Assembly (NCBI GenBank): GCA_045578285.1
Contig: JAZNJY010000004.1
Span: 9,500 to 73,499, forward strand
DNA: 64,000 nucleotides
DNA from: Candidatus Nanosyncoccus sp.
GTDB taxonomy: Bacteria > Patescibacteriota > Saccharimonadia > Saccharimonadales > Saccharimonadaceae
Direction: 5' to 3'
Below the pieces are notes generated by a model. It saw only the letters and a program-made list of their open reading frames with translations. It was not told the origin of the DNA and did no database searches. Position 1 is the first letter of the stretch, and each line of letters starts with the position of its first letter. This document shows, piece by piece, positions 1 through 64,000 of this stretch. The translations under genes were made by a program, and so were the position numbers.

Positions 1-1
1 T

Positions 2-52
2 CAGAAGGCATTAGACGAAGTTAAAGAAAAATTAACGGAGTTAAATATTTAA
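2..52 (+). CDS. 3' end (16 codons) of an ORF entering from upstream; position before rplQ is where rpoA usually sits
   Basis: Frame 2 reads QKALDEVKEKLTELNI then TAA at 50-52; synteny argument only. Confidence 0.3.
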   Translation, partial: QKALDEVKEKLTELNI

Positions 53-53
53 T

Positions 54-440
54 ATGCACCGACACGGATATAAAGGCCGTAAGTTCGGCCGCGAAACCGA
101 TCAGAGGTTGGCGCTTACTCGGGGGCTAATGTGCTCTCTGATCAAATATCAATCTATAACAACGACTCTCGCGAAAGCGAAAGAAATTCGTCGTGACACT
201 GAGAAGTTGGTGACCCTCGCAAAGAAGGGCGACCTCGCTTCTCGCCGTCTTGCAATCGCAAGACTTAATGACATTGAAGTAGCAGGAATGCTATTTGACG
301 TAATTGCACCACAGATTAAGCGTGATTCTGGCTATCTCAGAATTGAGCGTGCTGGCTATCGCCGTGGCGACAATGCCGAGATGGGTACGATTTCTTTTGT
401 GGATGAGATTTCTCTAGAAGCAAAGAAGGAGGATAAATAA
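54..440 (+). CDS. rplQ: 50S ribosomal protein L17
   Basis: N-terminus MHRHGYKGRKFGR..., length and overall sequence typical of L17; precedes rplM-rpsI. Confidence 0.95.
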   Translation: MHRHGYKGRKFGRETDQRLALTRGLMCSLIKYQSITTTLAKAKEIRRDTEKLVTLAKKGDLASRRLAIARLNDIEVAGMLFDVIAPQIKRDSGYLRIERAGYRRGDNAEMGTISFVDEISLEAKKEDK

Positions 441-865
441 TGAAAACTTATTCTCAAAAAGGCGCTGAAATCAGCCGCGAATGGTGGATGATTGATGCTT
501 CCACTTTGCCACTCGGTAAACTTGCGGTAGTAATCGCTGACAAATTGATGGGCAAAAGCAAAGTAACTTACACACCACATATCGATAATGGTGACTACGT
601 GGTTGTAATTAATGCTAAGAATATTAAGGTCACTGGAAACAAGATGGTCGATAAGAAATACTATCGCCATAGTGGATTCCCAGGTGGACTTACGGAGCTT
701 AAACTCAAGGAAGTGATCGAGAAAGATCCAAGCCTAGCAATTCGCGAAGCTGTTAAAGGAATGCTCCCGAAGAACAAATTGGCTGCTGATAGACTAGCTC
801 GTCTTCGTGTATTTGAAGGCGCAGAGCATGCTCATGCAGCACAAAATCCAAAGGAGATTAAATAA
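440..865 (+). CDS. rplM: 50S ribosomal protein L13
   Basis: WWMIDA...LGKLA...TYTPH.D.GD.VVVINA...YYRHSGFPGG motif pattern of L13; ATGA-type overlap with rplQ stop. Confidence 0.95.
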   Translation: MKTYSQKGAEISREWWMIDASTLPLGKLAVVIADKLMGKSKVTYTPHIDNGDYVVVINAKNIKVTGNKMVDKKYYRHSGFPGGLTELKLKEVIEKDPSLAIREAVKGMLPKNKLAADRLARLRVFEGAEHAHAAQNPKEIK

Positions 866-1266
866 TGGTAGCTACGAAGAAATATATTTACGGATTGGGA
901 CGCCGCAAAACCGCAACTGCTACAGCGCGTCTCTATAAGGGTAAAGGTGATATCACGATTAATGATAAACCAGCTCTTGAGTATCTTTCTGGCAACAAGA
1001 CTTATATGGCAGAAGTAACTGATCCATTGGCACTTGTGGGTAAACAGAAAGATTACGATATTACTATCGTAGTAAAAGGTGGTGGACTTGCCGGCCAGGT
1101 AGATGCAATTAAGCTTGCTATCTCAAAGGCATTGACACTTGAAGCTACAGATCTTCGCCCAGTACTCAAAAAAGCAGGACTTACTTCTCGCGATCCACGC
1201 GAAAAGGAACGCAAGAAATACGGTCTTCGCTCTGCACGTAAGAAAGAACAGTTCTCGAAGCGTTAA
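865..1266 (+). CDS. rpsI: 30S ribosomal protein S9
   Basis: GRRKTA.A...GG.GQ..A...ALTSRDPREKERKKYGLRSARK..QFSKR C-terminus typical of S9. Confidence 0.95.
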   Translation: MVATKKYIYGLGRRKTATATARLYKGKGDITINDKPALEYLSGNKTYMAEVTDPLALVGKQKDYDITIVVKGGGLAGQVDAIKLAISKALTLEATDLRPVLKKAGLTSRDPREKERKKYGLRSARKKEQFSKR

Positions 1267-1320
1267 AACCCTCAAACCCATATCCTTCGGAAAAGAGTTT
1301 GACAGAAAAAGCCAGAAAGA

Positions 1321-1356
1321 AAAACGAACTAGAAGTAAATTCCGGTTCGTTTTTTG
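1321..1356 (+). terminator. Rho-independent terminator after rpsI
   Basis: AAAACGAAC ... GGTTCGTTTTTTG short hairpin followed by T-run. Confidence 0.5.
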
Positions 1357-1430
1357 TTAATTAAATTACATCACTTCGTGATATAATTATGAGAAAGGTT
1401 GGGAGTACTTTAAAAAGGAGAGTGATTATT

Positions 1431-2219
1431 TTGAATATAAGAGAAAAGTGTGAGCGAATATGGGAGGGGTATAAGCTTTATGCTAGTACTGCTTATGTGC
1501 CGCGTAGGGGATTTGAATTGGTTGGTTTAACTGAGACGATTGACAATGCGTCGGTACCGGTGGACGAGATTTTCGAGTGCCGTGGTGAGTCGGGTTTGGA
1601 ACATCAAGCGAAGACAACGTGGCTCGCGTTTGCGTTTAGCGAAAATTTTCCGGATTTCTTTGACTCGGAGTTTATCCGTCAGCCATCTAAAGCCAGAAAC
1701 TATTATTTGTTTTATTTGGTGTCGGCCGTTGTGCTTAACCATGACGTGGGGGAAGTTTTGACTGGTGATATTCCAGACAATGGCAACCCTATGCACTACA
1801 CTAAAGATGCGACGGAACGTGAAGTTTTTGGAAATACGGTTAACCAGGCATTTGGCTACAATTGTTATCCAATGGAGGCAATGTTTAAGCAGTTTCAGGA
1901 TAAAAGAACGCATCTTGGCAAAGCAATGTATGCATTGGACAAGATAGAAGCGGTACTTACTTTGCTGTTCTTGGAATCATACGGACATTGTGGTGTGCAG
2001 GGTGATATTGAGAAGACGGAACAGGACGCATATTATATGAATGTGACACGTAGCGACAATCCTACGGATTGTTGGGCTGCGCATGTTAAGGAACTAATTA
2101 TGGGTTATCCAGAGGAAATTATAGAACCAACATTTGAACTTTTGCGGGTGGCCGTGCTGGATGTGCGTGGAGAGATGTTTGAATGGTGGGATCGTGTTTC
2201 GCAGGGAAAGGATATTTGA
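1431..2219 (+). CDS. HD-domain phosphohydrolase, YfbR-like 5'-deoxynucleotidase family
   Basis: H...(LEHQ), LNHDVGEVLTGDIPDNG (HD..E..GD), ALDKIEAV (D-K) motif series. The ORF opens at ATG 1389, but that ATG sits 2 nt after a TGaTATAAT box (1379-1387). TTG 1431, preceded by AAAGGAG, is the likelier start. Confidence 0.65.
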   Translation: MNIREKCERIWEGYKLYASTAYVPRRGFELVGLTETIDNASVPVDEIFECRGESGLEHQAKTTWLAFAFSENFPDFFDSEFIRQPSKARNYYLFYLVSAVVLNHDVGEVLTGDIPDNGNPMHYTKDATEREVFGNTVNQAFGYNCYPMEAMFKQFQDKRTHLGKAMYALDKIEAVLTLLFLESYGHCGVQGDIEKTEQDAYYMNVTRSDNPTDCWAAHVKELIMGYPEEIIEPTFELLRVAVLDVRGEMFEWWDRVSQGKDI

Positions 2220-2237
2220 AATTTTTGCTCTCAACCA

Positions 2238-2266
2238 GAATCCCCCGAAGATTCGGGGGATTTTTC
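2238..2266 (+). terminator. Rho-independent terminator
   Basis: GAATCCCCCGAA-gat-TTCGGGGGATT followed by TTTT. Confidence 0.8.
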
Positions 2267-2522
2267 ATGAGCATATTTTAGGAAATAAAAGTGGTGGGAC
2301 ACAGAAGCTCGAAGAGCTCGATAAAGTTTGGGCTGAAATCTAACGAATGTTAATAGCCCACGAGGATAATATGGATTAGGTTTTGAGGCCTCATACTTAA
2401 ATGTATTGAGTGGAGAAAAATCTAGGGCATGTAGGATGTCTCTGTGCTACTATGGACATCATGCTATAATTATGATATAATATAGTTATAGTACATTAAT
2501 ATGACCGAAAGGGGGAAATTCT

Positions 2523-3707
2523 ATGGTTAAACTGTTAAAACCCGTCATCGAACGCAGGTTAGAAAAGGCTGATTCCGGCATAGGAACGCGGAAAAGGGCA
2601 GCTGAAGATATCTGCTGTTTCCTTGAAGCGAATCCAATAAACGCCTATGATATGCCACTTGAACGTGAACGTTATTATAGCGCCTGCGAGAATCTGCTTG
2701 GGAATAGAGATTCTGAAAGAATCCTGTTATATCTCCCACTAAGATTTCTTGAGGATGCTCCGGAAACGTTCAAGAAAACATACCGCGATGCATGGTACAG
2801 GCTCCTCAACGTAAGAGATGTGCGTGAAAACTTTCATCTCGGCGATTGCTTCGAGCTTGATGCTAGACCACGCGACGGACTTGAGCGCGTAGCAAAATGT
2901 ATTCATCTCACGCCGTGGTTGCTCAAATATGGGTATATTGATGAGCGACAAATTCTGAGAATCCTGAGGGAAAATAGCGAAGATGAAGTATTACTACAAA
3001 GCTTCAACGACACCTGGGAATACATTCGTACGAATAAAATCCTGGGGAGTGAAGATTTGTACCAGCTTACTTCAAAAACAGCTCATTTACCCGAAAGAGA
3101 GAAACCGAAACCGCTCTATGTTTCAAAAAAGCGACTAGAATGGCTCGATGAGCGCAACAAACCAGCAGAGCTTTTAACGCCCTCAGCTAGACTCGAGGGA
3201 CCATTCTCGGATAATATTCCAATAATTGAGGCGCGGCTCGAAGAAATCGCTGCAAAGCTGAATCCGTCGGAAATTGTTCTAGTGGGAGGCTCTCAGCTCA
3301 AAGGATACGGAACCAAAAATTCCGACCTAGACGTATGGAGTTATGATCAACTTTTGCATGATATTGCGTTTAATCCTGGAAATCCTCACGTCATTCATAT
3401 CTGCTTTAATACGATATGGTTGGGCGGACAAGATGTTACTATGGAAGATCTGGAACGTCTTTCTGACCTAATTTCCGGCAATTACACGGAATGGGCAAAG
3501 ATAGCCAATAAGCTTTTAAAACGTCGAGCGATTGAGCGTTTAGAAAGCGACCTGCTCCAATATAGGCTGTTACACAAAGGATTCTCCAGGTTTACTGGTA
3601 TAGACGAGTTTTATATTCCGCCGGAGATGGATGGTGATTGTCCGTTCTATGTCGATGAATACCGTCGAATCGCAACCATGCTTTATGCAAAATACGTTTG
3701 GCTTTAA
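2523..3707 (+). CDS. Pol-beta-superfamily nucleotidyltransferase-domain protein with ~230-aa unknown helical N-terminal region
   Basis: LVGGSQLKGYGTKNSDLDVW matches the G[SG]-x9-12-DxD minimal NTase signature; RBS AAAGGGGG 7 nt upstream; TGcTATAAT promoter at ~2460. Confidence 0.6.
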   Translation: MVKLLKPVIERRLEKADSGIGTRKRAAEDICCFLEANPINAYDMPLERERYYSACENLLGNRDSERILLYLPLRFLEDAPETFKKTYRDAWYRLLNVRDVRENFHLGDCFELDARPRDGLERVAKCIHLTPWLLKYGYIDERQILRILRENSEDEVLLQSFNDTWEYIRTNKILGSEDLYQLTSKTAHLPEREKPKPLYVSKKRLEWLDERNKPAELLTPSARLEGPFSDNIPIIEARLEEIAAKLNPSEIVLVGGSQLKGYGTKNSDLDVWSYDQLLHDIAFNPGNPHVIHICFNTIWLGGQDVTMEDLERLSDLISGNYTEWAKIANKLLKRRAIERLESDLLQYRLLHKGFSRFTGIDEFYIPPEMDGDCPFYVDEYRRIATMLYAKYVWL

Positions 3708-3714
3708 GGTTATG

Positions 3715-3746
3715 AAAAAGGCCCCCGAAAAGGGGGCCTAATTTTA
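3715..3746. terminator. Bidirectional rho-independent terminator between convergent genes
   Basis: AGGCCCCC-gaaaa-GGGGGCCT perfect 8-bp GC stem flanked by an A-run and a T-rich tract. Confidence 0.85.
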
Positions 3747-3764
3747 TAGGTGCATTGGTTCTTC

Positions 3765-4958
3765 TTACAGGACACGCTTGCCGGTCAGACCGGTCATGCC
3801 GGTGGCATCACCGCCGCCCAACTCATTCCAGTTGATCTGAGTGCCCAGCTGCCACAACGCGACGAAGTAATTAACCTCTACATCGGAAGTAACCGTGTCG
3901 TGCTTGGCAAAGGCCAGGACGTACTTGACCAGATTCTGCTCCAGACGGATGTAGTTACTGGAAACGCTGGCGCCGATCTTCTTCAGCATCATCTCGCGGT
4001 TCTTCACGCCGACCATGGACGGCAGACGCGGATCCTCGAGCGTATTGCGGATGGTATTGGCGTCATAAGCCATAGCGGCCGCAACCTGAACGCCAGTACC
4101 ACGGAAAACGCGGTTAATGGAATCGACCAGCGTGTCGCCGGCGTCATGCAACTGAGTCGTGTCGGGCGGAGTAATCATACTCATACCCGCAGCGCCACCA
4201 CTGAAACCGCCGCCGATAGCCGCGATCAGCATAGAGGGGTCAGAGAAGCTTGCGCGCCAGGTCTGATACCAGCTGTCCAGCGTACGATAGCTTTCGGCGA
4301 TTGCCGGCCACAGAGTGTCGCGGATACGACTCAGGAACTCCTTACGGCGTCCTTCCGTGATGAAAGTGCCGTCCAGACCATCAATCGCGGCGAAGATGTC
4401 GCCATAGGCACGACGCGTCAGAGACTTACGCAGAGCGTAGAAGGTCGGGTCGACCTGTTCTTCGGTCTCATCAGCATACTTCTCCATTGCCTTGGAGAGA
4501 GCGTCAGGAACATTGTAGAGTCCAGCACGGTCAGCCAGAGCCGCACGAATAGCGGCGATGTAGGACGAATCGTCCACCTTCAGGATACCGCCGGTCTTCA
4601 GGGCATTCAGCCAGGATTCGTCGGTCGGGATGGACGGAAGCAGAGCCTCGAACTGGCTCTGAATCGCACGCGTTTCCGCGGCGGCCACAGCCGGAGCGGT
4701 GGCAGGCTTTGCAGCAGACTTCAACTCCGCTACGAGCTTGCGAGCCTTTGCCAGCTTCATGCCGGCGCCGGTCAGATCAGTAACTTCCAGAGAAGTCAGG
4801 TCATCGATGTCTTCAACGCCGAGATCATTCACGACTTTGTCGATCGTAGTTTCATCGGCGCCGTATTCGGCGAGCTTGGTGCGAACTTCGCTTGCGGCAG
4901 GAGCAGCAGCAGGTTCGGTTTCAGCCTCGGGAACAACTTTCTTGATTTCTTCACTCAT
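3765..4958 (-). CDS. Hypothetical protein, Ala/acidic-rich, ~60% GC (last gene of the 4-gene operon); no family recognised
   Basis: 397-aa ORF with RBS AAAGGAGG 8 nt upstream, 14 nt after the upstream gene's stop; N-terminal helix-hairpin-like segment LTSLEVTDLTGAGMKLAKARKLV. Confidence 0.7.
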   Translation of the reverse strand: MSEEIKKVVPEAETEPAAAPAASEVRTKLAEYGADETTIDKVVNDLGVEDIDDLTSLEVTDLTGAGMKLAKARKLVAELKSAAKPATAPAVAAAETRAIQSQFEALLPSIPTDESWLNALKTGGILKVDDSSYIAAIRAALADRAGLYNVPDALSKAMEKYADETEEQVDPTFYALRKSLTRRAYGDIFAAIDGLDGTFITEGRRKEFLSRIRDTLWPAIAESYRTLDSWYQTWRASFSDPSMLIAAIGGGFSGGAAGMSMITPPDTTQLHDAGDTLVDSINRVFRGTGVQVAAAMAYDANTIRNTLEDPRLPSMVGVKNREMMLKKIGASVSSNYIRLEQNLVKYVLAFAKHDTVTSDVEVNYFVALWQLGTQINWNELGGGDATGMTGLTGKRVL

Positions 4959-4972
4959 GGGTTTTTCCTCCT

Positions 4973-6292
4973 TTAATTTTTATTCGAGCTGACTTTGTCT
5001 AGCTCGGTTGGTCCAATTGAGAGTAATTTAAGCGGAACATTTAAGAACCCTTCGAGAGTATTCCCGACGAATTCGAAAAGCTCCTGCTTCAGAATGGGTT
5101 TCTTGATGGAATATTTAATTGTGTTAGGCTCAGCCTTCTTAAGAAAATCGACATACGATTCATTAGCCACTGGTGCATTTTTGTAATCAACGCAAAGTGG
5201 CCAAACACGATCGCACGCCAAAATCTGGTCAAACCAGGTAAGGCAAAGCCCGTCGAACGGAGTATCGCTACTCGCGTCAAGAGCATATCGCAAAAGATTT
5301 AAATCAAGTGCTCCGGCACGGACGATGCCTTGCCAGCGATTTTCATCTTTGTGACTGCCCGGGAGCATCCGTGCCGTGAACTCCGGATCATAAGTCGGCA
5401 TTGGACCGGCTCCATGACGAATTTCATAGGCACGATGAACGGCGTAATTAATTATTTCGCCGTCATACCCAGCTGCTCTCAACATTTCCATAGTGAACTT
5501 CGGGAGAGTCCTAATCGCACTTACGTGGGGCTTTAACCCTGTTTCTGCGTCGGTCAGAACTCCATGTGAACATTCGACGACGGCTACGCCATCGCCTTTT
5601 AGAACCTCGCTCAAACTTTCTAAACGAAGCTTCTTGCCTACATCTTCGAATAAATCGAGACAATACGGCAGGAATCCGTCGTCATAAAGCAAATCAAGAT
5701 TCTCGGCGATTAGCTCGGCGTCGCCAGGTAAACCATCTTCTCGAGAGATTCTGGCATACCTTTCTCTGTAATAATCGAGCTGTTTTTGGAGTTTAATGCG
5801 GATAATTTCGCGATCCTTAAGCTCGAAAGCCCGAATCGTTGCCGCTTTTCCGAGTGTTTTGAACATACGGTAGGCTTGCCCGACACCGGTCCCAATCGTA
5901 CCACGAGGATTGCTCCCCCGCAGAAGTTCTTCAAGCTGAGAAGAAATCCGATGAAAAGGTGTGGCCGATATGCAAGCCGGATCGCAGGACAAAAGCGTAA
6001 ACGGATCGTAGATCCCGAGTCGTTTTAAGGAATCCGACTCGTTACTGAGACCAACTGGCGAAATCACCATTTGCTCAGATAGAAAAGTTGGTACACCCTC
6101 AAACGTTCCGCAACCCCATTGTGAGAAATTGAAACTTTCTCCGTAGGAGGTGCGCACGCCGTGAGAGCCTTGTGCGCCACCGCGCTTGATAATGACTGAG
6201 GCGTCAAAATTGCGCGAGAGCGCGTGTACTACGCCGCCCTTGCCTCCATCACCTGGACCGAGATCAGTAACGACATAAATTTTCTCAAACAT
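4973..6292 (-). CDS. Divergent adenylosuccinate-synthetase (PurA)-fold protein, probably not a canonical AdSS
   Basis: Retains GPGDGGKGG (cf. GDEGKGK), GGAQGSHG (cf. GGHNAGHT), GTIGTGVGQAY (cf. GTTGRGIGPAY), RHGAGPMPT (cf. RVGAGPFPT) and SIGPTE (cf. STGPDR). EFGATTGRRRR is replaced by HKDENRWQGIVR, and TKLD by TWFD. Confidence 0.75.
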   Translation of the reverse strand: MFEKIYVVTDLGPGDGGKGGVVHALSRNFDASVIIKRGGAQGSHGVRTSYGESFNFSQWGCGTFEGVPTFLSEQMVISPVGLSNESDSLKRLGIYDPFTLLSCDPACISATPFHRISSQLEELLRGSNPRGTIGTGVGQAYRMFKTLGKAATIRAFELKDREIIRIKLQKQLDYYRERYARISREDGLPGDAELIAENLDLLYDDGFLPYCLDLFEDVGKKLRLESLSEVLKGDGVAVVECSHGVLTDAETGLKPHVSAIRTLPKFTMEMLRAAGYDGEIINYAVHRAYEIRHGAGPMPTYDPEFTARMLPGSHKDENRWQGIVRAGALDLNLLRYALDASSDTPFDGLCLTWFDQILACDRVWPLCVDYKNAPVANESYVDFLKKAEPNTIKYSIKKPILKQELFEFVGNTLEGFLNVPLKLLSIGPTELDKVSSNKN

Positions 6293-6342
6293 AACGCACC
6301 TCCTTAAAAGTCTTGTAAAACCAAATTGTTAACAGATCTTGA

Positions 6343-7446
6343 TTACAGATACTCAATACGATCCGGAGATTCCACGGACTCTTCATCGCCAGAGGCTTCT
6401 CCCGGCTGAATCGGCCAGGTATCACCCTTGTTTGCGAAGATGTCGCCCGCTTTGGGAACCGGATGTGGCAACGCATGACGAAGTTTCGCCTGCGCGCCGA
6501 TATCGATGTTGGAAAGCTGCTTGATCAGGTCAGCATCGCCGAACTTGCCGAGATGCTCTTTCAGACCAACCACTTCAATCGTCCCCTCGGTCAATCCGAT
6601 GATAGCGGAAATGATCGCCGGCAATTGCCGGGTGGAATCGATGACGATAACGGACTTTTCGCCGCAAAGATCACGCCACAGCTCGAGCGTATCGCCGTAA
6701 CTGTGATCGCGCATTACCAAAACGAATTGATGCGTTTTCTGCTTCAGCTCATTTACCATAGCCTTAACGGACGGAAGTTCACGGTGTATTCCTTTCAGCT
6801 CATTCTTAAAGATCTCGCTTCCGAAAATACGCCGAATCTCTTCTTCGCGCAAATGATTATGATAGGGTTCATCCGTAACGATGAAGTGATAGCCCTTAAG
6901 GCCGATACGATTGGTGTAAGCGTCGGTCAAATAAGCGCGCGCGAACATGGCATACTGAGGATCTTCCCCGTGATTACCACATCCACCGCGCTGAGGCGCC
7001 ATTTCTTTGAGATAGTTCACAATCTTGGGTGCTTCCATCTCAAACTGAGGGCGGCACATGACGAAGTCATCGTCGCAATCGCCGAAAATGCCGAGACAAA
7101 GCTGCGGGTCATATCCGGGCAAAACCTTGGCTACGGCGTCGTATAACTCAGGGAGAACATTCATCTCCGTGTCGACTTCGCCGCCCATAGAGCCGGTGGT
7201 GTCGCAACTGACCTCGATGTCCATCGGACAGCCGAGCGTAGCAATCCACTTCTTCTGATGGGGGTTCAGGCGAATCTTGGAGAAACGAATCGGCCCAATA
7301 GCGGGATCGACAATTTCGCTGAGATGTCCGGTCCGCCGAGCGCGTTCTTCCGCCTGCCTGGTTACGTTGGTGCTCTGAGTCACGCCATAATCACGACGTG
7401 CCTGCCGGTAGCTATCTACCGAAAAAGTTTGGTGTCCCATCTTCAA
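6343..7446 (-). CDS. von Willebrand factor A (vWA) domain protein with MIDAS-like motif
   Basis: DIEVSCDTTGSMGGEV (DxTxS MIDAS variant) after an ~80-aa N-terminal region; start overlaps the upstream gene's stop by 4 nt. Confidence 0.65.
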   Translation of the reverse strand: MKMGHQTFSVDSYRQARRDYGVTQSTNVTRQAEERARRTGHLSEIVDPAIGPIRFSKIRLNPHQKKWIATLGCPMDIEVSCDTTGSMGGEVDTEMNVLPELYDAVAKVLPGYDPQLCLGIFGDCDDDFVMCRPQFEMEAPKIVNYLKEMAPQRGGCGNHGEDPQYAMFARAYLTDAYTNRIGLKGYHFIVTDEPYHNHLREEEIRRIFGSEIFKNELKGIHRELPSVKAMVNELKQKTHQFVLVMRDHSYGDTLELWRDLCGEKSVIVIDSTRQLPAIISAIIGLTEGTIEVVGLKEHLGKFGDADLIKQLSNIDIGAQAKLRHALPHPVPKAGDIFANKGDTWPIQPGEASGDEESVESPDRIEYL

Positions 7447-8249
7447 TCCTCCTTAATAGTTTTCCAAATGATGGTATCGCGATCGCGATAAGTAAAAGGA
7501 TGATACTGAATCCCCCAACACTTTTTTACGAGTGTATAAAGGTCTCCATGAGCTTCCTCAAACGAATTGCGACCGAACTCCGAGAAATCCTTGAGCAGTT
7601 CAAGATATTCCTGCTCGGCGGGATCATCTCCAACAACAACCCAATCGAGAATAAACTTCGAAATAGCCTTGACGAAGTCGTTGGCCACCACATCAGCTAT
7701 ATCTCCAGAGAAGTTGTAGTAAATTAAACGGTGCTTTTCCGGCCCAATAAGATAATCATCGGGCGAGAAGATTGGGTATCTGGCAATAGGATTGTCCCCG
7801 GAAGCCGCTAACAGCTCAAAAAAGCCATAGAACTTCAGGAAACGCCCAAGAATCCAGATACTGGTACGGGTGTCGATTTCGGTTTTAGCGTGAAGCTTCG
7901 TCAAAGGGATTAACTTGCTGAGATCAATATCTGGTGTCGTGAAGACGTTAATACGTCGATCTCCCTGGGTAGATTCCATGAACGAAGACAATAGATTCGC
8001 AAATAGCCAGTCGTAGTGGGAGTTACTTCCGCCTTGATCCGCTTCAAACTTCGCCACCTGTTCTTCGAAAGAGCGCATAATATTGAATTTGCCGGCCTCC
8101 TCAGCGAGGATGTCGCCATCTTCAAATGTCTTCGCTACCTTCAAGATTACCAGCTGCTCGTCATCTATCGTGCCAAGGTAGATACGGAACTTCGGGGCTT
8201 CGCCAATGCGAGACCCCACTTCGATATTCCTGACTCTCAATCTAATCAC
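7443..8249 (-). CDS. Hypothetical protein, first gene of operon; faint protein-kinase-like-fold resemblance
   Basis: GTG start after GGAAAGGAA; LVILKVAK, FSPDDYLIG and YNFSGD loosely recall the beta3-Lys, catalytic-loop and DFG positions; not a confident assignment. Confidence 0.55.
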   Translation of the reverse strand: MIRLRVRNIEVGSRIGEAPKFRIYLGTIDDEQLVILKVAKTFEDGDILAEEAGKFNIMRSFEEQVAKFEADQGGSNSHYDWLFANLLSSFMESTQGDRRINVFTTPDIDLSKLIPLTKLHAKTEIDTRTSIWILGRFLKFYGFFELLAASGDNPIARYPIFSPDDYLIGPEKHRLIYYNFSGDIADVVANDFVKAISKFILDWVVVGDDPAEQEYLELLKDFSEFGRNSFEEAHGDLYTLVKKCWGIQYHPFTYRDRDTIIWKTIKED

Positions 8250-8312
8250 TTCCTTTCCATAGTAGAATCAAGACATTAAATAACTATGCCCCGCGTACGG
8301 TGCATTGTTCAT

Positions 8313-8341
8313 ATTTTAGCATATCAGAGCGAAAAAGTCAA
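8313..8341 (-). promoter_or_regulatory. Sigma70-type promoter of the 4-gene operon
   Basis: On the minus strand: TTGACT - 17 nt - TGcTAAAAT, ~60 nt upstream of the GTG start. Confidence 0.6.
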
Positions 8342-8440
8342 GGGAAGCATCTCTGGGCTTAGTCTGTTATTCGCAGGTAATACTGCAAATCTTCTCTTTT
8401 CCAGTTATCAAGTACGAAATCGTGGAGTATCTTTGATGGC

Positions 8441-8547
8441 TTCTTTTTTACCGTAAAAATGGTATAAAAATATCCCTCTATTTTGATGAGGGATTTAACA
8501 GACATTTACAGGTTAAGAAATAGTTGAAAAATATTTTACAACCTGAA
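8441..8547 (-). repeat. tRNA-trailer element copy A (~105 nt directly after tRNA-Ala 3' CCA)
   Basis: About 80% identical, by eye, to 26329-26435, which directly follows tRNA-Val; contains ATCCCTC-N9-GAGGGAT hairpin plus T-run. Confidence 0.7.
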
Positions 8548-8623
8548 TGGTGGAGTATGCGGGACTTAAACCCGCGACCTCCGCAATGCGAATGCGGCGC
8601 TCTATCAGCTGAGCTAATACCCC
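8548..8623 (-). tRNA. tRNA-Ala (anticodon CGC)
   Basis: Manual cloverleaf: GGGGTAT acceptor with G3:U70, anticodon loop TTCGCAT, encoded CCA, 76 nt. Confidence 0.9.
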
Positions 8624-8645
8624 AGTGCTTCTATTATAGCACATT

Positions 8646-10028
8646 TTAGATGCCTGGAACAGGGAATTTTTTGGTGAGAGATTCTACTTCGTTCCTGATG
8701 GCGGCGAAATCTTCGGCGTAAGTTTCTAGATTATCTTCTGTCTCGGCTTTGACACAAATATCGGCAACTTGCTTCATGAAACCGGCAAGCTCTTTCATTT
8801 CTTTGATACCAAGGCCGCGAGTAGTGATGGCTGGAGTGCCAAGACGTACGCCGGATGGGCGGAAAGCGCCACCTTTATCGGTTGGAAGAGCATTGGCGTT
8901 TAAGGTGAGTCCGACCATATCGAGGGCTTTTTCATAAATTTTGCCGTCAATACCGAAAGATTTCTGCATGTCGACGAGGATTAAGTGGTTTTCGGTGCCA
9001 CCACCTTGCAAAATAAACCCACGATTTTTAAGCTCGTCGGCTAGGGTTTTGGCGTTTTCGACAATTTTTGTAGCGTAATCTTTGAACTCTGGTTTTAACG
9101 CTTCACCGAAAGCAACTGCTTTTGCCGCAATGATATGTTCTAGTGGGCCACCCTGGGTACCAGGAAAGACTGCGCGGTCGATCAAAATAGGGATGTTTTT
9201 GAGGGTTTTTTCTGGTTTTTTGAGTGGGGAAGCAACGTTGCCCTTCGATAAGATGAGGCCGCCACGTGGGCCACGCAGTGTTTTATGTGTAGTAGTGGTC
9301 ATGACGTCGAAGCCAAAATCGAGTGGATTTGGATGAATCCCGCCAGCAATGAGTCCAGCTACGTGTGCCATGTCTGCCATTAGGAGGATTTCGTGGCCGG
9401 CTTTTTTGGCGGTTTTGTCACGAATTTCTACCACGCGTTTAAAATCTGGGATTTTCATAAAAGCGGAGTAGCCAATTAGGATAATCTTTGGCGAGTGCTC
9501 CATGGCGAGGCGTTCAAGCTCGTCGTAGTCAATGTCGCCATCTTTAGTGACGCCATAGCCGATAAAATTATAGATGTGGGCGCTAAGCGTGACTTTGGCG
9601 CCATGGGTGAGGTGCCCGCCAGCCGGAAGTGACATGCCAAGCACGGTATCACCTGGTTCTAGCCAAGCAAAATACACTGCATTGTTGGCTTGGGCGCCAG
9701 AGTGAGGTTGCACATTAGCGTGATCGGCGTGGAACAATCGGCAGGCACGGTCGATACACAAGCGTTCAATGCGGTCGATATTAGTTTGTCCACCGTAATA
9801 GCGATAATTTGGTAAAATTTCTTCGGCGATCTTGTCTTCGCTCCATTCTTTGTCGCCGTAACCGGTGCCTTTGAAATTTGGATAGCCTTCAGAATATTTG
9901 TTGGTTAAAATTGAGCCCATCGCTTCTAAAACTTCAGCGGAGACGTAGTTTTCGCTAGGAATAAGTTCTAAGCCTTTTCTTTGGCGGTTTTTTTCTTGAT
10001 TTATCAAATCAAATACGATATCTTTCAT
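8646..10028 (-). CDS. glyA: Serine hydroxymethyltransferase
   Basis: LELIPSENYVS...LTNKYSEGYP...TTTTHKTLRGPRGG (PLP-Lys region) typical of SHMT. Confidence 0.95.
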   Translation of the reverse strand: MKDIVFDLINQEKNRQRKGLELIPSENYVSAEVLEAMGSILTNKYSEGYPNFKGTGYGDKEWSEDKIAEEILPNYRYYGGQTNIDRIERLCIDRACRLFHADHANVQPHSGAQANNAVYFAWLEPGDTVLGMSLPAGGHLTHGAKVTLSAHIYNFIGYGVTKDGDIDYDELERLAMEHSPKIILIGYSAFMKIPDFKRVVEIRDKTAKKAGHEILLMADMAHVAGLIAGGIHPNPLDFGFDVMTTTTHKTLRGPRGGLILSKGNVASPLKKPEKTLKNIPILIDRAVFPGTQGGPLEHIIAAKAVAFGEALKPEFKDYATKIVENAKTLADELKNRGFILQGGGTENHLILVDMQKSFGIDGKIYEKALDMVGLTLNANALPTDKGGAFRPSGVRLGTPAITTRGLGIKEMKELAGFMKQVADICVKAETEDNLETYAEDFAAIRNEVESLTKKFPVPGI

Positions 10029-10037
10029 GAAATCTCC

Positions 10038-10514
10038 TTATTTAAGTGAATATTTAGAAATGACATAGGCTAGATCATTTTCGGAACCTTTCTTTATGAT
10101 TTGCTTAACGTATTTGGATTTGTCGAAGGCTGGGAAAAAAGTGTCGGCGCTCGTGGTAGAGTTGATTTCGGTAAGATAGAGGTTTTTGGCATATGGAAGA
10201 GCAAGTTTATAAATGGCGCCGCCGCCGATGATGAAAAATTCTTCGTCTGAGTTTTGGTGTTTTTTGAGAAAATCGATTAAATTAGGAATAATTTTGACGG
10301 AGCTTGGGAGATTCTTGGGATTTCGTGAAGCGACGTAATTTTTGCGACCGGGGAGTGGATTGCCGATGCTGTCGAAAGTGGCTCTGCCCATAATGACTGG
10401 ATGTCCTAGAGTGGTATTTTTGAAAAATTTCATGTCTTCTTTGATACTGAAAACAAGCTTGCCGTTTAGCCCGAGTTCGTTGTTTTTACCGATGGCTGCA
10501 ATGATGTTGAACAT
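10038..10514 (-). CDS. folA: Dihydrofolate reductase
   Basis: MFNIIAAIGKNNELG...MGRATFDSIG.PLPGR.N...IIGGGAIY. The ORF-track 248-aa form is an upstream extension overlapping thyA; ATG at 10514 lies 1 nt after the thyA stop. Confidence 0.9.
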   Translation of the reverse strand: MFNIIAAIGKNNELGLNGKLVFSIKEDMKFFKNTTLGHPVIMGRATFDSIGNPLPGRKNYVASRNPKNLPSSVKIIPNLIDFLKKHQNSDEEFFIIGGGAIYKLALPYAKNLYLTEINSTTSADTFFPAFDKSKYVKQIIKKGSENDLAYVISKYSLK

Positions 10515-10515
10515 T

Positions 10516-11481
10516 TTACTCCGTAACTGGCATACTGATTGTGCCGAGATTTTTATAATTCTTAAGTTTGATATCTTTGAGTTCGCGCGAGCTGTCGAAA
10601 GCGTGAAAATCTTTAATTTCGGGATTAATCCAGAGGGTCGGGGCTTTAGGAAGGGTGCCGTTTTTGATGGCTTCGTCGTAGCGAGCGATTTGCTCCTTGA
10701 TGCCGTCGATTTGGTTTTCGTAGATATGGGCATCATTTGTGATAAAAGTGAATTGACCAGGCTTTGCGCCGATGATGTGAGCAATTAGGTAGCAAAGGGT
10801 GGCGTATTGCACGATATTAAATGGTAGTCCTAGCGGAACATCAGATGAACGAGAGGTTACGAGCAGATTTAGGCGGCCATCGATGAGGTTCCATTGCGAG
10901 TTCCAGACGCAAGATGGTAAGGCAGCAGTGGGGAGCCATTCGTTTTGCCAGAGACTCATGACCATGCGGCGGTTGCCAGGGCTTTGTTTTAAGGTCTCGA
11001 TGAGGTTGTCAATAAGATGATAGCGATTGACAATCCAGCCATAGGCAGTGCCGATGGTGTGAGCGAAGTCGGTCTTTGGCTCGTCTGGATGTGATTTAGC
11101 GAAGATTTCGTTGATGTTTCGCCCCTGATAAGTGCCGTCTTCGGCGATTTCCCATTCGTCCCAGATTTTGATGCCACGCTCTTTAAGCCAACGGACATCG
11201 TTTGAAGCTTGTTGATAAATCCAAAGCATTTCGAGCGTGGCGGTCTTGAAGGCGACTTTTTTTGAGGTGAGGATGGGGAACTCTTCTTCGAGATTGAATT
11301 GTAAAACCTGGTGAGGTAGACGGATGGTTTTAGCCTCTGATGCCCCCTGAGCGGTATGATCTGGAATAGCCAAGGATGCAGCATCGGTGCGATGATCGGA
11401 CTTTTGATAATTTATGATTTTTTCACCATTTTTAAGGATGCGACGACAGAGGTCGATATACTGATCGTCAAATTTGCTCAT
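10516..11481 (-). CDS. thyA: Thymidylate synthase (ThyA type)
   Basis: LPSCVW.SQW...L.L..TSRS.DVPLGLPFNI.QYA.L...DAHIY.NQ motifs. Confidence 0.95.
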   Translation of the reverse strand: MSKFDDQYIDLCRRILKNGEKIINYQKSDHRTDAASLAIPDHTAQGASEAKTIRLPHQVLQFNLEEEFPILTSKKVAFKTATLEMLWIYQQASNDVRWLKERGIKIWDEWEIAEDGTYQGRNINEIFAKSHPDEPKTDFAHTIGTAYGWIVNRYHLIDNLIETLKQSPGNRRMVMSLWQNEWLPTAALPSCVWNSQWNLIDGRLNLLVTSRSSDVPLGLPFNIVQYATLCYLIAHIIGAKPGQFTFITNDAHIYENQIDGIKEQIARYDEAIKNGTLPKAPTLWINPEIKDFHAFDSSRELKDIKLKNYKNLGTISMPVTE

Positions 11482-11518
11482 TTTTGCCTCCTGATTAATA
11501 GTTTCAGTATAGCATACA

Positions 11519-11547
11519 TTGACTTTTTTGGCAAAGTGTGCTATAAT
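11519..11547 (+). promoter_or_regulatory. Sigma70-type promoter
   Basis: TTGACT - 17 nt - TGcTATAAT, 30 nt upstream of ATG 11578. Confidence 0.7.
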
Positions 11548-11577
11548 ATAAGAAATACTACAATATTGGGAAGCGAA

Positions 11578-12210
11578 ATGAAAGCTAAATATATTGGAAT
11601 GATTTTATTATCCAGTTTTATCGGGATAATACTTAACCCGGAGATTTTGACGGCATCGGACTCGATTGTGGTCGCTGATTTGGATCAGAGTGTGATGACG
11701 GAGACTGTGATTTTGGCGCCAGAGACGTCGGCGACTCCGGTGGTGAATAATGTTGCCGTAAGGACGGTTGTTACGAAAACCGCCGCCGTGAAGGTTGCTG
11801 CAGTAAAGACTACTGACCAGATTAAGTTTGCTTGGGGTGCGCAAACTCTTAAAAATGCTAGCTCGACTGAAGTTGATGCTGGGGCGGACGCGATGAAATC
11901 TGAGCGTTTGATTTGGGCGCATAATAATACGGCGTTTAACAATATTAAGAACTTGAAAATCGGCGATACTTTTGCCGTGACTCTTAATGGGGTGACGAAA
12001 AAATATAAAGTAGCGGCGAATCCGATTGACGGAACTAAAGGCATAACCGCAAAAGTGATTAATGTGAATAGAGGTGAGCTTTATCATGAGCAGATTGGTA
12101 ATTTTTATACTAGTGCGCTTGAAAAAGGATGGAAGCATGAACTCGTGCTGATGACTTGTGCGGGTACGAATGGATCGCATCGCTACATTGTAGTGGCGGA
12201 CGAAATATAA
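11578..12210 (+). CDS. Sortase-family transpeptidase-like protein (membrane anchored)
   Basis: N-terminal TM segment; WAHNN (His), LVLMTCAG (TLxTC-like Cys) and SHRYIVVA (Arg); paralog of 48615-49118. The ORF-track start 11356 lies upstream of the promoter. Confidence 0.6.
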   Translation: MKAKYIGMILLSSFIGIILNPEILTASDSIVVADLDQSVMTETVILAPETSATPVVNNVAVRTVVTKTAAVKVAAVKTTDQIKFAWGAQTLKNASSTEVDAGADAMKSERLIWAHNNTAFNNIKNLKIGDTFAVTLNGVTKKYKVAANPIDGTKGITAKVINVNRGELYHEQIGNFYTSALEKGWKHELVLMTCAGTNGSHRYIVVADEI

Positions 12211-12271
12211 AGCTTTACAATTTAGTTTGCCACGTGTTATACTGGTTATATTAAAAGGAGGTGTGTAGTAA

Positions 12272-13231
12272 ATGTGCACGGGTGTGCGTTTTAGTGACGA
12301 TAAAGGTAATATGTATTTCGGCCGAAATTTAGATTGGTCAAATGGGTATGGCCAAGAAGTCATTATAACCCCGAGGGGATTTTCGTATAATTCGGCGTTT
12401 TTGGGGAATTTGAGCCTAAAGCAGGGCGCAATTATAGGGATGGCGGTAGCAGAAGCAGGCGTGCCGCTTTATTTTGATTGTTACAATGAGTCCGGTTTAG
12501 GGATTGCGGGGCTAAATTTTCCTGGTTATGCTAAATATGAAGCGGCGGAGGTTGGTGGCAAGACTAATGTGGCGGCTTATGAGTTTCCGCTCTTTGTGGT
12601 CATGAATTATGCTACTGTAAAAGAGGCGAAGGCGGCACTAAAAAATGTTGCGATTGTGGCAAAGCCGATTAATGACAAATATCCAGTATCGGAGCTGCAT
12701 TTTATGATCAGTGACGGAGAAGAATCTATCGTTGTTGAGTACACTGAAAAGGGCATGGAAATTTTTGATAATCCGGTGGACGTGCTCACCAATCAGCCTG
12801 GTTACGCTTGGCACAAAGAAAACTTACGAAATTATCTAAATTTGTTCTCGCAAATGCCAAAAGAGGTAAAATGGGGCGATAAAGCTAAGATGACGGCTTT
12901 TGGCTCAGGTTCTTTGATGCGCGGAATACCGGGTGATTATTATTCTACTTCACGTTTTGTGCGCGTGGCGTATCTCAATACGCATTATCCTGTTAAGACG
13001 ACTGAAGAAGAAAATGTTTCTAGGTTGTTTCACACTCTTACCGGAGTGGCGATGATTGACGGCGCGGCGCAGATGGCTAATGGTGAGTATGAAAAAACTG
13101 TTTATACTGGTGGTTATTCTGCCTTGGCGAAAGCTTACTATTACAATACATATGAAGATCCGGCGATTAAAACAGTTAAAATGGGAGATTACGCTTTGGA
13201 TGGAGCGGATTTAGTACAGGCTAATTCATGA
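12272..13231 (+). CDS. Ntn-hydrolase, choloylglycine hydrolase / linear amide C-N hydrolase family
   Basis: MCTGVRF... N-terminal nucleophile Cys2, FGRNLDW, ~320 aa; RBS AAAGGAGGTG. Confidence 0.8.
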   Translation: MCTGVRFSDDKGNMYFGRNLDWSNGYGQEVIITPRGFSYNSAFLGNLSLKQGAIIGMAVAEAGVPLYFDCYNESGLGIAGLNFPGYAKYEAAEVGGKTNVAAYEFPLFVVMNYATVKEAKAALKNVAIVAKPINDKYPVSELHFMISDGEESIVVEYTEKGMEIFDNPVDVLTNQPGYAWHKENLRNYLNLFSQMPKEVKWGDKAKMTAFGSGSLMRGIPGDYYSTSRFVRVAYLNTHYPVKTTEEENVSRLFHTLTGVAMIDGAAQMANGEYEKTVYTGGYSALAKAYYYNTYEDPAIKTVKMGDYALDGADLVQANS

Positions 13232-13956
13232 TAAAAAGATTACTGCATTTTGTGATTGCGATAGTAGTACTCGTAGGCGCTGCTGTTTGGGGATACAATG
13301 CGGTAATCAATAGACAAATAAACATTAATAAATGGTTTACGTCGGGGCAGATGTTAGGGGTGGATGTATCTTCCTATCAGGAAGATGTGGATTTCAAGAA
13401 ACTCAAAGAGCAGGGCGTGAGGTTTGCTTACATTAAGGCGACGGAGGGGGTGACTCACGTAGATGAGAGTTTTCGGCAAAAATGGGCGGATGCGGCGGAA
13501 GCCGAGGTCATAGCGGGGGCATATCATTTCTTTTCGTATAATGTGAGCGGGGCGGAGCAAGCAGAAAAATTCATCGAGGTGGTGGGGGCGCTCGATGGCA
13601 GGCTGATTCCGGCGGTGGACATGGAACTTTCTATTGAGGAAGTAAAAAATCCGCCGGAAGTTTCTGTTGTAGTGAAAGGTTTGAAGGCGTTTCTTGCGGT
13701 GATTGAAGAAAAATACGGTGTAAAGCCACTGATTTATGCACAAAAAGACTATTATGACAAATATCTTGCGGCAGATTTTGCGGAATACCCTAGGTGGGTA
13801 AGGAATGTATTTTATCCAGTTTATATAGATATGGGCGATGATTGGGCCGTTTGGCAATATAATGATCATGGCGAACTCCAGGGTTATGGTGGGGAAAAAT
13901 ACATAGATTTGAATGTGATAAATGGAAACTTTGGGCTGGATAAGTTGAAGTATTGA
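13228..13956 (+). CDS. GH25 family lysozyme (muramidase), membrane anchored
   Basis: GVDVSSYQ..VDF..LK..GV.FAYIKATEG....D..F...W......G.YHF pattern; ATGA overlap with upstream gene. Confidence 0.85.
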   Translation: MIKRLLHFVIAIVVLVGAAVWGYNAVINRQININKWFTSGQMLGVDVSSYQEDVDFKKLKEQGVRFAYIKATEGVTHVDESFRQKWADAAEAEVIAGAYHFFSYNVSGAEQAEKFIEVVGALDGRLIPAVDMELSIEEVKNPPEVSVVVKGLKAFLAVIEEKYGVKPLIYAQKDYYDKYLAADFAEYPRWVRNVFYPVYIDMGDDWAVWQYNDHGELQGYGGEKYIDLNVINGNFGLDKLKY

Positions 13957-14045
13957 GAGTGGACTTGTATAAAATGCGCTTTTATGATATAATGAGAGTA
14001 GTTTCATAAGAAAGCACATTTTGTTTTGAGAAAGGGGGTAACTGC

Positions 14046-14393
14046 ATGTTACAGCAATCATTGAATGATTTTGTCACTAGTTGGAATAGAAATCATCTTA
14101 ACGTGAAATTTGCCTTGGTCACGATGCCGGTAATTGAAAGACCGGTGAGTGTAGAGGTGAGATTTGCGGCTGATAGGTACGTCAAATTTATTTCTGAAGA
14201 AGAGTATGAGAAGTTGAAAGTCAAGGTGGCGGTAACTTCTAAAGGGACTATGTTTGTCGCGACAGATTATTTTCTGTTTGCTAGGGGCATCATTGAAATT
14301 AAAATAGCTTCGATTTCGGATGCTTATAGTATAAACATAGTTGCGAATACTTTGAAGTGGGTCGGTGATAGGTTTTTCCCGAAAACTAGCTAA
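14046..14393 (+). CDS. Hypothetical protein (115 aa)
   Basis: TGaTATAAT box ~55 nt upstream, RBS AAAGGGGG, terminator-like hairpin plus T-run at ~14438-14470. Confidence 0.55.
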   Translation: MLQQSLNDFVTSWNRNHLNVKFALVTMPVIERPVSVEVRFAADRYVKFISEEEYEKLKVKVAVTSKGTMFVATDYFLFARGIIEIKIASISDAYSINIVANTLKWVGDRFFPKTS

Positions 14394-14483
14394 TGTGATT
14401 AAACGTGATTGTATATTGTAGTCAAAGTCTAAAGCGTAAGGCTCACTGATATAGTGGGCCTGTTTTTTTGGGGGGCAAAAAAA

Positions 14484-14559
14484 TGGAGCCGCGAACCGGG
14501 TTTGAACCGGTGACCTCATCCTTACCATGGATGCGCTCTACCAACTGAGCTATCGCGGC
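14484..14559 (-). tRNA. tRNA-Thr (anticodon GGT)
   Basis: Manual cloverleaf: GCCGCGA/TCGCGGC acceptor, anticodon loop ATGGTAA, T-loop TTCAAAC, CCA encoded. Confidence 0.9.
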
Positions 14560-14670
14560 GTACCGTCTTTGCTTGTAAAAGCGTATTTTCATTATATCAC
14601 ATCTTATTAAAATATGAAATAGAATATATGACGATAATTGAAAAGGTTGGCTACAGAAAGGCCATACATA

Positions 14671-14699
14671 TTGACTTTTATGGTGTTTTGTGCTATAAT
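14671..14699 (+). promoter_or_regulatory. Sigma70-type promoter
   Basis: TTGACT - 17 nt - TGcTATAAT upstream of 14756 gene. Confidence 0.7.
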
Positions 14700-14755
14700 A
14701 GAAAATGTAGGTTACTACAAAAACGCATGCAATTTAGTGAAAAAGGAGGGTAAGC

Positions 14756-15313
14756 ATGAGTTCTTTAAGAAACAAAGGGATGCTTTTATTGGCTTTGGTG
14801 GCAATGGTTATTGGACTTATTGTACCGATGAATGTTTATGCTGCAACTGCAAAGGATGCGGCAGAAGGGTTACTCGAAAAGCAAATCGACTTTATCGATT
14901 CTCATATTGAATGGGCAATTGAAATTGGCGATAGGATTGAGGCCAAATATGGTAGCAAGCCACCAATTACGAGTGTTCTCGCTCAGTCTGCATACGAATC
15001 AGCTTGGGGCAAAAGCGATTTCTGCTTAAACCATAAGAATGATTTTGGCATAGGCGGCAAATCGGCTCCAAAAGATTTTTCGACACATTATGAAAGTTGG
15101 GAATACTACTACCAGCTTATAGCAACAAGAGAAGATTATGTGAAAAATGGTTCACTTAAATCAGAAAACACTTATGAGTATATAAACGCTTTAATTGATG
15201 GTGGGTATTGTACCGACGATGAATACCTAGAGGATATTTTATCTATTGCAAATAAGATAAAGCCTTATGTTGTAGCCAAAGAAGCTGAAATTCGTGCTAT
15301 ACACGATGTTTAA
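14756..15313 (+). CDS. Secreted GH73-like N-acetylglucosaminidase (FlgJ/Mur2 glucosaminidase domain)
   Basis: Signal peptide ...VYAATA; LAQSAYESAWGKS...NDFGIGG matches the AQ..lESgwG.S...nN.FGIk motif; RBS AAAAGGAGGG. Confidence 0.75.
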   Translation: MSSLRNKGMLLLALVAMVIGLIVPMNVYAATAKDAAEGLLEKQIDFIDSHIEWAIEIGDRIEAKYGSKPPITSVLAQSAYESAWGKSDFCLNHKNDFGIGGKSAPKDFSTHYESWEYYYQLIATREDYVKNGSLKSENTYEYINALIDGGYCTDDEYLEDILSIANKIKPYVVAKEAEIRAIHDV

Positions 15314-15361
15314 AAGCCCTAGTTTATACGGTCGCAAGCGCGGCCGTATTTTTTTGTGTTA

Positions 15362-15543
15362 TGGTGCTGGAAGTAGGACAGTCATTTCGCTAAAGCGAAA
15401 CGACAACGTCGGGCGTCGGTTCGGAGTATAACAAACAAGTTTGTTATACTCACTCACCTCCTACGACGTCCGAACCTACGGTTCTCGTCCTACTTGCCTA
15501 GAATCAGAATTAAAATAAGACCCTTCGGGTCTAATTTTAATTC
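15362..15543 (-). other. Highly structured ~180-nt segment downstream of tRNA-Tyr ending in an exact 18-nt copy of the tRNA 3' end (relic att site or tRNA-derived RNA)
   Basis: tggtgctggaagtaggac occurs at 15362-15379 and 15544-15561. An internal 11-bp perfect hairpin GTATAACAAAC/GTTTGTTATAC is nested in GGTTCGGA/TCCGAACC and AGTAGGAC/GTCCTACT stems. A terminator-like hairpin lies at ~15505-15543. Confidence 0.5.
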
Positions 15544-15628
15544 TGGTGCTGGAAGTAGGACTCGAACCTACGAAGGCCGAAGCCGAGAGATTTACAGTCT
15601 CTTGTCATTGCCACTAGACGATTCCAGC
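15544..15628 (-). tRNA. tRNA-Tyr (anticodon GTA), long variable arm
   Basis: GCTGGAA/TTCCAGC acceptor, A73, anticodon loop CTGTAAA, variable arm CGGCTTCGGCC, CCA encoded, 85 nt. Confidence 0.9.
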
Positions 15629-15647
15629 ACTGTAATCATTATACACG

Positions 15648-16397
15648 TTAAATTCGTTTTTGTCCAGTATGTGGCTTGGTGATTTTTGGTTTATCTGTGG
15701 TTTTTGGGGCTGGAGCTCTACTAGCTTCTTTGCGACGAGCGGTGGCTTTTGACAGACGACGTTTTTTAGCTTCGTTATCTCTGGTGATTTGCTCTTCGAT
15801 GCGCGCGGTGGTGGTGGCGGAGCTTGCGGCATCGCCAGCGGCCTCGTAAATGGCTAAGATTTGACGTAGCGTAGAAACGGAAGGATCTAGCTCGTATGCA
15901 TTTTCTAGAGCTTCGATAGCTTTTTTAGTATTTCCGAGCTTTTCTTCAGCTTTGGCGAGAGCCATATAGCGAGCTGGAACATCGCCCTCAGCTTCGATGG
16001 CTTGGAGAAAAGCCATCTCTGCCTTTTCGTATTCGCCAATTTCGAGATAAATCAGGCCTGCATTATGAATAGAAGCCGGATTGTTGTCGAGTGACTGAGC
16101 GATTTCAAAGCACTCTACGGCTTCTTCGTAGCGTTGGCCTTTGGCATAGAGAATGCCCAGGCGGTTGTAGGCGGCGGCGTTCTTTTCGTCAAACTTTAGG
16201 ATGGTAAGTAGGGCTTTTTCGGCGCGGAACGGCTTACGTTCGCGCATGGAAGTTTGAGCGACTTGCCAGAGTTTTTTCATTTGGGCTTTGTATTTTGGAG
16301 ATTTCTCTTCTTCCTTTTTTGGTTTTGGCTCCAAAGGGAAGAAAAAAGACAGGTAAACTGCAAAAACCAAAATCACAAAAACTGCAATCATAATCAT
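15648..16397 (-). CDS. TPR-repeat protein with N-terminal TM anchor
   Basis: Several 34-aa A..Y..LG..Y...G.Y..A...F..A...DP-type repeats. Confidence 0.75.
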   Translation of the reverse strand: MIMIAVFVILVFAVYLSFFFPLEPKPKKEEEKSPKYKAQMKKLWQVAQTSMRERKPFRAEKALLTILKFDEKNAAAYNRLGILYAKGQRYEEAVECFEIAQSLDNNPASIHNAGLIYLEIGEYEKAEMAFLQAIEAEGDVPARYMALAKAEEKLGNTKKAIEALENAYELDPSVSTLRQILAIYEAAGDAASSATTTARIEEQITRDNEAKKRRLSKATARRKEASRAPAPKTTDKPKITKPHTGQKRI

Positions 16398-16398
16398 A

Positions 16399-17061
16399 TT
16401 ATATCAAATCTGCAACTAAATGCAATTTTATGTGGCCGTTGCGAGAGATATTATCGTAGGCGGTGAGAAAACCTGGAAGTTTTTTGATAAAAATTTGGTT
16501 GTTGGTCTTAAAATACGATTTATAAAGCATTTCGATAGTGACACCGAGAATGTTTAGGGTATATTCACGGACGCCATCTTTTTTCTTGCAAATTTCTTCA
16601 GCGAGTGCAGGAAGGTCGGCTGGTTTTGCAACGATAAGTTTTTTTGCGAGATTTTTGATTTTAGCGTCAGCTAAGATATCGCCGTCAACCAAGGTGATGG
16701 TTTTCAAAAAATAAAGAGAAGCGCGGCTTAGAATAGTGGGAAGAAGTTTGGAAGGCTGGTCGGTGATGAGTAAAAAATGAATTTTGTCGCCAGGCTCCTC
16801 GAGGCTTTTCAGGAGGGCATTGGCGGCGTCTGGACCAAGCTTGTCGGCTGGACGGATGATAATAAAACGGTCGCTGGTTTGTTTGGTAGATAATTTTGAT
16901 AAAACGTCGCGCACTTGTTCGATAGTGATGGTGGATTTGTCTTGAGGCTCCAATGTAAGCGCGTTTTTGATGGTGAATTCTGTGTTTTCTGGTAGAGCAA
17001 AAACTGCGGTGGAAGTTTTTTTGGCGATGTTTTCTATTTCGGCGACAGAATTAAAAAACAT
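16399..17061 (-). CDS. holB: DNA polymerase III delta' subunit-like (short form)
   Basis: LLKSLEEP......FLLIT..PSKLLPTILSRA motif (T.xSRC box) of clamp-loader delta'. Confidence 0.7.
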   Translation of the reverse strand: MFFNSVAEIENIAKKTSTAVFALPENTEFTIKNALTLEPQDKSTITIEQVRDVLSKLSTKQTSDRFIIIRPADKLGPDAANALLKSLEEPGDKIHFLLITDQPSKLLPTILSRASLYFLKTITLVDGDILADAKIKNLAKKLIVAKPADLPALAEEICKKKDGVREYTLNILGVTIEMLYKSYFKTNNQIFIKKLPGFLTAYDNISRNGHIKLHLVADLI

Positions 17062-17929
17062 GGTTAAAATTCTCTGGCATTTTTACTTCAAAAACTTTGC
17101 GAATGCCGCCAGGTAAAGTGATTTCAAGCTTGCCGGCATGAAGATAGAGGCGGTCGGCTGGTTCGGTGCCGTAGACTGGGTCGCCAAGAATTGGGTGACC
17201 GAGATATTTCATATGAACTCTAAGTTGATGGGTGCGCCCAGTCGTAGGACGGAGTTCGACTAAAGAATGTGTGCCGTCAGTTTTTAGAACTTTGTAAAAA
17301 GTTTCGGCTGGTTTGCCATTCGGGTCGACCCTGAAGGTGGTCGGACGCTTTAAGTCACGCATCATAGGTAGATCGATGCGAGCCTCGTCTAACTTTGGTT
17401 GACCAGAAACTACAGCGTAATAGGTTTTGTGCGTTTTGCGCTCCTGGAATTGGCGACGTAAAAAGCTCTGAGTTTCTTCGTTTTTGGCTAAGATAATGAC
17501 TCCAGAAGTGTCGCGGTCTAGTCGGTGAACGATGAGACCGTATTTGGCAAGGGTGGCTTCTGGGCAATATTCGCCTTTAAATTCGGAGAGAAGCCCAGCC
17601 GGCTTGTTTACGACTAGGACATTGTCGTCTTCATAAACGGTTTCTGGTACAAGGTCAGTATTTTTCATGATTTCTGGGACCTTAAGGTCGATTTTGACAC
17701 CACGGGGGAATTTTGTGTTTGGTTTAGTGACGAGCTCGCCGTCGATGGCAACGAAGCCGCTCTCGATAAATTTCTGAAGGGTGGAACGGTTGTAGCTCTT
17801 GTAAATCTCTTTCATTAAGAGGTCTAGTCGCACTTTTTCTTCTGGCGCATCTTCGGTTGGCAAAATACGGTCGCCGTTAATAACGCGCGACATTTCTGGT
17901 TTACTGAATTTTTTGCCGGTCCGAATCAT
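17051..17929 (-). CDS. RluA-family 23S rRNA pseudouridine synthase (RluD-like, S4 domain + catalytic domain)
   Basis: HRLDRDTSGVIILAKN catalytic Asp motif; ...GRTHQLRVH... Confidence 0.9.
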   Translation of the reverse strand: MIRTGKKFSKPEMSRVINGDRILPTEDAPEEKVRLDLLMKEIYKSYNRSTLQKFIESGFVAIDGELVTKPNTKFPRGVKIDLKVPEIMKNTDLVPETVYEDDNVLVVNKPAGLLSEFKGEYCPEATLAKYGLIVHRLDRDTSGVIILAKNEETQSFLRRQFQERKTHKTYYAVVSGQPKLDEARIDLPMMRDLKRPTTFRVDPNGKPAETFYKVLKTDGTHSLVELRPTTGRTHQLRVHMKYLGHPILGDPVYGTEPADRLYLHAGKLEITLPGGIRKVFEVKMPENFNHVF

Positions 17930-17984
17930 ATATCTCCTTATTATATCATACTTATGTTAAAAAGTCAATTTGCAAGGGGTGATT

Positions 17985-18995
17985 TTAACGTAGATGGAAG
18001 GCTTTCTGGACTTCGTGAAGCTTTGCGTTTGCGACTTCATTAGCGTATTTTTCGCCTTTTTCGAGAAGCGCGTAAACTTCGGCGTCGGAAATTTCGGAAA
18101 GCTTAGCTTGGAAGATGGTGAGCATTTCGGAGACACTTTCGGCAACTTTTTTCTTAAGATCGCCATAGCGGGTTTGGCCGGCCCAAGTGGAAATAACATC
18201 CTGAAGTGGAACGCCAGTGATGAGTGATTCGATCTGGAGCAGGTTGGAAATGCCAGGTTGTTCAAACATGTCGAATTTGATAACGCCAACCGAATCGGTG
18301 GTTGCAGACATGATTTTTTTGGCGGCTTTTGCCGGGTCGTCGTCTAGCATAATTTTGGAATTCTCGGCTTTGGTGGACTTGCTCATCTTCTTTTCTGGAT
18401 TTACAAGGTCGCGAATACGAATGCCGTCGGAGACGCCCATAAACTTGACTTGATCGGCGGTTTTTGCCGGAATGGTGAAAATTTCGCCAAAACGATTATT
18501 GAACCTGGTGGCGAGATCACGGGTGAGCTCGATGTGCTGGAATTGGTCCTCACCAAGCGGGATAAATTCGGCACTATATAGCAAAATGTCAGCGGCCATA
18601 AGGATTGGATAATCGAAAATACCAACATTACAGGATTCTTGACCTTTGGACTTTTCTTTGAATTGAATCATGCGGGAAGTTTCGCCCATGGTGGCGACGC
18701 AATTTAAAATCCAACAAAGCTCACTATGAGCTGGAACATAACTCTGTCGATAAATGTGGACGTTCTCATTGATTTTAAGGCCGGCAGCTAAATAGCACTT
18801 AATGGTTCGGATGATGTTTTCTTGAAGGTCGCCGTCGATGTCGGAGATAATCGAATGAAGATCTGGCACGAAAATGTTGACTTGATATTCGCTGGACCAT
18901 TTATTGGCGAGCCTGACCATTGGGAGCATGGCCCCGAGGTAATTACCTAGAGTTAATACTGAATTAGATCTGATGCCGGTTAAAATTGTTTTCAT
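17985..18995 (-). CDS. trpS: Tryptophanyl-tRNA synthetase
   Basis: TGIRSNSVLTLGNYLG (TIGN-type HIGH variant known from Bacillus TrpRS), KMSKS present, ~336 aa. Confidence 0.9.
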   Translation of the reverse strand: MKTILTGIRSNSVLTLGNYLGAMLPMVRLANKWSSEYQVNIFVPDLHSIISDIDGDLQENIIRTIKCYLAAGLKINENVHIYRQSYVPAHSELCWILNCVATMGETSRMIQFKEKSKGQESCNVGIFDYPILMAADILLYSAEFIPLGEDQFQHIELTRDLATRFNNRFGEIFTIPAKTADQVKFMGVSDGIRIRDLVNPEKKMSKSTKAENSKIMLDDDPAKAAKKIMSATTDSVGVIKFDMFEQPGISNLLQIESLITGVPLQDVISTWAGQTRYGDLKKKVAESVSEMLTIFQAKLSEISDAEVYALLEKGEKYANEVANAKLHEVQKAFHLR

Positions 18996-19035
18996 GCTTC
19001 CATTTTATCACATGTCGTGGTAAAATAAAATTGTT

Positions 19036-19112
19036 GGGGCGTTAGCTCAGCTGATTAGAGTGCTTCGATGGCATCGAAGAGGTCATGAGTTTGAATCTCA
19101 TACGCTCCACCA
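19036..19112 (+). tRNA. tRNA-Ala (anticodon GGC)
   Basis: GGGGCGT acceptor with G3:U70, anticodon loop ATGGCAT, CCA encoded. Confidence 0.9.
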
Positions 19113-19168
19113 TTTTTTATGTTTGTTTTTACGCGTTTTTGATATAATTGGAATAAGAAAGGAGCGGT

Positions 19169-19930
19169 ATGTTTAATTTAAAAGACAATGTAGCAGTAGT
19201 TTCTGGTGCGTCGAGTGGACTTGGTGTACAGATGGCGAGGGCTTTTGCAAAACAGGGGGCGAATCTTATGCTTCTTGCAAGACGAAAGGAACGCCTAGAT
19301 GAATTAGCTAAGAAATTAAGCGACGAATTCGGCGTAAAAGTTTTGACGGCAAAGTGCGATGTAACTTCGACCGAAGACATTGACGCCTCGGCAAGGCTTG
19401 CAGAAAAAGAGTTTGGTAAAGTGGATATTCTACTAAACTGCGCTGGTGCTTCCAAAGATAAAGGCGTGATTGAAATGACCGATGAGGAATGGGATTTTAC
19501 AATCGCGACAGACGAGACTAGTGTATTTAAAATGACACGTGCATTTGCAAAAATTATGCAAAAGAACCATTACGGGCGCATTATTAATATTGCATCGATG
19601 TATGGACTAGTTGGAAATACGAAAATTCCTACAATCGCATACCATACTTCAAAAGGTGCCGTAGTGAACTTTACACGAGCCGCAGCTGCAGAACTTGCGG
19701 CGGATGGTATTACTGTAAATGCAATCTGCCCAGGATACTTTGAAACCGAATTAACCGAAGCCGTGCTTAATACGCCGGATTTTCAAGAATTTGCAAAAGA
19801 GCATGTGCCAATGAAGCGCTACGGTAAACCAGGTGAGCTTGATGCAGCAGTAGTATTCTTGGCTTCGCGAGAAGCATCATATGTCACCGGTGCGATTTTG
19901 CCGGTGGACGGTGGTTACGTAGCTGTATAA
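19169..19930 (+). CDS. Short-chain dehydrogenase/reductase (FabG-like SDR)
   Basis: VSGASSGLG (TGxxxGxG), [13 protein letters not shown] (YxxxK). Confidence 0.85.
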
Positions 19931-19944
19931 AAGAGAGGAGCTCT

Positions 19945-20490
19945 ATGAAAACTAAATACGATGGGACTAAAACTTACGAAAATTTAAAAAAGGCATTTGC
20001 TGGAGAAAGCGAGGCGCGCAATAAATACGATTTCTTTGCGTCAAAAGCAAAGAAGGATGGGTTTGAACAAATTGCAGCCATTTTTGCAGAAACGGCATTA
20101 AATGAAAAAGAACACGCTAAACTGTGGTACAAGGAGCTTCGTGGCGGCGCGGTTGAAGACACAGACATAAATCTAGAGGCGGCTGCGGCGGGTGAGAATT
20201 ATGAGTGGACGGACATGTACGCGGAGTTTGCGAAAACGGCGCGCGAAGAAGGCTTCCTGGAACTTGCCAAAAAATTTGAGGGTGTAGCGGCGATTGAAAA
20301 GACGCATGAAGAGCGCTACCTGAAGCTACTTAAAAATGTGCGTGAGAAAAAAGTTTTCTCGAAAGATGGTGACGCAATTTGGGTATGTAGAAATTGTGGA
20401 CACGTAGTAATTGGAAAAACCGCACCAGAAGTTTGTCCAGTTTGCAATCACCCTTTGGGCTATTTTGAAATAAAAGCCGAAAATTATTAA
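19945..20490 (+). CDS. Rubrerythrin
   Basis: Ferritin-like E..A...Y repeats plus C-terminal rubredoxin-like CRNCG...CPVC. Confidence 0.9.
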
Positions 20491-20515
20491 AAAATATGAT
20501 ATAATAGAATGGTCA

Positions 20516-20591
20516 GCCGACTTAGCTCAGTTGGTAGAGCAACGGTTTTGTAAACCGTAGGTCGTCGGTTCAAGCCCGACAGTCGGCTCCA
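20516..20591 (+). tRNA. tRNA-Thr (anticodon TGT)
   Basis: GCCGACT/AGTCGGC acceptor, anticodon loop TTTGTAA, CCA encoded; TGaTATAAT box ~12 nt upstream. Confidence 0.9.
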
Positions 20592-20607
20592 TGAGAGAAA
20601 ATAAAAT

Positions 20608-20634
20608 TGGACGCTTGCGTCCATATTTTGTTTT
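20608..20634 (+). terminator. Rho-independent terminator after tRNA-Thr
   Basis: TGGACGC-tt-GCGTCCA followed by TATTTTGTTTT. Confidence 0.75.
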
Positions 20635-20683
20635 CCGAATGGAGTAGGCTGTACGAAGTACAGTCGGCTCCATTCTAGAAACA

Positions 20684-20713
20684 AATTCGGATGTTTAACT
20701 CCGAATTTTTTTG
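20684..20713 (+). terminator. Second hairpin plus T-run
   Basis: AATTCGGA-N8-TCCGAATT followed by TTTTT. Confidence 0.65.
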
Positions 20714-20733
20714 ATTATGGTATAATGGTTGTT

Positions 20734-21852
20734 ATGGATATATTTTTAGGTGTGATGGGGGTAATAATAATTTTGCTGTTAGTGGTTTTAATCGTAAAAA
20801 AACCAGCTGAGCGGGGTGAGTCGGCAGACTTTAAAGCAATGGAAGAACGCTTGATTAGAATGGAGGGAGAAGTCGCAAAAATAAACCCAGAAATTGACCG
20901 GAACTTTCGCGAAAACCGAAAAGAAATTGCAGAAAATCTCGAACGAATGCAAAATGGCAATGAAAAAAAATTAGAACAGATGCGCGAAACTGTTGATGAA
21001 AAGTTGAAGGCCTCAGTAGAAAAACGGTTTAATGAGAGTTTTAAATCGATTTCGACGCAACTTACGCAAGTTTATCAAGGCCTTGGCGAAATGAAAAATC
21101 TCGCGAATGGCGTGGGTGACCTTAAAAAAGTGATGGAGGGGGTAAAGACACGCGGAATTTATGGCGAAGTTCAACTCGGCGCGATTATCGAGGACTCTCT
21201 GAACAGGTCGCAATACGAAGAAAATGTAATTACGAAGCAAGGTTCGAGTGATCGTGTAGAATTTGCGGTTAAGATGCCGGGCAAGGAGACGGATGTGTAT
21301 TTACCAATCGATTCAAAGTTTCCAGTAGAGAATTATTCGCGGTTAATCGCAGCGTATGACAAGGCAGATAAAGCAGAAATTCTGACTTACCAAAAAGCGT
21401 TAGCTACTGATGTAAAAGAACAAGCGAAAAAAATCTCTGTTAAATACTTGGATCCACCGAAAACTACGGATTTTGGAATTATGTTTGTGCCTACGGAGTC
21501 TTTATATGCGGAAATCATTCGGATTCCTGGACTATCTGATGAGATTCGTCAAAAATATAACATTACGATTGCGGCGCCATCGACGCTTCCAGTAATGCTT
21601 TCTGGGCTCCTCATGGGCTTTAGAACGATTGCGATTGAAAAACGTTCGGCGGAAGTCTGGCAAACGCTCGGTGCGGTAAAAACTCAGTTTGGGAAGTTTG
21701 GTGATTTGCTTGAAGGGGTACAAAAGAAACTTCAGGAGTCTGCAAATAAAATTGAATCTGCAAAAACTACATCGAGACAAATAGAAAGAAAGCTAAAAGA
21801 TGTAGAAGAGCTTCCGGATGCGGAATCAGTAAAATTGATAGGCGAAATTTAG
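20734..21852 (+). CDS. rmuC: DNA recombination protein RmuC
   Basis: N-terminal TM, long coiled coil, C-terminal ...FGIMFVPTESLYAEI... RmuC nuclease-like domain. ATG 20725 overlaps the -10 box, so ATG 20734 (leaderless geometry) is preferred. Confidence 0.85.
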   Translation: MDIFLGVMGVIIILLLVVLIVKKPAERGESADFKAMEERLIRMEGEVAKINPEIDRNFRENRKEIAENLERMQNGNEKKLEQMRETVDEKLKASVEKRFNESFKSISTQLTQVYQGLGEMKNLANGVGDLKKVMEGVKTRGIYGEVQLGAIIEDSLNRSQYEENVITKQGSSDRVEFAVKMPGKETDVYLPIDSKFPVENYSRLIAAYDKADKAEILTYQKALATDVKEQAKKISVKYLDPPKTTDFGIMFVPTESLYAEIIRIPGLSDEIRQKYNITIAAPSTLPVMLSGLLMGFRTIAIEKRSAEVWQTLGAVKTQFGKFGDLLEGVQKKLQESANKIESAKTTSRQIERKLKDVEELPDAESVKLIGEI

Positions 21853-22517
21853 AAACTACGTATTTTATTGAATGGAAAGAGTCGGAAGGAGACTGGGCCG
21901 ATAATGCGACAATATGGAATCGTGCCGAGACCATTTCGAGAATCCCAGGAATTAGAGCCTTCACGATTATCACCCGAGACGAATAACTCGCCGGCTGGTA
22001 CAACCGTATCTACTTCGCCAGTAGTATACTCCTTTGGGCCATCGGTTTCGGATTTGCGCCAGATTGTGTCGTAAACGAAACCATCAGGATGCTCGTCGTT
22101 ATATATGGTCATAAGGCCATCTTTTACGGTTACGCGTTCGCCTGGAAAAGCAATAACACGTTTAATTATGTATTGGTCTTTGACTCCGTTTGGAACGTTG
22201 CAGGTGGTAGGGTTTTTAACGCCAGCTTCTTTGTATTCTGCAACAAGTTTTTCGTCTTCGTTAACAAAAACGATGATTTGTCCGCGTTCTGGAACGTATT
22301 CTTGGCCTAAAAAGTGCGCCCATGATACGGCGGCGCGATTGACAATAACACGGTCGTCGTTATGTAATGTATTTTCCATGCTAACACCTACGACGTTGTA
22401 CGAACGGTAAATGTAAGTATTAAGAAAAAGCGTGCCGAGTACGATTACGACGATGAAACTCCCAAGATTCAAAGCGTCTTTTACAAGGGGATGTTTTTCG
22501 AAGAAGTTTGTTTTCAT
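21849..22517 (-). CDS. lepB: Signal peptidase I
   Basis: VVGVSMENTL (catalytic Ser), ...KRVIAFPGE..., GDNREGSNSWDSR boxes. Confidence 0.9.
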   Translation of the reverse strand: MKTNFFEKHPLVKDALNLGSFIVVIVLGTLFLNTYIYRSYNVVGVSMENTLHNDDRVIVNRAAVSWAHFLGQEYVPERGQIIVFVNEDEKLVAEYKEAGVKNPTTCNVPNGVKDQYIIKRVIAFPGERVTVKDGLMTIYNDEHPDGFVYDTIWRKSETDGPKEYTTGEVDTVVPAGELFVSGDNREGSNSWDSRNGLGTIPYCRIIGPVSFRLFPFNKIRSF

Positions 22518-22573
22518 TTTTCGATTATATCACTTTTAAGTTTATTTTAAAATATTTGATATAATATATAGGT

Positions 22574-23356
22574 ATGGTAGATTTTGTATTAGCAAGAAAA
22601 TCACGTAATATTGCATCAAACCTGATGCACGTATTCTTGAATATTTTACTTGGAATTGGTTCGGTTTTGATCACGGTTTTTAGCGGCTCGCCACTACTTG
22701 GCGTTTTGCTAGTTTTGGTATCTAAATGGCGAGTTTTTGCAGTACGAAGTCGCTATATTTGGTTGAATCTTAAATCAAATCTAGTGGATTTGATTGTAGG
22801 AATTAGCGTAGTTTTAATATCATATTATTCTGGAACAGCACTTCTTCCGGTACATTTTATACTAATGGCCTTTTATACGGTGTGGCTACTATTTATTAAA
22901 CCAGGTTCTAGTGAAGCAATGAACCTCGCGCAATCGCTCATTGCGGTTTTTATGGGCATTACTGCGAGCACATTTCTAACAACAAATACGAATGCGATGG
23001 TTCTGGTGCTTTTGGCGTTTTTGGTGGGATATGCCGCCAGTAGGCACGTTTTAGTGCAGACGGATGATGGCGATTTCACATTGACGACTTTGGTATGTGG
23101 TTTAATCTTCGCGGAAGTGGCATGGCTTTCAGATTCTTGGGCAATCATATATTCGTTCAATGGTACAGGGATTAGGATTCCTCAAATGTCGATTATTCTA
23201 ACTATCTTTGCATTTGTATATAATTATGCAAGACAGGCAATGGTGAGATATCAGAATGATTTTCGTTTTCGGAACATTGCTGGACCGGTGTTTTTTGGGA
23301 TGGCCTTAGTTGGCATTATAGTAATATTCTTTAGTAATCCAATATTTAATATATAA
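22574..23356 (+). CDS. Polytopic membrane protein, unknown function
   Basis: About 7 hydrophobic segments; TGaTATAAT 8 nt upstream of the ATG (leaderless geometry). Confidence 0.6.
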   Translation: MVDFVLARKSRNIASNLMHVFLNILLGIGSVLITVFSGSPLLGVLLVLVSKWRVFAVRSRYIWLNLKSNLVDLIVGISVVLISYYSGTALLPVHFILMAFYTVWLLFIKPGSSEAMNLAQSLIAVFMGITASTFLTTNTNAMVLVLLAFLVGYAASRHVLVQTDDGDFTLTTLVCGLIFAEVAWLSDSWAIIYSFNGTGIRIPQMSIILTIFAFVYNYARQAMVRYQNDFRFRNIAGPVFFGMALVGIIVIFFSNPIFNI

Positions 23357-23365
23357 GGAGTAAAT

Positions 23366-24571
23366 ATGAAGGAAAAAGTAGAAGAAAAACTTAATTCTGA
23401 TGCGCCGGCAAAAAAGGTGGCCGACAAAAAGCCGGAATCTGGCGAGAAACCTAAGTCCAATGTACTTGCGGTGACGCTTGCTAGTGTGGCAATCGTGCTA
23501 TCGGGGACTAGTGCGGTGTTCTCGTATCTCAGCTATGAAAAGGCATCAACTCCAATTACATTTCTGAATTCTGGGACGGATGGCAATTCGGTAAATTTTG
23601 TAGAAGGTTCGGTATCGGACATAGTAGATAAGGTGTCTGAGAGTGTAGTCTCGATTGTTACATCAGTTAAAACGATGAGCTATTTTGGGCGAAGTTCGGA
23701 AAGTCAGGCGGCCGGAACAGGTATTATTGTGACGTCGGACGGGTATATTTTGACGAATAAGCATGTGATTGAGGGTGCAACGAAAATTTCCGTAGTGCTT
23801 GATGACGGAACGACTTATACGGATGTGAAGGTGGCAGCTACGGATCCTCTAAATGACGTGGCGTACTTAAAGATTAGCGGCGTTTCTGATTTGAAAGCAG
23901 CTACACTTGGGAATTCAAAGACTATTAATGTTGGACAGCAAGTGATTGCTATTGGCAACGCTCTTGGACAATATCAAAATAGCGTAACTTCTGGTATTGT
24001 TTCTGGAACTGGACGCTCGCTTACGGCTACGGATTCTACTGGCATGATGAGTGAAACCTTGACCGATATGATTCAAACTGACGCGGCGATTAATTCTGGC
24101 AACTCTGGTGGGCCACTCGTAAACGCGGCCGGTGAAGTGATTGGTATCAATACAGCAACTTCGTCGTCAGCAGAAAATATGGGTTTTGCAATTCCGATTT
24201 CTTCTGTGAAGGGCATGCTTTCTCAATTGATCGAGAAAGGCGAGGCGTCTAGGGCGTATATCGGGGTGTATTCAACGGAAATTACTCCTGAACTTGCGAA
24301 GCAAAACAACTTGCCAGTAAGCGCAGGGGCATATCTTTATACTTCGGCTAAATATTCGGCGATTATTTCTGGCTCACCGGCGGAAAAGGCTGGATTAAAG
24401 AACAAAGATATTATTACTGCTGTAAATGGCGTAAAAATTGGCTCGGCTGGTTCATTGTCGTCGCTAATCGGTGAATATAAGCCTGGTGACACAGTGCAGC
24501 TCACAGTGATTCGCGATGGTAAAGAAATTGCAGTAAATGTTGAACTTGGCGCAAGCCCAGAGCAAAATTAA
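23366..24571 (+). CDS. HtrA/DegP-family serine protease with PDZ domain
   Basis: TNKHV (His), D..V..., TDAAINSGNSGGPLVN (GNSGGP Ser), C-terminal PDZ-like region. Confidence 0.9.
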   Translation: MKEKVEEKLNSDAPAKKVADKKPESGEKPKSNVLAVTLASVAIVLSGTSAVFSYLSYEKASTPITFLNSGTDGNSVNFVEGSVSDIVDKVSESVVSIVTSVKTMSYFGRSSESQAAGTGIIVTSDGYILTNKHVIEGATKISVVLDDGTTYTDVKVAATDPLNDVAYLKISGVSDLKAATLGNSKTINVGQQVIAIGNALGQYQNSVTSGIVSGTGRSLTATDSTGMMSETLTDMIQTDAAINSGNSGGPLVNAAGEVIGINTATSSSAENMGFAIPISSVKGMLSQLIEKGEASRAYIGVYSTEITPELAKQNNLPVSAGAYLYTSAKYSAIISGSPAEKAGLKNKDIITAVNGVKIGSAGSLSSLIGEYKPGDTVQLTVIRDGKEIAVNVELGASPEQN

Positions 24572-24574
24572 CGA

Positions 24575-25207
24575 CTAGAGCTTCTTGAACCCGAGGATAA
24601 AACCTCGGGTATCTATGAGCTGATACTTTGTGGATGCATATTTTATGATGGATTTATGCTGGCAAGGGTCGGCTTCGAGGATTAAAAACTCTGAGTTTGA
24701 CGTGTCAATCAACTCTTTGATAAGAGCAAGGCCGTGGTCATCGGCGTAAAGGGCTAGGTCGGGCTCTTTTTTGAGAGATTCCTTATCGAGCCAGTCCCAT
24801 GATGTATCGACGTAGGGAAGATTTGCTACGATTATATCTGGGGTAAAATTGACATTTTTGAGTAAGTATGATATAATGAAAGATATAGGAGCGTCGTGAG
24901 TGGCGGCGTTTTTTTGTGCAACTTCTATGGCTTTTTCTGAGACATCGGAAGCGTAAACTTTGGCTTCTGGGAGCTCAAGTGCGAGCGTGGTTGCAATACA
25001 GCCGGAACCGGTGCCCACGTCTAGGATGATTGGAGTTTCTGGTAAAACTCGCTTTGATGGCCTGACGCCTGGAAGGTACGATTTCCCGGCAAGGTTTAAG
25101 ACCATATCAATAAGCTGCTCTGTCTCGGGGCGAGGAATTAAAACATCTTGCGTAATTAGAAAATCACGGCCATAAAAATCTTGTTTATTTTGTAAGTTCG
25201 CGCTCAT
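24575..25207 (-). CDS. prmC: Release-factor glutamine N5-methyltransferase PrmC/HemK (short form)
   Basis: [18 protein letters not shown] (SAM motif I), IVANLPYV (NPPY-type). Confidence 0.85.
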
Positions 25208-26222
25208 TCTTGATCAATTCGGAAATTAAATCGTCGATATCGCCGTCCATAGCTGCAGGGATATTGCTGCGGGAGTAATGAATACGGTGGTCGGTAATAC
25301 GGTCTTGTGGGAAATTGTAAGTGCGGATTTTTTCGGAACGATCGCCGGTACCAATGAGAGACTTACGAGTTTCGCTGGCGTTTTTCATCTCCTCTGCTTT
25401 TTTACGTTCTAAAAGCCTGGAGCGTAAAATGTTCATTGCTTTAACGCGGTTTTGTTGTTGCGAGCGTTCGTCTTGCATTGCCACAACGAGCCCAGTAGGG
25501 AGGTGGGTAATACGGACTGCTGAATCAGTAGTATTGACGCCCTGACCACCATGACCACCAGAACGATAAATGTCGATTCGGAGATCTTCTGGGTTGATTT
25601 CGAGATCCTCTTCGGCGGCCTCTGGAAGTACTGCTACCGTGGCGGTGGAAGTATGGATGCGACCTTGTGATTCGGTAACGGGGACGCGTTGAACACGATG
25701 CACGCCACCTTCAAATTTAAGCAGTCCATAGGCATTATCACCGGAGACTTTGAATATGATTTCTTTCATGCCGCCAGCTTCGTTTTCATTTTTTGAAATA
25801 AGTTCGAATTTAAGTCCGTGGGATTCGGCATACTTAAGGTACATACGGTAGAGCTCGCCTGCAAAAAGAGAAGCTTCATCGCCACCGGCGCCGGCGCGGA
25901 TTTCGATAATGGCCGGTTTATCATCGGTAGGATCGCGAGGAATCAATAATTCTTCGAGCGTAGATCTCATGGTTGGGAGCTCGGATTTTATGCGCTCAAT
26001 ATCTTCTTTTGCGATTTCGGCAAGTTCTGGATCCTGAAGCAACGTTTCGGCTTCCGCTAAGTTTTCTTCGGATTTCTCGATTTTATTCGACAGGTTTACA
26101 ATTTCTCGCAAAATAGCAGCGCGTTTTCCTTTGGCTGCAAAATCTGGACTAGAATAAGCATTTGGGGTGGCAAGAAAGTCCTCGACTTCCTGAAGTTCGT
26201 CTTTATATTTTTGAATATCCAT
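25185..26222 (-). CDS. prfA: Peptide chain release factor 1
   Basis: PVT tripeptide (RF1 type), [24 protein letters not shown] (GGQ). The ORF-track start 26249 lies inside the promoter; ATG 26222 is preferred. Confidence 0.92.
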
Positions 26223-26237
26223 GTTATAATTATAGCA
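26222..26237. promoter_or_regulatory. Back-to-back overlapping extended -10 boxes (tRNA-Val on +, prfA on -)
   Basis: TGtTATAAT (26222-26230, +) and TGcTATAAT (26237-26229, -) share 2 nt. Confidence 0.6.
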
Positions 26238-26251
26238 TACTTTTGGCATAT

Positions 26252-26328
26252 GGGGATTTAGCTCAGTTGGCTAGAGCGTACGATTCACATTCGTAAGGTC
26301 ACAGGTTCAAGCCCTGTAATCCCCACCA
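26252..26328 (+). tRNA. tRNA-Val (anticodon CAC)
   Basis: GGGGATT/AATCCCC acceptor, anticodon loop TTCACAT, CCA encoded. Confidence 0.9.
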
Positions 26329-26486
26329 TTCGGGTTATGAAATAATTTTCAACTATTTCGTGACCTGTAAATGCCCGTTAAATCCCTCGTTAGTATAGAG
26401 GGCTATTTTTATGCAATTTTTGTGATAAAAACACGCCAAAAAATTATAATTTACCTCTATAATTTCGACTGTTAAATCCCTAAATG
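26329..26486 (+). repeat. tRNA-trailer element copy B plus 71-nt repeat core (26395-26465)
   Basis: First ~105 nt are homologous to 8441-8547 (reverse strand). 26395-26465 is identical to 28788-28858. GTTAAATCCCT motif at 26378 and 26472. Confidence 0.8.
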
Positions 26487-26489
26487 AAC

Positions 26490-27671
26490 TTACTTTATAT
26501 TCTTTTCGTACTCCACATCGGTAACATCATACTTCTGGCGATTGCCGATGATGGACAAAATCTTTTGCGCACCCCATCCGATCAACGCTAAAACAAAGAA
26601 GTATATAAACCCGAAAGTAGTGAACTCGGGTTCCGACTCAGTAAATAAGCTAAGAATAGCCGCACCGGCAGACATTGATGTGACGATCGTCAAGCTATTA
26701 ACCGATTTGCTCGTAACATCAGCCTTTAAGTTCTCAAACTGCTTTTGGGCATCCCTAACATAATTTTCGGTCATATCCCACAGATACTTAATATACTCCA
26801 ATGTGTCGCGCAGGGTTTCATAGCGATAGCCTGAAATCTCCAGAAACTCAGAAAGATCCTTATCCTGCTTGGCGATTTTCTCGCGAGTAGGAAGATAAGT
26901 CCCCATTTGGTTAATACGCCCGTCAATCAAATTGATGGTTTTAGCATAACCCTCCAGCTTAGTAGTGAACTTCACTATCTCAGAACCCTTAACTCTAGAG
27001 TGAGCTTTTACATCGTCAATCTTCTCCCAGATAATACGATGGATGTTCAAATAGCGGTGGAGTTGGCCCTTAAATTCACGAATGAAAATTTGCTCCTCAA
27101 CATACCGCTCGATTTCGTCATTTGACTTAGTTTTATTATTGATGAAATAGTACTTGTTCCCGCGCAAAACATCATATTTTGAATTCTTAAATTCGTAGTA
27201 TTGGCGGCCTTCTGTTTTGGCGAGCAAACTCTGAATTTCTTCCTGCGTAGCCTTCTCCAAAACAACAAAGAACGGATAGATGTTTTTAATGCCGGCGAGT
27301 TCTTTTGGCACCGGAGCGCCGAGGCTAAACAAATAATTAAAAGCCGGCGAAAGCCTCGTCTCGTAATAGTCTTTGACCTTTTCGATATCGCTAAACAAGG
27401 TCTCCTCCGAAACCATAGTATTATTAAGCACGATTAGACCGTCCTCAAATATTTTGACATTGATACCCTCGGCTGTAGAAAAAATTAAATACTCTTCACC
27501 GGAAGAACCATATTCAAGGTTGCCGATCTTCAAATTCTTACGGAACTCGTCGACCTTTTTCTGTTGCAATTTGACTTGAACTTCCTCTCCACGCAGAAAG
27601 TCATAAATCTCTGATAGCTGTAAAGTAGTCCGCTGGAACCACCCGCCTACAGATATATTATTGATTTTCAT
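26490..27671 (-). CDS. Hypothetical protein with C-terminal double TM segment
   Basis: 393-aa ORF, RBS AAAGGAG, 13 nt after the upstream transporter gene; no family recognised. Confidence 0.65.
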   Translation of the reverse strand: MKINNISVGGWFQRTTLQLSEIYDFLRGEEVQVKLQQKKVDEFRKNLKIGNLEYGSSGEEYLIFSTAEGINVKIFEDGLIVLNNTMVSEETLFSDIEKVKDYYETRLSPAFNYLFSLGAPVPKELAGIKNIYPFFVVLEKATQEEIQSLLAKTEGRQYYEFKNSKYDVLRGNKYYFINNKTKSNDEIERYVEEQIFIREFKGQLHRYLNIHRIIWEKIDDVKAHSRVKGSEIVKFTTKLEGYAKTINLIDGRINQMGTYLPTREKIAKQDKDLSEFLEISGYRYETLRDTLEYIKYLWDMTENYVRDAQKQFENLKADVTSKSVNSLTIVTSMSAGAAILSLFTESEPEFTTFGFIYFFVLALIGWGAQKILSIIGNRQKYDVTDVEYEKNIK

Positions 27672-27684
27672 TTTGCTCCTTTCT

Positions 27685-28626
27685 TTATTGCATTAAAATT
27701 ATGCCGATTACTATTAAAATGGTGGCAACAAGGTGGACAATAATAGCGCGACGACTGAGGTCTTCGCGTCCAAATCTGGGCCAGATGGCGGTCACAATAA
27801 GGCCCATAAGGAAAATTACAACTGGCTTTGAAGAATCGGCAACCACAGAAGCAAGCGCAATTGATGGCGCGGCGATCATGGCGCTATATTGGGCAAAATC
27901 TTTCACTATACACATAGAAAAAGTGCAGATAAGTGGCCGATAGACTTTTCCATGGCTACTTTTGACTACCGCTTTGTGGCGCTTGCGCCATTTTGGCATA
28001 CAGGTCATAATAATTGCGTTACCGACACCTTTGCCCAAGAAAGTGAACGCTAGCTCGATAATAAATGCAATCTCCGCCGTATTCTGCTTAACGAAGATCA
28101 AATTCGCCGAAACTACCATTACGACATAAAGAAGCGCAAAAGCGGCGGCTTTTAGCTCCATGCGTTTGCCCTTTCGTTTTTTAGCTGAAAAAATTATTAG
28201 TAGCGGTGCGGCCAAGATCACAAAAAATGCAATTAGCTGTGGGAGTGAAATACTGTCGCCCAAAAACAGCCAGCCGAGTATAAGATAAAGAATTGGTGCG
28301 AGTTGCACGAAAATACCTAGGTTGGTCGAATTATCCAGCTCTAAAACCTTATAATAAGGTATGCCAGCGAAACTAGTAGTTAGACCAGAAATGAAGAATA
28401 GTGCTAGAGCGCCGATAGGCGCAACCGAGAGAGAGAGAGAGAGAGAGGAGTTGGCTACGCCAACAATGAATAATACAACCGCTAATATAATAAAGGCCAT
28501 AGCATAGAAATACTTCTGTGAAGCCGCGCCCTTACCTTTGTAGTAATAATCAGAGATATAGTTATCAATATAAATGCGAGATGAGTCCGACAATACCGAA
28601 GCCGCAGTATAGATTAACCAATTCAT
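27685..28626 (-). CDS. DMT-superfamily (EamA-like) transporter
   Basis: About 10 TM segments in a two-fold repeat, ~313 aa; TGcTATAAT 7 nt upstream of the ATG. Confidence 0.7.
   Translation of the reverse strand: MNWLIYTAASVLSDSSRIYIDNYISDYYYKGKGAASQKYFYAMAFIILAVVLFIVGVANSSLSLSLSVAPIGALALFFISGLTTSFAGIPYYKVLELDNSTNLGIFVQLAPILYLILGWLFLGDSISLPQLIAFFVILAAPLLIIFSAKKRKGKRMELKAAAFALLYVVMVVSANLIFVKQNTAEIAFIIELAFTFLGKGVGNAIIMTCMPKWRKRHKAVVKSSHGKVYRPLICTFSMCIVKDFAQYSAMIAAPSIALASVVADSSKPVVIFLMGLIVTAIWPRFGREDLSRRAIIVHLVATILIVIGIILMQ
28428..28447. repeat. (GA)10 / (CT)10 dinucleotide microsatellite inside the transporter CDS
   Basis: Counted directly: gagagagagagagagagaga, encoding SLSLSLS on the minus strand. 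Confidence 0.95.
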
Positions 28627-28672
28627 AATTTATATTATAGCATAAGTTTATTGTACTCCTGCAGCTTTGCCC

Positions 28673-28719
28673 GTATGTCTTTCTTATATACTGTTAATAC
28701 CTGGCGAACTAAGCCCCAC
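28673..28719 (+). repeat. R-repeat copy 1 (~47 nt family)
   Basis: gtatgtctttcttatatactgttaatacctggcgaactaagccccac; ~75-80% identical to copies at 30182 and 31688. Confidence 0.7.
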
Positions 28720-28762
28720 CAAACGGTTTATAAAAATATTTTTATCTATTCCGCAATCTATA

Positions 28763-28878
28763 GATATCTGTTAAATCCCTTGGGAAAATAGAGGGCTATT
28801 TTTATGCAATTTTTGTGATAAAAACACGCCAAAAAATTATAATTTACCTCTATAATTTTGTCGGTTAAATCTCCTGCA
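28763..28878 (+). repeat. Repeat copy C containing the 71-nt perfect core (28788-28858)
   Basis: Identical 71-mer atagagggctattttt...cctctataattt; flanking GTTAAATC(C/T)C motifs at 28770 and 28863. Confidence 0.85.
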
Positions 28879-28880
28879 AA

Positions 28881-30183
28881 CTACTTATCTCCAAGCGCAT
28901 GCACACCACCATATTTATCACCATCAATTAGGTAAATTGGTACTCCAAAAGATTTAGCATACTGCTTTTGTAAATCAGTTATATTTTCAGTATTATTACC
29001 AAAAACAATTAAGCAAGATGGCATAATCAATTTATCCCCAGCTAGACGATCTAGCACAACTTCGTTATAGCTAGACATTGCGTCTTCTGCTCCAGTTTTT
29101 TAATTAACTCATTAGGCATCATCAACCTTTCGTTGCCGTGGTTACCAATAATACTATAACGAGAGCGAGCATTTATCGAGCTACCAGCATCTTCTTCAGA
29201 CATTGTTACAATTGAATCATCTTTTATGTCGGTGAAACCAAATATTATCTCGCCATGTTTAAAGATATTGATTTTGTCGCTCGAGATTAGCGATGTAGAT
29301 AGCCCGTGAGGAATATAATCGGTGCCCGCACGTGGACTTTCCCATTCGTGTTTTGGATCATTAATCAGTAAATCTTTTGCGCTTTTTTCTCCTTGAGCTG
29401 AGTGCATAGCATTACGAACATGTGCTAAAATCTTAAAATCTGCACCCTCAAAATGCACGATAGGTGTACCATCCTCTAATATCTCGTGGACGAGTCCATT
29501 TTGATCGAAACCATCATCATGAAAAAGCTCTTGCTGATATGCTCGATTATAATACCTTAAGATTTTTCTTTTTGCTAATCCAACATTTTTGCGTAATTGT
29601 TTGGGGTCGGAATTATCTGGTAGCGCTTCTCCCATCAGTACTTGATAGACTAAACCTATATCGCTTGCTTCCTGTTCGGAAATTATGCCATCTTTAATAT
29701 ACTGCTCAACTTTTTCTTGGTCGAAGGTGGGCTCTCTTGTGTCATAAGAACGTTCTTCACTGAGCGTCCTGCCGTCTTTTAAGACAATAGTCATTCTGTG
29801 AATCGTGCCATCAGGATTCAGTTCATCTGGTTTTCTTTCGGCAACTTGACCGTCCAATACCGCTTTCAAGATTTCTTGGTGGATAGCGCGATTTTCGCCT
29901 TTAACGCCCCAACGTTTATACCCATCAATCAATCCGACGACTTGAAATTCACGCGCTAAACGATCCCGATTGCGTCCAAATAGTTGCTCGCAGGTTGCGT
30001 CAATTTCTTTGGTTGACCTCGGCAACTCGCTTTTGTTAGCATCTGAACTTTCTAGGCGACCCATTTGACCGGCTAAAGCGGCGACATCTTCCCGGCCAGT
30101 TTCAGAATTGGGATGTTCTTTTTGTTGAATTGATTCCGGACTTGTCTATTATTTATTATATCAATATTTTGCATTTTCTCCAT
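28881..30183 (-). pseudogene. Unknown-function gene split into three reading frames (36 + 337 + 65 aa) at two A-runs
   Basis: MEKMQN... (30183-30073), MGRLESS... (30064-29051), MSSYNEVV... (29078-28881). The frames reconnect by a -1 shift (or a +1 A) at A5 (30119-30123) and A6 (29096-29101). RBS GAGGAAG lies before 30183. Confidence 0.65.
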
Positions 30184-30228
30184 ACGCTTCCTCTGTATAT
30201 TGTCAAAACCTGGTTAATTAAGCCTTGC
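30182..30228 (+). repeat. R-repeat copy 2
   Basis: atacgcttcctctgtatattgtcaaaacctggttaattaagccttgc; on the minus strand it carries the RBS of the split gene. Confidence 0.65.
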
Positions 30229-30301
30229 TACATATATACCAAACATAAGTATTATGTGCTATTATTATAATAACGCAGGTTAAATTTATTTAAGGAGATT
30301 T

Positions 30302-31543
30302 ATGAGCCAAGTTAGACAAAAGGACAAATTTTTAAGAATGATATCATGCTTTACGGTGGCAATTCTAGCGTTGTCAAATATTTACATTCCTAAGGCATCC
30401 GCCACCGAAAGCTATTTTACCGCAGAAGGTAGCACGCTCAATCTTGACGAAATTGACCCGTCCGAACCAGACCAGCGTTTAGTCGATGTAAGACTAAAAG
30501 CGACACGCGAAATGACCATCCATTCCATGCACGGATACTTCACACCCATTAGTAACGATGATGAAGAATTAGATCACTATATGAGCTGGATGGATTATTC
30601 ATCTGGCATCAGCCACCTGTGCTATTCCATGTCAACCGGTGAATTTGACTGGAACACCCTAGACTGCATCGATGATGCCGTCGGTGACGACGGTATCCAT
30701 GTCCAAGCTGGTGACACTCTCGTTTATGTTACCTTCGAAGTAAAAGATGATGTCGAAGTTATGAAACGAAGTATGCCAGTCACCCTCGACCTCGCCGTTA
30801 TCGACGACGGCACCGAAACCGGCAAAGAAATCCGAGACATCACTATGGACGCTTATGTAAGGGCCGGTCACGAACTTTCCGTTTATAAACACATAACTGG
30901 CAATGGAACTCTTGATGTGCCAGATGTAGTAATTGGCGGTACTGATGTAGAAGTTGGAATTGTACCAGAACCTGGCAATGAGCTAGTATATCTAGAATTG
31001 AACGGCCAAGAAGTCACCGATCAGATACAAGACAACATTTTCAGAGTAACCCCCGGTTCAGAATCTTTGACTTTCTATGCAACCTTCCTCCGAGTTTACA
31101 AAGTGTTAGAAGGTGACGGTGGTGAGCATGTTAAAGGCAGTGAGGAAACATTATCCTTTAAAATCGACAACGATGTAACAGAATTCTGTGGTACAGGTGT
31201 TCTCTCAATTGATGGCGAGTATCTAGATATGCGTACAGATTGTGAAGTAGACCCAGACAACCAGACTATTATTCTTCCGGCTAATATCCTGAATGCACTT
31301 GGAGTAGGCGAACACTCCTTTGAGGCATGGTTCTCAGAGCCAGAATCGGGAACTGCTAGAGCTAGTTTCAAAATAGTAGAAGAGAGCGATGATGAGGAAG
31401 AGAATGAATCGGTTCCTAATACCGGTGTGTTTACTGGCGAAGGTGGTAGCGCAGGGATTACTAATAATTTCGTGGCTACCGTTGCGGTTGCCGGGATTGT
31501 CATAGTGGCAGGCGTTTTAATGAAGAAAACGAAACGGGAATAA
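30302..31543 (+). CDS. Sortase-substrate surface protein (LPXTG-like VPNTG sorting signal)
   Basis: Signal peptide ...PKASATES; C-terminal VPNTG + hydrophobic stretch + KKTKRE tail; acidic Ig-like body. Confidence 0.8.
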   Translation: MSQVRQKDKFLRMISCFTVAILALSNIYIPKASATESYFTAEGSTLNLDEIDPSEPDQRLVDVRLKATREMTIHSMHGYFTPISNDDEELDHYMSWMDYSSGISHLCYSMSTGEFDWNTLDCIDDAVGDDGIHVQAGDTLVYVTFEVKDDVEVMKRSMPVTLDLAVIDDGTETGKEIRDITMDAYVRAGHELSVYKHITGNGTLDVPDVVIGGTDVEVGIVPEPGNELVYLELNGQEVTDQIQDNIFRVTPGSESLTFYATFLRVYKVLEGDGGEHVKGSEETLSFKIDNDVTEFCGTGVLSIDGEYLDMRTDCEVDPDNQTIILPANILNALGVGEHSFEAWFSEPESGTARASFKIVEESDDEEENESVPNTGVFTGEGGSAGITNNFVATVAVAGIVIVAGVLMKKTKRE

Positions 31544-31548
31544 TCTGC

Positions 31549-31671
31549 ACCCGAGCTAGTATTACCGAACCAGGTTATACTAATATTCATGATGTAAAAG
31601 ATGGCGATGATTTGCTTCTTGGGTATGTTTTTCCAGAGCTATGAGGGTTCTATGATGTTGGCGCTATGAAG
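31549..31671 (+). pseudogene. About 125-nt remnant of a paralog of the lipase-like gene at 63036-63998
   Basis: Translates TRASITEPGYTNIHDVKDGDDLLLGYVFPEL*GFYDVGA versus APRASITKTGYTNIHDVKDGNDLILGYVFPELWGFYNTGT; in-frame TGA at 31642; no start codon; truncated at both ends. Confidence 0.8.
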
Positions 31672-31687
31672 TTCTGTAGTTTTTCTT

Positions 31688-31734
31688 GTATGTCTTCCTT
31701 GTATGTTGTTAAAACCAGGTATATTAAACCCCAC
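31688..31734 (+). repeat. R-repeat copy 3
   Basis: gtatgtcttccttgtatgttgttaaaaccaggtatattaaaccccac. Confidence 0.7.
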
Positions 31735-31777
31735 TAAGAGTAATTTTATTTAAAAATAAGCATAAAAAGGTCTTGTA

Positions 31778-31826
31778 AAACTAAATGTGGTGTTGTATTA
31801 TAGATTCAAGACGCTAAATGTAGGGT
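31778..31826 (+). promoter_or_regulatory. Two NrdR-box-like 16-mers overlapping a putative nrdD promoter
   Basis: AAACTAAATGTGGTGT (31778) and ACGCTAAATGTAGGGT (31811), each ~12/16 to my remembered acaCtAtATaTaGtgt consensus, 33 bp apart. TTGTAA-17-TATTAT lies between/over box 1. Confidence 0.4.
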
Positions 31827-31911
31827 GCTAGAAAAAGCATTACCACGTAGTTGCCCGAAAATAGGTCATATAATTACAGTAATTGAAATACGTTGAAGGA
31901 GGTATATTTCA

Positions 31912-34116
31912 ATGTTCAAAAAAATTATTAAACGGGACGGAAAGATTGTTAAATTCGATCCGGAGAAGATTGCAGAAGCTATTTCTAAGGCTGGTTTGGT
32001 AACGGAAGAATTTAAATATGATCGGGCAAAAGCTTTGGCAGACAAAGTCTTGAAACGTGCTGAAGAGGAAATTAAGGAGCGCACTCCACACGTAGAGCAA
32101 ATTCAGGACATCGTAGAAGATGTTTTGATGGAATCTAGTTTTAAGAAAACCGCCAAGGAATACATCCAATACCGTCAGGAACGTTCCAGAAGGCGTGAGG
32201 CAAAATCTGATCTTATGAATATTTACAAGACGATTTCTCATGCGGATGCTTCAGAAGATTCTGACGTGAAGCGTTCAAATGCAAACGTCGATGGCAACTC
32301 TGCTATGGGTAAGATGCTTCAGTTTGGCGCGGAGGGTGCAAAGGTTTTTGCAAAGGCGTTACTTCTCCGTCCAGATATTGCCGCAGCGCATGATAATGGG
32401 GATATTCATATCCATGATTTAGATTTCTACGCAACAGGGACTTTGACTTGCTGTCAAAGTGATCCGTTTGTGTTGTTTGAAAACGGCGGCTTCAATACTG
32501 GTCACGGACATCTTCGCACTCCGAACTCAATCGGTTCTTATGGTGCGCTTGCGGCAATTTTGCTCCAGGCAAACCAGAACGAACAGCATGGCGGCCAATC
32601 GATTCCAAATTTTGACTATGCGATGGCACCTGGAGTCAATAAGTCGTTCCGCAAAGCTTTGAAGCGCAATCTTGAAAAATATAACAAGTTTTCTGGTAAG
32701 AAAATAGACCTTAAGGTATCAGATGATATTAATTATGGTGATGATGATAAACTGAAGAAGGCAAAGTGGCCAAAAGAAGTGATTGAAACTTCGAATGAGG
32801 ATGTGAATCGCGAAACCTTGCAAGCCATGGAGGGATTCGTGCACAATCTCAATACGATGCATTCTCGTGCTGGCGCACAGGTGCCATTCACGTCAATTAA
32901 TTTTGGTACAGACACTACTCCAGCTGGTCGCTTGGTCTCTAAATATTTGCTTGAAGCTACCGAAAATGGCCTAGGTAAAGGCGAAACGCCAATTTTCCCA
33001 ATTTCTATTTTCAAGGTAAAATCTGGTGTCAACTACGAGCCTGACGATCCGAACTATGATTTGTTTAAAAAATCTATGCAGGTTTCTGCGAAACGTCTCT
33101 TCCCAAATTTCTGCTTTATTGATGCTCCATATAATCTTAAGTATTATAAAAAAGGTGATTACCGTACGGAGATTGCGACGATGGGCTGCCGTACGCGTGT
33201 GTTTGCAAGTGTATTTCCTGAGTCTGACGGTATTGTGACTGGACGTGGTAACTGCTCGTTCACTACTGTAAACTTGGTAAGAATTGGTATTAAACACGGC
33301 ATTTGTCTTGGCGAGCGCAAAGAAGCGGACTGGGAAGGTTTCTATAAGGAGCTTGACGAGAAAATGGACCTCGTAAAAGATGAGCTTCTCGAACGTTTTG
33401 AGTTTCAAGCCAACCAACATGTGCGCAACTTCCCATTCTTAATGGGACAAGGCAACTGGTTTGGTTCTGAAAAGCTTGGTCCAAATGATACGCTTCGTGA
33501 TGTAATTAAACACGGTACGCTTTCGATTGGTTTTATTGGTCTTGCGGAGACTTTGGTTGCAATGACTGGTAAACATCATGGTGAAGATGAGGAATCTCGC
33601 GAGCTTGGCCTTGATATTATTACACATATGCGTGAAAAATGTGATGCATACTGCAAAAAATATCATCTTAATTTCTCATTGCTTGCTACACCAGCAGAGG
33701 GTATTGCGGGTCGCTTCACAAAGATCGATAGGAAAGAATATGGCGTCATTAAGGGCGTAACTGATAGGGAATTCTATACCAACTCATTCCACGTGCCGGT
33801 TTATTATCCGATTTCCGCATTCGAAAAGATTGATATCGAAGCTCCATATCATAATCTCTGCAATGCTGGACACATTACATACATTGAGCTCGATGGTGAT
33901 CCATCACAGAATATTACGGCATTTGAAGCAGTAATTCGCAAGATGCATGATGCTGGCATTGGCTACGGTTCGGTAAACCATCCAGTAGACCGCGATCCAG
34001 TCTGTGGTTTTTCCGGCATCATTACTGGCGAAAGGTGTCCACACTGCGGCAGGCTTGAAGGAGATGTGCCGTTCGAAAAAGCTTACAATTGCGATACTTG
34101 CGCGAAAGGCAAATAA
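31912..34116 (+). CDS. nrdD: Anaerobic (class III) ribonucleoside-triphosphate reductase, ATP-cone N-terminus; C-terminal glycyl-radical motif not recognisable
   Basis: ATP-cone MFKKIIKRDGKIVKFD.EKI; core NrdD similarity throughout (…TMGCRTRV…, …VNHPVDRDPVCGFSG…CPHCG…CDTC); followed by nrdG. Confidence 0.85.
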   Translation: MFKKIIKRDGKIVKFDPEKIAEAISKAGLVTEEFKYDRAKALADKVLKRAEEEIKERTPHVEQIQDIVEDVLMESSFKKTAKEYIQYRQERSRRREAKSDLMNIYKTISHADASEDSDVKRSNANVDGNSAMGKMLQFGAEGAKVFAKALLLRPDIAAAHDNGDIHIHDLDFYATGTLTCCQSDPFVLFENGGFNTGHGHLRTPNSIGSYGALAAILLQANQNEQHGGQSIPNFDYAMAPGVNKSFRKALKRNLEKYNKFSGKKIDLKVSDDINYGDDDKLKKAKWPKEVIETSNEDVNRETLQAMEGFVHNLNTMHSRAGAQVPFTSINFGTDTTPAGRLVSKYLLEATENGLGKGETPIFPISIFKVKSGVNYEPDDPNYDLFKKSMQVSAKRLFPNFCFIDAPYNLKYYKKGDYRTEIATMGCRTRVFASVFPESDGIVTGRGNCSFTTVNLVRIGIKHGICLGERKEADWEGFYKELDEKMDLVKDELLERFEFQANQHVRNFPFLMGQGNWFGSEKLGPNDTLRDVIKHGTLSIGFIGLAETLVAMTGKHHGEDEESRELGLDIITHMREKCDAYCKKYHLNFSLLATPAEGIAGRFTKIDRKEYGVIKGVTDREFYTNSFHVPVYYPISAFEKIDIEAPYHNLCNAGHITYIELDGDPSQNITAFEAVIRKMHDAGIGYGSVNHPVDRDPVCGFSGIITGERCPHCGRLEGDVPFEKAYNCDTCAKGK

Positions 34117-34667
34117 TGAAAGACTACGACGCGATTGCTATAAACAATATCAAATCTGCGCCGCAACCACCGGAGGGGTTTATCCGCCTCTCCGGACCTT
34201 TAGAGCACGATAATATCGTAAATGGTGATGGACTTCGTGCAGTAGTATGGACGCAGGGATGCCCGAACCACTGTAAGGGATGTCAAAATCCGGAAACTTG
34301 GAGCTACGACAATGGCGTACTTATAAAGATTGATGACATTTGCAAAGAACTTGCTAAATTTCCTGGGCAAAACGGACTTACATTTTGCGGTGGTGAACCA
34401 TTTGTGCAGCCAAAAGCTTGCAAGAAGATTGCCGACTATGTCAGAAAAGAGCTTGGTTGGAATGTTTGGAGCTTTTCTGGGTTTAAGTATGAACAAATCG
34501 AAAAAGCTGGCGGGGATGCATGGGAGTTTTTGAAGTCGCTCGATGCTTTGATTGACGGGCCGTTTATATTGTCACAAAAAGACTTAAGCCTCAGATTTCG
34601 TGGTTCAAAAAACCAGCGTCTGCTGCATTTGGAGCAAGGCACTGGAAAAATTTTGAGCGTAGAATAA
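34116..34667 (+). CDS. nrdG: Anaerobic RNR activating protein (radical SAM)
   Basis: NIVNGDGLRAVVWTQGCPNHCKGCQNPETW (CxxxCxxC); TAATG overlap with the nrdD stop. Confidence 0.9.
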   Translation: MKDYDAIAINNIKSAPQPPEGFIRLSGPLEHDNIVNGDGLRAVVWTQGCPNHCKGCQNPETWSYDNGVLIKIDDICKELAKFPGQNGLTFCGGEPFVQPKACKKIADYVRKELGWNVWSFSGFKYEQIEKAGGDAWEFLKSLDALIDGPFILSQKDLSLRFRGSKNQRLLHLEQGTGKILSVE

Positions 34668-35522
34668 TTAAAATATTTTGCGACGAGCGCGGCGAGTTTT
34701 GACCATGCGGATTATTGCAACGATGATGGCGATGATGGTGACTAAGACTAGCGCCATAAACCAAATTGGGCAGGAGACCACGGTCTGAGTAAAGACCGTG
34801 TTTTCTCCGAGGTAATTGATGGTTTCTTTGACGTGGTAGATGCCAACTGGGGAAAGACCGTCGATATTCTTGGTGATGAGACGAGTGGTTTCTGGCATGA
34901 TGACTTCGCTGGCGATACCATCTTCGCTCGCGGTGGAATAAACTGGAGTGGCAGAGAATGGCGTAGTGACATCGATGACGATTCTGGCGATTTCGTGAAC
35001 GTTGCCGTCATTGGTGACGGTGGCAGTGGCGGTGATAGGCATGCCAGTGATGAAGCCTGGAGCGGAGATTTCGGAAACTTTACCGGCGTGCACAGTGTCG
35101 CCGGCGACCTCAGCGTAAATAATGCTGGCCATCTCGAATACGTTATTGATGGCTAAACCGTTGCTAGCAGAGATGCTTTTGTTAGAGCCGACCGTAAGGG
35201 CTGCGTATTGACCACCGGCTGGGGCAGTTTCTGGTACGGTGATGGTGTATTTTACCTCGACGGTCTCGTTTGGTTTTAATACGCCGGTGGGGTTTTCGAT
35301 TTTGATCCAATTGGTGATTTCAGAGCGACCCGAAGTAGATATGAGATTTACGGTGTAGTTTTCGCCAACTACGCTGTATGGTGAAATACTGACTTTGTAG
35401 TGAAAATCTGCTGCCGCGTTAGCTGGGTTTGCGACTATGATTGAGCCGGTATAGGTTTTGCCAGCCTCTAGTTCAAGGTTTTGATTCATCGGTGTGACCG
35501 TAAAAATATTTGTAGTATCCAT
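34668..35522 (-). CDS. Cell-surface beta-sandwich protein with C-terminal TM anchor (DUF916/NEW3-like, tentative)
   Basis: LELEAGKTYTGSIIVAN...TITVPETAPAGGQYAALTV pattern; C-terminal hydrophobic helix + RRARRKIF; own TGaTATAAT and GGAGGAAC RBS. Confidence 0.6.
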   Translation of the reverse strand: MDTTNIFTVTPMNQNLELEAGKTYTGSIIVANPANAAADFHYKVSISPYSVVGENYTVNLISTSGRSEITNWIKIENPTGVLKPNETVEVKYTITVPETAPAGGQYAALTVGSNKSISASNGLAINNVFEMASIIYAEVAGDTVHAGKVSEISAPGFITGMPITATATVTNDGNVHEIARIVIDVTTPFSATPVYSTASEDGIASEVIMPETTRLITKNIDGLSPVGIYHVKETINYLGENTVFTQTVVSCPIWFMALVLVTIIAIIVAIIRMVKTRRARRKIF

Positions 35523-35551
35523 GTTCCTCCAGTTTTCTATATTATATCACA

Positions 35552-38500
35552 TTAATAGCGTGGTGCAATTTCGTGTTGGTAGACAGTTGTGAGCGTTTCA
35601 AAATCTTCGGCATCTGCCATGCCTTTACCCCAGACGAAGGCGGAAGTGTCATAGTTTACGATTTCGGCAGGAACGCTGGAGTTTCTGCCCGTGGCGGCAC
35701 CATATGAGCGGTTTAAGACCATACTATCTGCGATGACCATGCCGTTGATAGTGAGTTGGTTGGAGTTGTTACTGGAGCTGTAGCTGGTGGAATTACAAGT
35801 CGTGACTTTGCCTTTGGCGACGAGGATGGCATCTACTCTAGTGACGGCGCAATTAATCGTGATGTCTTTCTCGCTGTAAATCAGGAGTTTTGGAATGTCT
35901 TTTTGGGTTCTGTAGGTGGTGGATTGGTAGGTGAGGTTGCCGTTGATCATAATGCTACCTGCGGCTCGGATGATGTGGGTGATGCCTTTTGGAATGGTGG
36001 CGCCGGTAATGTTGACCTGCGAGATGGTGGAACTGACCTCGGTGTAGCGGACTGGGTTGCCGTTAATGTCGGTGGTCCCTAGATAATCTACAGTAGGATT
36101 GATGTCAGATTTGTTGCTATACTGAGTGTTTGAGGTGTTCCAGTAGTCGATAATCTTGTCACGGTCGGTGGCGACGTCTTTTACGTTGACTCCGACATTA
36201 CCGGTTTGCTGATATGAAGGGCAGATGGAACCAGAGGCGGTAGATTTTGAATAATTAGCGAAGCTGAGTGGCACGCGGTAAGTACAATAGTTCACGCCGG
36301 TGCCTTCTTTACTGCCGCCATATGGGGCGCTGGAGAGATTGCCGGTGGCGGCGCCGGATGCGATGCCTTTGGCGATGCCGTTTGCAACGATGGATTGTTC
36401 TGCCCAGGAGCCAAAGATGGTGGTGTTGCCTTTGCCGGTGATGGTGTAGCCGTAGATGCTTTTGAGATTGTTTTTCTGAGCGATGGAAGTTTGGATGGAT
36501 TTGTTGGAATAGACGCTGCCGCCCCACACCTGGAAGCTTGGGCGCTTGGCGATGATTTTGCAGCTTGGTGCGGAAACATACCATTTGTCGTTGCCTTTGA
36601 CGCTGAGATTGGTATCGCTACCGCTAGTATGTGGGTAGACCGCCACTACTACACAGTAGTAGTCGCCGGCTTTGGCATCATAGACATTGTAAGATTGGCC
36701 GCTGAATTGGAGTTCGTCGGTGGAGCCTGACATGTTGGCGTCTTCGTTGTAAGTTTCGCCGGTATAACTGTTTAGCTCATGACACAGGCCGTCTTTTACG
36801 CGACCACTAACTGCGCTACAAATGTTAGAACTGCCATGATCTGGAATCTCGCTTCCACCACTGGATGAAGAGAGGTAGCCGATGAGCTTGGATTTGGCGC
36901 TGTCCACTTGGGTGGCATAAGTGCCTTGGGTGGTGTTGTTGTTTTTTTGGTGGACGGTTATATCGGAGCTACGAATGGTGATGGTCTCGCCGGCGTAAGC
37001 GTAGCTGTTTTTGATACTTACGGTGGCGGTGTTGGTGAAGTTGTATGGGACATAGACGTGCGATGTCTCTGTTGTCGGTGTTCCACCGTGATAATTGCTA
37101 TAGAACAGATTATCATGGTAGCAGGTATCTACGTAGCACTCTTCGCAGATGTATGCAGAGCATGACGTACTGCCATCTACAGAAGTTGTCTCAGCTTCGC
37201 ATGATTCACCGCAAATATCACAATTTTCTTCCCAGTGACACGCCCAAGTGTGATTAACTCCGTTGCTTGTACCCGCTGAAGCTGGGCTGTCTGAAGAAAT
37301 TTGTTCATATAGTATTTCTCCGGCTTGACCGAGTTCTATTCTGTCTTTGTTTTGCACTTCTTTTGGGTCAGACATACCAGAACTGAAGCTGGCAGAATAT
37401 GAATAGTATGGATTAACATTGCTTGAGGTAATATCGAATCTATTACGCCAGTCTGAATAGCCAGCAAAAGTATGGTCGTATAGTGTGTTGGAATTGTAGA
37501 CACCTTCGTCTGGTTCAGGATCGTCGTTGTTGTGTGTAACGTTGGAGTTTGCGGCTTTTTGTACGCCCGGATAATAGGCATGACACCAATTTACGGTATC
37601 TGTTGGTTTTGCATAAACTCTTTTTTGAAGGGTACTGTAACTATTGGTGAGGCTCATGTTTCTTACCCAGGAACCTAGGGTTGTAGTTCCACGCATAGAG
37701 TTGGAACTTTGGTAGCTGTTGTATATACGTGTAGCATCCGAGCCAGCTTGTGCACATAGAATGCGTTGTCCTGAACAATTGGTGCCATAGCATTCGCACT
37801 CTGTTCCTGTGCAATTACCTTCGCCGACCTGTATCGATACGCAGGCCTGCGTAGTAAGTAAGTCTGCGGTAATAGATTCACAGAATTTGTAAAATCCAGT
37901 TTGAGAAAAAGTAACATTATATGAGCCACCAGAGACATAGCTTGTACCATTAAGATTGAACGTTCTAGTGTCGGCGATATATTTACCATCACTTAGTCCG
38001 ATGAACGCTGTTTTTCCGCTGGTGGGACCGCTATTGCCGTCTAAACCCATGTAAAAATCTCGGTGTACCTCCCAGGATGTCTGCTCTGTTTTTTTGCTGC
38101 TAGAGTAAAGATTATGCGAAAATGTAATGTTTACACTAGCCCCACTATTCACTTTTAGAACACTAGCATTTACCTGCGCACTAGAATTTACTATGCCGGT
38201 GGTAACGCTATTGTTATTGGCTGAAGCACTAGAAATAGCGGAGAGGCTGCCGGCTGGATATGTGACATAAATGAGTTGTGGTTGTGTCCCGCAAGAACCA
38301 TTGCTTGTACCATTGCTATTAGTGTGACATCTGTGTAGAATTACCTCGAGTTCCCAGACCTCTCTTCCGTACTCGTCAAGTCTAATCATTTGCGCACCAT
38401 ACTCTTTGAATTTTTCAAGATTAATATATGCACCGTTTGTTGGGCACTCTTTTTGTTTACCCCATTCGCAGCGAGCGACATTTGCCGACCAATCTCTACC

Positions 38501-38926
38501 GCTAGAATTTATGAGTAATCCTGGCATCCGATTGCCACTAGTGTCAGTTATGTGAACATTTGTGGCGTAGTTTGGGGATTTTGTGCACATCCCATAAAAA
38601 GTAGCTGGTATTCTATGCATCGTGCTTACTTGAAAATTATACCATGCCTCATCACTGTTATTGGAACCTAGCCATAGAACGCACCAGTTTGTTTTAGGTT
38701 GAGATTCCCTCGTTCCGCATACGTTCCAAATTGTGCGAATTGCGTTATCTCCACCGCCATCTATATAAGGACTACCAGCCAACCCACCACTTTCACGATT
38801 GCAGTAATCATATGATGGGTCATCATCTGAAAGATACCCAGCGTACGTGTTTGGTGAGAGAATAAGAAAATTAATGCCAGAGAATAGGAATATTAAATAG
38901 ATTAGTTTAGACAAATATTTTTTCAT
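35552..38926 (-). CDS. Very large secreted Cys/Asn/Ser/Thr-rich protein (1124 aa), unknown family
   Basis: Signal peptide MKKYLSKLIYLIFLFSGINFLILSPNTYA; cysteine clusters such as CTGTECECYGTNCSGQRILC and CHWEENCDICGESCEAE...CSAYICEECYVDTCYH. Confidence 0.75.
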   Translation of the reverse strand: MKKYLSKLIYLIFLFSGINFLILSPNTYAGYLSDDDPSYDYCNRESGGLAGSPYIDGGGDNAIRTIWNVCGTRESQPKTNWCVLWLGSNNSDEAWYNFQVSTMHRIPATFYGMCTKSPNYATNVHITDTSGNRMPGLLINSSGRDWSANVARCEWGKQKECPTNGAYINLEKFKEYGAQMIRLDEYGREVWELEVILHRCHTNSNGTSNGSCGTQPQLIYVTYPAGSLSAISSASANNNSVTTGIVNSSAQVNASVLKVNSGASVNITFSHNLYSSSKKTEQTSWEVHRDFYMGLDGNSGPTSGKTAFIGLSDGKYIADTRTFNLNGTSYVSGGSYNVTFSQTGFYKFCESITADLLTTQACVSIQVGEGNCTGTECECYGTNCSGQRILCAQAGSDATRIYNSYQSSNSMRGTTTLGSWVRNMSLTNSYSTLQKRVYAKPTDTVNWCHAYYPGVQKAANSNVTHNNDDPEPDEGVYNSNTLYDHTFAGYSDWRNRFDITSSNVNPYYSYSASFSSGMSDPKEVQNKDRIELGQAGEILYEQISSDSPASAGTSNGVNHTWACHWEENCDICGESCEAETTSVDGSTSCSAYICEECYVDTCYHDNLFYSNYHGGTPTTETSHVYVPYNFTNTATVSIKNSYAYAGETITIRSSDITVHQKNNNTTQGTYATQVDSAKSKLIGYLSSSSGGSEIPDHGSSNICSAVSGRVKDGLCHELNSYTGETYNEDANMSGSTDELQFSGQSYNVYDAKAGDYYCVVVAVYPHTSGSDTNLSVKGNDKWYVSAPSCKIIAKRPSFQVWGGSVYSNKSIQTSIAQKNNLKSIYGYTITGKGNTTIFGSWAEQSIVANGIAKGIASGAATGNLSSAPYGGSKEGTGVNYCTYRVPLSFANYSKSTASGSICPSYQQTGNVGVNVKDVATDRDKIIDYWNTSNTQYSNKSDINPTVDYLGTTDINGNPVRYTEVSSTISQVNITGATIPKGITHIIRAAGSIMINGNLTYQSTTYRTQKDIPKLLIYSEKDITINCAVTRVDAILVAKGKVTTCNSTSYSSSNNSNQLTINGMVIADSMVLNRSYGAATGRNSSVPAEIVNYDTSAFVWGKGMADAEDFETLTTVYQHEIAPRY

Positions 38927-39423
38927 CCAGCTACCTCCGCATCTATGTCGAGACCGGCATCAACTTCACGCTGTCTTAAAATATAGTTATATTTTTCAAA
39001 TATTTCACCGTAGTTATTTTGATAGAAATATATAACGTTTAATACTTCTAATGCGGAATTTATACTCTGCAATATGTCGTCGATGGCGACTCGATCATTT
39101 AATGCTTGGTCAAAATATGTAAATTCAGAATCATTATAAATAATATAGTTACTTCGGGCACTCCAGAGTTCGATTTTTTCGTCATTGTTGGTGGCGAGGT
39201 CGAGGTATTTTTGGTAGATTTCGATAGCCAGCGGGATGTCGGGAGTATCCATTGCGTCGACTTCGGCTTGGGCTTGTTCGGCTAAAGATAGAGTGTTGAC
39301 GACCTCATCGGGTTTTTGATTGAGATTTTTTACGACGAAAATACTAACTATAAGTGCTATAATGATGCAAATCATGCAACCAAGCACTATCCACCAGGTT
39401 TTTTTCGTATTACGCTCCGTCAT
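38923..39423 (-). CDS. Small N-terminally anchored helical protein, translationally coupled to the 1124-aa gene
   Basis: TM helix WWIVLGCMICIIIALIVSIFVV; ATGA overlap with downstream gene. Confidence 0.6.
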   Translation of the reverse strand: MTERNTKKTWWIVLGCMICIIIALIVSIFVVKNLNQKPDEVVNTLSLAEQAQAEVDAMDTPDIPLAIEIYQKYLDLATNNDEKIELWSARSNYIIYNDSEFTYFDQALNDRVAIDDILQSINSALEVLNVIYFYQNNYGEIFEKYNYILRQREVDAGLDIDAEVAG

Positions 39424-39482
39424 TTATATATAAAATAGCACAACCAAAATAAAAATTCAAGTATGTGTGGTATAATTTAAGA

Positions 39483-40262
39483 ATGAAAATTGCAATTATG
39501 GGAGCTGGCGCTTACGGTACTGCGCTTGGCGGAATATTGGCCGAAAAAGGCTACGACATTGACTATTATGATCCAAAAGTATATAAAGAACCGCTTGCCG
39601 ATGTAGTGAAAGGGGCATCATTTGTGGTTTTGGCAGCCCCTTCATTTGCGGTTCCGTACCTTTTGCCACACTTACCAAAGAAAACTCCCCTAATCGTGGC
39701 GACAAAAGGTATTTTGGACATAAGCGCATTTGATAATTTTGCTGATGTAATGGCGGTGTCCGGGCCTGGTTTCGCGGATGATATTAAGGCACACAAAAAA
39801 ACTGTGCTTACGGCTACGGATCCACGGATAATTGAAATGTTTTCGACCGACTACCTATCGTTTGATTTTACAGATGATTTTAAGGGTGTGCTATTTTGCG
39901 GGGCGCTTAAGAATGTTTATGCAATTCTTGCTGGCCTTTCTGATTTTGAGGCCAATGGCGAAGAATGGGAACGGTTTATTGATGAGACTTGTGCCGAGAT
40001 GAAAACAATTTTTGTTGCAAACGAAGTAAATCCAGCTACAGTGAATTTGTCTTGTGGTGTTGGAGATTTACGTTTGACTTGCAATTTTCCTTCACGTAAT
40101 TATGAATTTGGTAGAATTTTGCGCTCCAATAAAGCGGCGCAGCCGGAAAAAACCGTAGAAGGCTTAACTGCGCTTAACAAAATCAAACGTGGCGAGATTA
40201 TTGTACCAGAGTCGGCAGTGAAACTAAAAAACTTAATTACGATGTCCGAAACATGGAATTAA
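39483..40262 (+). CDS. NAD(P)-dependent glycerol-3-phosphate dehydrogenase-like protein (short)
   Basis: MKIAIMGAGAYGTALG Rossmann motif, ...CGALKNVYAI... typical of GpsA; 259 aa. Confidence 0.65.
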   Translation: MKIAIMGAGAYGTALGGILAEKGYDIDYYDPKVYKEPLADVVKGASFVVLAAPSFAVPYLLPHLPKKTPLIVATKGILDISAFDNFADVMAVSGPGFADDIKAHKKTVLTATDPRIIEMFSTDYLSFDFTDDFKGVLFCGALKNVYAILAGLSDFEANGEEWERFIDETCAEMKTIFVANEVNPATVNLSCGVGDLRLTCNFPSRNYEFGRILRSNKAAQPEKTVEGLTALNKIKRGEIIVPESAVKLKNLITMSETWN

Positions 40263-43200
40263 ATGCAGAACAAAAAGCAGCGGTAGAATATCTTTCCGGG
40301 CCGCTCTTGGTTCTTGCAGGGCCTGGGACTGGCAAGACTCAACTTTTATCAGAAAAGGTTGCTTATATTTTGAAAAATACGGACACTAATCCGGAAAACA
40401 TCTTGTGTCTTACCTTTACAGAGACTGGTGCGGCTAATATGCGCGAACGACTTAAGCGCGTGATCGGCATGGATGCTCTCAAAGTAACTATTGGGACTTA
40501 TCATTCCTTTGGGATGGAAATTTTGGCGCTATACAAAAACTATACGCCAGATTATAATCGACGGCTGGACTCTCCCATTGATGAGGTGGCGCAATATAAG
40601 ATTGTGAAGATGCTTCAAGATTCGCTGGATGGTAACGACATTCTACGCGGAGACAATGTACGCGACATTATTAGTGTGATTTCTGAAGCGAAGTCGGCGC
40701 GACTTTCGGCAAGTGATCTTTTTGAAATTGCCAAGGTCAACATAGAAGATTCCAATGTTTTGTCTTCTGCTATTTCGCCGCTACTACTCAATGTAGTGCC
40801 GCGAGCTTATGACGCATCTTTAAATAATGCCTATTTGCCTATATATAATATATTGTCGCAGTATAAGGATTCTAAGCCAATTATCAATAATATATATAGG
40901 ACTATTGTAATTTTGGCGCACGAACTGGAAAAGGCTTTAAATGAAGCAGAGGAAAGCAAAAAGATTACACCGCTCTCGAAATGGCGTGATTCATATTTTG
41001 AAAAAGACGAAAAGGGTGAATATCGCCTGAAAGACCGGGTGGCAAATTTGAAGCTAAAGTCTATCGCTGAGATTATGCAAAAATACGATGACTATTTACT
41101 TAGTAATGGTCTATTTGATTTCGACGACATGATCGAAGAAGCAAGAAATGCACTAGCTTCGGATGATGGTTTTAGAATGAGTTTGCAGGAAAAATATCAG
41201 TTCATCATGTTAGACGAATTTCAGGATACTAATCCATCGCAATTTGCCATCGTAAAAGAACTCACAGATTATGAAAAACCAATGATTATGGCGGTGGGCG
41301 ACGATGATCAGGCGATTTATGAATTTCAGGGGGCGCTTGCAACAAATTTGACTGATTTTCGTGATTATTACAATGCGCGTGTAATTACTTTGGTTGATAA
41401 TTATCGTAGTACCGGCGAGATTTTGGATTTTTCACGTAAGATTATAAATCAGGCGCCGGACAGATTTATGGACAAAGAATTACGTTCACATAAAGAGGCT
41501 CCGAAAAAGTCTGAAATTTATCGTATGGAATTTTTATCCTCCGATGCAGAATATGGTTTCGTGGCCGAAAAAATTTCAGAACTAATTCGAGCGGGTGTGC
41601 CACAAAAAGAAATTGCTGTGATTTCTTATAAGTTGAAATATTTTGAACCATTTTTGAACTTTCTTAAAGCTTATCCGGAAATTAAAATTGCCTACGACAA
41701 GCGCGACAACTTGTTTGATGATGAAAAAATGCAACTTATTTTCAACTTGTCGCGACTTGCGTACGACATTGGTGAGGGGAAGCGGTCGTCGGTCTCTATG
41801 CTTGAAATTTTGTCTCACCCATGCTTCAAAATTCCGAAGCTCGAGATTTTAAAATTGACCATGCGCGCAAAGGATGAACGCAGAATGATTTTAGATCTCG
41901 TGACTTCGTCTGAAGTCACCGAAATTAAGGCGGTGGCGGAGTTAATTTCTGAACTTGTGGCGCGTCGAGCTAGCGAGCCTCTTGCAGGATTTCTAGATTT
42001 TCTAATAAGTAAGACCGTGCTTCCTGAAAAACTGGACGAGTATGAGGCCTTTACGTTTTATGAAAATTACGCCGCTTTGCTCGGACGACTTAAAAAACAT
42101 TATGGCGACAAGAATTTAAGGCTCGTCGATTTGATTTCGTTGATTTCTGATTACGAAGAATCCGGAATGCCACTCAATATCACTAGTCCGTATCGTGATG
42201 CATTGGATGCGGTGCAGGTGATGTCGGCACATAAAGCAAAGGGACTCGAGTTTGAATACGTTTTTATAATTTCGGCAGATCATACCGCATGGGGTAAAGG
42301 CAAGGGAAATAACAACCTTCTTGCTTTGCCAAAGAATTTAGTGCAGATTCGTCACACTGGTATGACTGACAGCGAAAAATTGCGCGTTTTATATGTGGCG
42401 CTAACTAGAGCGAAGAGACACCTGTACATCACGAACTCATTGACGGATTTTAATGGCAAATCGCCTGAACGTCTGGAATATTTGGAAGAATATATTAATG
42501 ATAAGAAAGAATTAATCTCGCCACTTTTACCTTCTGGCGTGGTTTCGTGTGAATACGGACCGGCGCCGATTCAAAAAATGACAAAAAATCTTAAGAATTG
42601 GCTATTACCATACTTAGAATTAGCGCCGGACATGCGGGAGTTCTATCGTGAGAGAGCAATGAAGCTTAGAATGTCGGCTTCGGCTCTTACTTCTTTTATT
42701 GAGATTCGCTATGATGGCCCGCAGAACTTCTTTAAAAATTATATTTTAGCGGCACCGATGGGTCCGGAAACCGAGCAGATGGTGTTTGGAAATCTGATGC
42801 ACCTGGTGTTCCAGAAGGCTACAGACGATGGGCTAGATTTAGACGCTGCAATAGGATTATATCTGACTGAACTAGAAAAATCCGATTTATCTCCAGAAGC
42901 AAAGAAAAAATTACGCGAGCGTGGTCCGCTATGTATCGAGAAGACCTTAGATAGATTCGGCGAGATCATTAAATCTGGTAAGGCTGAAGTAAACTTTGCA
43001 CCGGAAAAAATTGTAATTAATGGCGTCCCAGTGACTGGCAAAATTGACCATATCGCAGTCGATCATGCAGCTAAGACGATAGAAGTCTACGATTTTAAAA
43101 CTGGCGGATATCATAAGGAGAAATGGAAATCTCATGCTAGCTTACTTCAATATATGCTTCAGCTTTTATTCTATAAAATGTTGCTGAATAATTCGCGCGA

Positions 43201-43462
43201 GTATCGCGAATACAAAGTGACGCGCGGGCATATTCTGTTTGTGACGCCCGATAAAGATGGGGAAGTACACGACAAGGTGTACGATTACGATGCTGCGGAC
43301 GAAGCGGAGTTTTTGCAACTGCTCGAGGCGGTTTATGAGTCCGTGACGTCGCTAAAATTCATGGAAGACCCGGAAATCTTTATTGCCGCAGATGAGAGGT
43401 ATACACTAGCCGATATTAAGAAGTTTATTGAGCTTTTGCTTGCGAAAAACGACCATATATAA
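40253..43462 (+). CDS. UvrD/PcrA/AddA-like superfamily-1 helicase fused to a C-terminal PD-(D/E)xK nuclease
   Basis: AGPGTGKT (Walker A), MLDEFQDTN, VDNYRS, VMSAHKAKGLEF, YVALTRAK; C-terminal GKIDHIAV...IEVYDFKTG nuclease motif. Confidence 0.85.
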   Translation: MELNAEQKAAVEYLSGPLLVLAGPGTGKTQLLSEKVAYILKNTDTNPENILCLTFTETGAANMRERLKRVIGMDALKVTIGTYHSFGMEILALYKNYTPDYNRRLDSPIDEVAQYKIVKMLQDSLDGNDILRGDNVRDIISVISEAKSARLSASDLFEIAKVNIEDSNVLSSAISPLLLNVVPRAYDASLNNAYLPIYNILSQYKDSKPIINNIYRTIVILAHELEKALNEAEESKKITPLSKWRDSYFEKDEKGEYRLKDRVANLKLKSIAEIMQKYDDYLLSNGLFDFDDMIEEARNALASDDGFRMSLQEKYQFIMLDEFQDTNPSQFAIVKELTDYEKPMIMAVGDDDQAIYEFQGALATNLTDFRDYYNARVITLVDNYRSTGEILDFSRKIINQAPDRFMDKELRSHKEAPKKSEIYRMEFLSSDAEYGFVAEKISELIRAGVPQKEIAVISYKLKYFEPFLNFLKAYPEIKIAYDKRDNLFDDEKMQLIFNLSRLAYDIGEGKRSSVSMLEILSHPCFKIPKLEILKLTMRAKDERRMILDLVTSSEVTEIKAVAELISELVARRASEPLAGFLDFLISKTVLPEKLDEYEAFTFYENYAALLGRLKKHYGDKNLRLVDLISLISDYEESGMPLNITSPYRDALDAVQVMSAHKAKGLEFEYVFIISADHTAWGKGKGNNNLLALPKNLVQIRHTGMTDSEKLRVLYVALTRAKRHLYITNSLTDFNGKSPERLEYLEEYINDKKELISPLLPSGVVSCEYGPAPIQKMTKNLKNWLLPYLELAPDMREFYRERAMKLRMSASALTSFIEIRYDGPQNFFKNYILAAPMGPETEQMVFGNLMHLVFQKATDDGLDLDAAIGLYLTELEKSDLSPEAKKKLRERGPLCIEKTLDRFGEIIKSGKAEVNFAPEKIVINGVPVTGKIDHIAVDHAAKTIEVYDFKTGGYHKEKWKSHASLLQYMLQLLFYKMLLNNSREYREYKVTRGHILFVTPDKDGEVHDKVYDYDAADEAEFLQLLEAVYESVTSLKFMEDPEIFIAADERYTLADIKKFIELLLAKNDHI

Positions 43463-43510
43463 TATAATGATGTAGTTCTTGTACATTTTAGAAGAAAGGG
43501 GGTGAATTAT

Positions 43511-43672
43511 GTGGGAGATATTATCATTAAAGATTTAACCATGGGTGAATCCTATAGCTTTTCTCCTACCAGAGAAGGATATTTCCAGGCTCGGGCCAAG
43601 ATCGATGAGATTCTTCAGAAAGGACACCGCGTTGGCGGCGACGTCGGTCGCGTTACGAGTTATACTGGTTAA
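43511..43672 (+). CDS. Candidate small protein (53 aa, GTG start)
   Basis: RBS AAAGGGGGTG 6 nt upstream; strong terminator follows; below the ORF-track size cut-off. Confidence 0.4.
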   Translation: MGDIIIKDLTMGESYSFSPTREGYFQARAKIDEILQKGHRVGGDVGRVTSYTG

Positions 43673-43687
43673 TTTCTTTTTCCACCC

Positions 43688-43715
43688 GGCAAGACAAACG
43701 TCTTGCCATTTTTTT
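43688..43715 (+). terminator. Rho-independent terminator
   Basis: GGCAAGAC-aaac-GTCTTGCC followed by ATTTTTTT. Confidence 0.85.
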
Positions 43716-43742
43716 ACATCTGTGATATAATGAGAAGTAATT

Positions 43743-43952
43743 ATGGCAAAGAAGAATAATACTAAACGCAAACTAGTTGGTCTCGTATCTGAGGAATCTG
43801 GCGTTCGTGCTTACTACACCAAGAAAAACACGATGAACACCCCAGATAAGTTAAGCCTTAAGAAATACGATCCGGTGCTTCGCAAGCACGTCTTGTTCGT
43901 TGAAACGAAGAAAAATCTTGGCCGAAACGAAGTTAAAGAAAAGAAGCGCTAA
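43743..43952 (+). CDS. rpmG: 50S ribosomal protein L33 (Cys-less form with C-terminal extension)
   Basis: MAKK...KL.L.S......Y.T.KN......KL.LKKYDP..RKHV.F.E.K pattern of L33. Confidence 0.8.
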
Positions 43953-43961
43953 CTCAGTTTT

Positions 43962-43992
43962 AAAATAACCCTCGCTACGGGGGTTATTTTTT
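43962..43992. terminator. Bidirectional terminator between rpmG and the GH57 gene
   Basis: TAACCCTCG-cta-CGGGGGTTA flanked by A-run and T-run. Confidence 0.7.
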
Positions 43993-45204
43993 GAATTCTC
44001 TAAGCTCTTTGTGCTCTGCGAGGCGGTATTCTATATCGCGAATTACGTTCATGAAATACATGAAAGCTTCGTATGGCGAGGCGTAGGCTGAGAAGTAGGC
44101 GTGGACGTCGCCGTCGTTCCAGTATTTGGTGCACATGGCGTATGGGTGATCAGAGGTAGTAAGACGGCGCCAATCGGAAATGAGCGCAATATCGCGAGTC
44201 TTTAAAATGTCTTCGCGAAGAGCGTAGAGATGCTTTTCGGCGGCTTCCTGCATAGAATTGGATGCCCAAGCTGAAAGGTCACGTTCGGTGTCGGCCCAGG
44301 TGACAGTTTCCGGCATTGAGATTTCACCCTGAGGCTCTTCTATATCACAAGCTTCAGAAGCAGTAACAAATTTGTTTTCGTATTCTGAAAGCCAAGAATC
44401 CACAAACCCGTCGAAAAAGTCAAAAATCCCAGTGTCTTTCCATTGGTGTTCACCAAAGGTCTCAAAGTCCATGAAAAGATTGATGAGATAACCATTTAGG
44501 CAAGCATCGTCGAGCCATTTTTGATATTTTGGTACGGTGAGCGGCCATTCTTTCCAAGCGCGATTACTAAAACGAAAAGCAATATCGTCAGAAAGTCGGT
44601 AATTTTTGAGTAGCAATCGCAAGTTTTTACAACCAAAAGGCTTATAAACATGGTTCGGACTGCGCCATTCGAGGACCTTGTCCCAACCTTCGGCGAGGAT
44701 ACCTTTGTAGCCTTTTTCGTCGGCCCAGTGAGCTAAAGCATCATTGTAGGCAAGCTCGGTATTTCGGAAAACTTTTGGCTTCACACCAAAGAGTTTATTG
44801 ATGACTTTTTCGTGAATATTGACTTGGTCATTAAATTCGTCAAGATTATAGAAAAAAGCTAACGAATGATAGTAGGTCTCACCGACAATTTCGGCTTGGC
44901 CACGATTAATCATGACACGAATGATTTCAATAAGCTCTGGTTCCCATTTGTTGGCTTGCTCAAGCCAAGTACCGGTGATGGAAAATGAAATCCTAAAGTC
45001 TGGGTGTTTTTCCATTTTTTTAAGGATTAGCCTGAGCATTGGGTAATAAGATTTTTTTGCTACTTTTCTAAAAATACGCTCGTTATTCTCGCGACTATCA
45101 TAGGCGTCATTATAATAATTCGAATCATTGCCGACATCAAAAATTGAATACTCGCGATAGCGAATCGGTTGATGAATATGCAGATAAAGACAAATCGCGC
45201 GCAC
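43984..45204 (-). CDS. Glycoside hydrolase family 57 (alpha-amylase / branching-enzyme type)
   Basis: N-terminal ICLYLHIHQPIR..., ...FMDFETFGEH... typical GH57 blocks; GTG start. Confidence 0.8.
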   Translation of the reverse strand: MRAICLYLHIHQPIRYREYSIFDVGNDSNYYNDAYDSRENNERIFRKVAKKSYYPMLRLILKKMEKHPDFRISFSITGTWLEQANKWEPELIEIIRVMINRGQAEIVGETYYHSLAFFYNLDEFNDQVNIHEKVINKLFGVKPKVFRNTELAYNDALAHWADEKGYKGILAEGWDKVLEWRSPNHVYKPFGCKNLRLLLKNYRLSDDIAFRFSNRAWKEWPLTVPKYQKWLDDACLNGYLINLFMDFETFGEHQWKDTGIFDFFDGFVDSWLSEYENKFVTASEACDIEEPQGEISMPETVTWADTERDLSAWASNSMQEAAEKHLYALREDILKTRDIALISDWRRLTTSDHPYAMCTKYWNDGDVHAYFSAYASPYEAFMYFMNVIRDIEYRLAEHKELREFKK

Positions 45205-45209
45205 TTAAA

Positions 45210-46430
45210 TTAATACCTCTTGTGTTTTCTTATGTTATTATATATCTTTAGACATTTTTTGGCAACTTGTTCCCACGAAATTTTACGATACTCGTTTTTT
45301 ACGTTTTGTTGCAATTCAGACTTAAGACTTGGATTATTCGCGATGGCTAAAATCTCGTCGGCAAGTTTTTTCTCGTCCCAAAAATCGTATTTGATGGCGG
45401 ACCAGATAATTTCGGAGACGCCGGATTGATTGGTGAGAATGAGGGCGTCGCCGTGGTGCGCAGCTTCTAATGCGGTGAGGCCGAATGGTTCGGAGATAGA
45501 ACTCATTACAAAGATATCAGAAATTGCGTAAATATCTCGGAGTCTTTTACCGCGAATAAAACCTGTGAAGATAACATTTTTGCTAATTTTGAGTTCGGCG
45601 GCAAGTGAGATAAGCTCGTTTCTTTCTTCGCCATCACCAGCGAAAACAAAAATCAATTTGTCATTTTTCGAAATAGCGCGAGCAGCAGCATGCATAAGAT
45701 TGTGCAGACCTTTTTGGATAGTAAAACGTCCAACCGTGGAAACAATGGTATAGCCTTCGGACTTCAGCTTAAGAATGTACTTGTAGTTTTTTTCATTGAG
45801 ATGATAATCAGTTTTGTCATAATCTACGTCAAGGGAATTGTAAATCACCTCGATTTTATTAAGTGGAATATTGTATTTTTCGTGAATAATTCTTTTGGTG
45901 GTTTCAGAGACAGCAATAATACGGTCTGCCATCATGAGGCCTTCGTATTCGATTTCATGGATTAGCGGATTGCCACGATGCATGCCGGCGCGATCGTATT
46001 CGGTGGCATGAACATGAGCAATGAGTGGAATGTTGTATTTTTTCTTGGCGAGCATCCCCGCTTCAAAAGTTAGCCAGTCGTGAGCATGGACAACTTCTGG
46101 GTGATGTTCTTCGAGATACTCGTCTACGAATTCACAGTATTTTTTTTGGACGTCGCGGATAGAAATTAAATTTTGATTTTCTGCAGGAATATTTTTTTCA
46201 AGGATATTCATGGATTCGTATGAACCACCACCATAGCGATGAATAGGGTCCAGATGCGTAGCTGGTAAAATTTCCATAAAACTGGTGTTTTCATGCTCGG
46301 CATTGTATGGTAGAACAAAATCAATACTAACACCTTCATTTGAAAGTGCGCGTGCCATGTTTAAACAGGCTACCCCGAGTCCTCCACTATTGTGTGGCGG
46401 GAGCTCCCAGCCAAGCATTAGTATTTTCAT
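45210..46430 (-). CDS. Glycogen synthase-like retaining glycosyltransferase (GT4/GT5)
   Basis: MKILMLGWELPPHNSGGLGVAC N-terminus; C-terminal ...SEPFGLTALEA... E-x7-E region. Confidence 0.8.
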   Translation of the reverse strand: MKILMLGWELPPHNSGGLGVACLNMARALSNEGVSIDFVLPYNAEHENTSFMEILPATHLDPIHRYGGGSYESMNILEKNIPAENQNLISIRDVQKKYCEFVDEYLEEHHPEVVHAHDWLTFEAGMLAKKKYNIPLIAHVHATEYDRAGMHRGNPLIHEIEYEGLMMADRIIAVSETTKRIIHEKYNIPLNKIEVIYNSLDVDYDKTDYHLNEKNYKYILKLKSEGYTIVSTVGRFTIQKGLHNLMHAAARAISKNDKLIFVFAGDGEERNELISLAAELKISKNVIFTGFIRGKRLRDIYAISDIFVMSSISEPFGLTALEAAHHGDALILTNQSGVSEIIWSAIKYDFWDEKKLADEILAIANNPSLKSELQQNVKNEYRKISWEQVAKKCLKIYNNIRKHKRY

Positions 46431-46479
46431 CTATTTTATTTTAGCACGTTTTGTGATAAAATGGTAGCAGAACTTTTAA

Positions 46480-46554
46480 AGGGGAGTAGTACAACGGTTA
46501 GTATCGTGGTCTCCAAAACCATTGATGTGGGTTCGATTCCTGCCTCCCCTGCCA
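46480..46554 (+). tRNA. tRNA-Trp (anticodon CCA)
   Basis: AGGGGAG/CTCCCCT acceptor, G73, anticodon loop CTCCAAA, CCA encoded; TGaTAAAAT box upstream. Confidence 0.9.
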
Positions 46555-46566
46555 GAAGTTCTTTTT

Positions 46567-47439
46567 TTAGTTGTTAATTGAATGATGGGCTGCATACGAA
46601 TTTGCGCTGAGTTTATCGAATGTATAGCCGTTTTCTAATCCCCAATTGATGATGCGTTCCACTGCTCCGACCGAAAAGCCCTTGATGTCATGTTGCAAAA
46701 TAACGGAGTCTTTGTCTTCACGGATACGACTGACTACATTTTGATAAACAGTCTCAGAGTTCGTGGCACCGTCTGCATCGCCAGAGGAGACATTCCAGTC
46801 AAAATAAGTAAAGCCACGATTTTGTACTTCGGCTGCAAGTTTGGTCATAATGCGCTGACCCTTGTCGTAGCGGCGGCTTACCGTATTAGAGCTGCCACCA
46901 GGGAAGCGCATGAGGTATGAAGTGTAGCCGGTGATGTTTTTAACGCGATTCTGCACGCCATATAAATCCGCAAAGAAATTGTCGACACTACTATATATAT
47001 AAGAATAGTTGTGAGAAAGGGTATGGAGACCGATTGCGTGACCTTCTTCGTATTCGCGTTTGATTAGCCCATCGCTGCCCGCACCAGTCACAAAAAATGT
47101 AGCTTTGATATTGTATTTTTTTAAAATGTCCAGTAGCTCGTTGGTGTAAGCGCTAGGGCCGTCATCAAAAGTGAGATAAATTGTACCTTTTGGAGTTGGA
47201 GCAGCTGGGACAGTCGGTTCGGCGGGCGTCTCGATTGGTTGTTCTGGTTGTGGCTCATTGTTCTCTGGAGTTTTTTGGGTCTCTTCGACTGTTGCGGATT
47301 CTTCTATGGCGGCGGTATTTACTTGTTGTTGAGTTTCTTGACTAGTAGAATTGCGTATGATGCCGACTATGCATATATTTATAACAAAAGTAAGGATTAA
47401 GACAAAAACGATAATTCTTGGTTTTCTACTTCTTCGCAT
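46567..47439 (-). CDS. Polysaccharide deacetylase (CE4 / NodB homology), membrane anchored
   Basis: TFDDGPS, ...HTLSH..., ...LQHD... NodB motifs; Pro/Glu/Thr-rich linker. Confidence 0.85.
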   Translation of the reverse strand: MRRSRKPRIIVFVLILTFVINICIVGIIRNSTSQETQQQVNTAAIEESATVEETQKTPENNEPQPEQPIETPAEPTVPAAPTPKGTIYLTFDDGPSAYTNELLDILKKYNIKATFFVTGAGSDGLIKREYEEGHAIGLHTLSHNYSYIYSSVDNFFADLYGVQNRVKNITGYTSYLMRFPGGSSNTVSRRYDKGQRIMTKLAAEVQNRGFTYFDWNVSSGDADGATNSETVYQNVVSRIREDKDSVILQHDIKGFSVGAVERIINWGLENGYTFDKLSANSYAAHHSINN

Positions 47440-47526
47440 ATTTTATCGTAATTATAGCACTTATGAAGTAGAAAAAAATGGAAAATCTTGCCACAATAAA
47501 TATTTTTGTGATACAATGGATTTATT

Positions 47527-48027
47527 ATGGAAGGTAAAAAATCTAAACCACGTGCATTGCTGATTTTCGGTGCGCCTTGCAGCGGAAAAACTACATTTAG
47601 CGAAAAATTCGCAAAAAGATTCGATCTCGCATACTATAATTTCGACGAAATTCGAGAGAAATATCGTCTCACCAGAAAAACTATGCTACTTATTATTGAG
47701 CTTTTGGCCCGTACTGGCAAGACTTTGGTTTTTGAGGGCGGGCTTGGTACAGAAAAAGAACGCGCCGAAGTAAGAAATGTGCTTCGTGCGGCTGGTTATG
47801 ACCCAGCGCTCATCTGGATTCAGACTGATATTGCGACGATTCGACTCCGTATGAAAACGCGTTATAAATCCGTTGCTAAGGCAAAAGATGTCTATGATGC
47901 GGCTGTTGAAGGTCTTGAAGCACCTACGGACGTAGAGCACCCAATTATTCTTTCAGGCAAACATACTTTTGATACTCAAACCCGTCATGTCCTTGCTGGT
48001 TTAGCCGATACTGAGCCACAGAAATAA
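47527..48027 (+). CDS. P-loop NTPase/kinase-like protein
   Basis: LIFGAPCSGKTTF Walker A; small AAA_33/zeta-like size. Confidence 0.6.
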   Translation: MEGKKSKPRALLIFGAPCSGKTTFSEKFAKRFDLAYYNFDEIREKYRLTRKTMLLIIELLARTGKTLVFEGGLGTEKERAEVRNVLRAAGYDPALIWIQTDIATIRLRMKTRYKSVAKAKDVYDAAVEGLEAPTDVEHPIILSGKHTFDTQTRHVLAGLADTEPQK

Positions 48028-48572
48028 TGATTATCAAAGACAAAGAATTTGGCGAAGTTATAGTTCGCAAGAGTCCGCTTTCACGTGGTATTAGATTTAG
48101 TGTTTCAACTTCCGGACGTCTAGCGATGAGTGTACCAACTTATACGTCAGAATTTTTGGCAAAGCGTTTTTTAAATACCAACCGCGACGTTATTCGGGAA
48201 AAACTACCGCTTAAGAATCCAGAAGAACAGCGTGCGCGCGACTACCAAAAAAAGGTTTTGATGAAAAAGGCCAAAGAATATTTACCGTATCGTTTGGAAT
48301 ATTTTGCAAAACTTTACGGCTATTCTTACGACAAATGCCGTCTCACTCACGCAAACACTAGGTGGGGAAGTTGCTCTAGTAATCGTACAATTTCTCTTAA
48401 TATAGGCTTAATGAAAGTGCCAGAAGTTTTACGTGATTATGTAATTTTGCATGAACTAGCGCACCTCAACCATATGGATCATTCAAAAGATTTCTGGGCA
48501 GAAGTTGGCGAACACGACAAAAACTATAAGGCGCATGAAAAAAAATTAAAAATGTTTTCGCCGGGCTTGTAA
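48027..48572 (+). CDS. YgjP/DUF45-family zinc metallohydrolase
   Basis: RWGSCS......LN......P....DYVILHELAHL.H.DHS..FW signature. Confidence 0.8.
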   Translation: MIIKDKEFGEVIVRKSPLSRGIRFSVSTSGRLAMSVPTYTSEFLAKRFLNTNRDVIREKLPLKNPEEQRARDYQKKVLMKKAKEYLPYRLEYFAKLYGYSYDKCRLTHANTRWGSCSSNRTISLNIGLMKVPEVLRDYVILHELAHLNHMDHSKDFWAEVGEHDKNYKAHEKKLKMFSPGL

Positions 48573-48614
48573 TTAAAATATTGCTTGTGCTATAATAAAG
48601 TAAAAGGAGGAGTG

Positions 48615-49118
48615 GTGGAATTAAAGAAGTCCGTTGATGTTCGTAAGGTTGTGATTTCTGTTTATCTTTTGCTGATAGGCGTCTATCTTGCCGTCGGTTT
48701 TACGCCATCAAAGGCTGAAGCGTTTAATTATGAAATTTCATCAGAACTTCAAATTCCTTCGATTGGATTAACTTCAGATGTTACAACTTTAAAAATGCGA
48801 GATGGTCAGCTTAATACTCCGGATTCTATTGTTGGAAGTTTTTCGAGAGAAAAAAACAAAGTATTTCTGGTGGGGCATGCTGGGACGGTATTTCAAAATC
48901 TTAAAGATTTGAAGGTTGGTGACGAGATTTTTTACGACATTACAAAATATACGGCAAAGAATATAGAAATATTACCAAAAAATGAAATTAATATGGATGA
49001 AATTTTGCAGACGGCCGATAGTGAAACGCTCGTTATTATGACGTGTGCCGGAGAAAGTTTAGGCCGTGGCGACGCGACGCATCGGTTGATAGTTACTGCA
49101 ACTGTTTCAGTTCAATAG
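48615..49118 (+). CDS. Sortase-family transpeptidase
   Basis: LVGHAG (His), LVIMTCAG (Cys), THRLIVTA (Arg); TM anchor; start uncertain (GTG 48612/48615 after AAGGAGG; the track start lies in the -10 box). Confidence 0.75.
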   Translation: MELKKSVDVRKVVISVYLLLIGVYLAVGFTPSKAEAFNYEISSELQIPSIGLTSDVTTLKMRDGQLNTPDSIVGSFSREKNKVFLVGHAGTVFQNLKDLKVGDEIFYDITKYTAKNIEILPKNEINMDEILQTADSETLVIMTCAGESLGRGDATHRLIVTATVSVQ

Positions 49119-51057
49119 CGAAGCCACCACCAGGTGCCATATAGATATCAAGTGAATCGTTTTGATTAACTCGACGTTTTGAAATATCATGACCGTATGG
49201 ATTATCGCGAAAATGTGCATCCTTTGAATCAGCACAAATTGTGGCTTCGTATGCGGTGTTTGGCAAAAAACTAAGTGGAATATATACTCGGCGTGCGGTT
49301 TCATTGGTGACTCCGGCTACGAACCAGGTTTTTTCATCGCGAGCAAGTCTTGCTACGACATAATATTCGCCAATTTCTCCAGCCAGTGGAAGTGTGCGTT
49401 CAAAATTAGTCGGCACATCTTTAATAAACTCAAAGACATCCTTGAAACGTTCTTCATACATAAACGGACGATCGGCGGCCATTGCCATACCGGAATAAAT
49501 TGTGACAAAATATGCAAGTTGTCTGGTGAGCGTAGTGGAAATACGTTTAACATTGTTCGTGATGTCAAAAATTCCATTCGTGTAATCCATACCACCAGCT
49601 AAGAGCCTGGTGTACGGCAAGAAGCAGGCGTGCGACGGGCTGATGGCGCCACCTTCATATTCTTGGCCACGTGCTCCCTCGCGAGAAAGCAAGTTTGGAA
49701 ATGTGCGCTCGATACCAGTGCCCTTGATGGGCTCATGAATATCGAGCATGATTTTTTTCTTGGCGGCAAGCTCGATCGTTTTTTGATAATGATTGACGCC
49801 GAGTTGTGAATGATGATATTCTTTGCGGCCATGAATTAACATCATGCTACCAGCATAACCGGTTTTAATATAATGGATGCCATTTATCAAATAATAATTA
49901 TAGGCAGCTTCGAGTTGCTTTTCGTAATTATCAACAAAACCTACGGTTTCATGGTGTCCGACAATTTCAATGTTGTGACTTTTTGCGTAGCGAGCAACTT
50001 CTTCAAGATTAAAGTCGGGCGTAGATTTAGTGAAGCTATTGTTGATACCATTTTCGAGCCAGTTGCCTTCCCATCCATCGTTCCAACCTTCAATAAGAAG
50101 CCCACTGATACCTAGGCGAACCGCAGCGTCAACGTACTGTTTGGCGTGCTCAGTAGTGGCGCCATGGCGTTCACCGGGCGCCCAGGTCCACTCGCCTACA
50201 TACATCGCCCACCAAATACCGATAAATTTTAAGGTGCTCACCCATGAAAAATCTTGATGCGGCGGCTCATTCAACGCGAACATAGTGCGATTCGCCGTGA
50301 GCTCAATGGCAGAATCCGCAATCATAACAAGACGCCACGGAGTTTCGAAGGGAAGGTCAACGTGCGCTTTGGTACCATCCGAGAGGGGTGTGATATCGGC
50401 TTTTAATTTATTGTTCTCGAGTTTTATTGTCATGGAGCCATAATCATAAAGTGCAGCCTCGTGCAAAGAGAGATAATAGCCGGCAGGAGTTTTTAGCGTA
50501 AGCGGGGTATGTACGGATTTTTCTAGATCAAAAACTGAGCTTTTTTCGTAATTGTATTCATAGCGATCTGGCTCGTAGGCTGGAATTTTCCAAGCTACAG
50601 TATTAAGATCCACATTGAACTCGGTTGCTTCGTCGGCTATGCTAAGACGTTGAAATTTCGGTTGTGGTGGGATTTCGTAGCGAAAAGCAACCGCATTGTC
50701 GAAGAGGCGAAATCTAAGCGTAAAAATTCGATGCGACTCGGTAGTTTCGGCGAGATAAAATACTGCTTCGTTGTAGTTATTCGGGACGAAATGGTCTTCG
50801 CCCCATTTAAGCTCTATGACTTCGCTATGCTTTGAAGTTCTGGCTCGTACGAGTTTCAGGTTGGTACCTAGTGGTGCTTCGCCACAAAGGTCAAAGCCCA
50901 GTTTAGACAATCCGAGAAGTGATTTTTCGTCGCGTAAGAGTTCGTAAAAAATCTCACCATTTTTGATGATGAATTTTAGCTTGTTGCGACCATTGGGAGA
51001 CACCAATGTCTTCTCTGTATTATCGCCCCGACGAGACCTTTTTGCCCACTTGAACAT
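49093..51057 (-). CDS. Glycoside hydrolase family 97 (alpha-glucosidase, SusB-like)
   Basis: Length ~650 aa with ...GHHET..., ...DIHEP.KGTG..RT.PN..SREGARGQEY... GH97 blocks. Confidence 0.8.
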   Translation of the reverse strand: MFKWAKRSRRGDNTEKTLVSPNGRNKLKFIIKNGEIFYELLRDEKSLLGLSKLGFDLCGEAPLGTNLKLVRARTSKHSEVIELKWGEDHFVPNNYNEAVFYLAETTESHRIFTLRFRLFDNAVAFRYEIPPQPKFQRLSIADEATEFNVDLNTVAWKIPAYEPDRYEYNYEKSSVFDLEKSVHTPLTLKTPAGYYLSLHEAALYDYGSMTIKLENNKLKADITPLSDGTKAHVDLPFETPWRLVMIADSAIELTANRTMFALNEPPHQDFSWVSTLKFIGIWWAMYVGEWTWAPGERHGATTEHAKQYVDAAVRLGISGLLIEGWNDGWEGNWLENGINNSFTKSTPDFNLEEVARYAKSHNIEIVGHHETVGFVDNYEKQLEAAYNYYLINGIHYIKTGYAGSMMLIHGRKEYHHSQLGVNHYQKTIELAAKKKIMLDIHEPIKGTGIERTFPNLLSREGARGQEYEGGAISPSHACFLPYTRLLAGGMDYTNGIFDITNNVKRISTTLTRQLAYFVTIYSGMAMAADRPFMYEERFKDVFEFIKDVPTNFERTLPLAGEIGEYYVVARLARDEKTWFVAGVTNETARRVYIPLSFLPNTAYEATICADSKDAHFRDNPYGHDISKRRVNQNDSLDIYMAPGGGFAIELKQLQ

Positions 51058-51084
51058 ATTTTGATTATAGCATATAATATATAT

Positions 51085-53289
51085 ATGAGACGTAGAATCT
51101 GGGTTGGAATTATTGGATTCGTGAGCGTATTTCTTTTAGCGTTTTTCGGCATACAATATTTTACGAAAACTGGTCTATTTAAAATCCCCGGGGTTGTAAT
51201 ATATGACGAAAGTCTAAGCGAAGAAGTGTTGGGCGAGCTAAAACCAATTTTTACAGACGAACTTGAGCTCGATTCTGATGTAAAGATTTCGATGCGTAGA
51301 GAATTAGAATTGTCTGAGCTTAAAGACAATGAGGTTTTATATGAAGTCTTAGTGCCGGTAACGGATTTTTATAGCACCGAAACAAATATCGAAGCTGACT
51401 CGGCTGATGGGCTTTTCAATAATTGTCTAGATTGTATATATAAAATGATACCGGTTAAAGATCTAAATAATAAGACAAGATTGCTCAAGATTAATGGAAA
51501 ATATTATTTAGACGATTTTGCCTCTGGTGCGGTATTCTATGTTGTAACCTTTGAATCGGACAAATTTACGCAAGAAATTAAACCGCTGATTGCAGATTTT
51601 AGTAAACGTGACTTTCCGACAAAAGATACGACTCTAACTTTTGCGCAGACTGGCGTCACGGCTTTGTCTCGTGGCATGAATGCAAAATTATATCAAGTTG
51701 GCAATGCAGAATACTTTGCAGAGAATATTAAAGACTATTTATCATCATTCGACCTCACGCATACTTCAAACGAATCTTCTTTTACGGATTTTGCGAACTC
51801 TAAGAATATCTGCTCCGATAAACGCTTCATTGATACTCTCACTGCGATTGGTCTCGATATCGTGGAGCTTACCGGTAATCATAATCAAGATTGTGGCGAT
51901 CAGGCAGCCATCGAAACAATCGACGTTTACAATGAGAAAGGAATCAAGATTGTGGGTGGAGGCAAGACTGCGAGCGAGGCGGCTAAGCCACTTGAGATTG
52001 ACGAAAAAGGAAACAATGTTACGATGCTAGCATTCAATCTTTCGACTGGTGGTGCAACTTACGATGATACTCCGGGCGCAAATCAATATTACGAGGAAAC
52101 TGCGGCAAAACAAATCAAAGAGGCAAAGGAGCGCGGTGATACCGTAATCGTGGACATTCAATATTACGAATGCGCAGCTTATGCTTCTACTTACGAGGAT
52201 CCGATTTGCGACTATGCTAATTCTGCAGCAGGCGACCAAATTGGTTTTTTCCGACATCTCGTTGATCTCGGCGCAGATGTCGTCGTGGGGACAAGTGCAC
52301 ATCAACCACAAACTTTTGAAAAATACGGGGCCGGTGTAATTTATTACGGACTTGGCAATTTATTCTTTGACCAAGTTTGGTGGCCAGGGACTACGAGAAG
52401 TCTAATTCTAGTACATCATATATATAATGACAAAATTTTACAAACTGAAGTCGTGCCAACAGTTTACGATAATTCCATGCAAACTAAATTGATGGATGCG
52501 GAGACCACAAAATGGTTCTTGCAACGTTTGATGAATGCGCGGCCTACGCCGGCAGCGGGAAGTCAAGATTTGCAAGGCGCGTTAGATAGCTGGACGCGGT
52601 CGGTCGGAGGAAGTAAGGGGGCAATTTTTTATGATTTGGATTCGGGGAAAACACTAGCTTCATATAATGCGGACGAAAAATTTGCTACAGCGTCAATCTA
52701 TAAGCTATTTGTGGTATATGAAGGATATCGCAGAATTCAGAATGGGGTTTGGAATGGCGATGAACGAGCTGGTTCGACAGGAAAAACAATTGCAAAATGT
52801 CTAGACCTTGCGATTCGGGAATCCAATTCAGCTTGTGCGGAAGCTTTATGGGGAATGATTGGGCGCGATGCCTTGGATGCGGCGGTGCAAAATGATTTTG
52901 GGCTGAGTTCTGTGACGGTGGGGAGTTTATCGGCAACGCCGCGCGAAATCATGTTGATGATGAAGCGATTTCATGAGCATCCAGAAATTACGGACGAAAA
53001 TCTAGTGGCGACTATTAAAGATTCATTTTTAAATCAACCCCCTTCCTACGGGCTATGTTCTGGTCCATGTAATTGGCGACAAGGATTACCGAGTGGTTTT
53101 TCCGACAAGGCGCTTGTCTACAATAAAGTTGGCTGGAATTTCAATGGTTCAATCTGGACGATATACGACGATGCGGCAATTGTTGAATTTCCAGAAAAGA
53201 ACCGTAAACTGATTATCGTAGTGATGACGAGTGGCATACATTACGAAAAAATTAGAAATCTCGCAAGCTTAATCGAAAACGTGCTATAA
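51085..53289 (+). CDS. Fusion protein: CapA/PGA_cap metallophosphatase-like domain + class-A beta-lactamase-like serine hydrolase domain
   Basis: N-terminal TM; ...ELTGNHNQD..., ...GTSAHQPQ..YGLGNLFFDQ (CapA-like); C-terminal ASIYK (SxxK). The ORF-track start 51061 is upstream of the -10 box. Confidence 0.65.
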   Translation: MRRRIWVGIIGFVSVFLLAFFGIQYFTKTGLFKIPGVVIYDESLSEEVLGELKPIFTDELELDSDVKISMRRELELSELKDNEVLYEVLVPVTDFYSTETNIEADSADGLFNNCLDCIYKMIPVKDLNNKTRLLKINGKYYLDDFASGAVFYVVTFESDKFTQEIKPLIADFSKRDFPTKDTTLTFAQTGVTALSRGMNAKLYQVGNAEYFAENIKDYLSSFDLTHTSNESSFTDFANSKNICSDKRFIDTLTAIGLDIVELTGNHNQDCGDQAAIETIDVYNEKGIKIVGGGKTASEAAKPLEIDEKGNNVTMLAFNLSTGGATYDDTPGANQYYEETAAKQIKEAKERGDTVIVDIQYYECAAYASTYEDPICDYANSAAGDQIGFFRHLVDLGADVVVGTSAHQPQTFEKYGAGVIYYGLGNLFFDQVWWPGTTRSLILVHHIYNDKILQTEVVPTVYDNSMQTKLMDAETTKWFLQRLMNARPTPAAGSQDLQGALDSWTRSVGGSKGAIFYDLDSGKTLASYNADEKFATASIYKLFVVYEGYRRIQNGVWNGDERAGSTGKTIAKCLDLAIRESNSACAEALWGMIGRDALDAAVQNDFGLSSVTVGSLSATPREIMLMMKRFHEHPEITDENLVATIKDSFLNQPPSYGLCSGPCNWRQGLPSGFSDKALVYNKVGWNFNGSIWTIYDDAAIVEFPEKNRKLIIVVMTSGIHYEKIRNLASLIENVL

Positions 53290-53319
53290 TATATATATGT
53301 TAACTAACAAGGAGGTCAG

Positions 53320-54255
53320 ATGCAGCTAATTGCAATTTTGCTGATAACTGTGTCTATATTAACTTTACTTTCCGGCATTGCTGCATTTTTTGGGGCAACT
53401 AAGGGAGATCGTGCTCGCTCAGCTTGGTTTCTTGGTGCAACAATCTTTGCAACTATTTGGATGATATCGATTTCTTTATTCTTGATTGGGACTTCCGATT
53501 GGAAGCAGATGCCTCTCATTGTAAATTTAACCTATGTGAGCGCAATTTTTATCGATATTGCTTTACTCGGATACATCAATTGGCGTAAAAAAGCTGGCAA
53601 AATTACTACGTTAATTTTTCTGGTTGCTGGCATAATCTTCGCAGCATTTTTTATGTATAACCCGAGCTTATTATATACGGACATTGTTTTAACTAGCGCG
53701 GGGAATAGCTTGGTAACCAACTTTGGTCCATTCTATTTCACTTACATTGCTTTTTTCTGTGCGTTAGTTCCGGCCGTACTTATCACTTTATTCATGCGGA
53801 TTATTAAGTCTAATTCGGACCGTATCAAAAGCGGTGACCTAGTACTTCTTATTGGATTTGCAATTTCTGGTACTATGTCACTAATTTTCAACTTAATTCT
53901 GCCACTTTGGACTTGGGATTTAATTTGGCTCGGGCCGTTAGCGATTTCTACAACAATTATTGCATTTTATTATACTATTTTGAGGTACCATGCCATCTCT
54001 CTGAAGTCACGCTGGATTAAAATTCTGTCATACATTGTATTAATCACATCGGCTGCAGTATTATACATGATGGTATTCTACGTAGTGTTTATCGCAATGT
54101 TCCGTGGTTCTACGCCGTCAATAGAAGTTATAATGCTTAACTTTATCATGGTGCTGTTCTTCTTATTATTGATGCCAGCCATGAATGAGCTAACGGCTTT
54201 TGTGCGTTCTTTAATTATGGGCGAGGAAACTACTTCTAAAAAAGGTAAAAAATGA
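53320..54255 (+). CDS. Polytopic membrane protein, unknown function
   Basis: About 8 hydrophobic helices; RBS AAGGAGG. Confidence 0.6.
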   Translation: MQLIAILLITVSILTLLSGIAAFFGATKGDRARSAWFLGATIFATIWMISISLFLIGTSDWKQMPLIVNLTYVSAIFIDIALLGYINWRKKAGKITTLIFLVAGIIFAAFFMYNPSLLYTDIVLTSAGNSLVTNFGPFYFTYIAFFCALVPAVLITLFMRIIKSNSDRIKSGDLVLLIGFAISGTMSLIFNLILPLWTWDLIWLGPLAISTTIIAFYYTILRYHAISLKSRWIKILSYIVLITSAAVLYMMVFYVVFIAMFRGSTPSIEVIMLNFIMVLFFLLLMPAMNELTAFVRSLIMGEETTSKKGKK

Positions 54256-55205
54256 ACGAAGAGCACAAAAATAAAAATAAGATGACTGTGCTTTTGTCGC
54301 TTAATGCGGCAGCGATTTTGATTACCGGAGTTTTGATTGCGGGTGCGATTTGGGGTGATAAATTAGAGTTTAGGGCGGTAGGCGAGCGTTCGGATATCGT
54401 GGAAGATTCGGTGGGCGAAATGGAGCTTCTGGAGTCTGTTTCGGATTTTGATACCGAGCCGGTAGAATATATCCTTGGCAGCGACGATTATGTTTCGACC
54501 ACCAGCCACGAATATGATAATTCTTCGGTGCCGAGTGGAGAGCTTTGGAACGAAAAAGCGATCACAATTTATGCTACACCGGATGTGGATATCTGCGTAG
54601 GCGGGGGATTAAGCGATCTTGGCTCAATGTACTGGCAGACATCGAACCCCAGCGTAATTTCTGGTTTTTATGATACGGCAAGGACTTGGCTGGGCTATAG
54701 CAGTGAGAGCTGTCGTTACCCTGTTATTAGTGGAGCCGGGACCACAATAATTACCGCTGGTACATACGATGGGCGGCGGAAAGATTCTTTGACCGTTACC
54801 GTGGTCGCACCACCAGAAGAACAATGGGAACATGAAGTCTTGACGCTAGTCAACAAAGTTCGCACCAAGAATAATTTAGGGCAGCTATCGTGGGGATATA
54901 CTTGTGAAGAGGCGGCCGAAACGCGCGCCGAAGAAACAAAGACATTATATAGCCATACTCGTCCAGATGGTTCGAGCTGGGCTACAGTTTGTCCGGTGCC
55001 GGCCAGTGGTGGCAAGAGTGGCGAAAACTTAGCCATTGGTAATGCTGCCGTATCTCCGGCTACGGTGGTAGCTTTGTGGCTTAGCTCGGAGTCACACCGC
55101 GAAAATATCTTGAACCCAGAATATACTAAGCTTGCGGTAGGTTTTAAGTTTGATCAAAACACCATCTATAAAACCTACTGGTCGCAATTCTTTAGTACGT
55201 ATTAG
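54252..55205 (+). CDS. Membrane-anchored CAP/SCP (PR-1-like, YkwD-type) domain protein with Ig-like (Big_2-like) middle domain
   Basis: ...VN..R....L..L.W........RA.E......H.RP.G.......GEN.A.G......V..W..S..HR.NIL...Y... Confidence 0.75.
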   Translation: MNEEHKNKNKMTVLLSLNAAAILITGVLIAGAIWGDKLEFRAVGERSDIVEDSVGEMELLESVSDFDTEPVEYILGSDDYVSTTSHEYDNSSVPSGELWNEKAITIYATPDVDICVGGGLSDLGSMYWQTSNPSVISGFYDTARTWLGYSSESCRYPVISGAGTTIITAGTYDGRRKDSLTVTVVAPPEEQWEHEVLTLVNKVRTKNNLGQLSWGYTCEEAAETRAEETKTLYSHTRPDGSSWATVCPVPASGGKSGENLAIGNAAVSPATVVALWLSSESHRENILNPEYTKLAVGFKFDQNTIYKTYWSQFFSTY

Positions 55206-55210
55206 ATTAT

Positions 55211-56665
55211 TTACCTACGATTTCCGCCACCGCCCGGCATCATACCGCCGCCATTCATGTTGTTTGCGCTTGCACCAACCGTTGTCGTGATGGAAGAAAT
55301 CGTGAAAGTGGTATAACTGTTACCATTAACGTAGATTGTGTAGGTCTCGCCTTGTTTGAAAGCGGACGTTCCGACCGACATATGGTTGAACGCTTTTGCA
55401 GATGTGTGACTAATTATGGATTCGCCTGCACTGTTTTTAATCTCGACCTTGGTTCCAGCACTGTAATAAGAAGAAAAATAGATGCTGGCGTTATAGACGC
55501 TCGAACTTGAGCCGAGCGTTTCGGCCATGCCAGATGCGCCAACCGCAATAACGGTGCCGCCGTTCATGACGATGCCGGCGCCGGCATCAAGTGCGCCGTT
55601 GCCATTATTGGTCGGGCCATCAACCGTAACCGTGCCGCCATTAAAATATAAGTAGCCATTTGAATCTACGCCGTCTCCAGAAGCGTTAACGTAAATCGTG
55701 CCGCCATTAATAATAAGCATGCAGCTAGTATTAACGTCGAATGCTCCGGCGCCTTGACTATTCGTAGTAGTTGACGCGTCGGCTCCGCCGCCAGCATTCA
55801 GACCATCGTCGGATGAAATGATCGAAATCGCCCCGTCATTTATTGTGATGGCTTGGGCTTCAAGACCTTCGTAACTCTTTTTAATGTCGATCGTTCCGCC
55901 ATCAATGATGAGTTTTTTACTGGCATGGATACCATCATCGCCAGAACTAATTGTGATATAGCCGTCTTTAATCAAGACGAAACCTTTACCTACGGTGGTT
56001 TCGTTGGTTGACTTGATGGCGTCGCCTTTTGCGTTAACGGTAAAATCTCCGTTTACGATGTAAACGCTGTCCTTGCCGCGAATGCCATCATCGGCCGCAG
56101 TGACATTATAAGTGCCGGAGATGAACTTGAGATCATCTTTACTTACGATGCCATCTTGATAATTAGCAGTAAGATTCAGAGTGCCTTCGCCTTGAAAAGT
56201 TAAATCGGCTTTTGAATAAATTGTGCCGTTGACATCCTCATCATAGCTCGCATCGTAACTATTGCCGTCAGACAAATTATTCTCTCCGACCAACTCAATT
56301 ACGAGATCGTCCGCAGCATAACAAGCGATTGCTGGGCCAGTAGAATTTGAAATTGTGACATTATCCAGGATTAGTTTGACTTTGCCGTCAGATACATTTA
56401 CGATGATGTTTTTATCGGTCAACGAGCCAGTGATGTGATAGACTCCGGATTTTGTAATGGTCAGGGCGTCCGACAATTTCACATCGTAAGTATTGTAGCT
56501 GTTCCAGTTGATCTTAAGGTCGCCATCATCGATCAATATCGTACTGGCATCTCCGGTATTCGTGCTAGGGTGCGTTTCATTGAGGAATACCACCGCCGCA
56601 AACAATGCTACGAGAGCGAGTCCAGACAATATGAACCAAATAGTATTTTTCTTTTCGCGTCCCAT
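55211..56665 (-). CDS. Anchored beta-helix-like repeat protein ('carbohydrate-binding domain-containing', DUF4353-like)
   Basis: Repeated DGI.S...L.I.GG...V.A.GD blocks; N-terminal TM; Gly-rich tail. Confidence 0.55.
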   Translation of the reverse strand: MGREKKNTIWFILSGLALVALFAAVVFLNETHPSTNTGDASTILIDDGDLKINWNSYNTYDVKLSDALTITKSGVYHITGSLTDKNIIVNVSDGKVKLILDNVTISNSTGPAIACYAADDLVIELVGENNLSDGNSYDASYDEDVNGTIYSKADLTFQGEGTLNLTANYQDGIVSKDDLKFISGTYNVTAADDGIRGKDSVYIVNGDFTVNAKGDAIKSTNETTVGKGFVLIKDGYITISSGDDGIHASKKLIIDGGTIDIKKSYEGLEAQAITINDGAISIISSDDGLNAGGGADASTTTNSQGAGAFDVNTSCMLIINGGTIYVNASGDGVDSNGYLYFNGGTVTVDGPTNNGNGALDAGAGIVMNGGTVIAVGASGMAETLGSSSSVYNASIYFSSYYSAGTKVEIKNSAGESIISHTSAKAFNHMSVGTSAFKQGETYTIYVNGNSYTTFTISSITTTVGASANNMNGGGMMPGGGGNRR

Positions 56666-57336
56666 TAAATCTCCTCTTCACAGCAAGGCTCAGAGAGAAG
56701 AACTTTAAGATTCATATTTTTGACACGAATTTCATCGAGAAAATCTTTCTCCTTGACGCCATGCTTAATTTTAACGTCATAGGTAAGTTTGTATAAACTG
56801 CCCATGTTGATAGTTTTCATACGAACTAGGTGCGCACGAGAAGTGTATTTTTTGAAGGTATCAGCAAAAACTTCTTCGTAATCCAAATCTTCTGGAATTA
56901 CAATTTTGAGTACGCGTTCGCGGCGATTTGGCTCCAGAATTGGAGTGAATGTAAATAGGACTACTGCTATTATATATATGATCATAATTACAGTACCAAA
57001 GAGTATGTGTCCCATGCCACAAGCAAGGCCAATCATCATGGCGGCAAACACGGCGAGTAGGTCTTTGCCGCGTCCACCGATTGAGCGGAAGCGAATTAAA
57101 GAAAACGCACCGAGAATCGCGATTGATGTACCCAGGTTGCCATTAATCATGATCATTACAGCCATGACAAGCACTGGCAAAACAGCTAGAGTAACCATGA
57201 ACCCTTTCGTAGTCTGCGTGGTTCTAGCGTGTGTAACGGCAAGAGCCACACCGAGGTCCAGAGCGACGTCAGCCGCGATGAGGGCAGAGCCGACATCTAG
57301 ACCTGCCGCCGTTGAATCAAATATTGTATTAAACAT
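56665..57336 (-). CDS. DUF4956-family membrane protein
   Basis: Four TM segments followed by a soluble tail; typical partner of bacterial VTC-domain genes. Confidence 0.55.
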   Translation of the reverse strand: MFNTIFDSTAAGLDVGSALIAADVALDLGVALAVTHARTTQTTKGFMVTLAVLPVLVMAVMIMINGNLGTSIAILGAFSLIRFRSIGGRGKDLLAVFAAMMIGLACGMGHILFGTVIMIIYIIAVVLFTFTPILEPNRRERVLKIVIPEDLDYEEVFADTFKKYTSRAHLVRMKTINMGSLYKLTYDVKIKHGVKEKDFLDEIRVKNMNLKVLLSEPCCEEEI

Positions 57337-58096
57337 TTTTCTCCTTTCTTAATGTTTCGTATATTTTGCCAATTTTACTAAATTGCTGCGGATAAATATG
57401 GGCGGCAGACAAAGTCTTTACGAGCCATAGCGGCATTGCGCCATTTACCTTGATTTCCATTATAATGTTTTTATCGTTTTTAAAAAAGGTCTTATCGTTA
57501 GCTTTTTTAGAAAATTTTAAGTTTTTGTCACGATATTTTAAGTTGGTGTCAAAGGTAATTCTAAGACCATCATCACCCATGTAACTTTCGCGATTATAAT
57601 AAACCAGAATTTTTGGCTTTAAATTAAAATGTTTGATGATGTAGTCAACCTCGCGCGCGATTTGAATATCTGCCTTGGTCTCGATGTCGCGACCAGCAAG
57701 TTCTTCCATGGTGGCTTTGCCTTTGGCAAGCTCATTAAAATCTTTGTGGGTAATTAAAACCCTCCTTTTGAAGCCGAGGTTATTGTCTTTTATGATGCCG
57801 TCTTCGTTTAAAATTTCATCGCGGTAAGCGATGCCGCGAATTTTGGTTTTAATTTCAAGAAAAACTTTGTCATAGCCACCATAGCTGCGAGCGCGAAGCT
57901 TTTCTTTGAAAATCGGGTGGTCAATTGACTGGACAATTAAATCATAGTTGTCCGTGTCAAAATACACATTATAGATTTCGGAATGAAAATGTGAATCTTT
58001 TTCCATGATTCGTTTGACTTTTTTAATCATGGCGCGATATTGCTCGTCATCAATAATGTATTTTTTCTCGACTCGATTGAATTTTTTCTCGTCCAT
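57329..58096 (-). CDS. VTC-domain (polyphosphate-polymerase-like, CYTH-like tunnel) protein
   Basis: RVEKKYII...YFDT.NYDL...LRARSY...LEIKTK... pattern. Confidence 0.65.
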   Translation of the reverse strand: MDEKKFNRVEKKYIIDDEQYRAMIKKVKRIMEKDSHFHSEIYNVYFDTDNYDLIVQSIDHPIFKEKLRARSYGGYDKVFLEIKTKIRGIAYRDEILNEDGIIKDNNLGFKRRVLITHKDFNELAKGKATMEELAGRDIETKADIQIAREVDYIIKHFNLKPKILVYYNRESYMGDDGLRITFDTNLKYRDKNLKFSKKANDKTFFKNDKNIIMEIKVNGAMPLWLVKTLSAAHIYPQQFSKIGKIYETLRKEKNV

Positions 58097-58201
58097 AGCA
58101 TAATTATAGTATATTTTTCTTAGGCGAACCTTAAAAACGGCAAATTAGTGTTAGTTGAGGATTTTAAGGTTCTTTTAAAAACGCTGTGTTATTATTAGGG
58201 T

Positions 58202-58864
58202 ATGAGAATATTATATGTAGAAGACGAAAAATTCTTAGCTGAAGCTGTGACACATATTTTGAGCAAGAATAAAATCAAAGTAGATCACGCTGCAGACGGC
58301 GAAGAAGGCCTCGAGTTAGCCTTGAAGCCGAACTACGATTGTATCGTGCTCGATATTATGCTACCTAAGCTTTCTGGAATTGAAATACTAAAAACTATAC
58401 GCGCTCGTGGAATCAAGACTCCTGTAATTATGCTTTCGGCGCTGAGCGAGGTCGAAGACAAGGTGAAGGGGCTTGAAAATGGTGCGGACGATTATTTGGC
58501 CAAGCCGTTTAAGACTGCCGAGCTAATCGCTAGAATCAATGCGGTGTGTCGCAGGCCGGCGCTTGAGATGCGGGAAGAAATTAAGTTTCACGATTTGAAA
58601 TATGATATCACGAACCGAACTTTGAACGGAGTAGCTCTCACGGATAAGGAGGCTGAGATTCTTATGATGCTCTTAAAGACTCCGGGAACCGCGATAACCA
58701 AACAACAAATTTTAGCACACGTTTGGGGCGCAGACGCTGAGCTTGAAGAGAATTATGTCGAAGTTTATATTTCGTATTTACGCAAAAAGATAAAAGAACT
58801 AAACTTAAAAGTTGCGATTAAAACCATTCGCAATTTAGGATACAAAATATGTTCTCAAGACTAA
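58202..58864 (+). CDS. OmpR-family response regulator
   Basis: Receiver domain (DD...D54-like LDIMLP...K) plus winged-helix ...VYISYLRKK...IRNLGYK. Confidence 0.9.
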   Translation: MRILYVEDEKFLAEAVTHILSKNKIKVDHAADGEEGLELALKPNYDCIVLDIMLPKLSGIEILKTIRARGIKTPVIMLSALSEVEDKVKGLENGADDYLAKPFKTAELIARINAVCRRPALEMREEIKFHDLKYDITNRTLNGVALTDKEAEILMMLLKTPGTAITKQQILAHVWGADAELEENYVEVYISYLRKKIKELNLKVAIKTIRNLGYKICSQD

Positions 58865-59775
58865 GAAATAAGCTGATTTTGATTAATCTTGGCATAACTA
58901 GTGCAGTGATTTTGGTGACCTTTACGATGATTTACCTGATTTCAACACGGTCTGCTGATAGTCGGCCACCAATGATTCATGTAGAAAACGTTTCCAACTT
59001 TGATTCCGAAATGGAGAGGATTGTAATAAGTTCAATTCGCGAGGAAAAGGAGACGGCTGCGCGTGAATTACTTACGACACTAGTTGTGTCTGGAATAACA
59101 ATAGAACTTGCAGTGATTCTGATCTCGTATTTTTTGGCAGAGCAGGCAATCAAGCCAGTGCGCAATGCGTATGAATCTCAAAAAATCTTCATTGCTAATG
59201 CTTCGCACGAAATAAAAACTCCACTTGCGGCGATTTCGGCTAATCTTGAAGCAGCCGACATTAAGGGTAATAAATGGATTTCAAACGTCGAAAAAGAAAC
59301 CACGAAACTCACGAATTTAAATTCCGAGCTTCTGACGCTCGCGCGTACTGACTTAGTGACAAAGCGCGAAGCCACGCTAGAAGACGTAAGCAAAATCGTA
59401 GAAGACACAATTAAGAGTTTTAATCCCAGAATGCAAAATCTTAATTTTTCTGAAAAAATCACAAAAAACGGAAAAGCCAAAATTAACAGAGAAGATTTCG
59501 CGCAGATTTTGTCTATACTTTTCGACAACGCAATTAAATACGCCGACAAAAAAGTTCAAGTTTGTCTTGAAGATAATAGGTTCACGATTAAAAACGATGG
59601 TGCAAAAATTTCGGAACAAGATTTACCGCATATTTTTGAACGTTTCTATCAGACAGACAAAACAGCCGAGGGTGTAGGGCTGGGTCTTTCGATTGCAAAA
59701 TCGCTAGCCGATCGAAATGGTTGGAAATTGACTGCGAAATCCGACAAAATGACTGAATTTGTCTTGGCTTTTTAA
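58849..59775 (+). CDS. Sensor histidine kinase (HisKA + HATPase_c)
   Basis: Two TM segments, H-box ASHEIKTPL, N-box FDNAIKY, G-box GVGLGLSIA. Confidence 0.9.
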   Translation: MFSRLRNKLILINLGITSAVILVTFTMIYLISTRSADSRPPMIHVENVSNFDSEMERIVISSIREEKETAARELLTTLVVSGITIELAVILISYFLAEQAIKPVRNAYESQKIFIANASHEIKTPLAAISANLEAADIKGNKWISNVEKETTKLTNLNSELLTLARTDLVTKREATLEDVSKIVEDTIKSFNPRMQNLNFSEKITKNGKAKINREDFAQILSILFDNAIKYADKKVQVCLEDNRFTIKNDGAKISEQDLPHIFERFYQTDKTAEGVGLGLSIAKSLADRNGWKLTAKSDKMTEFVLAF

Positions 59776-59801
59776 TTAAGCACATGTTACAATAGTTGTA
59801 T

Positions 59802-62800
59802 ATGCTTGAACTTAGAGGTGTGACTAAAGTCTATGAGACTGGTGGGCTAACGAAAAAGGCGCTCGACCATGTGACGCTTAATTTTCGCGTGTCTGAGTTT
59901 GTGGCAATTCTCGGGCCGTCTGGTTCTGGCAAGACAACTTTGTTAAATATCATTGGCGGACTAGATCATTATACATCTGGCGAGCTCAGAGTAAACGAAG
60001 TTTCTACGAAAAAATTTCGCGACAAGGATTGGGATGCTTATCGTAACCACAGGATTGGTTTTGTATTTCAGAGCTATAATCTGATTCCGCATCAGACCGT
60101 ACTCGCAAACGTAAGATTAGCATTGACACTTTCTGGAGTCTCAAAACGCGAAGCGGTGGCGCGCGCCAAAAAGGCGCTTCAAGACGTAGGTTTAGCCGAG
60201 CACATCAATAAGCGTCCAGCGCAACTTTCGGGCGGACAAATGCAAAGAGTAGCAATCGCACGGGCACTTGTCAATAATCCAGAGATTCTGCTTGCAGACG
60301 AGCCAACTGGCGCACTGGATTCTGAGACTTCTGTGGCAATCATGAATCTTTTGAAAGAAATCGCGAAAGATCGTCTAGTGATTATGGTAACGCATAATCC
60401 AGAGCTAGCAAAAGAATACGCCACGCGTATCATCAAACTGAAAGATGGACGGATTGTGTCCGACTCAAATTATTATGATGGACGTAAAAAGACAAAGCTA
60501 GACGAAAATGAGACAAAAATGCGACGCGGCAAAACGAAAATGTCGTTTCTTACGGCGTTTTCATTGTCGCTTAAGAATTTGCTAACAAAAAAGGCGCGGA
60601 CCTTGCTCGTTGCGTTTGCTGGCTCAATTGGGATTATTGGCATTGCACTGATTTTGGCGGTTTCAACCGGTTTTCAAGCCTATATAGATACGATTGAGAG
60701 AGACACTTTGACATCATATCCACTAGCTTTGATGCGAGATTCAACCAACATTACTGGAATTCTATTGAATTTGACCGGTGAAGCAGAGAATAAACGTGAT
60801 GGGGAATTAGTGGAAAATCAGGTTCTGACATCCTCACTTGGTAGCGTTACGCATAACGACTTAGGTAGTTTCATGAAGTATTTTGACGGTCACAAGGACG
60901 AGCTACAAGACGACGTACGACTCGTGGAATACGAATATAATATTGATCCGCTAATTTATACGGTGGATGCAACTGGCGAATTAGCAAAGTTGAATCCAAG
61001 TAGTCTATTTACGACCCTGCTTGGCAGCAACTCACTCCTAAATTCTTACTCAAGTATGACGTCGGTATTTAGGCAATATGACTCGGTGAATTTGCAAAAT
61101 GACACCAAACTACTAGCAGGACGTTACCCAGAAAAATATAACGAAATGGTCGTATATCTGTCTAATTCAGGAGAGATTTCAGAACTTTTGACTTACTCGC
61201 TCGGTTTTCATGACACGGACGAATTAAATGAAATCATCACGAAAATCATGGGCGGGGAAAAGGTCGACATTAAAAACGATCCTTTAACTCTGACCTATGA
61301 TGATTTATTGAACGTCGACCTAAGATTGTTGTCTGCGGCTGACACATATAAGTACAATGCGAAATACGAAGTCTACGAAGATATGTCCGGCGACATGGAA
61401 TTCATGGAAAACTTATACAAAAATAAGTCCGAACAACTAAAAATCGTTGGTGTCGTGACAATGGAAGACAGTTTGCTAAATGCTGGTAGCGGAGTTTTGT
61501 ACCTACCAGACCTGACCAAGCATATTATTGAAAAATCCAGTCAGACCGAAATCGTCAAAAAGCAAATGAGCGAGCCGACAATTGACATTTTCTCAAATAC
61601 CAAATTTGGTGAGAAGCAAAACAAGTTTAATTTTGAATTTTCTGATTTGGTGCGCGTGGACGAAGCGAAAATTGCAAATGCTATCAAAGTCGATATCGAC
61701 AAAAATGCTATGGCGGCCAAGACGCAAGAATACATGCGCGAGATTGGCGACAATATAAAAGCCGATCCAACACCTATCGAAACTGCACTTAACGAGAAAC
61801 TGACCGATTTATATGCTGGTTTACAAGAGTTTTTAGCTAGTAAGGCGACTGAACCGGATTTTGATTATACAAAAATACAAGAATATATTAGTGAGTTTGT
61901 GGACGGGCAAGATTTTACTGAGTTTACGAATAAATATTTACTCCCGGTCGAGAATTTTAAAGCTGTCTACACGGGACTACTGGGATTAAAGTTATCTAGC
62001 GTGGCAGACTCAAAGGCGGAAGCAGCGATTGAGGCCACGATTAAGACACTGTCAACAACAATTCTGGAACTTACCATGAAAAAGGAAGTCCTGACAAAGG
62101 TTGGTGACTTGGCATCATATCTCACGTCCTCGTTTGCGAATGCGTTTAAGGTTGATACCAATGCCTTGGTTGGGGCCTTTGAGCTAAATTTCAGCGAAGA
62201 TGAGCTTGCGCGAATAGTCACGGCGATGTTCGACGAAAAAGAAGCGACCTATAATACAAACTTGGCCTTGCTTGGTTATCAGGACCTAGAAGACCCAATG
62301 GAAGTTGCATTTTACTTTAGCTCGTTTGATGGCAAAACTAGATTTATGGAGTTTTTAGATAATTACAACGACCTGATGACTTCATACAATCAAGAAAGCA
62401 AAGTGATAGAATATAGCGATACAACTGGTGTTCTAATGTCATCGGTAAAAACGATAGTGGACGCGGTTTCATACGTCTTAATCGCCTTTGTGTCTATTTC
62501 ACTAGTCGTGTCATCAATTATGATTGGCGTCATCACCTATATTTCGGTCTACGAACGAACAAAAGAGATTGGAATTTTACGTGCGATTGGTGCGTCAAAG
62601 CGTAATATTTCATCAATATTCAACGCCGAGACCTTTATCGTCGGGCTTTTGTCTGGAATGTTTGGAGTGGGGATTTCTTATCTCATTATACCGATTATCA
62701 ATATAGTTTTACATCATTTTACGGGCGACATACCACTCAGTGCGCAATTAGTGCCGGTATCTGCCGTGATATTGGTGGTTATTTCGGTGGTTTTGACCTT

Positions 62801-62870
62801 AATCGGCGGGTTGATTCCTGCACGAGCTGCGTCAAAGAAAGACCCAGTCGAAGCGTTGCGTTCTGAATAG
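59802..62870 (+). CDS. Fused ABC ATPase + FtsX/MacB-type permease with large extracytoplasmic domain
   Basis: GPSGSGKTT, LSGGQMQR, LLADEPT; C-terminal FtsX 4-TM module ...KEIGILRAIGASK... Confidence 0.9.
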   Translation: MLELRGVTKVYETGGLTKKALDHVTLNFRVSEFVAILGPSGSGKTTLLNIIGGLDHYTSGELRVNEVSTKKFRDKDWDAYRNHRIGFVFQSYNLIPHQTVLANVRLALTLSGVSKREAVARAKKALQDVGLAEHINKRPAQLSGGQMQRVAIARALVNNPEILLADEPTGALDSETSVAIMNLLKEIAKDRLVIMVTHNPELAKEYATRIIKLKDGRIVSDSNYYDGRKKTKLDENETKMRRGKTKMSFLTAFSLSLKNLLTKKARTLLVAFAGSIGIIGIALILAVSTGFQAYIDTIERDTLTSYPLALMRDSTNITGILLNLTGEAENKRDGELVENQVLTSSLGSVTHNDLGSFMKYFDGHKDELQDDVRLVEYEYNIDPLIYTVDATGELAKLNPSSLFTTLLGSNSLLNSYSSMTSVFRQYDSVNLQNDTKLLAGRYPEKYNEMVVYLSNSGEISELLTYSLGFHDTDELNEIITKIMGGEKVDIKNDPLTLTYDDLLNVDLRLLSAADTYKYNAKYEVYEDMSGDMEFMENLYKNKSEQLKIVGVVTMEDSLLNAGSGVLYLPDLTKHIIEKSSQTEIVKKQMSEPTIDIFSNTKFGEKQNKFNFEFSDLVRVDEAKIANAIKVDIDKNAMAAKTQEYMREIGDNIKADPTPIETALNEKLTDLYAGLQEFLASKATEPDFDYTKIQEYISEFVDGQDFTEFTNKYLLPVENFKAVYTGLLGLKLSSVADSKAEAAIEATIKTLSTTILELTMKKEVLTKVGDLASYLTSSFANAFKVDTNALVGAFELNFSEDELARIVTAMFDEKEATYNTNLALLGYQDLEDPMEVAFYFSSFDGKTRFMEFLDNYNDLMTSYNQESKVIEYSDTTGVLMSSVKTIVDAVSYVLIAFVSISLVVSSIMIGVITYISVYERTKEIGILRAIGASKRNISSIFNAETFIVGLLSGMFGVGISYLIIPIINIVLHHFTGDIPLSAQLVPVSAVILVVISVVLTLIGGLIPARAASKKDPVEALRSE

Positions 62871-62907
62871 ACTTGTGGTATAATAGATAATGTACCGAAA
62901 GAATCGT

Positions 62908-62982
62908 TGGGGATTCGCCAAGTGGTAAGGCAGTGGGTTCTGGTCCCACCATTCGGGGGTTCGAATCCCTCATCCCCAGCCA
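62908..62982 (+). tRNA. tRNA-Gln (anticodon CTG)
   Basis: U1:A72, G73, anticodon loop TTCTGGT, CCA encoded; TGgTATAAT upstream. Confidence 0.9.
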
Positions 62983-63001
62983 ATTTGATTTTAGAATAAA
63001 C

Positions 63002-63028
63002 GAGGAGCATTACGCTCCTCATTTTTTT
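63002..63028. terminator. Bidirectional terminator
   Basis: GAGGAGC-attac-GCTCCTC followed by ATTTTTTT. Confidence 0.75.
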
Positions 63029-63035
63029 AATGTTG

Positions 63036-63998
63036 TTACTTAACTATGCTCGTATCTGGGGCTTTTGGAATTTCTACTTCCGGGATAAGACTCTTTAGTA
63101 TCGGCATAATACTTTCTGGTATGTGGCCGATAACCAATTTTTCTGCGTTTGCGCCCAAGGTATATGTGTAATATAGAGAATATTCTTCGCCGTAGGTCTC
63201 CTGTGTATATGCAGCATCGGCGACAATTATAGGAATTAACGCCTTAACGAGTTTCGGCAGGTTTTCTTTAATACCAGCAAACTCATCTCTAGTAATAGTT
63301 GGTACTTGGCCAAGCTTTGTTTCGTAATCATCGTATTCTCCCATATAATCGGATATAGAGGCAATGAGCTGGTCGGTTTCTGTACTAGTAGCCGTGCCTT
63401 TTAATACGTCCACTAGTAGGTTGTAAGTAGGGAACATTGATAGGTCGCCACCGTGGTTGAAGAGCAGGTCATAGAGGGCATTTCCGGCGACCATGCCAGC
63501 GAGGCCAGCACTAGTATCTTTGAAAAAGTCTATAAATTCACCTTGCTTGTCTAGTTTTCTCATTTGGTATAGTTTCATCACCGCAGAAAGTGGCTCTTTC
63601 ACTTCAGTGTCGAAGTATTCGCGAGTGAGTCCATTATCAGTTACGAATCTCATCCAAGAATCCATAAATTCGCGGCCACTCATGGTACCAACCTGCTCGG
63701 TGAGACCGTCGTTATTTGATAGAATATTGGCGGCAGTAGCAGGATTTGCAAGTTCCGAGATATTCACTACGCTGGTTGATATTTCGAGATCAGCAGGATG
63801 AATTTCTTCGTAGGTTCCAGTATTATAGAACCCCCAAAGTTCCGGGAAAACATAGCCAAGAATTAGATCGTTACCATCTTTGACGTCGTGAATGTTGGTA
63901 TAACCTGTCTTAGTAATACTAGCACGAGGAGCTCCGAAGGTGTAAACATAGAAATCATTTGCAGACATATCGTAATCTGACAAGTTTTCATTAATCAT
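63036..63998 (-). CDS. Class-3-lipase-like (alpha/beta hydrolase) protein, C-terminal part; 5' end probably beyond the window
   Basis: YTFGAPRAS and NIHDVKDGNDLI resemble the tFG.PRvG and rvv...D.VP blocks downstream of the lipase_3 nucleophile; the ORF is open to the window edge. Confidence 0.5.
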   Translation of the reverse strand: MINENLSDYDMSANDFYVYTFGAPRASITKTGYTNIHDVKDGNDLILGYVFPELWGFYNTGTYEEIHPADLEISTSVVNISELANPATAANILSNNDGLTEQVGTMSGREFMDSWMRFVTDNGLTREYFDTEVKEPLSAVMKLYQMRKLDKQGEFIDFFKDTSAGLAGMVAGNALYDLLFNHGGDLSMFPTYNLLVDVLKGTATSTETDQLIASISDYMGEYDDYETKLGQVPTITRDEFAGIKENLPKLVKALIPIIVADAAYTQETYGEEYSLYYTYTLGANAEKLVIGHIPESIMPILKSLIPEVEIPKAPDTSIVK

Positions 63999-64000
63999 TT

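Follow-up and report, generated by a model that had tools for sequence, protein, structure and literature searches.

The locus considered here, from Candidatus Nanosyncoccus sp., raises the question of what function would join an enzyme of the adenylosuccinate synthetase (PurA) fold to a vWA protein and a kinase-like protein in one transcription unit. It was analyzed within a window of 64,000 nucleotides, this being the whole stretch of DNA under study. A previous sequence-only reading described a four-gene operon and suggested a nucleotide-derivatizing or signal-generating module, serving either defense or host interaction.

Layout of the locus

The sequence bears out the four minus-strand genes of that reading (G1 to G4), and equally the promoter, terminator and ribosome-binding sites described for them (Table 1). 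The limits of the unit were drawn too narrowly, however, as the locus is a five-gene cassette in which G4 is met by a convergent fifth gene, G5. This last gene had been overlooked in the sequence-only reading. Both promoters are predicted from consensus matches only. The terminator hairpin, AGGCCCCC-GAAAA-GGGGGCCT, has an 8-bp stem with seven G-C pairs and is followed by T-runs on both strands.

Table 1. Features of the cassette and its flanks in the window
Feature	Position	Strand	Description
G1	7443-8249	-	268 aa; GTG start; ORF as originally read
G2	6343-7440 (revised; ORF finder 6343-7446)	-	ATG at 7440 replaces TTG at 7446
G3	4973-6292	-	439 aa; divergent PurA-fold protein; PF00709 at 1.3e-30
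G4	3765-4958	-	397 aa; N-terminal (HhH)2 domain
G5	2523-3707	+	394 aa; Pol-beta-superfamily nucleotidyltransferase
G1-G4 operon promoter (predicted)	8313-8341	-	Sigma-70-type; TTGACT-17-TAAAAT, extended TG; 10/12 match
Promoter-like site 5' of G5 (predicted)	2453-2481	+	TGGACA-17-TATAAT, extended TG; 11/12 match
Bidirectional intrinsic-terminator hairpin	3719-3739	both	Common to convergent G4 and G5
tRNA-Ala(CGC)	8548-8623	-	Flanks the operon

Ribosome-binding sites of the AAGGAGG type precede G2, G3 and G4, and that of G1 is GGAAAGGAAG. The close packing of the operon is confirmed, with 50 nt between G2 and G3 and 14 nt between G3 and G4, but the 4-nt overlap originally given for G1 and G2 is not. 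The TTG codon assigned to G2 by the ORF finder lies 1 nt past the Shine-Dalgarno sequence, and the downstream ATG lies 7 nt past it and yields a Met-Gly N-terminus that all 75 family members share. This spacing, together with the invariant Met-Gly, indicates that G2 probably starts at the ATG, in which case G1 and G2 do not overlap and the G1 stop codon is followed by 2 nt of spacing.

The GC content of G1 (0.46), G2 (0.53), G3 (0.48) and G4 (0.57), set against 0.43 for the whole window, had been taken as foreign composition. The same gradient, with G4 highest, is seen in nearly all related loci, and elevated GC is a trait of the module in every host. Accordingly, the composition is a property of the module and gives no sign of recent import into this genome.

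The encoded proteins

The G3 protein retains the motifs GDGGKGG, GSHG, GTIGTGVGQAY, RHGAGPMPT and SIGPTE, as first read and now confirmed by alignment to E. coli PurA, with which it shares 24% identity. It also maintains the equivalents of Asp13, Lys16 and His41, which serve in phosphoryl transfer, and of the guanine-binding Asp333. The aspartate pocket, in contrast, has been lost: the loop N-RWQG-IVRAG stands in place of the GATTGRRRRTG of E. coli PurA, and across the family an N-x-W-Q-G-x-x-R motif replaces the L-aspartate loop and Val273 is replaced by His. Alignments to both E. coli PurA and phage PurZ show the aspartate loop and R303 to be missing in every family member. The earlier observations of a replaced loop, of Q224 changed to His and of TKLD changed to TWFD are therefore real; Q224H and K331W, however, are confined to the Nanosyncoccus branch and do not define the family. 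Contacts to IMP are altered as well (N38Q, a variable T129, loss of R303 and a non-conserved R143), and consequently the first substrate may be other than IMP. The score of G3 against the NCBIfam purA equivalog is 78.7 bits, where the cut-off is 402, which, with the missing aspartate loop, bars it from being an ordinary adenylosuccinate synthetase and upholds the earlier view on this point. A PurB homologue turned up neither in the window nor in any of the loci fetched. Identification as either PurA or PurZ was rejected on the basis of the replaced loop and the alignments, the latter setting G3 apart from PurZ, as had been proposed. Relatives of G3 are named "adenylosuccinate synthetase" in GenBank. 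G3 is a divergent enzyme of the PurA fold, probably a GTP-dependent ligase.

The kinase-like character previously suspected for G1 is supported by a match to phrog_3043 "kinase" (4.8e-5) and by its homologue gp270 of Mycobacterium phage I3, which exceeds the Pfam Pkinase cut-off (35.6 versus 31.7 bits). Residues K37, E51, W132, R136, H173 and G226 are invariant in the family. The Asp of the HRD motif is missing throughout, and that of the DFG motif is replaced by Asn in the G1 of the window and its Nanosyncoccus-type relatives. As the catalytic Asp is missing family-wide, G1 is, by its sequence, a protein-kinase fold acting as a pseudokinase or an atypical enzyme. Versions of G1 elsewhere carry a J-domain (HPD), and the Nanosyncoccus-type versions are without it.

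The G2 protein, already read as a vWA protein with a DTTGSM motif, has a MIDAS site composed of D82-x-T84-G85-S86, E161 and D192-E193, along with an acidic C-terminal tail. Pfam VWA does not match it. Its AlphaFold2 model (pLDDT 78.5, pTM 0.82) places the N-terminal Met-Gly on a flexible, low-pLDDT tail, and a Foldseek search with this model returned integrin beta-I and vWF-A1, with E values as low as 1e-6 and a probability of 1.0, as well as viral VWFA proteins. G2 is thus, as modeled, a vWA fold with a MIDAS site. An intein in the G2 family is inserted just ahead of the MIDAS "GDE" strand. G2 is also the slowest-evolving member of the cassette, with 70% identity between a Saccharimonadaceae (TM7) genome and a Mycobacterium phage.

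In G4, the (HhH)2 domain (residues ~20-85) is followed by an orphan all-alpha region of ~300 aa, and the AlphaFold2 model is confident at residues 20-82 only. The family profile matches two domains at E = 7e-4, the C-terminal one of RNA polymerase alpha and the N-terminal one of Rad51; neither a Pfam nor a PHROG family was found for it, and an exhaustive search gave 313 clusters at 50% identity. The protein with the highest GC in the cassette is also among its most conserved, colinear with G1-G3 and 75-97% identical across most Nanosyncoccus-type loci (~50% in L005-L007). G5 carries the nucleotidyltransferase motif GGSQLKGYGTKNSDLDV; its homologues score above the Pfam threshold of Polbeta or NTP_transf_2, and the G5 of the window gives a weak MTPAP-like match only. 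It is linked to G1-G4 in ~50 loci and adjoins G4 in all Nanosyncoccus-type loci that reach past G4, except L005 and L007, being convergent with G4 in most and co-directional in L002-L004.

Distribution and regulation of the cassette

Co-occurrence elsewhere bears directly on whether these genes form a unit, and they are found together in well above 100 loci. G1 to G4 are colinear with G5 adjacent in all 24 Saccharibacteria loci and in each metagenomic locus of adequate length, and among 21 diverse loci G1-G5 are the only families present in more than four, no other neighbor being conserved. G3 comes directly downstream of G2 in all 35 IMG/VR loci recovered, except that two opposite-strand ORFs intervene in L050. 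The order of G2 then G3 recurs in Mycobacterium cluster C1 phages, I3 (gp270-273) included, and likewise in Rhizobium phage TM30, Acidimicrobiia, and plasmids of Rhodococcus and Agrobacterium, and the pair is usually preceded by the J-domain version of G1. Hundreds of lytic phage genomes encode the core, which many large phages carry, and most phage versions are missing G4 and G5. L048 joins G2 and G3 in a single ORF with the N-terminus of G2 free, although this is one contig and could reflect an assembly or frameshift artefact. Genomic location is variable: chromosomal copies sit in housekeeping contexts, a relaxase/MobC adjoins the cassette in L005 and L007, the context of L002-L004 is phage-like (RtcB, CCA-adding enzyme, RlaP and DUF2828), and in phage I3 a polynucleotide kinase lies two genes upstream. 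Neither dNTP-sanitizing genes (MazZ, DatZ) nor a DNA polymerase is linked to the module. The locus is a self-contained, horizontally mobile five-gene cassette with G2 and G3 as its core. As the sequence-only reading anticipated, no described system couples these proteins, with no PADLOC match for any of six proteins scanned and no such module in the literature searched.

At least 12 cellular loci have the module beside NrtR/NUDIX genes or equipped with GT-N7-AC operators that recur at NAD-salvage genes. NrtR genes adjoin the module in L062, L064, L065, L099, L102, L109, L110, L111, L114 and L141; a Pfam scan, which among these adjacent genes covered L099 and L114 as well as L141, confirmed NrtR_WHD in all three, and gene tables list it for L062, L064 and L065. 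In Rhodococcus, a NUDIX gene lies within the module operon. Ten loci have a 21-bp palindrome, TTAGTGT-N7-ACACTAA, directly 5' of the module, and it also lies 5' of pncA/pncB and nadE/nadD. Dinucleotide shuffles of L062 and L065 never reached the observed palindrome count, and nearly every site with up to two mismatches in 1.77 Mb of loci falls within their regulatory regions, apart from single sites in L092 and L113. The core of the palindrome agrees with the published NrtR signature, a "21-bp palindrome ... GT-N7-AC", for which the effector is ADP-ribose (PMC2330246). The 64 kb of the window contain neither an NrtR gene nor an operator of this kind, and the NAD link of its cassette is therefore carried over from relatives; among loci of the five-gene type, this link rests on L114 (NrtR) and on L125 and L126 (nadE, pncB). 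No NUDIX or NAD genes were found near the phage loci, and the NrtR-associated genomes with the module already encode the full PncA-PncB-NadD-NadE route.

Candidate functions

The cassette may, as a tentative best explanation held at somewhat less than even confidence, encode a nucleotide ligase complex that depends on GTP, uses an acceptor other than aspartate and is linked to the turnover of NAD+ and ADP-ribose. With GTP as phosphate donor, G3 would O-phosphorylate its nucleotide substrate, which would be a 6-oxopurine nucleotide or a related compound, and a nucleophile other than aspartate would then displace the phosphate from the activated nucleotide. G2 would serve as an obligate partner, either presenting the acceptor through its Mg2+ site or itself accepting through its free N-terminal glycine. 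G1, as a nucleotide-binding but catalytically impaired subunit, would regulate or scaffold the G2-G3 pair, and its J-domain in most lineages would bring in Hsp70. Where the cassette takes the form seen in candidate phyla (CPR), G4 may add a nucleic acid- or protein-binding subunit and G5 a nucleotidyl-transfer step. A point against this reading is that it gives no mechanistic reason for a ligase to need a vWA protein and a pseudokinase.

A sharper sub-case of this proposal, which appears rather unlikely, confines the cassette to small-molecule chemistry, as an enzyme regenerating NAD+ or an adenine nucleotide. By one route GTP would activate ADP-ribose, or a deaminated adenine nucleotide of the kind of IMP or a hypoxanthine dinucleotide, which would be joined to nicotinamide; by another, ammonia would serve for a single-step rebuilding of NAD+ or AMP that bypasses PurB. 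Phages would turn either route against NAD+- or ATP-depleting immunity, like NARP1 and NARP2. The NrtR regulon and NAD-salvage neighborhood, the carriage of the core by many large phages and the lack of PurB in the window and the fetched loci all suit this proposal, and the conserved Trp and His of the remodeled G3 pocket could bind an aromatic nucleophile. PurA chemistry, however, targets a ring carbonyl and not an anomeric hydroxyl, and no PurA-fold enzyme is known to carry out such a reaction. The proposal also fails to account for a vWA protein as obligate partner and for the pseudokinase, G4 and G5; other NAD genes do not lie near the phage loci, and the NrtR-linked genomes already possess a complete salvage route. 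In favor of the proposal, rebuilding of NAD+ from ADP-ribose and nicotinamide is known in phages (bioRxiv 10.1101/2024.02.11.579819; PMC12774641). It is quite improbable that ligation is instead directed at protein, with G3 coupling the activated nucleotide to a protein amine, most likely the alpha-amino group of the N-terminal glycine of G2, to form an adduct of the N6-(peptidyl)-AMP type that would work as a signal or switch, and G1 with Hsp70 handling the modified protein. The invariant Met-Gly on its flexible tail, the slow evolution of G2, and the constant order of G2 then G3, including the free N-terminus in L048, speak for this, and the canonical PurA nucleophile is indeed an alpha-amino group. 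Moreover, vWA domains are peptide-binding modules (PMC9503650). The chemistry would nevertheless be without precedent, the invariant glycine could reflect folding or partner docking, and the NrtR link is not explained by this proposal itself.

The (HhH)2 domain of G4, the Pol-beta nucleotidyltransferase G5, the phage-like context of L002-L004 and the polynucleotide kinase of phage I3 raise a slim prospect of nucleic-acid base modification or repair, likened to phage thymidine hypermodification and Z-genome synthesis. Guanine or hypoxanthine in DNA, RNA or a nucleotide precursor would be activated at O6 by G3 and receive an amine, with G4 and G5 acting on the polymer; PurZ offers a PurA-fold precedent in phage DNA modification. 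Yet most phage versions are without G4 and G5, MazZ, DatZ and DNA polymerase are not linked, chromosomal copies occupy housekeeping contexts, and co-regulation by NrtR with NAD salvage argues for metabolism. Anti-phage defense or abortive infection through a vWA-kinase sensor, one of the roles originally suggested, is unsupported and now seems very unlikely. Variable location and association with mobile elements, relaxase/MobC included, would fit an immune module. vWA and kinase domains recur in conflict systems (PMC9503650), and NrtR-type Nudix transcription factors also control predicted conflict systems. Against this stand the lytic phages that encode the core, strong conservation of G4 and G2 instead of fast evolution, the NrtR/NAD-salvage regulon of relatives, the empty PADLOC scan of six proteins, a cassette with no recognizable effector (nuclease, pore or NADase) and a G1 without its catalytic Asp. 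That G3 is an ordinary housekeeping adenylosuccinate synthetase amid unrelated neighbors is scarcely credible: the PF00709 match and the GenBank names of relatives favor it, but the equivalog score, the low identity to E. coli PurA, the family-wide loss of the aspartate loop and R303, the lack of PurB in the window and the fetched loci, and the invariable linkage to G2 all oppose it, and sequence effectively refutes it.

Returning to the GTP-dependent ligase complex, NrtR-type control in many cellular relatives would turn the module on when ADP-ribose accumulates as NAD+ is consumed, and because the operators are common to pncA/pncB and nadD/nadE, the module is read as NAD+/ADP-ribose-linked nucleotide salvage or repair. 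Large phages would carry it to keep infected cells supplied with nucleotides or NAD+. The cassette matches no described system, and is conserved among Saccharibacteria and other bacteria as well as many large phages.

Layout and mobility of a five-gene cassette

The window derives from a Saccharibacterium of the Candidatus Nanosyncoccus type, found in ruminant or gut samples. The ORF list bears out four consecutive minus-strand genes, which encode a kinase-fold protein (G1), a vWA/MIDAS protein (G2), a PurA-fold protein (G3) and a protein combining an (HhH)2 domain with an all-alpha region (G4). The intergenic gaps of 50 and 14 nt are as claimed in the sequence-only reading, AAGGAGG-type ribosome-binding sites were found before G2, G3 and G4, and a consensus scan recovered both the promoter and the bidirectional terminator. 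The cassette is also flanked by rpsI and tRNA-Ala, as had been described. The 4-nt overlap attributed to G1 and G2, on the other hand, is probably not real, as an ATG at 7440 starts 2 nt past the G1 stop. Because this codon has ideal Shine-Dalgarno spacing and encodes an N-terminal Met-Gly that is invariant in the family, G2 is probably translated from it, without overlap of G1.

Features of the cassette and its surroundings (positions within the window)
Feature	Position	Strand	Remarks
G1	7443-8249	minus	268 aa; ORF list
G2	6343-7446	minus	position by ORF list; start probably 7440
G3	4973-6292	minus	439 aa; ORF list
G4	3765-4958	minus	397 aa; ORF list
G5	2523-3707	plus	fifth cassette gene
Promoter TTGACT-17-TG-n-TAAAAT	8341-8313	minus	predicted; consensus scan
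Bidirectional hairpin	3719-3739		consensus scan
tRNA-Ala(CGC)	8548-8623		

The operon had been read as a unit of four genes. Their colinearity holds throughout, with G1-G2-G3-G4 in this order in 24 of the 24 related Saccharibacteria loci recovered by tblastn of the window proteins, but the unit is incomplete, as G5 constitutes a fifth conserved gene. Across these 24 loci, G5 adjoins G4 wherever the contig extends past G4, except in L005 and L007; it is convergent with G4 in most and co-directional in L002-L004. A metagenome scan seeded with G4 yielded 69 further loci ranging in GC from 0.30 to 0.66, and the same five genes recur in every sufficiently long contig of this set. The alternative order G4-G1-G2-G3 is found in loci L098, L099, L109-L111, L124 and L128 and in the phage locus L052. 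When neighbouring ORFs from 21 diverse loci were clustered, only the G1-G5 families were common to more than four loci. The flanks include secE-nusG-rplK (L008), a relaxase/MobC pair (L005 and L007) and a phage-like region with RtcB, a CCA-adding enzyme, RlaP and DUF2828 (L002-L004). Because the flanks vary and only the G1-G5 families recur, the cassette is self-contained and mobile.

The GC content of G2 (0.53) and G4 (0.57) is raised relative to that of the window (0.43), and to this extent the foreign composition originally claimed is correct. The same gradient recurs in nearly every related locus, whatever the GC of the host; the elevation is thus a property of the module, and no proof of a recent import into the window genome. 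In an Rfam search, neither the operon region nor any of nine related loci showed a riboswitch; a match would have named a ligand.

Several loci hold further features of interest. L002-L004 are ENA contigs of 30-47 kb, in which the cassette, with G5 co-directional, lies amid small phage-like genes; the gene run there (Metallophos, RlaP, CCA-adding enzyme or RtcB, and a DUF2828/TROVE-like protein) is RNA-repair flavoured. A second, diverged G1 paralogue occurs not far downstream of the cassette in L024 (13833-14558; 37% identity) and L077 (16261-17088). The G2 homologue of L005 and L007 (6850-7950) appears to be split or frameshifted near its 5' end, as tblastn aligns it in two overlapping pieces with an in-frame stop; it may be a pseudogene or reflect a sequencing error. 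A 29,967-bp contig called viral by IMG/VR (L011/L026; IMGVR_UViG_3300028454_000294) encodes cassette proteins 83-97% identical to those of the window, and is either misclassified Saccharibacteria chromosomal DNA or a prophage-like region. In the window itself, an HD-domain gene (1389-2219, plus strand) lies between rpsI and G5, matching HD_3 at 3.3e-6 and, weakly, YfbR-like 5'-deoxynucleotidases. It was rejected as a cassette member, its one other copy (L020) lying far from the module. Immediately beyond tRNA-Ala, at 8646-11481 on the minus strand, three ORFs whose translations were read by eye resemble glyA (SHMT), folA (DHFR) and thyA, and the region would be a thymidylate-cycle cluster if that reading holds.

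A probable ligase with the PurA fold and its protein partners

The PurA fold of G3, proposed from the sequence, is confirmed by its match to Pfam PF00709 (107 bits against a cut-off of 27; E = 1.3e-30). G3, which is 24% identical to E. coli PurA, was aligned with that enzyme, with cellular and phage relatives and with one bona fide PurZ, and residues are given here in E. coli PurA numbering. In common with PurA, G3 keeps the P-loop GDxGKG (GDGGKGG in the window protein, along with GSHG) and the GxGP motif. The equivalents of Asp13, Lys16 and His41 are conserved across the G3 family, all of which also retains the guanine-binding Asp333 equivalent and the C-terminal SxGP. By contrast, the L-aspartate loop of PurA, GATTGRRRRTG, which includes T300, T301, R303 and R305, is replaced by N-x-W-Q-G-x-x-R-x-G in all phage and cellular members (N-RWQG-IVRAG in the window protein), such that R305 is the sole aspartate-loop contact retained. 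The family further has RHGxGP, and the Val273 equivalent is therefore His. The replacement of the loop noticed in the window protein thus holds for every family member aligned. The substitutions Q224H and K331W, noticed at the same time, are present in the window protein but are peculiar to the Nanosyncoccus branch, with Gln224 kept in phage members. Among the remaining IMP contacts, as judged by sequence alignment alone, N38 corresponds to Gln, T129 to Ile or a variable residue and T239 to Ser or Thr, and R143 is not conserved. The alignment shows the phosphoryl-transfer residues expected for GTP-dependent chemistry to be retained, and the aspartate pocket to be swapped for a putative new pocket that is conserved in the family.

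The best PHROG match of G3 is PHROG 1211 (PurZ; 2.5e-35), yet the distinction drawn earlier between G3 and PurZ proved sound. The PurZ used for comparison, an Acinetobacter phage protein encoded beside MazZ and DatZ, has Ser in place of Asp13 (GSTGKG) and keeps the aspartate-site elements RVA and TTVTKL..TRR, whereas G3 keeps Asp13 (GDGGKG) and has RHG and RWQG. The changes in the two proteins thus run in opposite directions, with Asp13 kept and the aspartate site lost in G3.

G3 is obligatorily linked to the MIDAS-vWA protein G2, the two sharing a single ORF in one locus. The fold of G2 was assigned from an AlphaFold2 model because sequence and profile searches against the PDB returned nothing and Pfam VWA gave no significant match for the window protein (among 21 homologues, one matched VWA_4 at E = 0.1). 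The model, built from a 75-sequence alignment (pLDDT 78.5, pTM 0.82), matches integrin beta-I and vWF-A1 structures in the PDB (probability 1.0, E = 1e-6), as well as viral VWFA proteins. D82, T84 and S86 of the D-x-T-x-S motif, E161 and D192-E193 are invariant, as is the N-terminal Met-Gly, and G85 is nearly so. G2 carries a MIDAS motif by these residues, and with it a putative metal site; model fold and motif together support its designation as a vWA/MIDAS protein.

Some mycobacteriophage G2 proteins contain an intein directly before the MIDAS Asp strand ("GDE"); in a 595-aa Mycobacterium phage homologue (P0243) and in BFVD A0A3G3M5V4 (phage Sauce), a Hint/intein lies between "RKGY" and "IFIGDE". 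The single ORF of 590 aa that covers G2 and G3 is found at 7728-9497 of L048, a 175-kb IMG/VR phage contig; it reflects either a natural gene fusion or an artefact of assembly or of a frameshift. In three cellular loci (L062, 11057-11145; L064, 11051-11139; L065, 10985-11086), a spacer of 90-100 nt separates G2 from G3 and holds a long, perfect, GC-rich hairpin. These hairpins differ in sequence and have no Rfam match, and could act as attenuators or as stoichiometry-setting devices.

G1 matches phrog_3043 "kinase" at 4.8e-5 and aligns over its full length with gp270 of Mycobacterium phage I3, which passes Pfam Pkinase (35.6 against 31.7 bits); G1 itself had no Pfam match, and its sequence and profile searches against the PDB returned nothing. 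Every family member has the beta3 Lys (K37) and the alphaC Glu (E51). The kinase-like label given to G1 is therefore apt with respect to fold homology but not to catalysis, as the HRD Asp is missing from every family member (the position is Ala, Ser or variable) and the DFG-like Asp, which most J-domain forms retain, is replaced by Asn in the window protein. Outside the Nanosyncoccus type, whose G1 has no J-domain, most G1 homologues begin with a J-domain that bears an HPD motif; phage L052 is an exception, its G1 having none.

The N-terminal (HhH)2 domain of G4 matches the RNA polymerase alpha C-terminal domain and the Rad51 N-terminal domain by profile (E = 7e-4), and is the sole confident part of an AlphaFold2 model that otherwise failed (pLDDT 43.8). 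The remaining ~300 residues form an all-alpha orphan region. The G4 family comprises 313 clusters at 50% identity, and searches of 31 homologues against Pfam and PHROGs gave no more than a weak SAM/HhH signal. A divergent ADP-ribosylglycohydrolase, also an all-alpha fold, was considered for G4 and rejected because invariant acidic residues are too scarce, N282 and G317 being the sole invariant positions. G5 carries the motif G-S-x(9-13)-D-x-D (GGSQLKGYGTKNSDLDV), and its homologues exceed the Pfam cut-offs for Polbeta/NTP_transf_2 (30.7 against 26.9 and 31.9 against 21); the window protein itself has a weak MTPAP-like match alone. By motif and homology, G5 is assigned to the Pol-beta nucleotidyltransferase superfamily.

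Distribution of the core and its link to NrtR

The G1-G2-G3 core extends to phages and plasmids. Phage I3 and ~200 other cluster C1 mycobacteriophages encode gp270 (a J-domain kinase-like protein), gp271 (G2) and gp273 (G3; 30% identity) in the same order. An IMG/VR scan with the G2 alignment recovered 35 loci, mostly on phage contigs of 100-190 kb with GC from 0.25 to 0.66. G3 follows G2 in all 35, with two opposite-strand ORFs between them in L050, and in eight of the loci a G1 homologue was detected immediately upstream of the pair. A further G2-G3 pair is gp018-gp019 of Rhizobium phage TM30. A tblastn search of the phage collection with G1, G4 and G5 gave no match. Phage L052 carries a G4 homologue (26% identical). 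Also in L052, a bona fide Ser/Thr kinase gene (4535-6271; Pkinase 6e-26) lies between G4 plus a gene of 383 aa and the G1-G2-G3 triad, and that 383-aa gene was rejected as a G5 homologue on comparison. Cellular copies occur in other Saccharibacteria (L062, L064), in L065 and in an Acidimicrobiia genome (L063), and plasmid copies in Rhodococcus, Tsukamurella, Agrobacterium, Variovorax and Acetobacter. A Saccharimonadaceae chromosome and phage I3 share 70% identity in G2, compared with 42% in G3 and 39% in G1. G2 is the most constrained member, and there has been exchange between Saccharibacteria and actinophages. Such exchange fits the epibiotic life of Saccharibacteria on Actinobacteria.

In L062, L064 and L065 the triad stands tail-to-tail with nrtR, which encodes a NUDIX domain and the NrtR winged helix. 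The triads of L062 and L065 lie amid pncA, pncB, nadD, nadE and NUDIX/APH genes, and L065 additionally has SIR2 and an ADP-ribosylglycohydrolase beside the module. A tblastn search also placed nrtR directly beside the module in six more loci, all recovered independently through G4: nrtR is divergent from G4 in L099, L109 and L111, upstream in L102 and L110, and also present in L114, a locus of the five-gene type. On an Agrobacterium vitis plasmid, nrtR is divergent from a J-G1-G2-G3 triad. In all, nrtR is adjacent to the module in 10 loci, and Pfam NrtR_WHD was confirmed in L099, L114 and the A. vitis plasmid. Additionally, a NUDIX gene follows G3 in the same operon on Rhodococcus opacus pR1CP1, and L125 and L126 have nadE and pncB upstream of G1.

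NrtR operators are 21-bp palindromes with a GT-N7-AC core, from which NrtR is released by ADP-ribose as effector (Rodionov et al. 2008; PMC2330246). A 21-bp palindrome, TTAGTGT-N7-ACACTAA, occurs upstream of the module in 10 loci (L062, L064, L065, L099, L102, L104, L109, L110, L111 and L128), and also upstream of pncA/pncB and nadE/nadD. Its 19-bp core TAGTGT-N7-ACACTA is perfect in L062 and L064, all 21 bp match in L064 and L099, and L102, L104, L109, L110, L111 and L128 often have two to four tandem sites. The five and seven sites of L062 and L065 were reached in none of 100 dinucleotide shuffles. Within 1.77 Mb of fetched sequence, sites with two or fewer mismatches lie nearly all in regulatory regions of these palindrome loci, the exceptions being single sites in L092 and L113. 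That of L113 (1345-1365; ATAGCGTAATTTGAACACTAA; two mismatches) lies between G3 and G4 of a five-gene-type locus. A perfect TTTTAGT-N7-ACTAAAA palindrome precedes G1 by 12 nt in Rhodococcus. The divergent nrtR/G1 region of the A. vitis plasmid (L141, 5739-5859) contains TTAGAC-N9-GTCTAA and GACTTAG-N13-CTAAGTC, which share the TTAG arms but have a different core, and may be a lineage-specific NrtR operator.

We infer that the module is part of the ADP-ribose-responsive NAD regulon in many lineages. The window cassette has a plain sigma-70-type promoter; no NrtR-type operator was found close to it, nor any nrtR gene in the 64 kb, and its NAD link is therefore one transferred from relatives. A strict NUDIX-box search near the phage copies was likewise negative. 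The predicted NrtR control provides a functional lead, as it ties the module to NAD+/ADP-ribose biology, which is central to the conflict of phages with bacteria.

Known systems and candidate reactions

The TerY-P triad, as reportedly described by Anantharaman, Iyer and Aravind in 2012, consists of a vWA protein, a Ser/Thr kinase and a PP2C phosphatase. The cassette resembles it in placing a vWA/MIDAS protein beside a kinase-fold protein within a small mobile operon, but differs in having no PP2C, a G1 without the catalytic Asp and a PurA-fold ligase as third partner, and in the J-domain borne by most G1 homologues. Operons centred on ADP-ribosylglycohydrolase (ARG), regulated by Nudix (NrtR-like) or WYL proteins and containing vWA "peptide-binding chaperones", are predicted to undo ADP-ribosylation by viruses (PMC9503650, section 3.8), and the class is defined by the ARG together with phosphatases (PMC9503650). 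Likeness to these is limited to the Nudix-wHTH ADP-ribose-sensing regulator and the vWA component, with the ARG and SIR2 genes of L065 in addition; they have neither a PurA-fold enzyme nor a J-domain pseudokinase, and the present module is usually without an ARG gene. MoxR(AAA+)-vWA pairs (CbbQO, NorQD, BchID and CobST, along with a jumbo-phage pair; PMC7824862) similarly couple a MIDAS-vWA protein obligatorily to a P-loop NTPase encoded next to it. The NTPase of the cassette is instead of the PurA type, with catalytic acid and base intact, rather than an AAA+ remodeller, and there is no MoxR gene.

NARP1 (Adps and Namat) and NARP2 are reported to be phage pathways of NAD+ reconstitution (bioRxiv 10.1101/2024.02.11.579819; PMC12774641) that employ PRPS-like and NAMPT-like enzymes. 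They share with the cassette a phage-carried state and a tie to NAD+ breakdown products, suggested for the cassette by NrtR, but their folds are entirely unlike its PurA-fold, vWA and kinase-fold proteins, and neither a PRPS-like Adps with a NAMPT-like Namat nor NAMPT with NMNAT was found among the cassette proteins. The module belongs to none of PurA, PurZ, the TerY-P triad, the PADLOC defence systems or NARP1/2, and no paper in the literature searched describes such a module. To our knowledge, enzymes with the PurA fold catalyse either the PurA or the PurZ reaction and no other. Conservatively, G3 would be a PurA-family ligase with a new specificity in a new multi-protein context; the component folds are all known and the chemistry is predicted.

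In its general form, the proposed model is GTP-driven nucleotide ligation to a non-aspartate acceptor, tied to NAD+/ADP-ribose turnover, a tentative reading to which we give somewhat less than an even chance. G3 would form an O-phosphorylated nucleotide intermediate and transfer it to a non-aspartate nucleophile, with G2 presenting the acceptor or being itself the acceptor. G1 would regulate or scaffold the G2-G3 pair, via Hsp70 where a J-domain is present, and in the CPR form G4 may add a binding subunit and G5 a nucleotidyl-transfer step. The role would be tied to NAD+/ADP-ribose turnover, with phages sustaining nucleotide or NAD+ supply. A more ambitious version, in which the cassette is a previously unrecognised enzyme system with a new reaction (a GTP-driven PurA-fold ligase in an obligate MIDAS-vWA complex, induced by ADP-ribose and used by phages), seems rather unlikely at present. 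One candidate reaction would rebuild NAD+ or adenine nucleotides with neither aspartate nor PurB, starting from breakdown products such as ADP-ribose or IMP; the other would join a nucleotide covalently to the glycine that is invariant at the N-terminus of the vWA partner. Induction by ADP-ribose would proceed through NrtR in bacteria, and large phages could thereby withstand NAD+- or nucleotide-depleting immunity.

Among the rivals, a housekeeping PurA would account for the PF00709 match. G3, however, falls below the NCBIfam purA equivalog cut-offs (78.7 against 402 bits for NF002223 and 62.6 against 395.6 for TIGR00184) and, unlike PurA, is always paired with a vWA protein; no homologue of PurB (adenylosuccinate lyase) was found in the 64-kb window or any fetched locus. 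Nucleic-acid modification would recall PurZ, which is likewise a phage-borne PurA-fold enzyme with altered specificity, but no MazZ, DatZ or DNA polymerase linked to G3 was found in the window, phage I3 or the IMG/VR loci examined. A defence system would suit a mobile cassette, but the check suggested for it was negative, as PADLOC-DB 2.0 gave no match at E <= 0.1 for any of six proteins (G1-G5 and the HD-domain neighbour). Two further rivals concern the reaction itself. Regeneration of NAD+ or AMP in one step, a sharper version of the general model, would draw on the nrtR genes and palindromes of relatives; tagging of the N-terminal glycine of G2 would draw on the invariant Met-Gly.

A third large PurA-fold subfamily, in which the pocket for the second substrate is redesigned and a vWA partner is obligate, would constitute a new class of specificity, and might also bring a nucleotide or protein modification not seen before. 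Given the presence of the core in ~200 sequenced C1 mycobacteriophages, which are tractable on M. smegmatis, its function is directly testable, and the core is also present in many uncultivated phages of 100-190 kb. Saccharibacteria are believed to lack purine synthesis, and the label "adenylosuccinate synthetase" now borne by their G3-type genes misleads metabolic reconstructions of these epibionts.
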